From Octopus vulgaris (lineage: Eukaryota): a stretch of 64,000 bases of DNA. The notes below the pieces were generated by a model. That model ran no database searches and had not been told where the DNA came from. It saw only the letters and a program-made list of their open reading frames with translations. The stretch is from NCBI GenBank assembly GCA_951406725.2, contig OX597838.1:27156001-27220000 (forward strand). Reading direction: 5' to 3'. How positions within the stretch are numbered: position 1 is the first letter of the stretch; the number at the start of each line of letters is the position of its first letter. Shown here one piece after another: positions 1 through 64,000 of the stretch. A program made the position numbers and the translations under genes.

Positions 1-192
1 CTCTGTCTTTCCTTTCTCTTCCTGTGCCATGACTGTTTTACGGGTGGCAGCAATCATGGACTGTCATGCTACAGTCTGAAGGTTCAAGATTATGGTTGGG
101 GAATTAGATGGCAGCGGTTTCCTGTTGCTTTCTGCTGGCTTCTCAACAGTTTACACTCCTAATTTCCTGCTCTCCTGAGCTTACCCATTTAA

Positions 193-413
193 CCCTTTCG
201 TTACCGTATTTATTTAGAGATGCTCTGTTTTTCTTTCAATTATTTTAAATATAACAAAGAATTTAGTAAAATAACTTAGCTATCATTAAGCTAGTGTTAG
301 GAATATAAATTGCAACTAAGGTTTGGTGGTATATTTTGATGCAAAACTTATGAAAACAAGACATTTGTACTACAGAGCCAGAGCCGGTTTTGGCCAGGTT
401 AGTAACGAAAGGG
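193..413. mobile_element. piggyBac-like MITE
   Basis: TIR CCCTTTCGTTAC...GTAACGAAAGGG with TTAA on both sides (189-192, 414-417); related copies at 55698 and 55951 and a fragment at ~838-925. Confidence 0.8.
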
Positions 414-944
414 TTAACCCTTAGACAGAGAGACACACCCACACACCAATGGGATTGTGTAACACATATCTAAGAGCCAGTCCTCATCCAAGTCTTGTAT
501 GTATATCTTAGTCACAGGATCATCTACCATTCGGCCCATAACTTGGGTCCTTCATGTGTGCTACTGTTCTGGATTAGAGTGAAACAGAGGATATTGATGA
601 TGAAGGGGTATCCTAATACTCATCAAAACTCCTGATCTCTTGAGTTGAAGCACACCCTGGAGGCAGTTGAATATCTTACCCAGGAGATGTCTTTCTATCA
701 CTACTATAATGGCCCCTGTTTCTTGGAGCCAGTTGGCCCCATGCTTCCTCTACTCATACACTCCTAACCCATTCGTCTCTCCCTCTCTCATCAGCCTTGT
801 ATTTATTTCTTTACTGTCCACAAGGGGCTAAACATAACTTATTTTACTAAATCCTTTGGTATATTTAAAATTAATTCAAAGAAACGCAAAGCATCTCAAC
901 AGAAATATGGCAGCAAAAGAGTTAAGGGGAGGGAGATAGCTACA

Positions 945-1310
945 CCGACCCCAGTGCTCAATTGGTATTTATTTTATCAACCCTGAAAGAATGAAAAGCA
1001 AAGCTGACCTTGGTGGAATTTGAACTCAGAATGTAAATGCTGCTAAACTTTTGTCTGGCATGCTCTAGCTTGTTACTTAAAATGCCAGCTTAATAATGAT
1101 TTCAAATTTTGGCATAAAGCCATCAAGCTCAGGGAAATGGTTAGGTCAATTACAACAATACCAGTGCTCAACTGGTACTTATTTTATCGACCCCAAAAGA
1201 ATGAAAAGCAAAGTTGACCTCAGTGGAATTTGAACCGAGAACGTAAAGATGGATGAAATGCCGTTAAGTATTTTGCCCGGCATGTTAACGATTCTGCCAG
1301 CTTCCTGCCT
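945..1310 (-). mobile_element. Two decayed copies of tRNA-derived SINE family B
   Basis: Reverse complement of the family body (GAGTTCAAATTCC...GCCTTTCATCC...GTCGATAAAATAAGTACCAG) with many CpG->TpG changes. Confidence 0.7.
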
Positions 1311-1720
1311 TAAACACCAGCTCAATTAATCCTTTCTACTACAGGCACAAGATCTGAAATTCTGGGGGAAGTGGGGGCCAGTCAATTACATCCACTGGTA
1401 CATAATTTATTGACCCCCAAAAAGACAAAAAAGAAAGTTCACCTTAGTGGAATTTAAATCAAAATAATTTTTAAAAAAAACAAAATCAAAAAAGATAATA
1501 TTGAACAATTATTTGTTTTTCCTTTCTTTTGTTTCTGTTGAATATTTTTAGTAATTTTCATGTATTTTATGATTCCATCTTTTCTTTCTCTGTTTGTCTG
1601 TCTGTCTGTCTCTGATTATCTCTCTATTTCTATCTATCTCTCTCTGTGTCAGTCTCTTCTCTATGTATCTTTCTCTTACTCCCTCTTTCTCTTTCTGCTC
1701 CTGCCTGTCTCTGTCTTTGT

Positions 1721-1761
<41 letters not shown>

Positions 1762-2309
1762 TCTTTCTGTCTCACTCTCTATTTCTGTCCTGATTCTCTC
1801 TTTTTCACTCTCTCTGTCACACTTACCCACCTCTCTCTCTGTCACACTTACCCACCTCTCTCTCCTATTCCATCGGATTTAATGCCTTGCAGAATCTAAT
1901 TACATCTCTTTACATTCTATGTTCAAACCACACTAAAATTAAAAATACCTTTAATCCCTTCAGGGTCAATAAAATAAAGTACCAGTCAGCTCCTGTCAAA
2001 CGGTCCTACCTATGCCAGCATGGAAGGCAGACATTAAACGACGATGATGATGCACTTGTCATCATTTTAGCTTTCAAATGATGCCATCCTGCTGGCTAAG
2101 CAAGCAGGCCAACATTCTTTTTGAGTGGAAGGCTAGACGTCACAGTTCACAGGGTGTTACCCCTTTTGCAGCTGAGTGGACTGGAGCAACATAAAATGAA
2201 GTACCTTGCTCAAAAACACAATTTGGTGGCCCAGCATGGCCATAGTTCAATGACTGAAATAACTAAAAGATAAAAGATATGTATGAATGTATAGGTAGAA
2301 TATATATAT

Positions 2310-2708
2310 ATATTCGATCAACATCAAAGGAAATTGCAGCTGTGATACCAGTGCCGGTGGCACGTAAGAGAACCATCCGAATGTGGCCGTTGCCAGCGCC
2401 GTCCCGACTGGCCTCGTGCCGGTGGCACATAAAAAGCACCATCCGTTCGTGGCCATTGCCAGCCTCGCCTGGCCCCCGTGCCGGTGGCACGTAAAAAGCA
2501 CCATCCAATCGTGGCCATTTGCCATGTAAAAAGCACCCACTACACTCACGGAGTGGTTGGCGTTAGGAAGGGCATCCAGCCATAGAAACATTGCCAGATC
2601 AGACTGGGCCTGGTGCAGCCTTCTGGCTTCCCAGACCCCAGTTGAACCGTCCAACCCATGCTAGCATGGAAAGCAGATGCTAAACGATGATGATGATGAT
2701 GATGATGA
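2310..2708 (+). mobile_element. SINE family C with RTE-like (GAT)n tail
   Basis: GGCACGTAAAAAGCAC repeats, GGTTGGCGTTAGGAAGGGCATCCAGC, 3' CCAACCCATGCTAGCATGG...AACGATGATGATG; related copies at ~2873, 4775, 7398, 9030, 15400 and 59077. Confidence 0.75.
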
Positions 2709-3283
2709 TATATATATATATTAATATTTCACAGAAGCAACGGATTGACTTAAGGGCTTAGAGTTCATGTGATAACACTTAGCAAACTTTGATTAGCCAA
2801 TGTTGGCTTAGCTGGCCAAAACTCAAAGTCACTGTCAACAATATTCTTGATTAAGAATAATAAATAATAAATATCATCATCATTGTTTAACGTCCGTTTT
2901 CCCTGCTGGCATGGGTTGGACAGTTTGACTGAGGAGGGGTGGCAAGCCAGGAGGCTGCACTAAGCTCCAATCAGATCTGGTGATGTTTTGTACAGCTGGA
3001 TGCCCTTCCTAGTGCCAACCACTCCGAGAGTGTAGTGGATGCTTTTTACATACATATTTTCGTCCAAGTATTATCTTCCTTTCAACTTCTTCTTCCTTTC
3101 CTTTCTCATAACAGTTACGACAGCAAAAGCTGATTATGTTATTTTCTCTAAACTAGAATGTATACTTTCCATGTTCATATTCGAATTATTTTGCATTTCA
3201 ATATTTTTTTTCTCTGATTTTACTCATTCTCGAATTTAATGGACATATAGCGGTACATAAGCCGATTCAAGAAATCTCTAATG

Positions 3284-3352
3284 AGACTTTTTATTGATGT
3301 ACCTGAAGAGATCCAGAACAGGTCGAAATATGTGTTGTACCCAATAAAGTCT
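3284..3352 (+). ncRNA. Type I hammerhead ribozyme-like motif
   Basis: GTAC-CTGAAGA-GATC(cagaaca)GGTC-GAAA-TATGTG-TT-GTAC; stem I extended by AGACTTT..TTATTG/CAATAAAGTCT. Confidence 0.7.
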
Positions 3353-3394
3353 ATTACACATTCCATCTCCTATTTATTGATACTATACATACAT

Positions 3395-3663
<269 letters not shown>

Positions 3664-3701
3664 AGTATCAATAAATAGGAGATGGAAAGTGTAATAGACT
3701 T

Positions 3702-3735
<34 letters not shown>

Positions 3736-4055
3736 TATATGTATGAATGTATGTATATTTAAATGTGTACATGTCTGTCTATGTGTATGTGCGTACAATT
3801 AATTTTCTTATATGCCATTAGCATGTCACATAATGAGAATTATTGTCACATGCTCCAGTTTTATTGACTGATAAAAAAAAATTGCAGTTGTGTAATTAGA
3901 GAAAATTAGAGGGAATTAGATGTAAAACATGTACACACATTATAGGCGCAGGAGTGGTTGTGTGGTAAGAATTTTACTTCCATGATTCCAAATTCACTCC
4001 TACGTGATTCCAGATTCAGTTCCACGCATGGCACCTTCAGCAAATGTTTTCTACT

Positions 4056-4701
4056 TGTTATAAGCCCAAACTGGAATGTCTAAGTTTAAAAGGTTTTAAT
4101 CGACTAAAAATACAGCAATCTACAACACAAACAAAGATTGTTAAATTGTACGCAAAACTAAACTTCAATGTAATAACAGTTTCATGTAGTGAGTTGCTAC
4201 AGTCACGACTAACTAAAACCTAGCACTGAACGCGATGTGCCGTAAACAGAGCAGAACTCTGCGTAGTTGCACTGCAGGCAAATAACAGCAATCGAGATAA
4301 TCAAAGTCACATGATCAAAACTAAAATAACAACATTTTCCCCCCTAAAAAAATAGAACAATTAACCGACAAAATGCAAAAGTAGCTCTACAATTATGGCT
4401 CACTCTTGATTATATTATCAATCACTCTCTGGAAACAGGGCACCGTATTTGTAAGTCCAAAAGCAATACATTTGCTTTGATACAATTTTCTCTGTGCTTC
4501 GAAAGCCGTGTAAGGTCGATCTTCAACTGGAATCTCAACTTGATAATATGCACTTTTGAGATCCAGGGAGCCAAAATAATTAAATTGAGCTATTTTTGTG
4601 ACCATGTCATGCATATTTGGCAGTGGCTATCCATCTAATTGCGTAAACTTATTTGTAGTCTCACTATAATGAGTCACGTGATCAAAACTAAAATCACAAA
4701 A
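4056..4701 (-). mobile_element. Internally deleted Gypsy-type LTR retrotransposon inserted in a SINE
   Basis: 5-bp TSD CTACT (4051-4055, 4702-4706); LTR 4056-4334 with TGTT...AACA ends; PPT AGGGGGGAAAA at 4335-4345 (minus); ~30-bp remnant of the other LTR at 4671-4701; host SINE resumes after the TSD. Confidence 0.85.
4360..4670 (-). pseudogene. Gypsy reverse transcriptase fragment
   Basis: YSETTNKFTQLDG*PLPNMHDM...FGSLDLKSAYYQVEI...RPYTAFEA...FGLTNTVPCFQRVID are canonical Ty3/Gypsy RT motifs; truncated just before YxDD. Confidence 0.9.
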
Positions 4702-5032
4702 CTACTATAACCTCAGGGCCAACCGAGGCCATGGAGATGGATCTAATACACCGAAACCGAAAGATGCCTCTAGCATTATCGTCATCATCATCATCATTAT
4801 CATCATTTAACAGCTGCTGTCCATACTGGCATGGGTTGGATGGTTTGACCAGGGCTGGCAAGCTGAGGGACTACACCAGACTCCAATCTAATTCGGCATG
4901 GTTTCTACGGCTGGATGCCCTTCCTAATGTCAACCACACCAAAAGGAGTGTAATGGGTGCTCTTATGTGCCACCAGCACAGGTTCCAGTTGCATGACACT
5001 GGTATCTGTCATGATTACAATTTCACTTCGCT

Positions 5033-5077
<45 letters not shown>

Positions 5078-5340
5078 TCTTTTATTCTTTTAAAGCACTG
5101 CCTTTAGTTGAGCAAATTGACCCCAACATCGCTTGACAACCAATACTAGTGTGTTTACATCCTGGTAACTTAGCGGTTCGGCAAAAAAGACCGATAGAAT
5201 AAGTACTAGGCTTAGAAATAATAAGTCTTGAGGTCGATTTGCTCGACTACAGGTGGTGCTCCAGCATGGCTGCAGCCAAATGACTCAAACAAGTATAAGA
5301 GAGTATATATATTTATATGTATATATGTATATATATATAT

Positions 5341-5918
5341 AATAATAAATCTCTGAGCGAGATATAGACAGTAACTGCTCTATAACATAAGGGGGATCAG
5401 CCATCTGAATGTGGCTAGGGACAGGGTGGGGTAGTGGGGGTGTTACTGATGCATTTAGCCCCAGGTGATCATCAACGTCACCAGAAGGGCTGACACCATC
5501 TCGGTGTTCTTGCCAGCCTGCAAAGGGAGATCAGCCTCCCCGAAGATACGGATACTACGTACGGACCGGTTTCGAGGTATTTGCCTCTTATCAACGCATG
5601 GTAAGCACCGTTCTTCGTTGAGGGACTCCCTCTACAGGCTGGATATATATGGATTTTCACAGTAACCACAGTCACTGATGTAGAAAAACCGTTCGACAAC
5701 AATAATAAATCTCTGAGCGAGATATAGACAGTAACTGCTCTATAACATAAGGGGGATCAGCCATCTGAATGTGGCTAGGGAGAGGGCGGGGTAGTGGGGG
5801 TGTTACTGATGCATTTAGCCCCAGGCGATCATCAACGTCACCAGAAGGGCTGACACCATCTCGGTGTCCTTGCCAGCCTGCAAAGGGAGATCAGCCTCCC
5901 CGAAGATACTACCCCGCC

Positions 5919-5921
<3 letters not shown>
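5341..5921 (-). repeat. 360-bp HHR-containing tandem repeat, subfamily 1 (~1.6 units; retrozyme/Penelope-pLTR-like)
   Basis: Unit start AATAATAAATCTCTGAGCG at 5341 and 5701; TA-rich or (TA)n flanks; no ORF. Confidence 0.8.
5557..5603 (-). ncRNA. Type I hammerhead ribozyme, U3-A8 core variant
   Basis: Minus strand: TGCG-TTGATAA-GAGG(caaata)CCTC-GAAA-CCGG-TC-CGTA; palindromic stem III, GUC cleavage triplet. Confidence 0.7.
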
Positions 5922-5966
<45 letters not shown>

Positions 5967-5968
<2 letters not shown>

Positions 5969-7243
5969 CAATAATAATTCTCTAAAAGAGATATAGACAG
6001 TAACTGCTCGATAACATAAGGGACTAAAGCCATCTGAATATGGCTAGGGACAGGGCAGGGTGGTGGGGGTGTTACTGTTGCATTTAGCCCCAGGCGAACA
6101 TCGACGTCACCAGAAAGGCTAGACACCGTCACGGTGTCCTTATCCTGCAAAGGGAGGTAATTCCCCGATGAAGCGGAAACCACACACGGACCATGGTTTC
6201 AAGGTGTATTGCCTATCGTCGGCGTGTGGTAGGCTTCCGCTTCCTCGATGAATTCTCATTCTGCAGGATTTTCACATATAGATTTTCAAGCAAAATACAT
6301 TTGCTGATTTCGAAAATCTGTTCGAAAGCAATAATAATTCTCTAAAAGAGATATAGACAGTAACTGCTCGATAACATAAGGGACTAAAGCCATCTGAATA
6401 TGGCTAGGGACAGGTCTAGCCTTTCTGGTGACGTCGATGTTCGCCTGGGGCTAAATGCAACAGTAACACCCCCACCACCCTGCCCTGTCCCTAGCCATAT
6501 TCAGATGGCTTTAGTCCCTTATGTTATCGAGCAGTTACTGTCTATATCTCTTTTAGAGAATTATTATTGCTTTCGAACAGATTTTCGAAATCAGCAAATG
6601 TATTTTGCTTGAAAATCTATATGTGAAAATCCTGCAGAGTGAGAATTCGTCGAGGAAGCGGAAGCCTACCACACGCCGACGATAGGCAATACACCTTGAA
6701 ACCATGGTCCGTGTGTGGTTTCCGCTTCATCGGGGAATTACCTCCCTTTGCAGGATAAGGACACCGTGACGGTGTCTAGCCTTTCTGGTGACGTCGATGT
6801 TCGCCTGGGGCTAAATGCAACAGTAACACCCCCACCACCCTGCCCTGTCCCTAGCCATATTCAGATGGCTTTAGTCCCTTATGTTATCGAGCAGTTACTG
6901 TCTATATCTCTTTTAGAGAATTATTATTGCTTTCGAACAGATTTTCGAAATCAGCAAATGTATTTTGCTTGAAAATCTATATGTGAAAATCCTGCAGAGT
7001 GAGAATTCGTCGAGGAAGCGGAAGCCTACCACACGCCGACGATAGGCAATACACCTTGAAACCATGGTCCGTGTGTGGTTTCCGCTTCATCGGGGAATTA
7101 CCTCCCTTTGCAGGATAAGGACACCGTGACGGTGTCTAGCCTTTCTGGTGACGTCGATGTTCGCCTGGGGCTAAATGCAACAGTAACACCCCCACCACCC
7201 TGCCCTGTCCCTAGCCATATTCAGATGGCTTTAGTCCCTTATG

Positions 7244-7247
<4 letters not shown>
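5967..7247. repeat. 360-bp HHR-containing repeat, subfamily 2: ~1.25 forward units plus ~2.3 inverted units
   Basis: Period 360 (5967/6327; 6415/6775/7135); strand switch at ~6414; (TA)n on both flanks. Confidence 0.85.
6668..6719 (+). ncRNA. Type I hammerhead ribozyme-like motif (also at 7028-7079 and, on minus, ~6179-6230)
   Basis: ACCACACG-CCGACGA-TAGG(caataca)CCTT-GAAA-CCATGG-TC-CGTGTG; at the apex of a long hairpin 6629-6756; core has C at position 4. Confidence 0.65.
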
Positions 7248-7332
<85 letters not shown>

Positions 7333-7642
7333 ATTTATTATTTATTATTTAATTGAATGCGACACATCCATTTCCAAGTAAGTTTTTATATATATACATC
7401 ATCATCATCATCATCGTTTAACGTCCGTTTTCCATACTAGCAGGGTTGGATGGTTCAACTGGGGCCTGGGAAGCCAGAAGGCTGCACCAGGCCCAGTCTG
7501 ATCTGGCAGTGTTTCTATAGCTGGATGCCCTTCCTAACGCCAACCACTCCGTGAGTGTAGTGGGTGCTTTTTACGTGCCACCGGGACAGGTGGCAGACGA
7601 GGCTGGCAAATGGCCACGATCGGTTGGTGCTTTTTACGTGCC

Positions 7643-7684
<42 letters not shown>

Positions 7685-7771
7685 AAATCGAATAAACGAA
7701 CATTAAAAATAACAATAACAAAAGAGAGGATGTGCACATGGAATGTATTAGTTTCACACTCTGTAAAAAGA

Positions 7772-7810
7772 GTTTTTGATGTTTCGAGCATAGCTCTTCA
7801 TCAGTGAAGG
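7772..7810 (-). ncRNA. Degenerate minimal hammerhead-like motif
   Basis: CTGATGAA-GAGC(tat)GCTC-GAAA-CA-TC; stem I poorly paired; next to (TA)n. Confidence 0.4.
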
Positions 7811-8060
7811 AAAATGTCAAGAGAAGGAAAAGAAAATCACCAACAGCACTTGTGTAGTTACGCATACATATGTGTATGTATATATGGAGAGAGAGAGAGA
7901 GAGAGAGTAAGAAGAAAGGATGGGGTTAGAGAAAGAAGAGAGAGAGAGTGAGGGAAAGAGAGAATGTTCCTAATGACTGTTTATGAACTAATGGTAAGAG
8001 AAGTATATCTACGTGTATGCCTATTGGCAGAGTGTGTCTCTGTGCTTATGTATGTGCAGC

Positions 8061-8096
<36 letters not shown>

Positions 8097-8181
8097 ATAA
8101 GTGTGTAAGTCTACAGTTATGTGTGTATTGTGACTGGTGTATGCGTGCGTAATGTGTGTGTGTATTTATGCTGGTGTATGT

Positions 8182-8219
<38 letters not shown>

Positions 8220-8264
8220 AGGAAGCAAAAGAGAAAAGAGATACATAGAGAGGGAGAGGAAACG

Positions 8265-8655
8265 GGTATGAGGGTGGTGGTGGTGGTGGTATTGGTATTG
8301 GTAAAAGCAGTGGTGGTAACAGTGATGATGATGGTGGCAGTGACAGTGGTAGTAGTTGTGCTGGTGGGGGTAGCAGTAGTGGTGGTGGTGGTGGTGGTTG
8401 TGGTGGTGGTGGTGATAGTGGCACCAGCAGTGGTGGTAATGATGGTGGTGATGGCAGTAATAGTGGTGTTGGTGGTAGTAGTGGTGGTGGTGATAGTGGC
8501 AATGGTCTAGTGATTGTGGTGGTAGTGGTAGTAGTAGTCGTAGTAGTAGTAGTAGTAGTGATGGTGGTGCTGGTGGCAATGTTGTAGTGGTGATGATGGT
8601 GGTGGTGTTGGTGTTGGTGGTGGTGGTGGTAGTGATAGTGATGATGGTGGTGGCA
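8265..8655. repeat. (GGT/GTA)n compound microsatellite
   Basis: Direct inspection; source of the poly-H/T/P/V pseudo-ORFs. Confidence 0.9.
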
Positions 8656-9029
8656 GAAGTATGAGTCTGTGTAGAGTGGGTGGAGGGGTGTGTATGACAT
8701 CACAGAGCCAACCCCACCCTCTGTTGGCAGAGTACAGAATTAAAGAACAAACTAAGTGGAGATAACAATGATTTTTTTTTATATACTTTTGGCAAAAATC
8801 CACAGTTTGTTTTATTTGTTTGTTTTTCTTTTTCTCTTAGATATATTTTGAGGTGAAGAATGAGTCGATTAATCAGTCTTCAACTTTCAAACGTCCTGTT
8901 TTGCCAAATCTAACTTATTTTATAAAACCCTGGAGGAATGAAGGGCAAATCTTGACCTCGGTACAATTTGAACTGAGAACCTCAAAGATTGTAACTAAAT
9001 GCATCATTCTCATTATTGGTGATGGAGTC

Positions 9030-9745
9030 ACATAAAATGCACTGGTGCTGGTGCCATGTAAAAAGCACTGGTGCTGGTGCCATGTAAAAAGTACTGGTGC
9101 TGGTGCCATGTGAAACGCACTGGTGTTGGTGCCACGTTAAAGGCTCTGGTGCTGGTGCCATGTAAAAGGCACTGGTGCTGGTGCCACATAAAAAGTACTG
9201 GTGCCGGTACCACGTAAAAGGCTCTGGTGCTGGTTCCACGTAAAAAAAGCTCTGGTGCTGGTGCCACGTAAAAGGTGCTGGTACCATGTAAAAAGCAATG
9301 GCACTGGTGCCACGTAAAAAGCTCTGGTGCTGGTGTCATGTAAAAAGCTCTGATGCTGGTGCCACGTAAAAAAAGCTCTGGTGCTGGTGCTATGTAAAAG
9401 GTACTGGTGCTGGTATCATGTAAAAAGCACTGTGCTGGTGCCACATAGAAGGCACTGGTGCTGGTGCCACGTAAAAAGCTCTGGTGCTGGTGTCAAGTAA
9501 AAAGCACTAGTGCTGGCATCATGTAAAAAGCACTGTGCTGGTGCCATATAAAAGGTACTGGTGCCATGTAAAAAGCACTGGTGATGGTGCCAAATAAAAA
9601 GCACTGGTGCTGATGACACGTAAAAGGCACCAGTACTTTTTACACCACTAAACACATCATCCTCACTATTGGTGATGGTGCCATGTAAATGGAACTAGTG
9701 CTGGTACCACATGAAAGCACTGTTGCTGGTGCCATGTAAAAAGTA
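9030..9745 (+). repeat. ~21-26 bp minisatellite (GCACTGGTGCTGGTGCCATGTAAAAA) expanded inside a family C SINE
   Basis: About 30 degenerate units, followed by the SINE 3' half (9745-9905). Confidence 0.85.
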
Positions 9746-12390
9746 CCCAGTACACTCTGTAAAATGGTTTGTGTTAGGAAAGGCATCAGGCTATAGAAAT
9801 CATGCCAAAGCAAACAATGGCACCTGATGTGGACCCTGGCCTTGCCAGCTCCTGTCAAACTGTCCAACCCATTGCCAGCATGGAAAATGGATATTAAATG
9901 ATGATCATTACCATCATATCATCATCACAGTGTTCCATGCTAGCATGGGTTGGATGGTTTAGAAGGATCTTGGTAGCCCGAGGGGTGTCTTGGTCTCCAG
10001 CGTCTGTTTTGGCATGGGTTCTACAGCTGGATGTCCTTCTAAATGCTGACCACTTTGCTGAGTGTACTGGTTGTTTTTTTTCTTTTTCATGGCACCAGCA
10101 CTACTGGTGGTGGTGGTGGTAGTGGTGGTGGTAGTAGTGGTGGTGGTGGTGGGAGTCACCAAGTTGCTCGCAAGACATGACCCCTTCACAGAGTTTAAGG
10201 AAGTGGCATGATGACAACAAAAATGATATGAAGGTGGTGATGGTGGTAGTGGTGATGGTGGTAACAATGATGATGCCGACGACGATGACGACAACGACGA
10301 TGTTGGGGAGGGGGAGGAGGAGGATAACCTACCAAGCTGTTAGTCTCTGTGTCTACATCAGTCAATGTGGCTTGCAAGATTTTCTGAATGACATGGCCAT
10401 GGAAAAATTACCTTGAATAAACGTCTTTACAGCCATGACTGTCTCGTCTTATTTACGTCATGGCATATCTAGGACCACATTATCTAATGTGTCTTTCTTT
10501 GTTTAAGCTTGTAGGATGCAATTTTAAGAAGATTCAGCTGCTATTGCTAGCAGCTCAAGCGAGCAAGTCACACCTGGTGGCAGTGGTTATGATGATGACG
10601 ATGACGATGATGATGTAATCGAGGTGGTGGTGACGGTGGTGATGACGATGGTATCGATGGCCTTGGTTGCATTGTTGCCTTGCTAATGTTGATTGTGGTT
10701 GTCATGGCAACTGACAGACAATGGCAATGACAATGATGACAGGCAATGACGACAACAATGACGATGATGCTGCCGGATGCCGACAGCGATGACAATTATG
10801 ACGATAGTGACCACTATGATGATGGTGGAGTGGTGATGAAGTAATGCTGTTTGTGGCAGTGGTGGTGGTGGTGGTGGTGTAGGTGGTGGTAGTGGCAGCA
10901 ATGGTGATGGTGGTGATGGTGGTGTTGGTGGTGATGGTTGTGGTGTTGGTGACGAGGTAATGCTGGCTGTGGCAGTGGTGGTGGTGATGGCAGCAATAGT
11001 GGTGGTGGTGGTGGTGGTGGTGGTGGATGTGACCTGTAGTGTTCCTAAGTGTTGATGGGTGATAAATACTATGAAATAAGATACAGTACAGCGTGATGTT
11101 ATCACATTGCACACACACACACACACACACGCGTGTGCACGCACACGCACGCACACACATGCACACATACACACACACACATTCACCCCACCATACACAC
11201 ACACATACACACATGCATACACACACACACACACACGTACAGGCACATGCACACACTCACACATACAGTTACACATCCAAAAGTGAGCATGGGGTGATGG
11301 CAGTGGTGGCAGTGGTGGTGGTGTTGGCAGTGGCTGAGGCGGCGGCAGCGGCAGTGGTGGCGGTGGAGGTTGTAATAGTGGTATTGATGGTGGTGGTGGT
11401 GGTGGTGGTTTTGGTGGTGGTGTTGGTGGTGATGATGTTGATGACTGATGATAGTGGTGGTGATTATGATGTTGGCTGTGGTGTTGGTTGCGCTGGTGGG
11501 CATAGTAGTAGTAATGGTAGTGGTAGTGGTAGTGGTGGTAGTGATGGTGGTGGTGGTGGTGGTGGTGGTGGTGGTAGAGTTAGTAGAGGCACAGGTGGGA
11601 AGTAATACCAGGCATTACTAAAATACAATCTGATAACAAGAATCTTGTTTCATTCATCATCATCATCATCATCATCACTATTATCATCAACATCATCATT
11701 ATCAACAGTGTCATCACCAACATTATCATCGTTATTTTCCTCAACATTATTATCAACATTATTATCAAGGTGGCGAGTTGGCAGAACCATTAGCACACTG
11801 GGTGAAATGCTTAGCGGCATTGTGTCTGTCTTTACGTTCTGAGTTCAAATTCCACCAAGATCGACTTTGCCCTTTCATCCTTTCGGGGTGGAGGCGGTCG
11901 ATGAAAATAGGTACGAGTTAAGCACTGGGGTTGATGTTAATCGACTTACCCCCTCCGGCAACATTGCTGGCCTTGTGTCAAAATCTGGAACCAAAATTAT
12001 TGTCATTGGCATTATTATCAAAACCATCATTATGAATATTCTCATCAACATTATCATCAGCATCATCATCACCAACAGTATCATCACCAACATTATCATC
12101 AATATTATTGTCATCAATAACACTATCTTCATCAATATTATCATTGTCATAAGGTAGCAAGCTGGCAGAAATGTTAGCACGCTAGGCGAAAAGCTTAGCA
12201 GTATTTCGTCTATCTTTATGTTCTGAGTTCAAATTCCGCCAAGGTCAACTTTGCCTTTCACCTTTACGGGGTCGAAAAATTAAGTACCACATGCGTACTG
12301 GGGTCATAATAAAAGGCTATCATAAAAGACACTTGTATAAGGTGCCATGCAGTAGAACTGAACCCAGCCTTTGTTATTAATTAATTAATA

Positions 12391-12792
12391 GGCGCAGGAG
12401 TGGCTGTGTGGTAAGTAGCTTGCTAACCAACCACATGGTTCCGGGTTCAGTCCCACTGCATGGCATCTTGGGTAAGTGTCTTCTGCTATAGCCCGGGCCG
12501 ACCAATGCCTTGTGAGTGGATTTGGTAGACGGAAACTGAAAGAAGCCTGTTATATATATATATATATATATATATGTGTATGTGTATGTGTTTGTGTGTC
12601 TGTGTTTGTCCCCTTAGCATTGCTTGACAACCGATGCTGGTGTGTTTACGTCCCCGTCACTTGGTGGTTTGGCAAAAGAGACCGATAGAATAAGTACTGG
12701 GCTTACAAAGAATAAGTCCCGCTGTTGATTTGCTCAACTAAAGGCGGTGCTCCAGCATGGCCACAGTCAAATGACTGAAACAAGTAAAAGAG
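12391..12792 (+). mobile_element. tRNA-derived SINE family A, full length
   Basis: GGCGCAGGAGTGGCTGTGTGG (A-box-like), GGTTCAGTCCC (B-box-like), internal TA/TG tract, 3' AAACAAGTAAAAGAG. Confidence 0.85.
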
Positions 12793-12829
12793 AATAAAAA
12801 TAGAGTAAAACAAAAAATTTTGTATTATT

Positions 12830-13100
12830 GCACCAGAGGTACAAAACTACAGCTTCACAGAATTCTGGGTTACCATGGGTTGAATTTCATATTCAACCAA
12901 TGATTCTACTCTGAAACTTGGATGCATCCTTTCACTTGTATGATTCAGGAGCACCAGCTCAGACTGTTTGGACGTGTTGCCTGATTTTTCAAGTTAGACC
13001 CTGATTACTGGCTTGGTTGATGGTTTGTGTTGGTCAACCACATCCCATGTAGTCACGACAGATGAAGAGGTATCTTGTGGAGACGGGGACTGACTCCGCT
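12830..13100 (+). pseudogene. Decayed LINE (RTE-like) C-terminal fragment
   Basis: Frame-broken LHRILGY...MIQEHQLRLFGRVA*FFKLDP resembles the post-RT 'LRxFGHV' motif. Confidence 0.5.
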
Positions 13101-13134
13101 CAACAGGTCACCCATTTGGACCCAGTAATATACC

Positions 13135-13348
13135 TATTTCTTTATTACCCACAAGGGGCTAAACATAGAGGGGACAAACAAGGACAGACATAGGTATTAA
13201 GTCGATTACATCGACCCCAGTGCTTAATTTATCGACCCCGAAAGGATGAAAGGCAAAGTCGACCTCGGTGGAATTTGAACTCACAATGTAACGGCAGACG
13301 AAATACCGCAAAGCATTTCACCCGGCGTGCTAACGCTTCTGCCAGCAC
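13135..13348 (-). mobile_element. SINE family B monomer with 16-bp TSD
   Basis: GACCCAGTAATATACC at 13119-13134 and 13349-13364. Confidence 0.85.
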
Positions 13349-14044
13349 GACCCAGTAATATACCAACAAATGGTTAATGCAGCAATATGCTGCAACAGTG
13401 CATGCCCCCACCTTCACCACAACCACAACCATAACCATGCCTGGCCTGGCTGGCTCCAGTGATGACCTAGGGTGGTTCAGTGCCTGAAGGGTGTTAAGAT
13501 ACTTAAACTCCAGTTTCACATTCCTAAGTTAAATTTAATATGTCGTTAAAGAAAATGTAACTTTTTCCTCATTTTCTCTTCCATCTTCCTTCAGCATTGC
13601 CTTTAGCTACTGGAATAAACTATAGAGAAAAATAGCTATCTACATATCATACTTAATGTATACACACAGTCAAATCTCTTATGGATTTGCTGTGTTAAAA
13701 ACACAATAAATATTAGAGCAAGATTTCAAAATCCATTTCAGCAGAAGCCAGCAAGAGTGTCAACTACACTTTGGCCCTTTGGAGCCATTTGAGCCATTTC
13801 AATGGCACATTCTCGCTACCAGCCACACACTAAATTTTTTCTGTGCAATTAAAAAGAATGTAACTTTTCCCTCGTTTCTCTTTTTTCTTTCACCTTTTCC
13901 TTAAATTCCTGGGGTAAATTATGAAGAAAAACATTTATCTAATTTTGGTTTTGTTTTTAATATCATATAATTTAGCTACAAGCAAGTAAAATGATAGAAA
14001 TTTGACTGATTCTTTCATTGCTATTTTAACAAATGCATTGAAAA

Positions 14045-14095
14045 CTACGCTTCCCTGATGAAGTCGTAATAAGGCTGAAACATATCCAGAGTTGT
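14045..14095 (+). ncRNA. Degenerate hammerhead-like motif
   Basis: CTGATGA-AGTC(gtaataa)GGCT-GAAA-CATA-TC; stems I and III eroded; follows a diverged ~305-bp direct repeat (13545/13850). Confidence 0.45.
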
Positions 14096-15508
14096 CTCAT
14101 ATATTTGCGGTAAAATTGCAAATGATATTAGTCATTATCATCAAGAATACTATCATCGATAGTGCTATCATCAACAACACTATCATAATCATCAGCAACA
14201 TTATCATTATCAATTTTATTACTCATCAATATTATCATCATCAACAATATCATTAACATCATCATCAACAATATTATAAACATTATCATTACCATCATCG
14301 TCATCATCATCACCATCATCAACAATATTATAAACATTATCATTACCATCATCGGCATCGTCATCTCCACCACCATCACCACCACCACCCTTGCCACGAC
14401 AGTGACAATGACCACGACCACCATCATCATTATGGTCATCATCATCATCATCATCATCATCAAAATAATTACCACAGCCACTGCCACCACCACTTCCACC
14501 ACCACCACCACCATCACCACCATCATCATCATCACTACAACCACTGCCACAGTGACGAGTACCACCACCACCATCCCCGCCACATCATCAGCATCGTCAT
14601 CATCATCATCATCAAAATAATCACCACTTCCACCACCACTACCATCACCATCATCATCACTACAACCACTGCCACAACGACAGCAACGACAACGAGTACC
14701 ACCACCACCACCATCCCCGCCACCATCATCAGCATCAGCACCGTCATCATCGTCGTCATTATCATCGTCATCATCATCATCATCATCATCATCTCCATTG
14801 TTTTCCCCTTGTCGTTAATAATATATTCCAAGGCAGATTTTTTTTCACTACTCACTAAGTCAAACATGTCAACATGAACTTAACCATTGTTTTCACAAAC
14901 GAACGTTTATAACGAAATTATTTATTCTCCAACTGGACCATGTACCAAACTCAACTTTGCTTTTCATTCATCCATGGTCGATAAAATACAAAAAGAAAAA
15001 ACAAACAATTGTGTACTGAGATCAATAAAATCGGTTTATCCGAATCAATAGAATTGATCACCCATTGATGGATAACTTTGTTCATGAAAAGAAATCAAGT
15101 AATTATCTTTATTTATCTGCACTAATGCATGGATTAATGATGTTAGTAAAAATTGTTATGTAATTGATGTCTTTTGTCTTTTGTTTGTATCAGATCATTA
15201 AAGTGTGGCCATGCTGTGGCACTGCCTTGAAGGGTTCAAGTTGAATAAATCAACCCCAGTTGTTATGTGAGGAGCAGGGGACATTCGCATAAACACAGAC
15301 ACATAGACACACACAAACGTATGTGTGTGTGTGTGTGTGTATCTTTTATTTGTTTTAGTCATGCTGGGACACCGCCTCAAATACAAGATGATGAATGATG
15401 ATGATGATGGCATGGATTGAACGGTTTAACAGGAGGTGACCAGCTGAAGGGTTGTCCAAGCTCCTTGTCTGTTTTGGCATGGTTTCTATGGCTGGATGCC
15501 CTTCCTAA

Positions 15509-15674
15509 CAGGGCCAGATCAAGGAACTGGCAACTCGGGCAGTCACAGGGGACGACATGTACTACGGGGCACCAAGGAGGGCGTGACACAGACAAGGAAA
15601 TTTCCATGACTATCAGCCTGTACACACCGAAGTTCAGCTTGCCCGGGGCACCAGCAACCCTAGGGCAAGCCCTA
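15509..15674. mobile_element. hAT-type MITE inserted in a family C SINE
   Basis: 8-bp TSD CTTCCTAA (15501-15508, 15675-15682); ends CAGGGC...GCCCTA. Confidence 0.7.
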
Positions 15675-15956
15675 CTTCCTAATGCCAACCACTTTACAGA
15701 GTGTACTGGGTACTTTTTACACAGCACTGGCACAAGTGCTCTTACGTGACACCAGCATGGGTGCTTTTTACATGGTACCAGCACCCATGAACCAAATGAA
15801 CAAATGTACATAAATAATGTTTATATGTTATTGAGGTTTTCTATGGGACATTCTACCATTACTCTTTATTATGAGTGGCTATGAGCTCTACCATATTATA
15901 CATGTGTGTGTTATGTATGTGTGTGTGCATTCATGTATGTATATATGCATGCATGC

Positions 15957-15989
<33 letters not shown>

Positions 15990-16038
15990 TGTATGTATGT
16001 ATGTATGTATGTATGTATGTATGTATGTATGTTCTTAA

Positions 16039-16329
16039 GAAGTTCTTAAGCAGATAAGGCTGAAAATGTCGCTAGAAGCTGGGATCACCAAGCATAGATT
16101 GGCGTATTTTGGTCATATTATGCGGAGAGAATCCCTGGAGAAGGACATCATGCTCGGAATGGTCAGTGGCAAGAGAGGAAGAGGCCGACCAAGAACCCAC
16201 TGGCTTGACACCATCAGGAGTCATACCGGAATGGACATGGCCAATCTGAAGGGAGTGGCCCAGGATAGAACTGACTGGAGGACACTGATCCAACGAGTGA
16301 CCAAGAGTCGACTTCGACTGAACGGATAG
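16039..16329 (+). pseudogene. 5'-truncated RTE/BovB-like LINE 3' end
   Basis: RLAYFGHIMRRESLEKDIMLGMVSGKRGRGRPRTHWLDTI...AQDRTDWRTLIQRVTKSRLRLNG*, followed by a (GA)n tail. Confidence 0.85.
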
Positions 16330-16345
16330 AGAGAGAGAGAGTATG

Positions 16346-16376
<31 letters not shown>

Positions 16377-16642
16377 GTATGTATGTATGTATGTATGTAA
16401 GTATGTATGTATGTATGTATGTCATTATTCAGTTTTATTTCAAGATTTCTTGCCAATAGAGAAAGGTCTAGTTTCTAACCTAGATCCAAGGCTCCTTCAC
16501 TGGAATTTCAACATCAACAATAGTGTGTTTTTGTATGTATGTGTGTGTTCATGAAGATTTGTATGTTTTGCTTTATATGTTTCTCATGCATATATATGTA
16601 TGCATGTATGTGTATATGTATGTATGTATATATGTATGTATA

Positions 16643-17005
16643 TGCCTCAGTGAAGCTGGACTCAAGAGTCATCTTCGTAGTCATAAAGTGAGACAGATGA
16701 GTGACAACCTGGCCACTGGTGGTGGTGTAACACACCATACTAATCATATCTGTTGGGCATGTGGAAGAGAGTGTAATTTGGCAGGAGGACTTAAATGACA
16801 TGCAAAGGTACATGAAGCCCAGTTACAACTACAGCCAGCTATTACCAGGTAAAGGTTTTAGTTGCCAATTCTGTACAAGACATTGAAGATCTTTAGCTGG
16901 GCTAAAAGGTCACATTCGATCACAGCACCAATAACAGTTAAGCTTCGTGCAATGGCCATACTCGATAACGAGGGGGCAGCCATAATAATAATAACAATAA
17001 TAATA
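16643..17005 (+). pseudogene. LINE (RTE-like) 3' end with three C2H2-like zinc fingers, short 3' UTR and (TAA)n tail
   Basis: CLSEAGLKSHLRSH / CWACGRECNLAGGLK*HAKVH / CQFCTRH*RSLAGLKGHIRSQH*; two stops and one frameshift. Confidence 0.65.
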
Positions 17006-17467
17006 TATGTATGTATTATGTATATATGTATGTATGTATGTATGATGTATGTATGTATGTATGTATGTATGTATGTGTGTGTGTGTATGTATGTGCGTGT
17101 ATGCATGCATGTATGCATATATGTAAACCAGAAGTCATTTATTATAATCATGACTTGTGATCAAATAGATATTGTGATCAAAATTTTCAAATAACCTACT
17201 CGACTACTACAACTGATGCTTTGTCTATAATCTCCACGATGGCCAGAACAAAATCACGTTAGCTACTAAAACATGATAGGTGAATGGTGATGGTGAGGAT
17301 GGTGTGAAATGGTATGGTGGTGGTGGTCGGAATGGTGATACTGGTGTATTAAAGTTTAGTTGGTGTGTCTGGCAGGATTGGTGTGGGAAGTCAATTCATT
17401 TGGAGGAATCAATGCTCCGGGTATTGTTGTCTACTTAATCAATTGTCTTGAAGGTCTGAATTGAGCA

Positions 17468-17496
<29 letters not shown>

Positions 17497-17501
<5 letters not shown>

Positions 17502-17699
17502 GGTTCGATCAATAAGTATCTGGACTGTTGCCATAGTAACGAAGCGAAAGCATGCAGAGTGAAGCCGCATGGCACAGATTGACCCTGACCTCTGCTGTGC
17601 ATGTGCACTAAGTTTTAACGTTCTAGCTCACTTCCACTCTTTACAGCAGTGCTTGGAAGGAACGTGTGTAGCGTGTGATCGTCGCATTGACCATGACAG
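17497..17699 (+). mobile_element. 5' end of a mariner-like DNA transposon, truncated at the putative start codon
   Basis: Starts ..AAGGTTCGATCAATAAGTATC (mariner-TIR-like) and ends ...GACCATGACAG; assignment from recollection of similar elements. Confidence 0.45.
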
Positions 17700-17904
17700 T
17701 GCCTGATGATTTGGGCAGTGCCTGATGATTGTGCTAGGACACCAGACGTGTTAAAAAATACTGTCTGGTATGCGTACAGCACATAAGTCTAATAGTAGCA
17801 CATAAAAATAAACATCGCATTTATTAAATAATATCTGTCACCAGATTGAGAACTTTTCTGTTTATCTTACCATCATGGAACAGTACACTATATATAATTG
17901 AATT

Positions 17905-17942
<38 letters not shown>

Positions 17943-18259
17943 GAATTTAAATTATTATAATTCGAATTAGGTTATGGCCATGAAACGTACGTAGTGGTTT
18001 CACTTATCTTAAAATAAACTTTTTAATACTTTTTGATAGTTATATATAATTATAAAAAAAAAAATTATAAATATATATATATATATATATAAATATAAAT
18101 ATAAATATAAATTAATAATTTTAAATTGAAATAATTTAAATTTTAAATTTTATATTTCATATATTTTGTAAATTATATTAATTATTTTTATTTTTATGTT
18201 TTGGTTTATGTTTTTCACTGTTTGATTTGCCTAATAGTGGTTTTATCTCTAATTTAATT

Positions 18260-18309
<50 letters not shown>

Positions 18310-18404
18310 TGTATGTATGTATGTATGTATGTATAGATATACTTATATCTATATACATACAAATGTAAATATGTGCATGTGTGTGTGAGTGGGTGTGTAT
18401 GTGT

Positions 18405-18642
18405 GTATATGTTAAAAATGGGGAAGGCTGATTTATGGGATTACCTTCGGTTTCCTGTCTATAAAGGGTTTAGCTTTATGGCATATCATCAGATCCCAAA
18501 ACCTGTTGGCCCAAGGCCTCTTAAGAAGAACTTGGACCAACAGGTTTTGGGATCTGACAATACACCATAAAGCTAAACCATTTATTAGACAGAAAACCTA
18601 TGGTAATCCCATAAACTGGCCTTCCCCATTTTTAATATATAC
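18405..18642. mobile_element. Palindromic MITE-like element (~100-bp arms)
   Basis: TTAAAAATGGGGAAGG...CCCAAAACCTGTTGG / CCAACAGGTTTTGGG...CCTTCCCCATTTTTAA; half copy at ~43839-43925. Confidence 0.7.
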
Positions 18643-18691
18643 TGCTCTATATCTTTGAGTGTGCTTCTTCTTTCGGATTTATGTTTTTTAC

Positions 18692-18740
<49 letters not shown>

Positions 18741-18834
18741 ATCCAAACAAGAAAACACAGAAAAGAAACACAGCAACGCGAGGACGTGGAACAATTAAAG
18801 TATTATTTGACGCTCAGGAAAGAAGGGAAGGAGG

Positions 18835-18869
18835 GTTTAACGTTTCGAGCGGAGCTCTTCGTCGGAAAC
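18835..18869 (-). ncRNA. Minimal hammerhead-like motif in a dispersed (TA)n-adjacent repeat
   Basis: GTTT-CCGACGAA-GAGC(tcc)GCTC-GAAA-CG-TT-AAAC. Confidence 0.55.
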
Positions 18870-19143
18870 AAAGGAGAAAGAAAGATCCCGAGAAGGGAAG
18901 ACAGAGGAAAAAAATTTGTTTGCTGGTGGTGCTCAAGAGATCACATGTTGAAAGAACAGAAGTTGAAAGGTAGACGAATCATGATTTTTAAAAACAAGAG
19001 AGTTTCAAAGACAAGGAATGTGTGTGGGTGCGTGTGTGTGTGCAAGGATGACAAGTGTGTTTGTGCGTGCGTGCGTGTGTGTGTGTATGTATGGTGAATA
19101 ACAGGCATGGCAGGCCAGCTGTCATAAAGGAGTGGCACATACA

Positions 19144-19190
<47 letters not shown>

Positions 19191-19849
19191 GTATGATGTT
19201 ATATGTGAAAAATCATTCGTGGTTCTGTTTCTCCTCCTAGAATCTCCTCCAAGAGTATTCAATCAATAAAATTGTGATTTTCAATAGGAGTTTATTGAAG
19301 TACTCCTCATTATGATGAAAGAACTTCATAAAAAAAAAAAATGTCAAGATTTGTGTTTGCATGAAAGATCTAAAATTACTGGGGTACTAAGAACTAAGAT
19401 AAGTTGGACCGAAATGGATCAATACCATGCTACTGCTCATTTAGAAATTTCACTGCCGCCACTGAGTAACATTTTTGAAAGTGAAATGGTCTGACATTGA
19501 AAAATCAGTCAAGTATAAACCACAAGGGAGGTAAACTGGTACATATGGCTGATTTGAATCAGCAGCGAAAATTTGAATTAGCAATGTTTGGGGAAAGAAT
19601 ACCTCAGTTAATGGAGTGTTGATGTTTCAAAAAAGCAGAAATATTTTCAAGAGAAATGGGTAGATTAAATTTCATGCCAAATGTTTCAGGTGTGGCTGTG
19701 TGGTTAAGAACTTTGCTTTGTAATTTATTTGGTTTCTGGTACAGTCTCAATGTGTGACACTTTGAACAAGTATCTTCTAGACTACAGCACTGGGCTAACC
19801 AAAGCTTTGTGAGTGGATTTTCGCAGATGGGAAAATTAAGCAAAGCATG

Positions 19850-19929
<80 letters not shown>

Positions 19930-20432
19930 AATATAAGAGAGTGGTCACTATATTGATATATATATATATATAACCTATTTATATAACCTATTTATATAAC
20001 CTATATAACCGTGTAAGGTGGCGAGCTGGCAGACACGTTAGCGCGCCGGGCAAAATGTTTAGCGGTATTTTGTCTGTCGTTACGTTCTGAGTTCAAATTC
20101 TGCCGAGGTCAACTTTGCCTTTCATCATTTCAGGGTCGATAAATAAAGTACCAGTTTCGCACTGGGGGGCGATATAATCGACTCAATTCCTTTGTCTGTC
20201 CTTGTTTGTCCCCTCTATGTTTAGCCCCTTGTGGGCAGTAAAGAAATATATATATAACCTTGTATATGTATTGGTGCCATGTAAAAGCACTGTATACAGT
20301 GATTGACATTCGGAAAGGCATCCAACCATAGAAACTCTTGGAGCCTGGTGCTGCTCCCTGGCTTGCCAGCTCTGGTCAAATCATTCAACCCATGCCAGCA
20401 GGGAAAATGGATGTTAAATGATAATGATGGTG

Positions 20433-20463
<31 letters not shown>

Positions 20464-20547
20464 ATCCAAACATGAAAACACAACAACACGAGGACATGGA
20501 ACAAATATAGTATTATTGGACACTCAGGAAGGAAGGGAAGAAGGAGG

Positions 20548-20582
20548 GTTTAACGTTTCGAGTGGAGCTCTTCATCAGAAAC
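20548..20582 (-). ncRNA. Minimal hammerhead motif, same family as 18835
   Basis: GTTT-CTGATGAA-GAG(ctcca)CTC-GAAA-CG-TT-AAAC. Confidence 0.6.
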
Positions 20583-21093
20583 ATAGGAGAAGCAAAGATC
20601 CGGGAAAGGGAAGACAGAGGAAAAAAAATCTCCAACGGTACACATGCGGTCACATTATATATATTCATATATATAAATGCATAACACACACACACATACA
20701 CACAAACGCACAGACACACATGTGTGCATGTGTCTTTTGAATAATTTGTAGCGCAAAAACATAAGATGATAGTTGTTAGGAGTGGTTTGGTATTTTCTAC
20801 ACACCATACAGGTCAGGCACAAACACACACACACACACACACACACTCACATGCACTTACACCCCCACATCTCTACACATCATAAAATTACAATTAAAAA
20901 TAGTAAATTGCTCCAAGTGACTCCACTTATAAATAGTAAAACCATTCAAAATCAAATAGCTTAGATTTCAGTTATTTCCAGATTATTCATACATAGAAGT
21001 GCATCTATTTCTTTCTTTCTTTCTTTTTTTTACTTTTACCCTATATATATATACACACACACACATATATATATTAAATACATATACACATGC

Positions 21094-21152
<59 letters not shown>

Positions 21153-21154
21153 CA

Positions 21155-21220
<66 letters not shown>

Positions 21221-21240
21221 TCTGTGTGTGTATTGCTCTC

Positions 21241-21306
<66 letters not shown>

Positions 21307-21919
21307 ATCCTTTTATTCTTTTACTTGTTTCAGTCATGTGACTGCAGCCATGCTGGAGCACTGCCTTTACTTGAACAAATTGACCCCAGGATTTATTCTT
21401 TGCAAGCTTAGTACTTATTCTATCGGTCTGTTTTGCCAAACTACTAAGTTATGGAGACGTAAACACACCAACATCTGTTTTCAATCAATGGTGGGGGCAC
21501 AGACACAGACACATATATATGTGTATGTATAAATATATATGTGTAAGTATAAAGATATATATATATACTCACACATATAAATATATATGTGTATGTATAA
21601 ATATATATATGACAGGCTTCTTTCAGTTTCCATGTACCAAATCCACTCACAAGGCTTTGGTCAGCCCAAGGCTATAGTAGAAGACACTTGCCCAAGATGC
21701 CACACAGTGAGACTGAACCTGGAACCATGTGGTTGGGAAGCAATCTTCTTACTACAGACAGAGAGGGAGAGTGGTGTGTAGTTAAGAAATTTGCTCCCCA
21801 ACGACTTGATTTCAGGTTCAGTCCCACCGCATAGCACCTTGGGTAAGTGTCTTTGACTATTGCAATGGGCTGACCAAATCCTTGTGAGTGGATTTGGTAG
21901 ACAGAACCAGAAATAATCT

Positions 21920-22257
21920 GTTGAAAGAGAAAAAGTTGATAAATATGAAGACCTGAGAATTGAGATCGCTAAGATGTGGCAGCTACAAGAGTCGATCATA
22001 AAGGTTATCCCTATTGTCATCGGAGCATTGGGTTCAATACCACCCAATCTGCAAAAAAACATCTGAAAACCTTAGAGATACCCTACAATCTAGATGTATT
22101 GCAAAAGTCGGCATTACTTGGAACTGCACGCATATTGCGTAAAGTACTGTCTGTCTGAAGTCCTTGTTGCGACTTGACAAACAGTACAAACCCCCGGTAG
22201 ACACAACATCTTCAATCAACAACCTCATGATATTGTATACTGTGCAACATCTATAAT
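21920..22257 (+). pseudogene. R4/Dong-type LINE 3' fragment (RLE domain end) with (TAA)n tail
   Basis: EREKVDKYEDLRIEIAKMWQL...VIPIVIGALGSIP...LQKSALLGTARILRKVLSV*. Confidence 0.8.
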
Positions 22258-22519
22258 AATAATAATAATAATAATATTAATTGCAATAATAATAACCATG
22301 GTTTCAAATTTTGCCCCAAGGGTAGCAATTTTTTGGGGGAGGGGATGAGTTGATTACATCGACCTCAGTGTTCAACTGGTACTTAATTTATTGGCCGTGA
22401 AAGGATGAAAAGCAAAGTTGACCTCGGCGGAATTTGAACTCAGAATGTAGCGAAAGGTTAAATACTGCTAAGCATTTTGTCTAGTGAGTGAATGATTCTG
22501 CCAGCTTGCTGCCGTAATG

Positions 22520-22573
<54 letters not shown>

Positions 22574-22574
22574 T

Positions 22575-22960
22575 AAAGATCTGGAAATAGAAATCAGCAA
22601 AATGTGGAACCTGAAGACTAAAACAATACCTGTTGACATAGGTGCCCTGGGAATGATAGCAAAAGGGGCTGATTGCTACCTAACCAGGAAACCCCAAAAT
22701 GGCAGAAATTCAAAAGATAGTGCTCATGGAAACTGCTCATATCCTATGCAAAATACTTTCTTTGTAATCTCAAGTTTTAAAACAAACATAATTTTCGTAT
22801 GGTTTTGTAGGCATTCACTAGTACAACACTAAGGACAAAACCAAATATATGGCACCCTAGGCATAACACCAACATGAACTTCCAACTTGTTGTCTTTTGA
22901 GGTCTCTGGGTGAGACTTGGAGCCAGCTTGTGCAAATGTAAAGCAAAAGTCAAACATATA
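22575..22960 (+). pseudogene. R4/Dong-type LINE 3' fragment between (TAA)n tracts
   Basis: KDLEIEISKMWNLKTKTIPVDIGALGMI...MAEIQKIVLMETAHIL. Confidence 0.8.
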
Positions 22961-23009
<49 letters not shown>

Positions 23010-23598
23010 TAATAATAAAAAATGAAAAAAATGATGATGCTAAGATCCTCTCTGGTCGAACACAACTTCTCTATTCACAAACAATACAGAACAGCCCTTC
23101 CTTAATTTTTCTTAAGCCTAATAGTAGTAAACATCTGAACTTTTTTTGACGGATAGGACCCCCCCCAAAAAAAAATAATAAAAAAAAAATAATAAAATAT
23201 CACTGATGGTGATGGTGATGATGGTGATGATGATAATAATGATAGTAGTAGTGCTGATAATCTATCTATCTATCTACACACACACTCAAAGAGTTCAACT
23301 AACACAAAACCTCACCTTGGCTCTATTGTTAACCAAATATGAAAGTATTATTTGACAGGCAAGAACTCTGGCATTGAAGACAGTCAGCCAGCCAACCACC
23401 AAGCCAGCCAACGAGACAGACAGACACTACTGTGATGGTGATGATGATAAAAAATAACAATAATAAGATACTGCTGTGACTACACATAAAACAATATCAT
23501 TGATGATGATGATGGTGATGGTGATGATGATAATGATGATGGTAATGGTGGTGATAATGATGATAGTGATAATAATGGTGATGATAATAACAATAATA

Positions 23599-26500
23599 AG
23601 CCGACTACAGCTGCTATAATGGTACGATTATAATTGTAACAGCAATGATGGCCGTCTCCCCACGAGCCAATCAAAGCTAAAAAATGATAACATTATCGTA
23701 GCACCAAAATGTTTTTGGAAACTAAAAGGAAAACTAAATCAGTATACCAAATCGCTTGTCCTATGGTTAATCTGGAAGCGCGTCCCCCAGGGAAGAGCCA
23801 GCCTGGGATCGAAAAGTCATCAACTGGCACAAACTCTTCTCCGAATACGGACATGGATGGTCACTTGAATGGGAAATCCCCCAACTCAAGCCCTCCAAGT
23901 TCACCACCACAACCACCACAGAAAGAAAAATGTAAGTGGAACAAATGGACCCGAGAAGAGTATAAAGAAGTAATATACGCTTATTACTATGCATTAGGTA
24001 GGCCATCTCAAGAGAGACACACCCCAAACTCTTACAGTATATGGAGAACACGGAATCAAGACAGTAGGCCCTATTTGGACGAGAACAAATTAGCAAATGT
24101 GAGGAGGGATATCCTAAGAAATAACAGACTCACAGACAGTGAAATAAGCGCGATCAAGCACGCAACGGAAAATGACATAAATATAAGACACAAAGGAAAT
24201 GAAGAATCAGATGAACAGTATAGCCCGCCACGAGGCTTAATTGAAAGACTGCCATCTGACCAAAGTATGCAAAGGCCTGAAGATACAAGAAATTCTATTG
24301 TACCTGTTAAAGATAGCCAGGAAAACGAAAAAACAACAGTAACTGAAGATCTCGCATTTGCTGAAGAACACAGAGAGTCTATGGCAGAAATGAGGCAGAA
24401 AATCCTGAATACGCTTGAGGTTGTAAGACATACAAGTATGAATGATAGAGAACCACTTCATAAACTCTCAAATACAAAGCAAAATAAAAAACAAATCCAA
24501 ATTGGCAACTATGTAACAAATGAAATAATACGAGAATTAAAACCTGATTTTACTGAGTTAAATGAAATTATTTACGCTTCTGCTAGGGCAATTGAAACCA
24601 GCTGTATGCCCCCGAAAAAACAAAGAAAACAAAACCTGGGAAGAAATCAAACCTGGAGAAGTAAAATTGAAAAAGAGATTGAATTTATGAGAGGGGAAAT
24701 ATCAATATTAAATGAACTAATATGTGGAAATGATGTAAGATCCAGAACAGGAAGAAAGATGAAGAGAAAATTTGGATCCTCACCAAGAGAAGAACTGATA
24801 TCAATAAAAGAAACGCTGAAACAAAAAGTCCAAGCAAAAGCCCAAAGAATACGAAGATTTGAGAAGAGAAACAAGTTTTACAAGCAAAATAAGCTGTTCA
24901 CATCCAATGCCAAAAAATTCTACAGAGAAATAGGGAAGGAGAAAGTAACCGTTAAAGACCCCCCTCCCATGGAAGAAGTTCAAAACTTTTGGAAAAGGAT
25001 TTGGAGTGACAAGAAGACGTACAACATAAATGCAGACTGGATTATACAAACTGAAGGATCCTACCAAAATTTACAACAAGCATGGGAAGACATCACAATA
25101 GCAGACCTAAGAAAGGCACTCACGAAGGCCCATAATTGGAAATCCCCCGGTAAAGATAGGGTGACGAATTTCTGGCTCGCATCGCTCCCATGCGCACACG
25201 GTAAACTAGTTCAGCTGCTCAATGGAATTATGGGATACCCAAAGAAAACACCTGAATGGTTAGCAAGTGGCATTACTTACCTACTCCCAAAGAATAACGA
25301 AACCAACCTTCCAAAAAACTATCGGCCTATAACCTGTCTATCCACCACGTATAAAATCCTAACATCTATCCTGGCGGAGAAAACATATGCATTCATGGAA
25401 AAGAACGATATTTTCCCCATTGAACAAAAATGGTGCCGCCGAGGCTCTTACGGATGCAAAGATCAACTGCTAATCAATCGTATGATCCTTGAGAACTGTC
25501 ACAACAAGCGCAGAAATCTCAGCACCGCATGGATTGACTATAAAAAGGCCTTCGACAGTGTACCGCATCCATGGACATCTTCAAAATTTCCCCTGTGATT
25601 TCAAACTTCCTGAAGCACAATATGTCGTTGTGGAATACGAATCTCCAATTATACCACTCTAATGGAGTACTTGCCTCAGAAAATATAAACATCAACTGTG
25701 GAATTTTTCAAGGTGACTCACTTTCACCTTTAATATTCTGCATAGCCCTAATACCCCTTACAAGTGAATTAAACAGAACAGGGTATGGGTATAAAATTGC
25801 CAATAAAAAAATAAGCCATCTATTTTATATGGATGACTTAAAACTTTATGGTAAAGACAATAATGAACTTGAAGGCCTATTGCGCACCGTGAAAGCATTC
25901 AGCGATGACATCGGGATGGAGTTTGGACTTGAGAAGTGTGCCAAAGCCACTTTCCAGAAAGGGAAAGTGAAGACCACAAATTCAGTCATGTTAGATGTTG
26001 ACACAGTCATAAGAGAGCTTGAGCAAGAACAAACATACAAATATTTAGGGATAAATGAAGGCTCTGGTATTCAGCATGCAAGCATGAAAGAAGATCAGGA
26101 AGGAATGTTATAGGAGAGTTCGTGCAGTCCTGAAATCTGAACTAAATGCACGTAACAAGGTGTTAGCTATAAATTTCTTAGCAGTTCCAGTTGTTACTTA
26201 TAGCTACAATGTGTTGAACTGGAATATGAGTGAAGTAAAGAATATAGATAGGAAAATACGCAAGCTGCTGAGTTGTAATAGGATGCACCACCCAAAGGCA
26301 GACGTAGATCGCCTTTACCTTCCCAGAGCCCAAGGAGGTCGAGGCCTGATCCAATTTGAACTAGCTTACAAAACAACCACAATTGGACTGGCCAAATATC
26401 TCGAAATATCGAATGACTGGATGCTAAAGCTCGTGGAAAATCACGAGAGATGAAAGAAGCTTCATTCTATTATAAAGGAAAGCAAAAAATTTGCTATTGA

Positions 26501-27554
26501 TCTCATGCAGGATACCCAAACTGAACAACCCGAGGGAAGTACGGCAACTATTGTTGCAAAGAAGGTGAAAATGATGGCAACGAAAAAAGCGCACGAGCAA
26601 TTGGCTGATAGGTGGGAGGAGAAACCTCTGCATGGCAAATATGTGACCCGCAGCAAACAAGCTGATGTTGACCAGAAGCAAACCCATCAGTGGCTACGGA
26701 GCTCAGGGCTAAAAGCAGAGAGCGAAGGTTTCATCCTGGCTGCTCAAGATCAAAGCCTATTAACCCGGAACTACCAGGCCAATGTGATGAAAAATGGAGC
26801 AGACCCAAAATGCCGATTCTGCAACGACATGATTGAAACAGTGGACCACCTAATCTCTGGATGTAAAGTCTTAGCACCAGTGGAGTATAAATTAAGACAT
26901 GACAGAGTTGGCCAATATCTACACTGGCTAATAAGTCGGCATTACAATATCAAAACTGCCGACAAGTGGTATAATCAGGACCCTGAGGCTGTAACTGAAG
27001 GAGAAAATGTAACCATTCTGTGGGACTTTCCAGTACATACAGAGTGAACCATCAAGGCCAATAAACCAGATATTGTTGTGAAAGACCAAAACAATAAAGT
27101 TTGCTTATTGATCGACATGAGCATCCCCTGTGATCATAATATCTCAGCGAAAGAGTTTGACAAGCTCAGAAAATATAAAGACCTACTCATTGAAATTGAG
27201 AAAATGTGGCATCTCAAGGCGGTTACAATACCAACGATCGTAGGAGCACTAGGAATGATCAAGAAGGGAACCGAAAATTATATGAGAATGATCCCTGGCT
27301 TACCATCCCTGCAAGAAGTGCAAAAGATTGTCTTAACTGGTACATCACACGTATTGAGAAGAGCATTGTCGATGTGAGAACTGTTGCTGCTCATGTATTT
27401 TAATTTAACTTAAAAAAAAAAAAAAAAAAAAAATGAACGAACTATTGAGTTTGGTTTAATGGCCTACCAATGTATACTATGAGTTTCTTTGCCCTAGGAG
27501 TCGGGAAGACACTCGGCAAGAAATGGAAGCAAATTTGAAAGAAGAAAAAAAAAG
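23599..27554 (+). mobile_element. Near full-length non-LTR retrotransposon, RLE type (R4/Dong clade)
   Basis: Single ORF with N-terminal domain, RT, CCHC knuckle and PD-(D/E)xK nuclease; short UTRs; TAA-rich tract upstream and (TAA)n tail 27555-27637. Confidence 0.9.
23709..27377 (+). pseudogene. RT-RLE polyprotein, disrupted
   Basis: KSPGKD, YRPITCL, AWIDYKKAFDSVPH, GIFQGDSLSPLIF, FYMDDLKLY, YKYLG, CRFC..ETVDHLISGC, RHD, KPDIVV, LIDMSIP, KLRKYKDL; frameshifts near 25570 and 26090; TGA stops at 26451 and 27045. Confidence 0.92.
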
Positions 27555-27571
27555 TAATAATAATAATAATA

Positions 27572-27613
<42 letters not shown>

Positions 27614-27637
27614 GAAATAATAATAATAATAATAATA

Positions 27638-27915
27638 AAGAAAGTTGAGATGTATCTGAACCTAGCCGAGGAGATGAAGAGATTGTACAAGACAAATATG
27701 ACAATTGTTCCTATAGTAATTGGTGCCTTTAATATAACACCTGAACTGCTCCCTGAGAGGTTGAAGTCTATTGGAAGTGAGACATGCATTGCTGACCAGC
27801 AGAAAAGGGCCATCCTGTATTCTGCAAGAATCTGAAGAAAGATTCTAGATATTTGAGGAGACTTGTTGCTGCCAAATTTGAGATAACATTCCTGCTAATT
27901 AAATTAGCATGTAAT
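27638..27915 (+). pseudogene. Divergent RLE-LINE 3' fragment
   Basis: KKVEMYLNLAEEMKRLY...IVPIVIGAF...QKRAILYSARI*RKIL, starting directly after the (TAA)n tail of the full-length element. Confidence 0.7.
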
Positions 27916-27942
27916 TACTTTTTAATAGTAACAACAAAAATA

Positions 27943-27987
<45 letters not shown>

Positions 27988-28025
27988 ATGATGATGATGA
28001 TGATAATTATAATAAATAATAATAA

Positions 28026-28100
28026 TATTGTTTTAACTGGTACATCACGTATATTGAGAAGAGTATTGTCACTGTGAGAAGGATTATCTTCCTTATAAAT
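28026..28100 (+). pseudogene. Very short Dong-type 3' fragment
   Basis: IVLTGTSRILRRVLSL* closely matches the C-terminus at 27327-27377. Confidence 0.65.
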
Positions 28101-28185
28101 ATTATTTTTTTGCATAACTTTATTTGATTTTGTAAAGGAACAATCTGATGTATTTATTTTAATGGCCTGTCAATGTATACAGTGA

Positions 28186-28244
<59 letters not shown>

Positions 28245-28276
28245 ATATATATGTATATATATATGTATATATATAT

Positions 28277-28535
28277 GGAGGTGCAATGGCCTAGTAGTTA
28301 GGGCAGTGGACTTGTGGTGGTAGGATCGCAGTTTCGATTCCCAGACCGGGCGTTGTGTGTGTTTATTGATTGAAAACACCTAAAGCTCAATGGGGCTCTG
28401 GCAGGGGGTGCTGGCGATCCCTGCTGTACTCTTTTGCCACAACTTTCTCTCACTCTTCCTTCCAGCGGGATGGCATCATTTGAAGGCTAAAGCAATGCGA
28501 AGCGCAACATCTGATACCCTGGTTGGTCACGGTGA
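28277..28535 (+). mobile_element. tRNA-derived SINE family D
   Basis: TGGCCTAGTAGTTAGGGC (A-box-like), GTTTCGATTCCC (B-box-like); second copy at 58066-58376. Confidence 0.75.
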
Positions 28536-29213
28536 GATATATATATATATATATAGTGGGGTTGGGGTTGTTTGTTTCTAGTGCACTGTGAAAACATGTC
28601 CAAACTAATGGGAAATATACCTTACCTGGGAAACAGGTGACAGGAAGGACATCTGGCTGTAGAAAATCTGCTTCAACAAATTCTGTCCAAGCCATGCCAG
28701 CATAGAAAAGCAGATGTTAAAATGATGATGATGATGATGATGATGATTACTTTGTCCAATTTTTCATATGGGGATTTGGCATCATAGCAGCAGCAGCAGC
28801 CGTCCAAGAATTTGGACCTAGAGATCTCCATTTCCAGCGACTTTGAGGCCCAGCTCCCAGTGGTGTCGGGCATTAGCGAAGAGCCCTTGACTACAACAAG
28901 ACGACCAAAGTTGTTTTTTTTCCAAAGGTCTGGGGTCTCCCACCCCTAAGCCCTGTTACCCTTACCCGGCTTGTTGCTTAACAACAACAACAACAGCAGC
29001 AGCAGCTGCAAGGGTGAGGGGGAATTCTCCTTGAGAAAGCTCCTTGGGCTACATGACATTGACGTCTGATTTTAAACCAGAAGGCATTTAGTCCTAATGC
29101 TTTGCCTAGTCTAAACCAACTGACCGCACTAAATCTTACAACAAAGTGACCCAAATGTAGCATGAAAGCTATTTAGTATGAGTTTATGTGTTTTGTTTAT
29201 CCTTCAAACTCAC

Positions 29214-29493
29214 CAAATATGCAGAATATATGTTCTTTATTTTCTGTGTCCTTTTCTTTCTTTCTTTCTCTTGTTCTTATCTCAAATGTAAAATTTATAT
29301 TTCCTCTCTTGGCAAAGCTACAACAGATTGGCTGGTCTGTTAAAAATGTCCCTCGAGGGAACGGTGATGTGGTGAAAGGTTGTTGGAAGTGCTGGTTGTA
29401 GTGATGGTAATGTTACCGATGGGCAAATGATCAAAATGGCTGTTCTCTACATTAGGTTGTTCTTATATAAGCATGAGGTGTGAGATTTTCTTT
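29214..29493 (-). other. Candidate non-coding exon
   Basis: Unique sequence between acceptor TTTTTCACTTAATACAG and donor TTG|GTGAGT; stops in all three frames. Confidence 0.25.
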
Positions 29494-29618
29494 CTGTATT
29501 AAGTGAAAAATTTCACAAAGTGTTGTGATGTTCATACATTTTCTAATAACAGTAACCTTTTTGATACCAATCCATCCGAGGCCATCACTGGTTTCATCAT
29601 ACAAATTCCAGTTTCATA

Positions 29619-30030
29619 GGCGCAGGAGTGGCTGTGTGGTAAGTAGCTTGCTTACCAACCACATGGTTCCGGGTTCAGTCCCACTGCGTGGCATCTTGGG
29701 CAATTGTCTTCTGCTATAGCTCCGGGCCGACCAATGCCTTGTGAGTGGATTTGGTTGACGGAAACTGAAAGAAGCCTGTCGTATATATGTATATATATAT
29801 ATATATGCATGTGTGTGTTTGTGTGTGTTTGTCCCCCCTAGCATTGCTTGACAACTGATGCTGGTGTGTTTATGTTCCCCATCACTTAGTGGTTCGGCAA
29901 AAGAGACCGATAGAATAAGTACTGGGCTTACAAAGAATAAGTCCCGGGGTTGATTTGCTCGACTAAAAGCGGTGCTCCAGCATGGCCACAGTCAAATGAC
30001 TGAAACAAGTAAGAGAGTAAAAGAGTAAAC
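29619..30030 (+). mobile_element. SINE family A, full length
   Basis: Same architecture as 12391; further copies at 36214-36606 (+) and ~21309, 30292, 33768, 35575, 44950, 51700 (-). Confidence 0.85.
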
Positions 30031-30033
30031 GAG

Positions 30034-30254
30034 TAACCTTTTAACATTCACATTACTCTGTCAAATGTAATTTATTCACAACGTTTTGAATCAGTCATTC
30101 ATTATCTCAACATTAAGATTTTAGTGATGTGATTGTATACTTTTAGAATGACATTGTAAGGTAAGTGTGAAAAGCCAGATCTGGCCAGTTTGAACATAAA
30201 GCAAGATAGACTGTTTGGGGCTGGATAGGGCCAGTTTACATGCTGATGGGTTAA
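30034..30254. mobile_element. Decayed piggyBac-like MITE, second family
   Basis: TAACCTTTTAACATT...ATGCTGATGGGTTAA, degenerate TIR with TTAA. Confidence 0.4.
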
Positions 30255-30534
30255 AGCGATGTAAATTATAACCTTCCATTGAAATTTCATACTCTCTCTT
30301 TTACTTGTTTCAGTCATTTGACTGTGGCCATGCTGGAGCACCGCCTTTAGTCGAGCACATCGACCCCAGGACTTATTCTTTGTAAGCCTAGTACTTATTC
30401 TATCAGTCTCTTTTGCTGAACTGCTAAGTTATGGGGATGTAAAAACACCAGCATTGGTTGTCAAGCGATGTTGGGGTGGGGTGGGGGACAAACACAGACA
30501 CACAAACACAGTCACACAAACATATACACACACT

Positions 30535-30573
<39 letters not shown>

Positions 30574-30728
30574 GACAGGCTTCTTTCAGTTTCCTTCTAC
30601 CAAATCCACTCACAAGGCTTTGGTTGGCCCGAGGCTATAGTAGAAGACACTTGCCCTAAGGTGCCACACAGTGGGACTGAATCTGGAACCATGTGGTTTG
30701 TAAGCAAGCTACTTACCACACAGCCACT

Positions 30729-30803
<75 letters not shown>

Positions 30804-30912
30804 TCAATATCAGACTTATTTTCTTAAACCAAAGTTTAATAAATTTCATCAAATAAAATAAACGAATCAGATTGGATGTAAAAGTGGATTAAGTTTTCAT
30901 TTCATATTTCAG

Positions 30913-30963
30913 TTGTTTTCGTAAATAGAACATCACAAAGGTTGAATTTGTCCTCTTCAGTAG
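30913..30963 (+). CDS. Candidate 51-nt symmetric (phase 1) coding exon, product unknown
   Basis: TTTCATTTCATATTTCAG| ... TAG|GTGAGA; only the phase-1 frame is open (VFVNRTSQRLNLSSSV). Confidence 0.25.
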
Positions 30964-31150
30964 GTGAGATTTAAGTAAAATAAAAAATAAACAAAAAGAC
31001 ATTTAAAATATGCATAGGATTTTTTCAGGTATTTGTATATTCAATCTTCCACTCAGCATTATTTGAATCTTGACGGAAAACATTGAAAGACTTGGCTGAT
31101 TACGTATTTAATATTTATATTTTTGACTTCTTCGTTATTAAAGCAAATAT

Positions 31151-31437
31151 ATAAAGGGCAAATACCCTGAAACTAGTCTGCAGATGCCTGACCAGCAAAG
31201 GGAAGTGGCTGACCTCCCCTGTTCGAAGGTTATAATGGACACAGTGTGTCACATAGCTAGCTAAAGGCGATGGCCTCTCGGAGCTAATCAACGTCAGCTT
31301 TTGTCCTATATTTATGGACTGTCATATTAGCTTGACGATAACTATTAATATCCAGTACTGCTGCCGTAGTCTCCTTTAGAAAGACTTAGAAATAACTAGC
31401 ATTATGACCCGTCGTTGCTGGGTCATAGTGCTAGTGC
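31151..31437 (+). mobile_element. Diverged third member of the 360-bp HHR repeat family, 5'-truncated within the HHR core
   Basis: ATAA-AGGG(caaata)CCCT-GAAA-CTAG-TC; downstream blocks GGCTGACCTCCC, GGACAC..GTGTC, GGAGCTAA and CAGTACTG are colinear with subfamilies 1 and 2. Confidence 0.55.
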
Positions 31438-31529
31438 ATGTATATATGTGTATATATATGTGTACATATTACATGTACATGTATATATATACATCTATAC
31501 ATAAAATACAAAATACAAAGTTATATCTT

Positions 31530-31745
31530 GATATCGCTAGTGATAACAAAACTCAAAATATATAACAGACTGGAATTGTAGGCCCGTCTCTTGCAATTTC
31601 GATAATTTTTTTTGCCCATGAAACTACATGGACCCTAAGTAAGGCATGTGTAAAATTTGAATGAAATTGGTTGTGTAGTTCTCAAGTTTTAGTGAAACAC
31701 ACAGACAGACAGATACACATTCTCAGTTTTATATATATAGAAGAT
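31530..31745 (+). mobile_element. Non-autonomous Helitron/Helentron-like element
   Basis: AAATTTGAATGAAATTGGTTG...ACAGACAGACAG...TTTTATATATATAGAAGAT resembles DINE/HINE-type 3' ends. Confidence 0.35.
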
Positions 31746-31784
31746 AATATTTCTATTAAAGCAAATATATATCTATTTAAAAAA

Positions 31785-31920
31785 AACTCGTCCATACACA
31801 TCACATAACCATACCAGCACAGTTGTCTTTCTTGCATACTACATCTGATTCTTCTTGTGCCTAACTTTTCATTCAAAATGCTTACACTCTGTTGAACATG
31901 CACACTGACATTGCATGTAA
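31785..31920 (-). pseudogene. RTE LINE C-terminal fragment
   Basis: LNEKLGTRRIRCSMQERQLCWYGYVMCMDE (cf. RRLRWYGHV motif). Confidence 0.6.
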
Positions 31921-32460
31921 ATGGACACTCATAGATGGGCTACAGAGCAGATTCCATCATCAGGTTGATCTAACATAGTATTGTTTCTCAAACTGGTATT
32001 AAAGATATTTGCCATCTGTACCTGAAGCCACATAGCTTTTAAGATAACTTCTTAACTACATAGACATGCCTGTAACTGTAGATAAAAAGAGACAGAAGTA
32101 TATTCTGTTAAGGACACACAGGTAGGTAAACACAAAGTTTCTGTTGCCAGCCCTATGGTGATATAATGTATATGTAACAGGTGTAAAGAATTTGATTGTT
32201 TGGAAGTAAAAGAAAATTGTTGCAACCGTGGGAAAAAAAAAAATTATTGCTGGTCAAATTTTAGGTTCACACACAACAAATACACAGGCACACACAAATG
32301 TATGTACAGGTACATGTATACACAAGTATCTGTCTATCTATCTATCTATTTATCTATCTATCTGTCTATCTACCTATCTATCTGTCTATCTATCTGTCTA
32401 TCTGTCTATCTATCTATCTATCTATCTGTCTGTCTATCTATCTATCTATCTATCTATCTG

Positions 32461-32535
<75 letters not shown>

Positions 32536-34694
32536 CTGCATATATGTATACATACACAACACACAGACACATGCACTTACACACACACATAAATGTATGT
32601 ATGTATATCTATATACAATTTTTCTGAATTTTCAGATTTTTCTATATGCTAGGCTACTGGTTTTAAATTGATGTTAATTAAATTGATATTCAATTTATTA
32701 CCCTCATTATTTAAATTTTATATATATATATATAAAAAAAAAAAAAAAAAAGAAAAGAAGGAAGTGGAAATTTTACCGGTGAGTGTGTTAAATTATAAGG
32801 CACAAAAAGAAAATGACTCTCTCCCCAGACACCACAGAATATGCTTCAACACACGAACTCACATAAAGAATCTTGCAAACCAAATCCCAAAACGAAATAT
32901 ATATATATATATTCTGTCTACCCTCTCAGGACCTTATAAAGTTCAATTTCAAGTTTCACACACACACACACATTTATACATATATATATATATGTGTGTG
33001 TGTACATATATAACATTAATATGTGTTTAATTATATGCATATGTATAATAAACTGACTTTATGAGGTGCACGCGGAAGAGCAAGGAGCCAAATAACAACA
33101 TATCTACTCGTTCTTAACACATTCTGGCAGATTCAAATATGAACACGTTAATTATTGTTTTGCATCATTGGAGAACACCTCCTCTCTTTAGACCAGGTGT
33201 ATCAAACTGCAGAGTCCCTAAGGGCCACATTGCTCACATACACATTGCCATAGGGGCCACCATCAACTGTATTTCTTTCATCTTTTGTTTTTTACATATT
33301 TCAGTTTATAGTTTGTGGCCATACTGTAGTATCACCTTGAAGAACCTTAGCTGAACGAATCAACCCCAGTACTTGTTTTTGAAAGCCCTTTACTTATTCT
33401 ATCAGTCCCTTTTGTCAAACCGCTAAGTTACAGGAACGTAAATGTACCATCACCAGTTGTCAAGTGGTGGTGCAGGACAAACAGCAACACAAAGACACAC
33501 ACATACACACACATTCACACACACACACACATACACACACACACACACACACATACACACACACACACGGCAGGTTTTTTTTCAGTTTCCATCTCCCAGA
33601 CCCACTCACAAGGCTTTGGTCAGCTTAAGGCTATGCTAGAAGAAGACATTTGCCCATTGGAACTGAACATGGAACCATATGGCTGTAAAGCAAACATCTT
33701 ACCACACAGCCATGCCTGGTAAATTTCATTGTATGAATTCTTTAAAATGAAACAAAAATCATATCTCTCTCTTTTACTTGTTTCAGTCATTCAACTGTGG
33801 CCATGCTGGAGCACCGCCTTTAGTCGAGCAAATCGACCCTAGAGCTTATTCTGTGTAAGTCTAGTACTTATTCTATCGGTCTCTCTTTTGCCGAACCGCT
33901 AAGATACGAGAATGTAAACACACCAGCATCGGTTGTCAAGCGATGTTGAGGGGACAAACACAGATACACAAACATATATACACATACACACACACACATA
34001 TATATATATATGTATACATACATATACGATGGGATTCTTTCAGTTTCCGTCTACCAAATCCACTCACAAGGCTTTGATCAGCCCAACGCTATAGTAGAAG
34101 ACACTTGCCCAAGGTGCCACTCAGTGGGACTGAACCCATGTCATACACACACACATACACACACACACACATACATACATACAAGCATACACACACATAC
34201 ATACATACAAGCATACACACATACAAAAAACATACATACATACATACAAGCATACACACACATACAAAAAACATACATACATACATACAAGCATACACAC
34301 ACATACAAAAAACATACATACATACATACACACACATAAAAAAAACATACATACATACATTTCTCAGATTTAAAATGTGACATCATTTCTGTTATCTCCA
34401 TTCCAAAGATGGAGTTTTGCGTCTTTGTTAGAGACCAGTTCCTTTTTCAGAGGAAGAATTTAAATGATTAAATACAGAAGAGACATACATACATACATAC
34501 ATAATTATGTAGGCAGAGTTAAAATCCAAGCTGCATTCTCTTGAAGTACATCTACTTATTCCAATATTCTAACTCTGTATGTGGTTCTTGTATTTACGTG
34601 AGGTAGGCATTAGAGTGGAAGATTCTGGAAATATGGTTTGCAGAGTAGTTATATATCAAAACAGGAGGTAAGAAAAAATGTTTGGTATTATTTA

Positions 34695-34796
34695 TTCACC
34701 ATTACAGATGTTTCGTTTGCTAATAGGAATTACAAAATTGTACATGTAGGATAAACACGTAGGAAAATTCCTATTAGGAATTCTTCAGACAGAGAA
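34695..34796 (-). ncRNA. Hammerhead-like motif with long stem II
   Basis: TTCTCTGT-CTGAAGA-..CTAATAGGAATT...AATTCCTATTAG..-GAAA-CATCTG-TA-ATGGTGAA; base of stem II mismatched. Confidence 0.5.
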
Positions 34797-35034
34797 TCAA
34801 GTAATACAAAATTTAATGCTTGCTTTTCCACGCTTGCACAGGTCAGATGAGATTGGTTGAGGCAGAGCTGTTTACAGCTGGATGCCCTTTCTGTCACCAA
34901 CCCTCACCTATTGTCCATCACTTATAGGAGGGTGATGCTCATTTACAACCATCGTATGATGTCAAGACAGGGGTACACACACACACAAATGGTGGTTTTT
35001 TTTTTACTTTCTGTTTACTAAATCCACTCACAAG

Positions 35035-35345
35035 CTGCGGCTGAATGGCCAGGTTGCCAGTTTACCCGATGGCAAGTGGGCCCATGCCATTAGAATCCAT
35101 ATATGGAAGCCTATGTTAGTATCTAAGGGGCTCATTCCCTCAAGTTTGAGAATTCTTTATTCACTCCTGGAAGAATGCATTAATTATTTCAACCAGGCTG
35201 TGTTTGTAGACAGTTGAAAAAAAAAAAAATTTAACAAAAAAAAAAAAATTTTAACAAAAAAAAAAATGAAATGACAGCATTGTAGTTGTGGGTGGGCCTT
35301 CTTAGTCTCCTGGCAACCAATATTTTGAGACCCAGTCTGCCACTG
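35035..35345. mobile_element. hAT-type MITE inserted in a family A SINE
   Basis: 8-bp TSD CTCACAAG (35027-35034, 35346-35353); imperfect TIR CTGCGGCTGAATGG / CCAGTCTGCCACTG. Confidence 0.75.
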
Positions 35346-36799
35346 CTCACAAGGTTTTTGTCAGCCCTAGGTTATACTAGAAGACACTTGCCCAAAGTGC
35401 TGCCCAGGGAGACAACCAAAAATCTCATGGCTGGGAAACAAGCTTCTCAACCACACACCTCATAAATATATTACACACACAGACACACACGTACACATAT
35501 ATATCTACACGTATGCACACATGCATGCATACACACACATATATGTATGATATTTGCATTTACTATATATATACTCTCTCTTTTACTTGTTTCAGTCATT
35601 TGACTGCGGCCATGCTGGAGCACTGCCTTTAGTCGAGCAAATCGACCCCGGGACTTATTCTTTGTAAGCCCAGTACTTATTCTATCGGTCTCTTTGGCCA
35701 AACCGCTAAGTGACGGGGACGTAAACACACCAGCATCGGTTGTCAAGCAATGCTAGGGGGACAAACACAAACACACAAACATACACACATATATATATAC
35801 ATATATACGACAGGCTTCTTTCAGTTTCTGTCTACCAAATCCATTCACAAGGCTTTGGTTGGCCCGAGGCTATAGTAGAAGACACTTGCCCAAGGTGCCA
35901 CGCAGTGGGACTGAACCCGGAACCATGTGGTTGGTATGCAAGCTACTTACCACACAACCACATATATATATACATTATATAATAATATATATTAAGGTGA
36001 CAGGCTGGCAAAATCGTTTGCACGTTGGGCAAAGTGCTTAGCGGCATTTCGTCCGTCTGTACGTTATGAGTTCAAATTACGCTGAGGTCAACTTAGTTTT
36101 TCACCCCTTCGGGTCACTAAAATAATCACTGTTAAACAGTGGGGTCGATGTTATCGGATTATGGGCCTTGTGCCAAAATTTGAAGCCATATATAAAACAC
36201 ACATACATATATAGGCGCAGGAGTGGCTGTGTGGTAAGTAGCTTGTTTACCAACTACATGGCTCCGGGTTCGGTCCCACTGCATGGCACCTCTTCTACTA
36301 TAGCCTCGGGCCGACCAAAGCCTTGTGAGTGGATTTGGTAGACGGAAACTGAAAGAAGCCCGTCGTATATATGTATATATATGTATATATATGTGTGCGT
36401 GTATGTTTGTGTTTGTCCCCCTAGCATTGCTTGACAACCGATGCTGGTGTGTTTATGTCCCCGTCACTTAGCGGTTCGGCAAAAGAGACAGATAGAATAA
36501 GTACTGGGCTTACAAAGAATAAGTCCCGGGGTCGAGTTGCTTGATTAAAGGCGGTGCTCCAGCATGGCCGCAGTCAAATGACTGAAGCAAGTAAAAGAGT
36601 AAAGAGATATATATATATGTACATTGTGTGTGTGTGTGTGTATATATATATGGATATAATATATACTATATATGTTATGTATGTACACACACATTTACGG
36701 GTATGTATATACAAATGTACATGACATGCAGACACACGTTTAGTTTTATATGTGTGTGCAATTGAATGTCTGTATGATGCGAATGCCGGAGGAAATAAT

Positions 36800-38350
36800 A
36801 AAGGTGTGCCGCATTAAATGGCAACTATCACATTACTAAGGTGTCAATACTGCTGCAAGCCTACTGCTATGCCTAGCTTCCACACCAAAACCACTGCATC
36901 AAAGACAGCTGCTAGTCATAAAAGTCAGCGAGAAGCTACCACTGCTGCTGTGCGACTTTTGCGGCGTGTTATTACCACTGCAAACCTACTGCTACTATAC
37001 GACGTTTTCTCTTTCTTTTTCTTTTCTTTTTTTTTTTTCTTCTTCAGTGAGAGTGTTATTACTACTGCAAACCTGCTGCTGCTGTGCGACTTCTGCAGCG
37101 AGCATTTATTACCGCTGCAAACCTGCTGCTGCTATGCTGGCTGGCTGACAGACAAGCTAACTCTGACAACCACTGCAGCAGCAAAGGACAAGCAGCAGCC
37201 AAGCGAAAGCCAGTCTGCCAAGCCAGCCAGCCTGCCAGCCAGCCAGCCACACTGACTGACTGGCAGTAGACATATTACTACTGCTACTACTGCTGTGTAA
37301 GCAACCCTACTGCAAGCCTGCTCCTTTGCCACTCCCACTGTCACTTCAACTACTACCACTGCCAAGCTATGCTCGCTCGTAGCTAGGAGCTGTTTACATT
37401 TCTGGGGGAGATTTTCCGATTGTTTACGGACGAAACACCGCTTTTTACAGCCCTAATACCAGGTAAGTCTTTGAAACGGAACCTCACCGAACACATTTCA
37501 GTGAATTGTGTAGTGTTTTTTGTTTTAATTTAATTTGTTTTCTCCGTCCCACCTTGTAGACATTCGTCCAGGTATGTTGGTGGGTTTTCCCACTTACACG
37601 AATACATATTCACCACATATTCGCTATCGAGATTTTTTGGGTCGTATTGCTCCGTGTCTTTTCTTTTTTTTTCTTCGTTTTCCTTTCTCATTAAATAACC
37701 TTCCCTTCTTTTTTTCTTTTTTTTCCTTCCACCTTACCATATTGTTTTTGTTCTTTTTCGCCCTTTTTTCCCCCTTCCTTTGAAGAGAAAGATACATTGT
37801 TCTATTACCCCCCTCCTCGAGAGAGAGAGAGCGAGAGAAAGAGAGACAGAGTGAGAGAAAGAGAATGGGAGGAAGAGAGAGAGAGACTGAAAGAAAGAGA
37901 AACAGTCTCCGTATACTTGATACAGTTTATATTACACTAAGAAAAATGCACACTTTCTATATATAATGAAATTTAAGGTGAGCGGACGATATATATATGT
38001 ATATATATATATATATATATATAGATAGATAGATCTATACATACATAGAGAAAGAGAGAGAATGTGCGATAGAGACATAGATCGTGAGAGAGAAAGAGAG
38101 AGAGAGAGACAAGAGAAAGAGAGGGGCAGTGAGAGTGTCATTCGCCGACTGAAAGAGACAGGAGAACGACGACGACGTGAAGGAGGAATAGTAGGAGTAG
38201 AAGCGGCAGTCGAGGTGGCAGCAGTGGTAGGAGGAGGAGACTCTGACCTCTTCCTATCAATATGGCTGACCAAACTTCAACGACATTTTCTCACTCGATA
38301 CACACACACTCACACACATTATACATACATTTTTGTACCCACTTCTCGCT
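36800..38350. promoter_or_regulatory. Promoter / 5' exon-like region
   Basis: Free of the common SINEs, CpG-retaining, CTG/CAG- and GA-rich; strong donor CAG|GTAAGT at 37462/37463; YY1-like CAATATGGC near 38260. Confidence 0.4.
37560..37571 (+). other. Candidate 12-nt micro-exon
   Basis: Pyrimidine tract ...TCTCCGTCCCACCTTGTAG|ACATTCGTCCAG|GTATGT; 97-nt intron from the 37463 donor. Confidence 0.4.
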
Positions 38351-39620
38351 TCTCTCCTTGTTGATCCCTCAGGTTAACCCCCGATCGAACAGATCCTCGG
38401 TCACAGGCGTTCCAGCTGTGACCATATTCGTCTTTTGTCGAGGCATTGTGCGCGTATCAAGAGGCGATCGGTGTGTGATTTGAGGAGCGATTTAGTTGTT
38501 GTTTCTAGCATGTGACCGATCACGTAGAGGTTCCCTAATTGTCTCGATTCCCACCTCAGTTTTTTTTTATATTTTAATCTCTTATCCGTGTCCCCTCGTG
38601 CTTTCTAACCTTCCCGCTGGTGGAAACAAACCTACAAAAGCCATACATATTAATATCATATGAGCTATTTTCCTTTTTCCCAGCCACTTCAGATCAGCTT
38701 CACGTTATTTATTATGCCTATATTATACATACATGTACACACACATATATATATATGTATATATATGACACACATATATATGTATATATATATATGTATG
38801 TATATATAATTCTTTAATGACATATCTCACGATATCATTGTTAATATGTTACGAAATACCCCGGCTCTCTTTGCCCACACACACACATATATATATACAT
38901 TATATATGTGTGAATATATTTATATATTAAGATATCGTTATCCCTTTAATCATACCCAATCAACAGTATTACGAGTATTATTATTAGTATTAATTATTAG
39001 TCTATAAAATAAAGTATAAGTCAAGTACTGGAGTGAATCTATTTACTATATATATATATATATATCTATATATATACACACACACACATGTAATACTTTC
39101 TCGACAATATGTGGACCTTATGTTTCAACTTTGAAAAGGCTTTTTGTTAATAATAATATAATTAGCATCACTATTTTTAAATATTTGTATTGTCTATTAT
39201 TATCCGAGCATCGACTAAAATATTAGATAAGATTGTATGGAAATAGATATTTAAATATGTATGTCTATTCCTAATTAGTCTGTCATTCGAAAAAAAAAGA
39301 AAATACCCCAAAATGCCCTCAAACTCAGCCCAAATTATATATCTGTCGGTCTATTTCTATTTATTACTTGAAAGAAAGACTTTTTTTTTAAAGTTTCCTC
39401 TATTCTTGTCAGCAGCCAACGTTTTAAATTGCTTCCTTCTTCACCTTCATAATCCACCTGGTTTAACATTATATATATAAATATATATATATGATGGTAA
39501 TTTTATTTTTATATTACTTACTATGGTATGTTCTCTCCACCTTTTTCTCTTGTACATTTTTGAAAATCTTTCTTTCCCCTTTTATTTTAATGTCGATAAA
39601 ATTCTTGAAAGTGGGGGCAC

Positions 39621-39654
<34 letters not shown>

Positions 39655-40199
39655 CTTCTGTCTCAAACTATATAAGATAGAAGCCTGTTATCTATCTATC
39701 TAACACGTGTGTGTGTATATTTATAATCTCTCTCTCTCTATATATATATGTGTGAATTTATAAGGTAACATATATATATGTGTGTGTGTGTTTATAATAT
39801 CTTATTATTTCATGCTTCTAAATGGCATGCTTAAGGAAGAATATTTATATTGAAATAAAAAAGAGAACTCCAGCTAATTTTGAAAATCTCATCAATTTAC
39901 TGATCTTGCAATATTATGTGTCGCCGATTGCCGACAAATTCTGCTGTTTTACAAAATATTATTATAAAGTTTCACAAAATATTATCATAAAGTCGTCTTG
40001 ACTGCTTGTATTAATTTGATCAATTAGTAAATATTTGCCCCTGCCACCGCTAATATCGTCAGCCTACCTTTCAGTACCACCTTCCAGGTCTCTCTCTGCT
40101 GGAAGGCTTTCATTATTATTTTACCTACCTGCTTCTAATGTATATTTTTGATGACCATGTTAGACGGGCTTCAACTTTTGAAGCCACTCACTTTCAACC

Positions 40200-40239
<40 letters not shown>

Positions 40240-41445
40240 ATTCCAGACATCATTGCTTTCCCTCCTTAACTTTTCCACATGGTGTCCCTTAATGATACAC
40301 ATACACACACACAAATATATGTATATATTATATAAGAATATAAATGTATGTATATATACATCTATATATTTCATTCGTTTGTTTTTATTATTATATACAT
40401 ATGTAGACATATATATATATAAATATTTGTATGTGTGTGTGTAGATATATATATATATATATACACACGTGTGTTTGAGTATTATAAAGTGCATATATTG
40501 TAGGGTTTTTTCTTTTATCCCAGCGGGTCTTATTGGAAGAAATCGATCTGTAATAAAGACACATTCCGTTTTCGTTCCCTTAAATTTTTTTTTATATTGT
40601 GACTTCCCTAGGGATCTATCTAAGACCAATTTCTTTTTTATATATCTTCCATACGAATGAATACACACACAAACAGACACACCTACATGCATGTAAGCAA
40701 GTGTATATCGAAATAGATGTATTAGTCTATAAAATAAATATACACTTGCTAAACATGCATGTATGCTCGCTATTAAATCTGTGTGTGAGTATGTATATGT
40801 GTATATATATATACATATACATACATTATACCAATATTTTTTATCTCCTATACGAATACACAGTAAGAGAGAGAGAGAGAGACCACATACATACATACAC
40901 GTGCATGTTAGCAAGTGTATATATATATGTATATATGGTGTCTATTCGACCTCTCTGTCTTTCTCTATATCTCTATCTCTCTGATTATCTTATACAAGGG
41001 GTAATTGGTAGCTGGTTTGTGTTGTGTTTTATAAACGAAATCAACGAATGACGCCTGCATGGCAACCCGAATGCTGTGTGGTGGTGTGTCTTTCTAACGT
41101 TGAGGTGCAGCCATTTCAGCCAGTCATGTGACAGCTCTTTCTCTCTCTCTCCAACTTTCAGTCACATTTCTTACTTTCTTTCGTGTGTGTTGGCGATGAC
41201 AGCTTCTTTCGCTTAATTTTCTTTCCAAACCCGTTTTTAAAGTAAACTGTAAAAAATACACGAAATAAAAAACCGGCTGTATATGTATGTATGGCGAAAG
41301 ATCGCCGTATGTATTTGTATGTGTGTGTTTGCTTGTTTCACTGAGAGCCCAAGCCTTCTATGAATCGCATTCCGACCGTGACCATCTGGTTTTTTTTTTC
41401 TTTTTTTTTTGCATTTTCTAAAATTAAGTCGGACACGGTATAATT

Positions 41446-42763
41446 TCTGAGTTCAAATTCCGCCGAGGTCGACTTTGCCTTTCCTCCTTTCTGGGTCGAT
41501 AAATTAAGTACCGGTTACGCACTGGGGTCGATATAATCGACTTAATCCGTTTGTCTGTCCTTGTTTGTCCCCTCTGTGTTTAGCCCCTTGTGGGTAGTAA
41601 AGAAATAGAAATAGGTATTTCGTCTGCCGTTACGTTCTGAGTTCAAATTCCGCCGAGGTCGACTTTGCCTTTCATCCTTTCTGAGTCGATAAATCAAGTA
41701 CCAGTTACGCACTGAGGTCGATATATAATCGACTTAATCCGTTTGTCTGTCCTTGTTTGTCCCCCTCTGTGTTTAGCCCCTTGTGGATAGTAAAGAAATA
41801 GAAATAGGTATTTCGTCTGCCGTTACGTTCTGAGTTCAAATTCCGCCGAGGTCGACTTTGCCTTTCATCCTTTCTGGGTCGATAAATCAAGTACCAGTTA
41901 CGCACTGAGGTCGATATATAATCGACTTAATCCGTTTGTCTGTCCTTGTTTGTCCCCCTCTGTGTTTAGCCCCTTGTGGATAGTAAAGAAATAGAAATAG
42001 GTATTTCGTCTGCCGTTACGTTCTGAGTTCAAATTCCGCCGAGGTCGACTTTGCCTTTCATCCTTTCTGGGTCGATAAATCAAGTACCAGTTACGCACTG
42101 AGGTCGATATATAATCGACTTAATCCGTTTGTCTGTCCTTGTTTGTCCCCCTCTGTGTTTAGCCCCTTGTGGATAGTAAAGAAATAGAAATAGGTATTTC
42201 GTCTGCCATTTCGTTCTGAGTTCAAATTCCGCCGATGTCGACTTTGCCTTTCCTCCTTTCTGGGTCGATAAATTAAGTACCAGTTACACACTGGGGTCGA
42301 TATATAATCGACTTAATCCGTTTGTCTGTCCTTGTTTGTCCCCCTCTGTGTTTAGCTCCTTGTGGGTAGTAAAGAAATAGAAATAGGTATTTCGTCTGCC
42401 GTTACGTTCTGAGTTCAAATTCCGCCGAGGTCGACTTTGCCTTTCATCCTTTCTGGGTCGATAAATCAAGTACCAGTTACGCACTGGGGTCGATATATAA
42501 TCGACTTAATCCGTTTGTATGTCCTTGTTTGTCCCCCTCTGTGTTTAGCCCCTTGTGGATAGTAAAGAAATAGAAATAGGTATTTCGTCTGCCGTTACGT
42601 TCTGAGTTCAAATTCCGCCGAGGTCGACTTTGCCTTTCATCCTTTCTGGGTCGATAAATTAAGTACCGGTTACGCACTGGTGTCGATATAATCGACTTAA
42701 TCCGTTTGTATGTCCTTGTTTGTCCCCCTCTGTGTTTAGCCCCTTGTGGGTAGTAAAGAAATA
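41446..42763 (+). repeat. ~193-bp tandem array (~7 units) of the SINE family B body
   Basis: Units joined by AAGAAATAGAAATAGGTATTTCGTCTGCC; whole array flanked by GGTATAATT. Confidence 0.9.
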
Positions 42764-43150
42764 GGTATAATTCCCAGGCTACCACAATTGTTCATTTCAA
42801 TGCTTAGCGATATTTCTTTCGTCCGTCTTCACGTTCTGAGTTCAAACTCTGTCGAGGTCGACTTTGCCTTTGGTTCCCTCATAGCCTATAAAATACCAGT
42901 TGAGGGCTGGGAACCGATGTAATCCACACCCTACCATTACCCCAAATTCAGCTCTTGTGCCTATTTATTATTATTATTCAAATACTATTTAATGTGGGAT
43001 GCGACAAGAAAGACATGTGACTTTTTGTAGCCGGTCATGCATGTATATTATACGATTGTGTAGTGTGTTGAGCGGGTGTATATAGTTTATACAGCTTGTG
43101 ATGAAATTGTAGATCTTTCGCTTCTCTATCTATCTGACTGTCTATATATA

Positions 43151-43277
43151 TAATTAGGTTTCAGCAAAGATTTTTCTTTACCACATACCGAAGTTTAGAA
43201 ATAGCAGCCCAAAAAAACCTTAGCTATTTCTTAAACTTCGGTATGTGGTAAAGCAAATCTTTGCTGAACCCTAATTA
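43151..43277. repeat. Inverted repeat, ~55-bp arms
   Basis: TAATTAGGTTTCAGCAAAGATT...GAAATAGC / GCTATTTC...AATCTTTGCTGAACCCTAATTA; next to a TA run. Confidence 0.8.
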
Positions 43278-43642
43278 TAAAAGTATTACTTAAAGTTTAC
43301 CGTGAAATGGTCTTTTTTTCATGCCGAATTCTACTTGGTGAAATTATTGATTACTTTTTAATTAATTAATTTTACCCTTTTCTCTCTCTCTCTATATATA
43401 TATATGTATGAAACGATTGTACTAAAAACCTATCCATTCTTGTTGCTTCTTTCTCGCTTATAATCACCCCACATTACTGTATTGTTAAAACCGTATAGTT
43501 TGTTTTGGTGCATCTAAGTTAGGTACCATATTCAAGTAAATTCATTTAAATTAACTTGAATCTTTATTGCTTTTATTATATATATATATATATATATATC
43601 GTGACGTATTTTTGCCATTTCAATATGGCTAACCCCTAAGGG

Positions 43643-43687
<45 letters not shown>

Positions 43688-43690
<3 letters not shown>

Positions 43691-43817
43691 GGTGTCCCAA
43701 AAAATGTATACACACCTTAAATAATTGTAAATTTGTTATTCTTTGTAAGCCTAGTACTTATTCTATCGTTCTCTTTTGCCGAACCACTATGTGTATACAT
43801 TTTTTTGGGACACCCTG
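43688..43817. mobile_element. Tc1/mariner-type MITE
   Basis: ~27-bp TIR CAGGGTGTCCCAAAAAATGTATACACA; TA on the left, TG on the right. Confidence 0.75.
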
Positions 43818-44118
43818 TGTACATATATAGGCCTTTAGCCAACAGGTTTTGGGATCTGATGATACGCCATAAAGCTAAGCTTTTTATGGACGTGAAACCT
43901 AAGGTAATCTCATAAACCGGCCTTATCTAACATATATATATATATATAGTGTGTTTTTTTTAAATTGTTAGTCATTTTGTCTAATTATCTACTTTAGAAT
44001 ACGTTAGCTTATTTAACTTTGATCAATTCCCTATTTTTTTTTTCCACCGTTTACTCTTTCCCACTTAGATTTCATTTCCTGCTTACTTCAAACCTCTCTA
44101 TATACTTCAAGTGTGTGC

Positions 44119-44169
<51 letters not shown>

Positions 44170-44264
44170 TATACATATGTCTGTGTGTGTAACTTTGTAT
44201 ATATACACACGCACACATATGTACTCGTATATACACAGCTACACAGAACAGCAGGTGTTTTTCG

Positions 44265-44313
<49 letters not shown>

Positions 44314-44915
44314 ATATGTATGTATTTCATAATGAATATTTTATATTTCTCTTCATTAAGGGTGTCAGAAAAGCAACCTTTTGAAATCAAAATCAAGATT
44401 AGTTCGCCTTCATCTTTCTCTCTTCAAATAAAGCAGCTTCTTAATAAAAACTTAATTAACCGTTAATTAAAAGTAAGTCAAAACAAGTCTCTAGGAAGCC
44501 AAGCCAGAAATAGTATTTGTCCCATAGTTCGCTTTATATTCTTTATATTCTCCTCCGTAAGTATTAGTTTCAACAATGTTAAGACACGATCGTTTACTAC
44601 CCTCAAGGTTTTTATTTAGCCTCTAATAGTCACCATCTGTTTGTCTAGGTTGTAATTAAACCGTAAATACCTAACATAGCTTTAATAACGAAGGGAGGTG
44701 AGATTTTTATGAAGTCTCATTTATTATATGTATGTGTACTATAACAGCTCTCTGTTGGTGTTATATATATATATATAATACAGTGTACATTTAAACACAT
44801 TAAGAGGTATCCATTATAGGACTCCCTTACGCTAGAAGGAACAGCTAAAGTCCAAACCACTAATTAGGGATAAATTCTTGAAGGGAATGAAAAATAGAAA
44901 CATTTATCATCTATG

Positions 44916-44955
<40 letters not shown>

Positions 44956-46139
44956 ACTTGTTTTAATCATTGGACTGGGGCACGGCGTCTTGAAAAATTT
45001 TAGTCCAGTACTTATTTATTTGTAAAACCTGGTACTTATTTTGATCGGTCTTTTTTTGCCGAACCGTTAAGTTACTGGGACGTAAACACACCAACGCCGG
45101 TTGTCACTCGGTGGTGGGAGACAGACAAAATCACACAGGTGTGTGTGTATATATATATAAGAAGCCCGTCGAATATATATATATTATATATACGACGGGC
45201 TTCTTTCAGTTTCCGTCTACCGAATTCACTGACAAAGCCTTGGTCGGCCTGAGGCTAGAGTAAAGACACTCGTCCAACCCATGCAGTGGGACAGAACCCG
45301 GGACTATGTCGTTGGGAAACAAACTTTTTTACCACACAGCCACATATATATAATATTCATACACACACACACACAGATATATACATATATATTCACATGA
45401 ATATCGATCGTATCATTTATATACATACATGCATGTGTGTATATATATATATATATATAGTCTTAGCATGGCCGCTCAGAAACAGCTAAAAGGTACACTT
45501 GTGAGATACGTATGAATATAACACGCCCCCTGTTCCCTGTCTTTGTTGCTGTGTTTTAGCCCTTATACGGACCCATGATCAAAGGCGTTCCATTTCTGAC
45601 CATCTCGTCTTTTCCGTGACTAAATTTTCAATGGTTTGTGGGAGGTTTTGGGGTTTTTATTTGTGACAGGTAGGGCAGCCACGTTGAGTGGGGCCTCCCC
45701 CCCGCCACGTTGTATTATCGCTGCCCTTTTGTGAGTGTTAGGGAGCACATTATATCTGCGTGCCTTAGCTTTTTTCTCCTCTTCTCCTTTTTCTTTTCTT
45801 TCACTCTTTCAAATGAATGAAATCAAGCATGTGTAAGATACATGTCTTGCAGTGTTGGTATGTGTGTGTGTGGGCAGTGTATACACATACAAGCCGTGGT
45901 ATGTTTTACAAAAGAAACGGCCCGCCTACAAGTCGCACACACCTTGCATCCGCTTAGAAAACGATTTATAAATAAATAAATAGATAAATGAATAAAAACC
46001 CATATTTCGTGGGAAAAAATGTAAATAAAACCAGGCCAGGTTGTTGCTTTCTTTCGTTTTCGTTTTATCCTCCACTCGGGTGTGATAATTACTCCTTTAA
46101 ACACATCTACCCACGTTTCTCTGGAACTCCTTATGTACG

Positions 46140-47940
46140 ATAGAATCGTTGGTGCGTCGGACAAAATGCTTAGTATTTCTCCCGGCTATCTACGTTATGA
46201 GTTCAAATTCCACTGAGGTCGACTTTACCTTTCAGGGATCGATTTAAAAAAAAAAGTACCAGTCAAGTACGAGGGGCGATGCAATAAACTTGCCCCCTCC
46301 CCTCAAAATTTCTGGCGTTCTGCCAAATTTAGTAAGCATTGTGATTATGTGGCCAACTGCTTACGTTCTGAGCTCAAATACCTCCGAAGTCAACTTTGCC
46401 TTTTATTCTTTCGGGGCCATTACAATAAAGAATCTGTCGAGCACTTGGGTTCATATAATCATTGGCTTATCACCCACTCTTTTAAAATTTGCTGGCCTTG
46501 TGCCAAAATTCGAAACCATTCCGCCGAGGTCGACTTTGCCTTTCATACTTTCGGGATCGATGGAATCGATTTACCCTGCCCCTCAAGATTACTGGCCTTG
46601 TGCCAAACCTTGAGGCCATTATTATTTTGAAGGCGGCGAGCTGGCAGAAACGTTAGCACGCCGGGCGAAATGCTCAGCGTTGTGAGTTCGAATTCCGCCG
46701 AGGTCGACTTTGCCTTTCATCCTTTCGGGGTCGATAAATCAAGTACCAGTTACGCACTAGGGTCGATGTAATCGACTTAATACCTATGTCTGTCCTTGTT
46801 TGTCCCCTCTGTGTTTAGCCCCTTGTGGGTAATAAAGAAATAGGTATTTCGTCTGTCTTTACGTTCTGAGTTCAGATTCCACCAAGGTCGACTTTGCCTT
46901 TCATCTACCCAGGGTCGATAAATCAAGTACCAGTTACGCACTGGGCCGATCAATCGACTTAATCGACTGGCTGTCCTTGTTTGTCCCCTCAAAATTTCGG
47001 GCCTTGTGCCTAGTAAGAAAAGAAAAGAATCGTCTTTAGCATTCCAGACACCAATGCTTAGCCGGTATTTCATCCGTCTCCGTGTTCTGGGTTGTAAATT
47101 AATGCTGGAGTCGGCTTTGTCCCCTCTGTGTATCCTTCCAGGGTTGATAAAATAAGTACTGTCTTTACGTTCTGAGCAAGGATTCCACCAATGATGTATG
47201 TGATTGACTGGGCCCTTCATTCAAAACTTCAGGCCTTGTGCCTAAAGTAGAAAGGGTTATTTTTAAGGCGGCGAGGTGGCAGAATCGTTACCGCGTCGGA
47301 CAAAATACTTACCGGCATTTTTTTTTTCTATTTTGCCGTTCTTCACGATCTGGGTTCAAAACACCGCCGAGGCCGACTTTGCTTTTTATTTTTCCGGGGG
47401 TCGATAAAATAAATACCAGTTGAGCACTGGGGTTGATATAATCAACTTACTCCCTTCCTCCATACTTCAGGCTTTTTGCCCATATAGAAATAATTATTAT
47501 TTAGGTGGGGATCCGGCAGAATCGTTAGCCGCATCGGACAAAATACTTACCGGCATTTTTTTCTATTTTGCCGTTCTTCACGATCTGGGTTCAAAACACC
47601 GCCGAGGCCGACTTTGCTTTTTATTTTTCCGGGGTCGATAAAATAAATACCAGTTGAGCACTGGGGTTGATATAATCAACTTACTCCCTTCCTCCATACT
47701 TCAGGCTTTTTGCCCATATGGAAATAATTATTATTTAGGTGGGGGATCCGGCAGAATCGTTAGCGCGTCGAACAAAATGCTTGGTAGCATTTTCTACCGG
47801 TGCTCTAGGGTTCGACTTTGCTTTCCATCCTTTCGAGGTCGAATAAAAAAAAAACAAAAAAAAAAAAAAACGTACCACTCAAGTACTCGGATCGATGTAA
47901 TAAAAAATGGCTGGCCTTGTGCCAAATTTAGAAACCAATG
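46140..47940 (+). repeat. Cluster of same-orientation SINE family B copies, including a ~235-bp tandem duplication
   Basis: Repeated GGCAGAATCGTTA starts at ~47278, 47515 and 47750; dimer at 46632-47010. Confidence 0.75.
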
Positions 47941-48342
47941 ACTATTTTGCACAGTTCATTGAAATGAAAATGTAATTTGTTTCCTTGTAAATAAACCACT
48001 CCCTATTTTCTGTCCTCCATAGAACGAACTATGACTGGAATGTTTTTTTTTTCTTCAACACCTTCCTTATTTGTGTGTGCGCACGTATATAAATATATAT
48101 AATTTGTATTATTTACAGGTACATACCTAAGATTTTTCTTCTTTTCCTCTCCCATTTAGTAAGAAGGAAAATACTATGATGGTTGCGATTTTTTTTTGTT
48201 GGCTGTGGCAATGCTGGGGGATGCCCCCTCTTGTTCCTTTTCTTCTTAAGCATGTACAGACTGGCCCTCCGGTCAGCTTTCTTGCCTGTTCTGCAGGGGT
48301 AACCCTCGTCTGAAGCCTATGACAAGACATCCAAGTGTGACC

Positions 48343-48790
48343 GTCCCGTCTTTTTAAGGGGTATTGTAGGACAATATCTAATTTTTCCGAGGTGTGGTTT
48401 CAAGATTTGGTTGCTATTTCAAGCAGGTAGAGCGACCACGTTGATGCTCCTTCGTTGGATGTATCAAACATCCGAGTCAGTTTCTGATCAAAGGTCCCGT
48501 CTTTTTAAGGGGTATTGTAGGACAATATCTAATTTTTCCGAGGTGTGGTTTCGAGATTTGGTTGCTATTTCAAGCAGGTAGAGCGACCACGTTGATGCTC
48601 CTTCGTTGGATGTATCAAACATTCGAGTCAGTTTCTGATCAAAGGTCCCGTCTTTTAAGGGTATTGTAGGACAATATCTAATTTTTCCGAGGTGTGGTTT
48701 CAAGATTTGGTTGCTATTTCAAGCAGGTAGAGCGACCACGTTGAATGCTCCTTCGTTGGATGTATCAAACATCCGAGTCAGTTTCTGATC
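48343..48790 (+). repeat. ~151-bp tandem repeat, 3 units
   Basis: GTCCCGTCTTTT at 48343, 48494 and 48644; unit related to a dispersed repeat seen at ~10430, 38390 and 54380. Confidence 0.85.
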
Positions 48791-49317
48791 TAAGAGAGCT
48801 CTGATCAAAGGCATTCTGACTATGGCCATCCCGTCTTTATAAGGGAGGGGACTGTGGTTATTTAGCTGTTATTGTTATTACCTGTACCACTCCAGAGGTT
48901 TAGAGGTCACGTTATTATCTCCGTTATGAGTTCAGATCTTGACGAGGTCGACTTAGCTTTTTATGTCGTCTAACTCCTCCTCATTTAGTCTGTGCCTAAA
49001 CTAAAAACAATAAAAACAATTATTATTAGATAGGAAATTAGGCAGAGTCGTTTGAGCGTATTTCGGTTCTTTACGTCCTGGGTTCGAATCCGGCCAACGT
49101 CAACTTTGCCTTTTATTTCTCACGGGTTGGTCAAACAAAAGTACTTGTCAAATTTCTGACCGGAGGGCCAAGAAAGCTGACCGGAGGGCCATGCTTAAGA
49201 AGAAAAGGAACAAGAGGGGCATCCCCAGCATTGCCACAACCAACAAAAAAAAAATCGCAACCATCGTAGTATTCTCCAATGTCGTTACTCAAATGTGGTC
49301 CCTCCCTCCCGATTTTC

Positions 49318-49827
49318 GACTCCTTTGAAATAAAAGATTATAAATTAGAACATTAAAGAGGCATACGTATACGAGTGCGCCCCCACCTCGACTTTGTTTC
49401 CTCATAACTTTCAGAAAAATGGGTTATTTTTAATGAAATTTTCCACAAAAACTTTTCGGATGGTATAGTTTACCATCGTTTTGGTATTTGTTGTGGCAAA
49501 AGCAGAAAAAAAAAATTAATGGTGGTCGCGTACACCTTGATACTGACACATCACATTTATATCCACAAAATGAAACTTAGAATTTTGAAAAGATTTCTGT
49601 GAATCGAGTCAGTAGGTGCGCACTCACCATTTTTTCTTTTTTCCAGCATTAAATTCCGATATAATCGTAATGTACACCATCTGAGAGATATTTGTGGAAA
49701 ATTTCATAATAAATATCTCGTTTTTCTGAAAGTTATGAGGAAACAAAGTCGAGATGGGGGCGGGGGGGGGGGGTACACATAAGCTTTTCATGTCTTAATT
49801 TACAATTTTTTTTATTTCAAAGGAGTC
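49318..49827. mobile_element. Foldback/MITE-like element with ~220-bp imperfect inverted arms
   Basis: GACTCCTTTGAAATAAAA / TTTTATTTCAAAGGAGTC; CTCGACTTTGTTTCCTCATAACTTTCAGAAAAA / TTTTTCTGAAAGTTATGAGGAAACAAAGTCGAG. Confidence 0.75.
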
Positions 49828-50196
49828 TACAGATTTTATTCTATTCCCAACACATTGTAAAGTAGTAGTAATATTCATAATAACAATCCTTTCAAATATA
49901 GGCACAAGGCTTGAAGTTTTTTAGGGGACGAAGGGCTAGTCGATTATATCGACCCCCAAAAGGTAATGATGGACGGCTAAGCATTCTGTCCGGCGTGCTA
50001 TAACGACTCTTACTAGCTCACCACCGTCTTAAAATTAATAATAATGAAAATGGTCTCTTTTATTTGCCACTTAATAATAAGTAAGCCACCTGCTACATTT
50101 TCTGACTATGAAGTTTTATTATTAAATCATCTAGTTAGATATTCTGTAATACAAAAGAATGCTTCCGTCGATGTGTTTTAATTAATAGTTCTGAGA

Positions 50197-50745
50197 CGAA
50201 ATGCTTAGCGGTATTTCGTCTGCCGTTACGTTCTGAGTTCAAATTCCGCCGAGGTCGACTTTACCTTTCATCCTTTCGGGGTCGATAAATTAAGTAAGTA
50301 CCAGTTACGCACTGGGGTCGATGTAATCGACTTAATACCTATGTCTGTCCTTGTTTGTCCCCTCTGTGTTTAGCCCCTTGTGGGTAATAAAGAAATAGAA
50401 ATAGGTATTTCGTCTGCCGTTACGTTGTGAATTCAAATTCCGCCGAGGTCGACTTTGCCTTTCATCCTTTCGGGGTCGATTAAGTAAGTAAGTGCCAGTT
50501 ACGCACTGGGGTCGATATAATCGACTTAATACCTATGTCTGTCCTTGTTTGTCCCCTCTATGTTTAGCCCCTTGTGGGTAATAAAGAAATAGGTATTTCG
50601 TCTGCCGCTACGTTCTGAGTTCAAATTCCGCCGAGGTCGACTTTGCCTTTCATCCTTTCGGAGTCGATAAATTAAGTACCAAGTTACTAATCGACTGGGC
50701 ACCTCCCCCGAAATATCGGGCCGTGTGCTTAGGAGTAGAAAAGAA
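50197..50745 (+). repeat. SINE family B multimer (~2.5 units)
   Basis: Same AAATAGGTATTTCGTCTGCC junction as the 41.4-kb array. Confidence 0.8.
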
Positions 50746-50829
50746 TATTTTTTAAACCTCGTGGTTTAAAAAGTCGTAACGATAAAATATAAAAGAAATA
50801 ATTACTACTTTAATTAGTAGAACCAATTC

Positions 50830-51339
50830 GTTTGCGAGTCTTTCTTTCCTTTTCATTTTCTTTCTTTTTCTTCTTCCTGTCTTCCTCTTCTCTTTTCTTT
50901 TCTTCCTTGTGGTTCCTTCTTGCTTTCGTCTTCCTTTCTCCTTGTCTTCTTCGGCTTTTTTTTGTTCTTATTTTTCTACTTCCTTTCGTCTTTCTTCTTT
51001 CTTGCTTTTGTCTCTTCTTCTTCTTCTAATTTCTTCCTCCTGTTTCTCTTCCTCTTTCTTCTTCGCTTCGGCTTTCTTCTTCCCAAAATGTTAATGTCGA
51101 GATCGAGAGAGAGAGAGAGAAAGAAATAGCAGCAACGGCATTAGAAGCAGCAACAACTATCTTCTTTCTCATTCAACAATAAACTTAATTCGACATCATT
51201 ATCACCACCGCACGTTTTTCCACCGATCTCTCTATATCTCACGGAAGACATTTTTAGCAGTGGCAAACTACACACCGAGACACTGAGACAGTCGTTTTGT
51301 TTGCTGAGACACACATGTGGTGGATATATAAATGTAAGT
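50830..51339 (+). promoter_or_regulatory. Second promoter / first-exon-like region
   Basis: Long pyrimidine tract, GA repeat and unique CpG-retaining sequence; ATG at 51315 (MWWIYK); donor AAT|GTAAGT at 51333/51334. Confidence 0.35.
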
Positions 51340-52036
51340 TTGGCTGGCTTATTCGTATATATTCCCCCCCCCCTTTTGTTTGCTGTCTGATGCTAGAAAG
51401 GGGTTGCAGCAGGGCCGTTGGTTCAGTTTCAATAAACGTTTAAACATATATTAGTACGAACTAATTTTCCATGGTCCTTGTGACCGTGTGTATTTACGTG
51501 CATTTGAAATGCGGTCATGCTGGGGCAACGAACAAATCGACCCGAGCATTTATTTATTTTTTTAAAGTGTGGTACTTATTGTATCGGTCTCTATTGCCGA
51601 ACCGCTAGGTTACGGGTTTGTATACACACTAACACCGGTGGTGGACACACACACACACGTACACACACGACGAGCTTCTTTCAGTTTCCGTCTATCATAT
51701 CCATTCTTTGTAAGCCTAATACTTATTCTATCGTTCTCTTTTGCCGAACCGCTCAGTTACAGAGACTTAAACACACCAACATCAGTTGTGAAGCGATGGT
51801 GGGGGACAAACATAGACATACATACATACAAACACACACACACATACACATATATATGACAGGCTTCTTTCAGTTTCCATCTATCAAATCCACCCATAAG
51901 GCTTCAGTCGTCCCGAGGCTATAGTAGAAGACACTTGCCCAAGATGTGCCATGTAGTGGGACTAAACCCGGAACTATGTGCTTGGGAAGCAAGCTTCTTA
52001 CCACACAGCCATGCCTGCACATATATATGTTTGTAC

Positions 52037-52070
<34 letters not shown>

Positions 52071-52079
<9 letters not shown>

Positions 52080-53968
52080 TTAATAAGGGTGAGAGAATTA
52101 GATACTAATTTAATAGTATATCTATTCTACACCAAGTGGCCTAGTGCTCCGAGAAACCTGGATTATTATAATATTTTATAATATATTATAATATTTTTAC
52201 AAAATAAATATAAGAGAGTGGTCACTATATGGCTCACTCTAGCACCAGTTAATCCAAAAGGTTTCAACCACAAAAATACATGTTTCCCATGAAAGTCAGT
52301 ACGATTGTTAGCTCACACGGACAGGGCAAATAAAAAATAACAAATACAGATTATTTTGGGACAATTGTTTCGCTATTAATGAATTAAATGTAATTTTACT
52401 TACAATAAAATCCACTTGTAGCTCTTCAGCCAAAACTATCTGGATGAAATCCACTCAATCACACGCCAGATTTTACCATAACGATAAATACGCGTGTGGT
52501 TCAATTGATTACATCCGACGTTATAATTCAAATGCCCCAACTAACAGCGCGCCAAATTTTCACGGAAAACAAATACAGCATTTAGAAATAAATGCAGCAT
52601 AATTATAATTAATTAATAAGGGTGAGAGAATTAGATACTAATTTAATAGTATATCTATTCTACACCAAGTGGCCTAGTGCTCCGAGAAACCTGGATTATT
52701 ATAATATTTTACAATATATTACAATATTTTTACAAAATAAATATAAGAGAGTGGTCACTATATGGCTCACTCTAGCACCAGTTAATCCAAAAGGTTTCAA
52801 CCACAAAAATACATGTTTCCCATGAAAGTCAGTACGATTGTTAGCTCACACGGACAGGGCAAATAAAAAATAACAAATACAGATTATTTTGGGACAATTG
52901 TTTCGCTATTAATGAATTAAATGTAATTTTACTTACAATAAAATCCACTTGTATCTCTTCAGCCAAAACTATCTGGATGAAATCCACTCAATCACACGCC
53001 AGATTTTACCATAACGATAAATACGCGTGTGGTTCAATTGATTACATCCGACGTTATAATTCAAATGCCCCAACTAACAGCGCGCCAAATTTTCACGGAA
53101 AACAAATACAGCATTTAGAAATAAATGCAGCATAATTATAATTAATTAATAAGGGTGAGAGAATTAGATACTAATTAAATAGTATATCTATTCTACACCA
53201 AGTGGCCTAGTGCTCCGAGAAACCTGGATTATTATAATATTTTATAATATATTATAATATTTTTACAAAATAAATATAAGAGAGTGGTCACTATATGGCT
53301 CACTCTAGCACCAGTTAATCCAAAAGGTTTCAACCACAAAAATACATGTTTCCCATGAAAGTCAGTACGATTGTTAGCTCACACGGACAGGGCAAATAAA
53401 AAATAACAAATACAGATTATTTTGGGACAATTGTTTCGCTATTAATGAATTAAATGTAATTTTACTTACAATAAAATCCACTTGTATCTCTTCAGCCAAA
53501 ACTATCTGGATGAAATCCACTCAATCACACGCCAGATTTTACCATAACGATAAATACGCGTGTGGTTCAATTGATTACATCCGACGTTATAATTCAAATG
53601 CCCCAACTAACAGCGCGCCAAATTTTCACGGAAAACAAATACAGCATTTAGAAATAAATGCAGCATAATTATAATTAATTAATAAGGGTGAGAGAATTAG
53701 ATACTAATTTAATAGTATATCTATTCTACACCAAGTGGCCTAGTGCTCCGAGAAACCTGGATTATTATAATATTTTACAATATATTACAATATTTTTACA
53801 AAATAAATATAAGAGAGTGGTCACTATATGGCTCACTCTAGCACCAGTTAATCCAAAAGGTTTCAACCACAAAAATACATGTTTCCCATGAAAGTCAGTA
53901 CGATTGTTAGCTCACACGGACAGGGCAAATAAAAATAACAAATACAGATTATTTTGGGACAATTGTTT

Positions 53969-53971
<3 letters not shown>
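52071..53971 (-). repeat. 533-bp HHR-containing tandem array (~3.6 units) inserted in (TA)n
   Basis: Unit starts at 52071, 52604, 53137 and 53670; nearly identical units; no ORF. Confidence 0.9.
52347..52442 (-). ncRNA. Type I hammerhead ribozyme (further copies at 52880-52975, 53413-53508; partial at 53945-53971)
   Basis: CAGATAGTTTTGG-CTGAAGA-GCTA(long stem-loop)TAGC-GAAA-CAATTG-TC-CCAAAATAATCTG; canonical core, palindromic stem III, GUC. Confidence 0.8.
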
Positions 53972-54024
<53 letters not shown>

Positions 54025-54564
54025 TATTGATAATGTCCATTTTCTTGAACTTGCATGGGTTAATCAGAAGTCTTTGAGACAGATGCTCTTTCTGTTGTCA
54101 ACTTCTGTCTATTTCCAGGCAAGGTAAAGTTCTATTGTTGCATGGTCAGACACACACACACAGATGCCAAAAAAAGTGTTACAAATATTTGTCTTAATTT
54201 GGGAATTATTTGAGGTTTGGACTGGTTAAACTTGTTAAAGAAGATCTGACATATGCCCCAATGTCCTTCCAAGAAAGCCATCCACTAGAGAGAGAGAGAT
54301 CTGGAATAATCATTCCAGTTGGCCACTCCACTGTCATGCTGGCCATCTCTCATGGCTACGGAAAAGAGCATCTCTTTTGCATCACCCTGTATCATTATTA
54401 TGTATCTAGGATTACATTGTGTCCTTTTTTTTCTTAAGTCAGTAGGGTGTGATTTTTGGGGTATTTAGCTACTATTTTTAAAAGGCCAACTGACTGCATA
54501 GAGGCCTCCTTGTCTGATATTATCTCCACTTGTGTTATTGTTAGGCTCCTGGGACCCTTGTTGA

Positions 54565-54870
54565 ACTGACTGAAGCAGTCCAATGTTACATTGGGCTTCA
54601 TAAGGATCTCACAATGGTGGAGAAAAGAAATTTGAGACGGTATGGCTAGTTCACAAGATGGTATGGCTATTTTACAAGATCTAGTGTTCATGAAAAGACC
54701 ATCTTTCAAGGAATTGTGAAGAGAAAAAGAGAGGCTTATAGAAGAAAAAAAATGAGTGGAGGACTACATGAAGGAATAGCTCTGGCACACAGCCACAGTA
54801 GATGAGGAAGACTGGTGTACAGCATTTTATGATGAGACATAAACATCAGGCCCACTGTGTAGAATTTGGG
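54565..54870 (+). pseudogene. Decayed RTE LINE 3' fragment
   Basis: TMVEKRNLRRYG*FTR...EKTIFQGIVKRKRE...EDYMKE (cf. RKLKWYGHVTR...KTILQGTV). Confidence 0.55.
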
Positions 54871-55697
54871 GAAAACCTCTTTTGCTGTAGCCCCATGCTA
54901 ACCAATGCCTTATGAGGAAATTTGGATGAAGAAACAGAAAGAAGCCAGTCATATATTTATGTGTGTGTGTGTGTGTGTGAATGTTCTTAAAATTACATTG
55001 AACTACATATTGTCATGTCACAGTCATGTCACTGTGATTGGACAACAACTGGTGACATTTGACATTTCCTGGCAAAGTATTATGTATATGTGAGTTCATA
55101 TTTCATTATGTCATGTAAACAAAAGACTCGCTATTCCATACAGATGAAGCCATTTGCTTTGTAGTTCGTATCATATGCATGTTAGGGTTTCCTTAACATA
55201 TCTTGACATGTTGCTTGATGTAAACAAAGGGCTCGTCTGTATGGTATCATTTGTTTCTTGTTTTTCTACATAAAACATGTTTGGACTGTTTGTTATTTTG
55301 ATAGATTTGTGGGGGTCATTAGCTTACTTGGAAACAACAGTGTTGGTGATAGGAAGGGCATCCCAGCATAGGAAACTTTGCTTCAGCTTACTCTTGTCTA
55401 ACTTATTCAAGTATGGAAAAGTAGATTTTAAAATATCTTTTTTTTAAAAATTTTTATTTTAGTTTGAGACTGCAGCCGTGCTGGGGGTACCAAACTGAAG
55501 GGTTTAGTCAAATAAATCTACCCCACTCCTTACTTTTGTTTCTAAGTTTGGTACTTAATTTGTCTCTTTTTGCTGAACTAAGTTATGGGGATGTAAACAA
55601 ACCAGCATTGATTGTTAAGCATTGGTGGGGAAAACACACATACATGTTGTATTTCAGCTGGGTTGGTATTGAAAAGGTTAATTTAGATCTTTTTTAA

Positions 55698-56170
55698 CCC
55701 TTTCGTTACAAACCTGGCTGAAACCAGCTCTGGCTCTGTAGTACATATGTCTTGTTTTCATAAGTTTTGAATTAAAATCTCCCACCAAACCTTAGTCCCA
55801 ATTTATGTTCCCAACACCAGCTTAATGATAACTAAGTTATCTTACTAAATTCTTAGTTATATTTAAAATTAATTGAAAGAAACACAGAGCATCTCAACAG
55901 AAATATGGTAACAAAAGTGTTAAAATATATAATAGAGGAACAATTCTTAACCCTTTCAATACCAACCCAGCTGAAACTGCCTCTGGCTCTGTAGAACAAA
56001 TGTTTTGTTTTCAAAAGTTTTGAATTAAAATCTTCCACCAAACCTTAGTCACAATTTATGTTCCTAACACTAGCTTAACGATAACGAAGTTATTTTACTG
56101 AATTCTTTGTTATATTTAAAGTAATTGAAAGAAATACAGAACATCTCAACAGAAATATGGCATAGAAGGG
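55698..56170. mobile_element. Two adjacent piggyBac-like MITEs (55698-55919, 55951-56170)
   Basis: TTAA-CCCTTTC...GGG/GTG-TTAA; inverted relative to the copy at 193. Confidence 0.8.
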
Positions 56171-57115
56171 TTAAAGAAGAAGCTTGTATCATAGAACCAA
56201 GGATGGTTTGAGGTGTTAAAACAGGAAGTTTGTGTTATAGAACCAGGGATGGTCTGAAACGGGCTGGCATCTAAAGGATTAAATAAAGACACCTCTATTC
56301 TGTATCATTTTTACTTTGAGCTTTGTTCTCTTCTATGTATTTGGTGCAACTAAGTGTACAACTCCTTTGTTTCTTCCTGTTTGGATTAACAAGTATTTAC
56401 TTAGATAAATTCATTGCATCATTATTTGGCAACTGTGTAATCCAATCTAAGTGATTGCTGCTTAACTGGCTTAATCTCCATTTTTATCTATATTATTATT
56501 ATTATTATTATTATTGTTATTATTTTCCTTTTTTTTTTATTGTACATTTGTTTGCAATTTGGAAATATTTTCCATTGTTTTGTTGAGAATTGTCAAATCA
56601 ATTTTTCCGGAATTGTTCTTGTAAACTTATCTCAGAGCTAGCTGTTTCATACGGTTTAATATTTGTATAAATAGGAAGGAATGTAGCATATTAAAAATAC
56701 ACGATTTTAATGGTACTTTGATGATTATTTAGACTGAAGTGTGTTTCGTAATTTAAATATCTTTCCCTTCTGTTTTTGTTCTATCAAAACCTGTTCACTG
56801 TACAGAGTTACTGTTCTGATAAGACAGGCTACCATACAGACCAAATGAATATCCACTGAAAGTTGTTTGGCTTTCTTTACTATTTTTCGTTCTTAAACTA
56901 GTCTAAGGAGGAAGACCAATGACTGACACTTTTTGGGGCCTTCAAGTCCTCTATAAAGGACTATGTATGTATGTATATATATACATTTATTATTATTGAA
57001 ATTATAATATATATATACCCATTTCCTTCCGGTCATTCAAAATGTGACCGCGTGTGTACCATTGGTGATTTTTTTTTCCTCTGTCTCCCCTCCGCTGGAT
57101 CTTTCCTCCTCCTAT

Positions 57116-57150
57116 GTTTCCGCCGAAGAGCTCCGCTCGAAACGTTAAAC
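57116..57150 (+). ncRNA. Degenerate minimal hammerhead-like motif, family of 18835
   Basis: GTTT-CCGCCGAA-GAGC(tcc)GCTC-GAAA-CG-TT-AAAC; A6 mutated. Confidence 0.4.
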
Positions 57151-57527
57151 CCTCCTTTCCTTCTTTCCTGAGCGTCCAATAATACTATATTTGTTCCACG
57201 TCCTCGTGTTGTGTTTTTTTGTGCTTTCATGTTTTGATTAACTTTATATATATATATATATATATAGGGAGAATTCACAAAAAAAATAAAAGACGAAGAC
57301 AGTTGGTGTAGACAACAAACAGATGTATTAGTAATTATGCTTGGGAAGTGAAAAAGTCTTTTAATGTTTTGAGCCTACGCTCTTCCACAGAAAGAAACAA
57401 GGAATATATATACAATGGACTTCACAAACGGTGAACCTAACTATAATGTAAGACCTTCAAACCTTTGGTCATTTTCTTTTCCGATGTATCCCTCTACCTT
57501 TCGCTCTTCTCTACCTCTGACCTCTTC

Positions 57528-57604
57528 GTTCTGATGATGTCTGCCATTGGCAATGAGGCAAAAATATATTTTCCTCACCATGGTACACAGAAACGATCGT
57601 AAAC
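57528..57604 (+). ncRNA. Type I hammerhead ribozyme with long stem II
   Basis: GTT-CTGATGA-TGTCTGCCAT..TGAGG..CCTCA..ATGGTACACA-GAAA-CGATCG-TA-AAC. Confidence 0.65.
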
Positions 57605-59969
57605 TCACTCTCACCTTTCTTAACTAATTGAATAATGACTTCCTAGCACAAAAGACACACTAATTGTTATTTTTCCTCCATTTTCTTATTGTCTTTATAA
57701 ATCAAACTATGGTTTACCTGCCAAATTACCTGCTGCCCCCATACCTTTTACCAAGGACTATACCTACTGAGGCAATTACCAGGAGTGCCTTTGGATATAT
57801 CTATCCCTTAGAGGGTTTAAACACCTCTAACTTATACCTGCATAACATATATGTATGTTTATGTCTATATATATATATATACATACACATACATATACAT
57901 ATACAAGTTGAAATTAAAAGTTTAAATTTAAAATTAAAATTTTACGTGTTGGGCATGTCCCTGCTAATAAAGCACATTCACTGCCTATGATAAATAAATA
58001 CCATGTGATAATTTCCAGTATATTCTATCTTCCGTATTCATTGTTTCATATATATATATATATGTGGAAGCGCAATGGCCCAGTGGTGAGGGCAGCGGAC
58101 TCGCGGTTGTAGGATCGCGGTTTCGATTCCCAGACCGGGCTTTGTGTGTGTTTATTGAGCGAAAACATCTAAATATTCATGAGGCTGCGGCAGGGGGTGG
58201 TGGCGATCCCTGCTGTACTCTTTCGCCACAACTTTCTCTCACTCTTTCTTCTGTTGGCCTGCTCGCTTAACCAGCGGGGTGGTGTCATTTGAAGGCTAAA
58301 ACAATGCGAAGTGCATTGTGACTGGTGATGTGTAGCAACAGCTGATAGCCTGGTCGGTCACGGTGATCACGGTGACATATATATATACACACATATACAT
58401 TCATATATCAGTTGCAGCTCCGGCACTCAGGCTCTTCAGGCTTAGCCTGAGTATAAATTCAGTAAAGTGAAAGTGTATTTGCCAGCTGATTCAATTTCTG
58501 CCAACTCTGACTCCAAGTGTATAATTGCAGCCAATAACTCAGGCTAATACAAACGAGCCTGGTAGGTGTAAAAAAAACTAACTGGCATCTCTTGTCCAAG
58601 GTTACAGGTGACAGTCAGATCGCTGATGTTTGTTGTGCACTCTGCTGTCATTATTTGATTGCAGTTATTCTGTGCGTCTGAGTGTAAAGATCAGTTGTGT
58701 TTTGTAGGGTTGCTTTATTTTTTACCCTTTACTTAGAAATAGAGAAAGATATGGTGCTAGATATAAAAAGAAATAAGGCATTTGGGGCTAGAAATAAAGT
58801 GGGAAAACGTGAAATTCTTCAAGCAGGCATGTGTCTTACACGAAATCTGTGACGTGCCTAAGTGATGCTGATGACCAAGAGTCGCCTCTGAGAGATATAT
58901 ATATATATATATATATATATGTATAAAAATACAAACTGGGACAAGAACGCAAAACATTTAGGAGACGATACAAAAAACACGGACGGGACATTCGGAGCCT
59001 TCAATCTTCAGTCAAAAACTGGATCATCCTCGCAATTTCGGCTGATTAATCTTGATATATATATATATATATATATTGGCGTTAAGAAGGGCATCCAGCT
59101 GTAGAAACTCTGCCAGATCAGATTGGAGCCTGGTGCAGCCATCTGGCTTGCTAGTCCTCAGTCAAATCGTCCAACCCATGCTAGCATGGAAAGTGGACGT
59201 TAAACGATGATGATGATGATATATATATATATACATATATGATAAATTTATTTCAGTTTCTATTTCACAAATTTATTTACAGGACTTTGATTGGCCTGGG
59301 GTTTTGAGACTGAATCGAAAGCCATGTGGTTTGTGAAGCAAACTTCTTGAGTATACCGCTATGCCTGCACCTTTATATTTATTTTCCACAAAATGTCTTG
59401 TACCGAATCTAGGGCAGCTCCTTTCATGTGAATAATAGCAGAATTACTAACATCAAAAGTAACACCTCTGTAATTAGAAAAATAACTGCGACTCACAGGA
59501 TATCTAATACTTGCATAAGAGAAGGAAAAAATATCAGAACACTATAATTATATCTAATAATGTCAGTTGGGTCTAATCTAAGAAGAAGCCTCATACAAAT
59601 GTAAATGAATGTGTGAGCCCACATGACTGCTCACAATGCTCTAACACACATGTTCTTTTATTCTTGTATCAGTCAGTTTACTGCGGCCATGCTGGAGCAC
59701 CGCCTTGAAGGGTTTTGGTTGAAGAAATCGACCCTAGGACTTGTCCTTTGTAAGCCTAGTACTTATTGTATCGGTGCTGGACTGCCGAGTTATGGGGAAA
59801 TTCACCCCACGGCTTATTCTTTGTAAGTTTAGTACTTACTCTATTAGTCTCTTTTGCTGAACTGATAAGTTATAGGGATGTAAACACACCAGCATCAGTT
59901 GTCCAGTAATGGTGGCGGGGATAAACACAGACACACACACAAACGCTGACACATACACATACAATTACA

Positions 59970-60030
<61 letters not shown>

Positions 60031-61188
60031 ACATATAAGGGATGGCCATAATAGAACATCCGACTCACTAGAAAGAGCAGCTAAACTCCAAACCACTAAT
60101 AGTTGTAATTCTGAAATGGAAAGAGAAATAAAAACGTTTACCCTCTCCTTTCTGGACTATGCATAGTTTCAGCAATCTTTTGTAAATAAAATAAATTTAT
60201 TTACAACTGGCGTTGCTTCTTCATGTTTGAATGTATATTACATAGTCTATTGACTATTTTTTTCTTTCTCACTTGACCGCTAGTAGCGGAGAATTCTTCT
60301 AGAATTTTTTGCTACCCTAAAATTTATTAATATATATATATATATAAATATACAATGGGCTTCTTTCAGTTTCCATCTACCAAACCCATTCGCAAGGCTT
60401 TGATCAGTCCAAGTCCATAGTAGAAGACACTTGCCCAAGGTGCCACGGTGTAGGACTGAACCTGAAACCATGTGGCTGGGAAGCAAGCTTCTTATCACAC
60501 AGCTGTGCCTTTGCCTACATGTGTATATTTGTGTACCAACAGGTGAGTCTCTGTGGTCTTTTGGTGTGCTAGAAATAGCAACCAAATTTCTCAATTCGGA
60601 CGCCCTTTTTTTATGTTAAAGAAAAGACGGAAACATTTAATTCAGTGTTGGCCAAAGTGAGATTTGAACTCAGACTGCAAAGAGCTGGAGCAAATACTGC
60701 AAGGCAACTGGTCTGACGTTCTTACAAGTCTGCCCACTCGTTGACCGGGATTTAGTGCTTGACCAGTGCTCTGTGTGTTTTTGAAATGATTATTTGTTTT
60801 AACTGTATCATTGAGTAAATAACCACACCACAGTAAACATGTCTCGCAAAAGAGCAAGTCTGATTAATGATTAAATGTTTTATAGGTTTAGTACAGCTTG
60901 GAAAGAAGAAAACTATTGATGAGAAATGATAAAAAGTGCCCCAAAGTCATGTCGCTATATATATTATATACTAAAATGCACCAAAGTCATGTCCATAGTA
61001 TATATATATATATATTATATAGTCACATACATGCATGTATATATATGTATTACTAAAGACATGACAGGTGCACTTACTAACTTTTGTATGTACATACACA
61101 CATACCTATACATGTATATGTACAAATATATATTTAAATTAAGACATGGCTTTAGTGCATATGTATGTGTGCATATCTTTATTTACAA

Positions 61189-61244
<56 letters not shown>

Positions 61245-62585
61245 GATTGCGTACACGCCTATATAATTTAAATAGAGAGTTGAAATATATTTTTATGTAT
61301 GTGCAAAGTGTCTTTTAAGTAATTATTTGGCTGGCAGGTTGTTTGCTAATTGTTTGAAATATTTATTGTGTGTTTGCGGATGCCTGTGGTGCAGCCGGGT
61401 TTCCGATATCAAGGCCTCCTACAGTGATAATATGAGCCGACGAGCTAGTATTTGGCTATTGCTTCAATAGGAACATGAACCCACAATCATTTTAATAGCT
61501 ATTTTAGCGGTTTCTAAACGTTATTATCCCGACACTGTTTCCTGCAAAGATTCTTCTTTAAAATGTGTCGGTTTAAAACAGTTTTAGCGTTGAAGAGAAC
61601 TTTGATTGCTCTGGTAATATCATCACTTTTGTTAAGTTTCGTTTTGTTGTTATCGTCTTACACACCTAAAGTGATGGCATGACAGAGATTGCTAAAGACT
61701 CAGATTAAATAGCTCTGTATGGTGTTTGTTATTCTGTTATTCTGTTTTTTCCTCCTTCTTCTTCTCCCTCTGCAATTCTGAGTTGCAGTCCCATGGGAAT
61801 TCACATTGTCATTCATCATTGTAGTGTTGATAGAGTAACTCCTGAAACCAGCAATACGGAGGTGTCATCATGATTTAATTTTTGCTTATGCAAAGCATTG
61901 CAAGTGATGGAAATTGGGGGCGGAGTGGCCGCAGGGAGATACATGGTGATACTTCTGTGTGATGTAGTGAATCGATCTTCTATTTTGTTACATTCTTTGG
62001 ATTGTGGCCATGCTGGGGCACTGCTCTGAATGGTTTAGTCAGATAAATCAACCCAGTTCTTATCTTTTAAGTCTGGTACTTATTCTATCAGTTTCTTTTG
62101 CTGACCTGCTAAGTTTTGGGGATGAAAACAAATCAACACCAGTTTGTGAAACAGTGAGGGACAAACACTAAGGCACACACACACAAACACACACACACAC
62201 ACATGATGGGCTTCCGTACAGTTTTCATCTTCCACCAAGGCGCTGTACAAGTGTCTTCTACTATAGCTATGAAGTGACCAAAGCCTTGTGAGTGGATTTG
62301 GTTGATGGAAACTGAGAGAAGCCTGGCATGTGTATATGTGTATGTATGTGTGTGTGTGAATTAGTATTTCCTTTGCTGTCATTGGTTTGTAAACAATGGC
62401 TTCTTGATGGTATCATTTGCATACAGCCCACTACAAAAGCATGTCTGAGCTTCTTGGCCTGTTTCTTGATCCTTGTAAACAAAGGGCTTGTTTACATGGT
62501 GTTGTCTGTTTCCACTTCTCCGCATAAAACACATCTGGGCTACTTGTTGTTCAGCAGACAGGGTGATTATACCTTCCTTTGTAAA

Positions 62586-62821
62586 AGGCGGCGAGCTGGC
62601 AGACACGTTAGTGTGCCGGGCGAAATGCTTAGCTGTATTTCGTCTGTCGTTACGTTCTGAGTTCAAATTCCGCCGAGGTCAACTTTACCTTTCATCCTTT
62701 CGGGGGTTGATAAACAGAGTACCAGTTACGCACTGGGGTCGATGTAATCGACTTAATCCCTTTGTCTGTCCTTGTTTGTCCCCTCCTCTGTGTGTAGCCT
62801 CTTGTGGGCAGTAAAGAAATA
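62586..62821 (+). mobile_element. SINE family B full-length monomer with 18-bp TSD
   Basis: TATACCTTCCTTTGTAAA at 62568-62585 and 62822-62839; A/B-box-like TGGCAGACACG and GAGTTCAAATTCC. Confidence 0.85.
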
Positions 62822-63404
62822 TATACCTTCCTTTGTAAATAATAGGATTTTTGTGACAAGAAGGGCACCTGGCTCTGTAAACTCTGCCCCAGTGTACTTT
62901 CATCCAACCCATGCAAGTATGGGAAAGTAAATATTAAAATGGTGATGATAATAAAAATGATGAGACTAACTCATCCAGAGCAATGGGTCTGTAACAATGC
63001 CCCCAGCTGAAACCTTATCAACTAATCTAAGTAACATTATTTTCATTCGAAAGTTAATTCATATCTTTTGCTTCTTCACCATCTTTCTCCAGTAATTAAA
63101 ATAAAGATTTACGTCATTAAGTCTCGTATTCTGTACTTCCTCCTTCTTTTGTGACGGCATTAACATACTTTCCATTCGCCCTTCTTTTCATTTTTCGTTT
63201 AATTCATTCTTTTATCTTTTGTTTGTTTCTGTCAATTGAACTATGGACATACCGGAGTCCCGCCTTAAAGGGTTTAGTCGAACAAATTGGCTCCAGGGTT
63301 TTACTTTCTCAAAGTCTGGTGCTTGTTCTATTGCTCTTTTCTTGCCAAACCGATAAGTTGCTGGGATGTAAACAAACCAACAATAGTTGTAAGTGGTGTA
63401 AGCG

Positions 63405-64000
63405 AGAACAAGCTCAATGCCACACACACACATATGGGGGAACAAGCTCAAAGACACACACACATGTAAGGAGGAAGAAGCTCAAAGACACACTCACGCA
63501 CACACACACATACACACACATATGGTGGGGAGCAATCTCAAAGACACACACACACATATGGTGGGAACAATCTCAAAGACACACACACACACACACACAC
63601 AAACACATATGGTGGGGAACAATCTCAAAGACACACACACACACATATGGTGGGGAACAATCTCAAAGACACACACACACACACACATATGGTGGGGAAC
63701 AATCTCAAAGACACACACACACACATATGGTGGGGAACAATCTCAAAGACACACACACACACACATGGTACGGAACAATCTCAAAGACACACACACGCAC
63801 ACATATGGTGGGGAACAATCTCAAAGACACACACACACATATGGTGGGGAACAATCTCAAAGACACACACACACACATGGTGGGGAACAATCTCAAAGAC
63901 ACACACACACATATGGTGGGGAACAATCTCAAAGACACACACACACACACACACATGGTGGGGAACAATCTCAAAGACACACACACACACACATACACAC
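63405..64000 (+). repeat. ~37-55 bp minisatellite GGTGGGGAACAATCTCAAAGA(CA)nTAT
   Basis: More than 12 units with a variable CA run; runs off the window end. Confidence 0.9.

Follow-up and report, generated by a model that had tools for sequence, protein, structure and literature searches.

A stretch of 64,000 nucleotides from Octopus vulgaris (contig OX597838.1, positions 27,156,001 to 27,220,000; hereafter the window) harbors two insertions of a young family of non-coding hammerhead tandem repeats. We consider it probable that these repeats constitute a non-LTR retrozyme and that a Penelope enzyme of the Neptune type copies them into (TA)n tracts. Judged by its sequence, the family is a metazoan non-LTR retrozyme: dispersed units within the size range of 150–450 nt are joined head to tail, contain one type I hammerhead motif, and have neither a protein nor an LTR. 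Two adjacent 3′ ends, an inverted 5′-truncated arm, and an AT-rich target make its insertions resemble those of a repeat mobilized by Penelope. It has no pLTR sequence in common with four young Penelope families and no frame for reverse transcriptase (RT) and GIY-YIG between pLTRs.

The preliminary description of this region reported two neighboring arrays of the same period that are split by (TA)n. The 360-nt period holds in both arrays, with 205 of 209 bases identical between 5341 and 5701 in subfamily 1 and 474 of 474 identical between 6414 and 6774 in subfamily 2, but the layout is that of one arm plus an inverted pair. Positions 5341–7247 thus comprise two separate insertions, each of which is set within (TA)n tracts (Table 1; unit positions are numbered from the predicted hammerhead cut). 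The two arms of the subfamily-2 insertion differ by 2 bases and meet with an overlap of 1 nt. The 12-nt piece that follows the subfamily-1 arm is likely, from its sequence match, the remnant of a second arm. The unit was reported to have no ORF, and no long one is present; its longest ATG-started frame is 50 amino acids and its longest stop-free frame is 92 amino acids.

Table 1 Features of the two retrozyme insertions, in window coordinates.
Feature	Position	Strand	Details
(TA)n target tract at long 3′ end of subfamily-1 insertion	5304..5340	.	
Subfamily-1 arm	5341..5909	-	Spans 1.58 units; 5341 (unit position 223) is the long ("tail") 3′ end
Long hairpin, subfamily 1	5513..5642	-	Outer arms 5642-5626 and 5529-5513, hammerhead at tip; fold z -5.74
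Type I hammerhead, subfamily 1	5558..5600	-	Core 5594-5564; U3-A8; palindromic loop 3 CCGG; predicted cut 5564/5563
12-nt piece in opposite orientation	5910..5921	+	Matches approximately subfamily-1 unit positions 130-142
(TA)n tract separating both insertions	5922..5966	.	Target of subfamily-2 insertion
Subfamily-2 left (inverted) arm	5967..6414	-	448 nt, spanning 1.24 units; 5967 (unit position 222) is the long 3′ end
"Tail" separating both fixed 3′ ends	5967..6010	-	44 nt, unit positions 179-222; limits +/- few bases (TA in common)
Type I hammerhead, subfamily 2, inverted arm	6183..6228	-	Core 6222-6189; predicted cut 6189/6188
Subfamily-2 right arm	6414..7247	+	Spans 2.32 identical units; 7247 (unit position 178) is the short 3′ end
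Long hairpin, subfamily 2	6629..6756	+	Outer arms 6629-6643 and 6742-6756; recurs at +360; fold z -7.19
Type I hammerhead, subfamily 2	6670..6715	+	C4; U.U at stem II base; loop 3 palindrome CCAUGG; cut predicted after 6709
Second hammerhead of right arm	7030..7075	+	Predicted cut after 7069; 6710-7069 is the predicted 360-nt monomer
(TA)n target tract at short 3′ end	7248..7329	.	

Other repeats are present in the window. Positions 31151–31287 and 43596–43642 contain weak, old fragments of the retrozyme family (E values of 2e-7 and 4e-5 against a unit profile). Further young tandem arrays lie at 41445–42764, 50210–50678, 47278–47782, and 48343–48794, with units of 193/194, 234, and 151 nt that are 92–97% matched; the 193-nt unit resembles an abundant SINE-type repeat present in many flanks. 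A broken LINE-type element with RVT_1 split across two frames and a weak zf-RVT occupies 23691–27377. We considered its RT frames (23.7–27.4 kb) as a partner of the retrozyme and rejected them as an unrelated LINE that lies 16 kb off, contains zf-RVT, and gives no GIY-YIG match.

Hammerhead-shaped motifs end in GUC at 6709 and 7069, exactly where cleavage had been proposed. One hammerhead had been assigned to each unit, and a motif is indeed present in each, but a third subfamily-2 hammerhead on the minus strand had been overlooked. Every motif belongs to type I, and stem III is tiny in each. Both cores in the window are non-canonical: subfamily 1 has U3-A8, and subfamily 2 has C4 and a stem II with mismatched U.U at its base; C3-G8 and U3-A8 are swapped between subfamilies. 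The U3-A8 variant and a palindromic helix III have been described for Penelope hammerheads (PMC4209133), and the U4C change lowers activity in vitro, yet is sufficient in a viroid (PMC3088659). Loop 3 is palindromic in all four subfamilies that we recognize and has a different sequence in each (CCGG, CCAUGG, CUCGAG, and CCGCGG). Such a palindrome is a requirement of the dimer-type hammerhead (PMC4209133). The 34-nt core is retained in 167 of 188 subfamily-2 units. A search of Rfam, at the gathering threshold and with E values up to 5, returned no hammerhead match, just noise driven by TA. The RNA of the unit is predicted to be self-cleaving.

The stem pairings proposed in the preliminary description for both subfamilies are all borne out, and the long hairpins fold well below shuffled sequences, with none of 200 shuffles equaling either one. 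The accompanying claim that pairing rather than sequence is conserved was overstated. Both sides change in 10 of 31 named pairs, but 281 of 353 aligned bases are identical between the units, and subfamilies hardly differ in the 3′ strand of the outer stem. As a check for covariation, the count of 10 compares with 0–2 when partners are slid, but it was reached in 124 of 500 shuffles and by that measure is not significant; the shuffle control was passed for cells and for score (0 of 500). These figures come from 18 copies in three subfamilies, that is, three lineages. The inner stem, which fell out of register in the automatic alignment, was left out of the count, and separate folds provide its support.

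Copies of the retrozyme are found throughout the genome. The subfamily-2 34-nt core has 402 exact copies, the subfamily-1 core of the window has 38, and a 21-nt tail motif has 654; the reversed-pattern controls gave 0. Three similarity searches gave 1043, 1893, and 2646 first-look candidates, of which 40 were scored in each; in the first of them, the top-scoring copies are 97–100% alike and spread over many contigs. The GC content of the unit is 46–49%. The 123 subfamily-2 arms have a median length of 1.5 units; at least 2 units are present in 35 of them and at least 4 in 9, and the longest reaches 10.9 units. Subfamily 2 is the youngest of the four subfamilies. Subfamily 3 is older, with copies 88–92% alike to the query, and contains the canonical CUGAUGA in 25 of 26 listed cores, the remaining one being an unrelated chance match. 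The fourth subfamily was seen once (L285:3490-3830) and looks like a mosaic, with a subfamily-1-type core on a subfamily-3-like body. The earlier view of a tandem retroelement that is young, non-autonomous, and equipped with a hammerhead is supported, as is its placement among the non-LTR retrozymes.

On a single contig (G000:C31; L032–L036, L038, and L042), one subfamily-1 insertion occurs seven times within the same flanks, indicative of segmental amplification. Five sequence runs with other organism labels (X6, X15, X16, X19, and X20) contain 35–70% of the sampled words of the unit, and a 390-nt contig in X6 matches the unit with 6 differences. The retrozyme family may extend into related species. 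Contigs from four runs tentatively taken to be RNA cover the unit; ends, strand, and level are not readable from them.

Mussel non-LTR retrozymes have units of 350–390 nt, and their cleavage and circles have been demonstrated (Cervera and de la Pena 2020, PMC7229834). The octopus family resembles the metazoan retrozymes of that report in its tandem, non-coding units of a few hundred nucleotides with a GC content below 50% and one type I hammerhead per unit, in its long self-paired fold, and in the presence of Penelope elements alongside. Unlike those retrozymes, octopus insertions form inverted pairs in (TA)n, obey a two-end rule for the tail, and have non-canonical cores; their cleavage and circles are predicted. 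No description of the octopus family, or of an argument from end signatures, appeared among the results of our literature searches; Repbase and Dfam were outside this search. The main text of PMC7229834 does not contain the words "inverted," "octopus," or "cephalopod," and its supplement could mention cephalopods. The suggestion that the family is undescribed in cephalopods is in keeping with this result, but the kind of element has already been published in mussel (PMC7229834).

The 3′ ends of the arms are fixed. Arms end at unit position ~178 or ~222 (183 or 222–226 in subfamily 1), 44 nt apart, and their 5′ ends are scattered. The main sample consists of 101 insertions, 40 of which were found by likeness, 27 by the exact core in the first four contigs, and 34 of which belong to subfamily 1; loci that overlapped were counted once, and of 7 copies duplicated within one contig, 6 were removed. 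The sample contains 70 two-armed, 29 one-armed, and 2 complex insertions. A short end is paired with a long end in 61 of the 70 two-armed insertions, and the other 9 have one off-position end; none has two ends alike. Ten further subfamily-1 loci comprise 1 short-plus-long insertion, 2 with an off-position end (one of which, 166/183, is ambiguous), and 7 one-armed insertions. When both samples are taken together, the short-plus-long pairing is found in 62 of 73 two-armed insertions, 11 have one off-position end, and 0 have two alike. Canonical ends are followed directly by (TA)3 in 149 of 163 cases (64/65, 44/45, and 41/53). The junctions between arms overlap mostly by 0–9 nt. The 5′ ends do not pile up at the ribozyme cut, where their frequency (3/69, 4/54, and 2/56) is at chance level.

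Inverted arms, a tail of 30–40 bp at one end, and (TA)n targets are traits of Penelope-like elements (Craig et al. 2021), and in Anolis Poseidon the tail was shown to extend from one internal RT start site to the other (PMC11167929). The strict pairing of short and long ends in octopus implies that the two target strands differ in the start site that they use. As far as the account in PMC11167929 goes, strand-specific use of start sites was not observed in the Anolis in vitro work; here it follows from the short-plus-long rule. The octopus unit thus resembles endonuclease-positive Penelope elements (Neptune; Poseidon, PMC11167929; Craig et al. 2021) in its hammerhead, inverted 5′-truncated arm, one-end tail, and AT-rich or (TA)n targets. 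It differs from Penelope elements in that it lacks an RT or endonuclease frame, has a period of 360 nt and a tail of 44 nt rather than 30–40, and carries its hammerhead on a long hairpin.

Candidate sources of the enzyme reside in the same genome. A GIY-YIG search, in which 150 of 6136 candidates were scored, revealed many intact 781-amino acid RT-endonuclease frames. The autonomous elements contain RT, a CxxC linker, and, at the C terminus, a GIY-YIG domain. They fall into four young families with frames of 781, 775, 775, and 811 amino acids, which are designated here as Neptune type from domain order and the cysteine linker alone, a criterion that is common to Nematis. One family (L255–L258 on G000:C1; L103) has a 4271-nt unit with frames of 454 and 775 amino acids and forms perfect whole-unit tandems. 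Its 3′ regions are identical over 326 nt in 40 of 40 scored copies, and it is apparently in a current burst; its hammerhead has a C4 core with a U.U mismatch. The remaining three families (L091–L102, L260–L288, and L309–L316) have frames of 781, 775, and 811 amino acids, and many of the 775- and 811-amino acid frames score equally. In all four families, two 3′ ends abut (TA)n and are separated by tails of ~30–42 nt; the tail of the 811-amino acid family (~42 nt) comes closest to the 44 nt of the retrozyme. Nine of 10 two-armed Penelope insertions are clearly short plus long and 1 is ambiguous, as read from their flanks. The hammerheads of two families have odd cores like those of subfamilies 1 and 2, which hints at a tie between them.

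The agreement between the end signature of the unit and those of the four Penelope families provides a stronger basis for the link to a Penelope-type RT than the one originally put forward, and the assignment of the enzyme to the Penelope class is well supported. The individual partner is another matter. Comparison of the unit with two full Penelope units disclosed no similarity above shuffled controls, and comparison with the 3′ regions of two further families disclosed nothing beyond chance. The unit is not the plain pLTR of any of the four families examined. In addition, no in-line RT or endonuclease frame was found in ~100 retrozyme loci or in 30 position-ordered tail loci. Because these loci lack such a frame and the four families lack unit-like sequence, we do not name a partner family. 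A 38-nt tail match adjoining one Penelope family was considered as a partner link but turned out to stem from an older insertion of subfamily 3 that is separate from that family.

These results bear on the alternative that the repeats are ordinary 5′-truncated copies, consisting of pLTR ends, of an unsampled autonomous Penelope element in its tandem-plus-inverted form. Their end signature is like that of autonomous elements, and the scored GIY-YIG frames are a small part of the candidates. However, the 360-nt period is repeated up to 10.9 times compared with periods of 4271 and 4713 nt in the autonomous tandems of this genome, the unit is preceded by another unit, by (TA)n, or by an unrelated flank, and the in-line frames that this alternative calls for are missing from the ~100 retrozyme loci and 30 tail loci covered. 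We regard the alternative as improbable and largely refuted. Li, Clavereau, Pollet 2026 (preprint 10.64898/2026.07.22.740005) proposed that retrozymes are non-autonomous Penelope derivatives, on evidence of co-occurrence and of pLTR homology in Xenopus, in 31 vertebrates, 3 insects, and 1 coral; a Penelope link was also proposed in PMC7229834. The octopus family shares the proposed Penelope partnership with the retrozymes of the 2026 preprint. Unlike those retrozymes, it has no detectable pLTR homology to the four families, and its link to Penelope is the insertion signature.

In the model that we favor, the Penelope enzyme would nick both strands of the (TA)n target, and one cDNA would begin at each of two internal RNA sites, unit positions 178 and 222. 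Each cDNA would extend upstream, across the hammerhead, over 0.1 to 11 units, and short microhomology would then serve to join the two.

Which form of RNA serves as template can be addressed with rare variants, defined as those found in at most 2 of 66 subfamily-2 loci. Sixteen rare variants are present in every covering unit of an insertion, 11 of them in both arms and one in 11 units. This is the pattern expected from copying round one monomer, and it shows that both arms often derive from one template. Another 18 rare multi-unit variants are present in only some units (1 is an alignment artefact and 1 is in all but a gap); several follow one order in the two arms, a pattern not expected from a monomer circle, and others set the arms apart. 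Templates of several units, switches between templates, or subsequent conversion must therefore also be at work. Moreover, 106 of 123 arms read through the predicted cut, which excludes cut linear monomers as the sole template. The evidence is mixed, as the variants fit a monomer circle in some insertions and a multimer in others. In one locus (L111; G000:C14:72706492-72710747), an 11-unit arm mixes common haplotypes unit by unit while its units have a private A>G change in common, a pattern that may reflect template switching or conversion.

A possibility that we rate below even, yet take seriously, is that the family is a SINE-like repeat mobilized by Penelope from uncut linear multi-unit transcripts with no circle, in which case the hammerhead would be baggage or serve another step and later slippage or conversion would lengthen the arrays. 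Variants that occupy some units, with an order common to the two arms (L002, L118, and L112), and the passage of most arms through the cut agree with this possibility, as do the weakened core of subfamily 2 and the observation that unprocessed RNA is the main substrate of the Anolis element (PMC11167929). It does not readily explain private variants that fill every unit of single insertions (11, 6, 5, and 5 units) and are found in at most 1 other of the 66 loci, or the retention of a palindromic loop 3 through four different sequences; furthermore, linear copying with 5′ truncation alone would shorten arrays. A model with both circles and multimers has a slight edge in our judgment. Multi-unit transcripts would cut themselves as hammerhead dimers, some monomers would circularize and be copied repeatedly round, and uncut multimers would serve as templates as well. 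Against this model stand the C4 core of the youngest subfamily and its U.U mismatch in the place of what is normally a G-C pair. In addition, of 9 predicted retrozyme dimers from Xenopus, 8 failed to cleave (preprint 10.64898/2026.07.22.740005), and the ribozyme of the Anolis element is dispensable for insertion in vitro (PMC11167929).

Variants that are shared among units reveal a further trace. In subfamily 2, variants present in at least 2 units per insertion include A>G at 17 distinct sites compared with T>C at 3 on the ribozyme strand (p = 5e-4; two loci with tangled alignments were excluded), and two separately picked halves agree (13 vs 2 and 10 vs 1). Variants in single units are symmetric (A>G 5 vs T>C 9; G>A 32 vs C>T 28) and are likely DNA mutations. 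At the 17 A>G sites, subfamily 1 has A in 12 and G in 0, and three of the sites recur on several haplotype backgrounds. The long hairpin region contains 10 of the 17 sites compared with 32 of 90 adenines (p = 0.046), and 11 of the 17 face U in the predicted fold. No such bias is present in subfamily 1 (4 vs 3; 6 vs 3). The strand-biased A>G changes in subfamily 2 point to an RNA stage. ADAR is very active in cephalopods and disfavors a 5′ G neighbor; the A>G sites show no depletion of 5′ G neighbors. We give even odds to adenosine editing of RNA that was written back into DNA as the source of the bias, and selection for tolerated G.U pairs could add to the excess, although C>T, which would be enriched in the same way, exceeds G>A by only 5 to 3.

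The same observations weigh on a purely DNA-level explanation, namely a minisatellite or foldback element that spreads by recombination and contains hammerhead words by chance. Inverted arms and identical tandem units would be expected of such an element, and the absence of an Rfam hammerhead match agrees with it. Fixed 3′ ends with scattered 5′ ends, the short-plus-long rule, the A>G bias, and two-sided changes in core and stems are instead signs of an RNA template, and we consider this explanation highly improbable.

What is new here is the unusual clarity of the mechanistic traces in an otherwise published kind of element. The enzyme that moves retrozymes and the role of a circular template are stated as open (PMC7229834; 10.64898/2026.07.22.740005). 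The octopus family supplies a direct genomic signature of Penelope enzymes together with exact predicted priming sites at unit positions 178 and 222, and four young candidate partner families with intact frames are on offer. An in vitro assay exists for Penelope-type proteins (PMC11167929). The A>G bias provides a means of following changes made at the RNA stage as they turn heritable. It is tempting to speculate, although we think it rather unlikely, that an ADAR-edited, viroid-sized circular RNA is rolled into multi-unit DNA by a sequence-unrelated Penelope enzyme and inserted by two-strand priming. If this were true, the genome would hold a dated record of the rolling-circle step and of RNA editing written into the germ line of a heavily editing animal.
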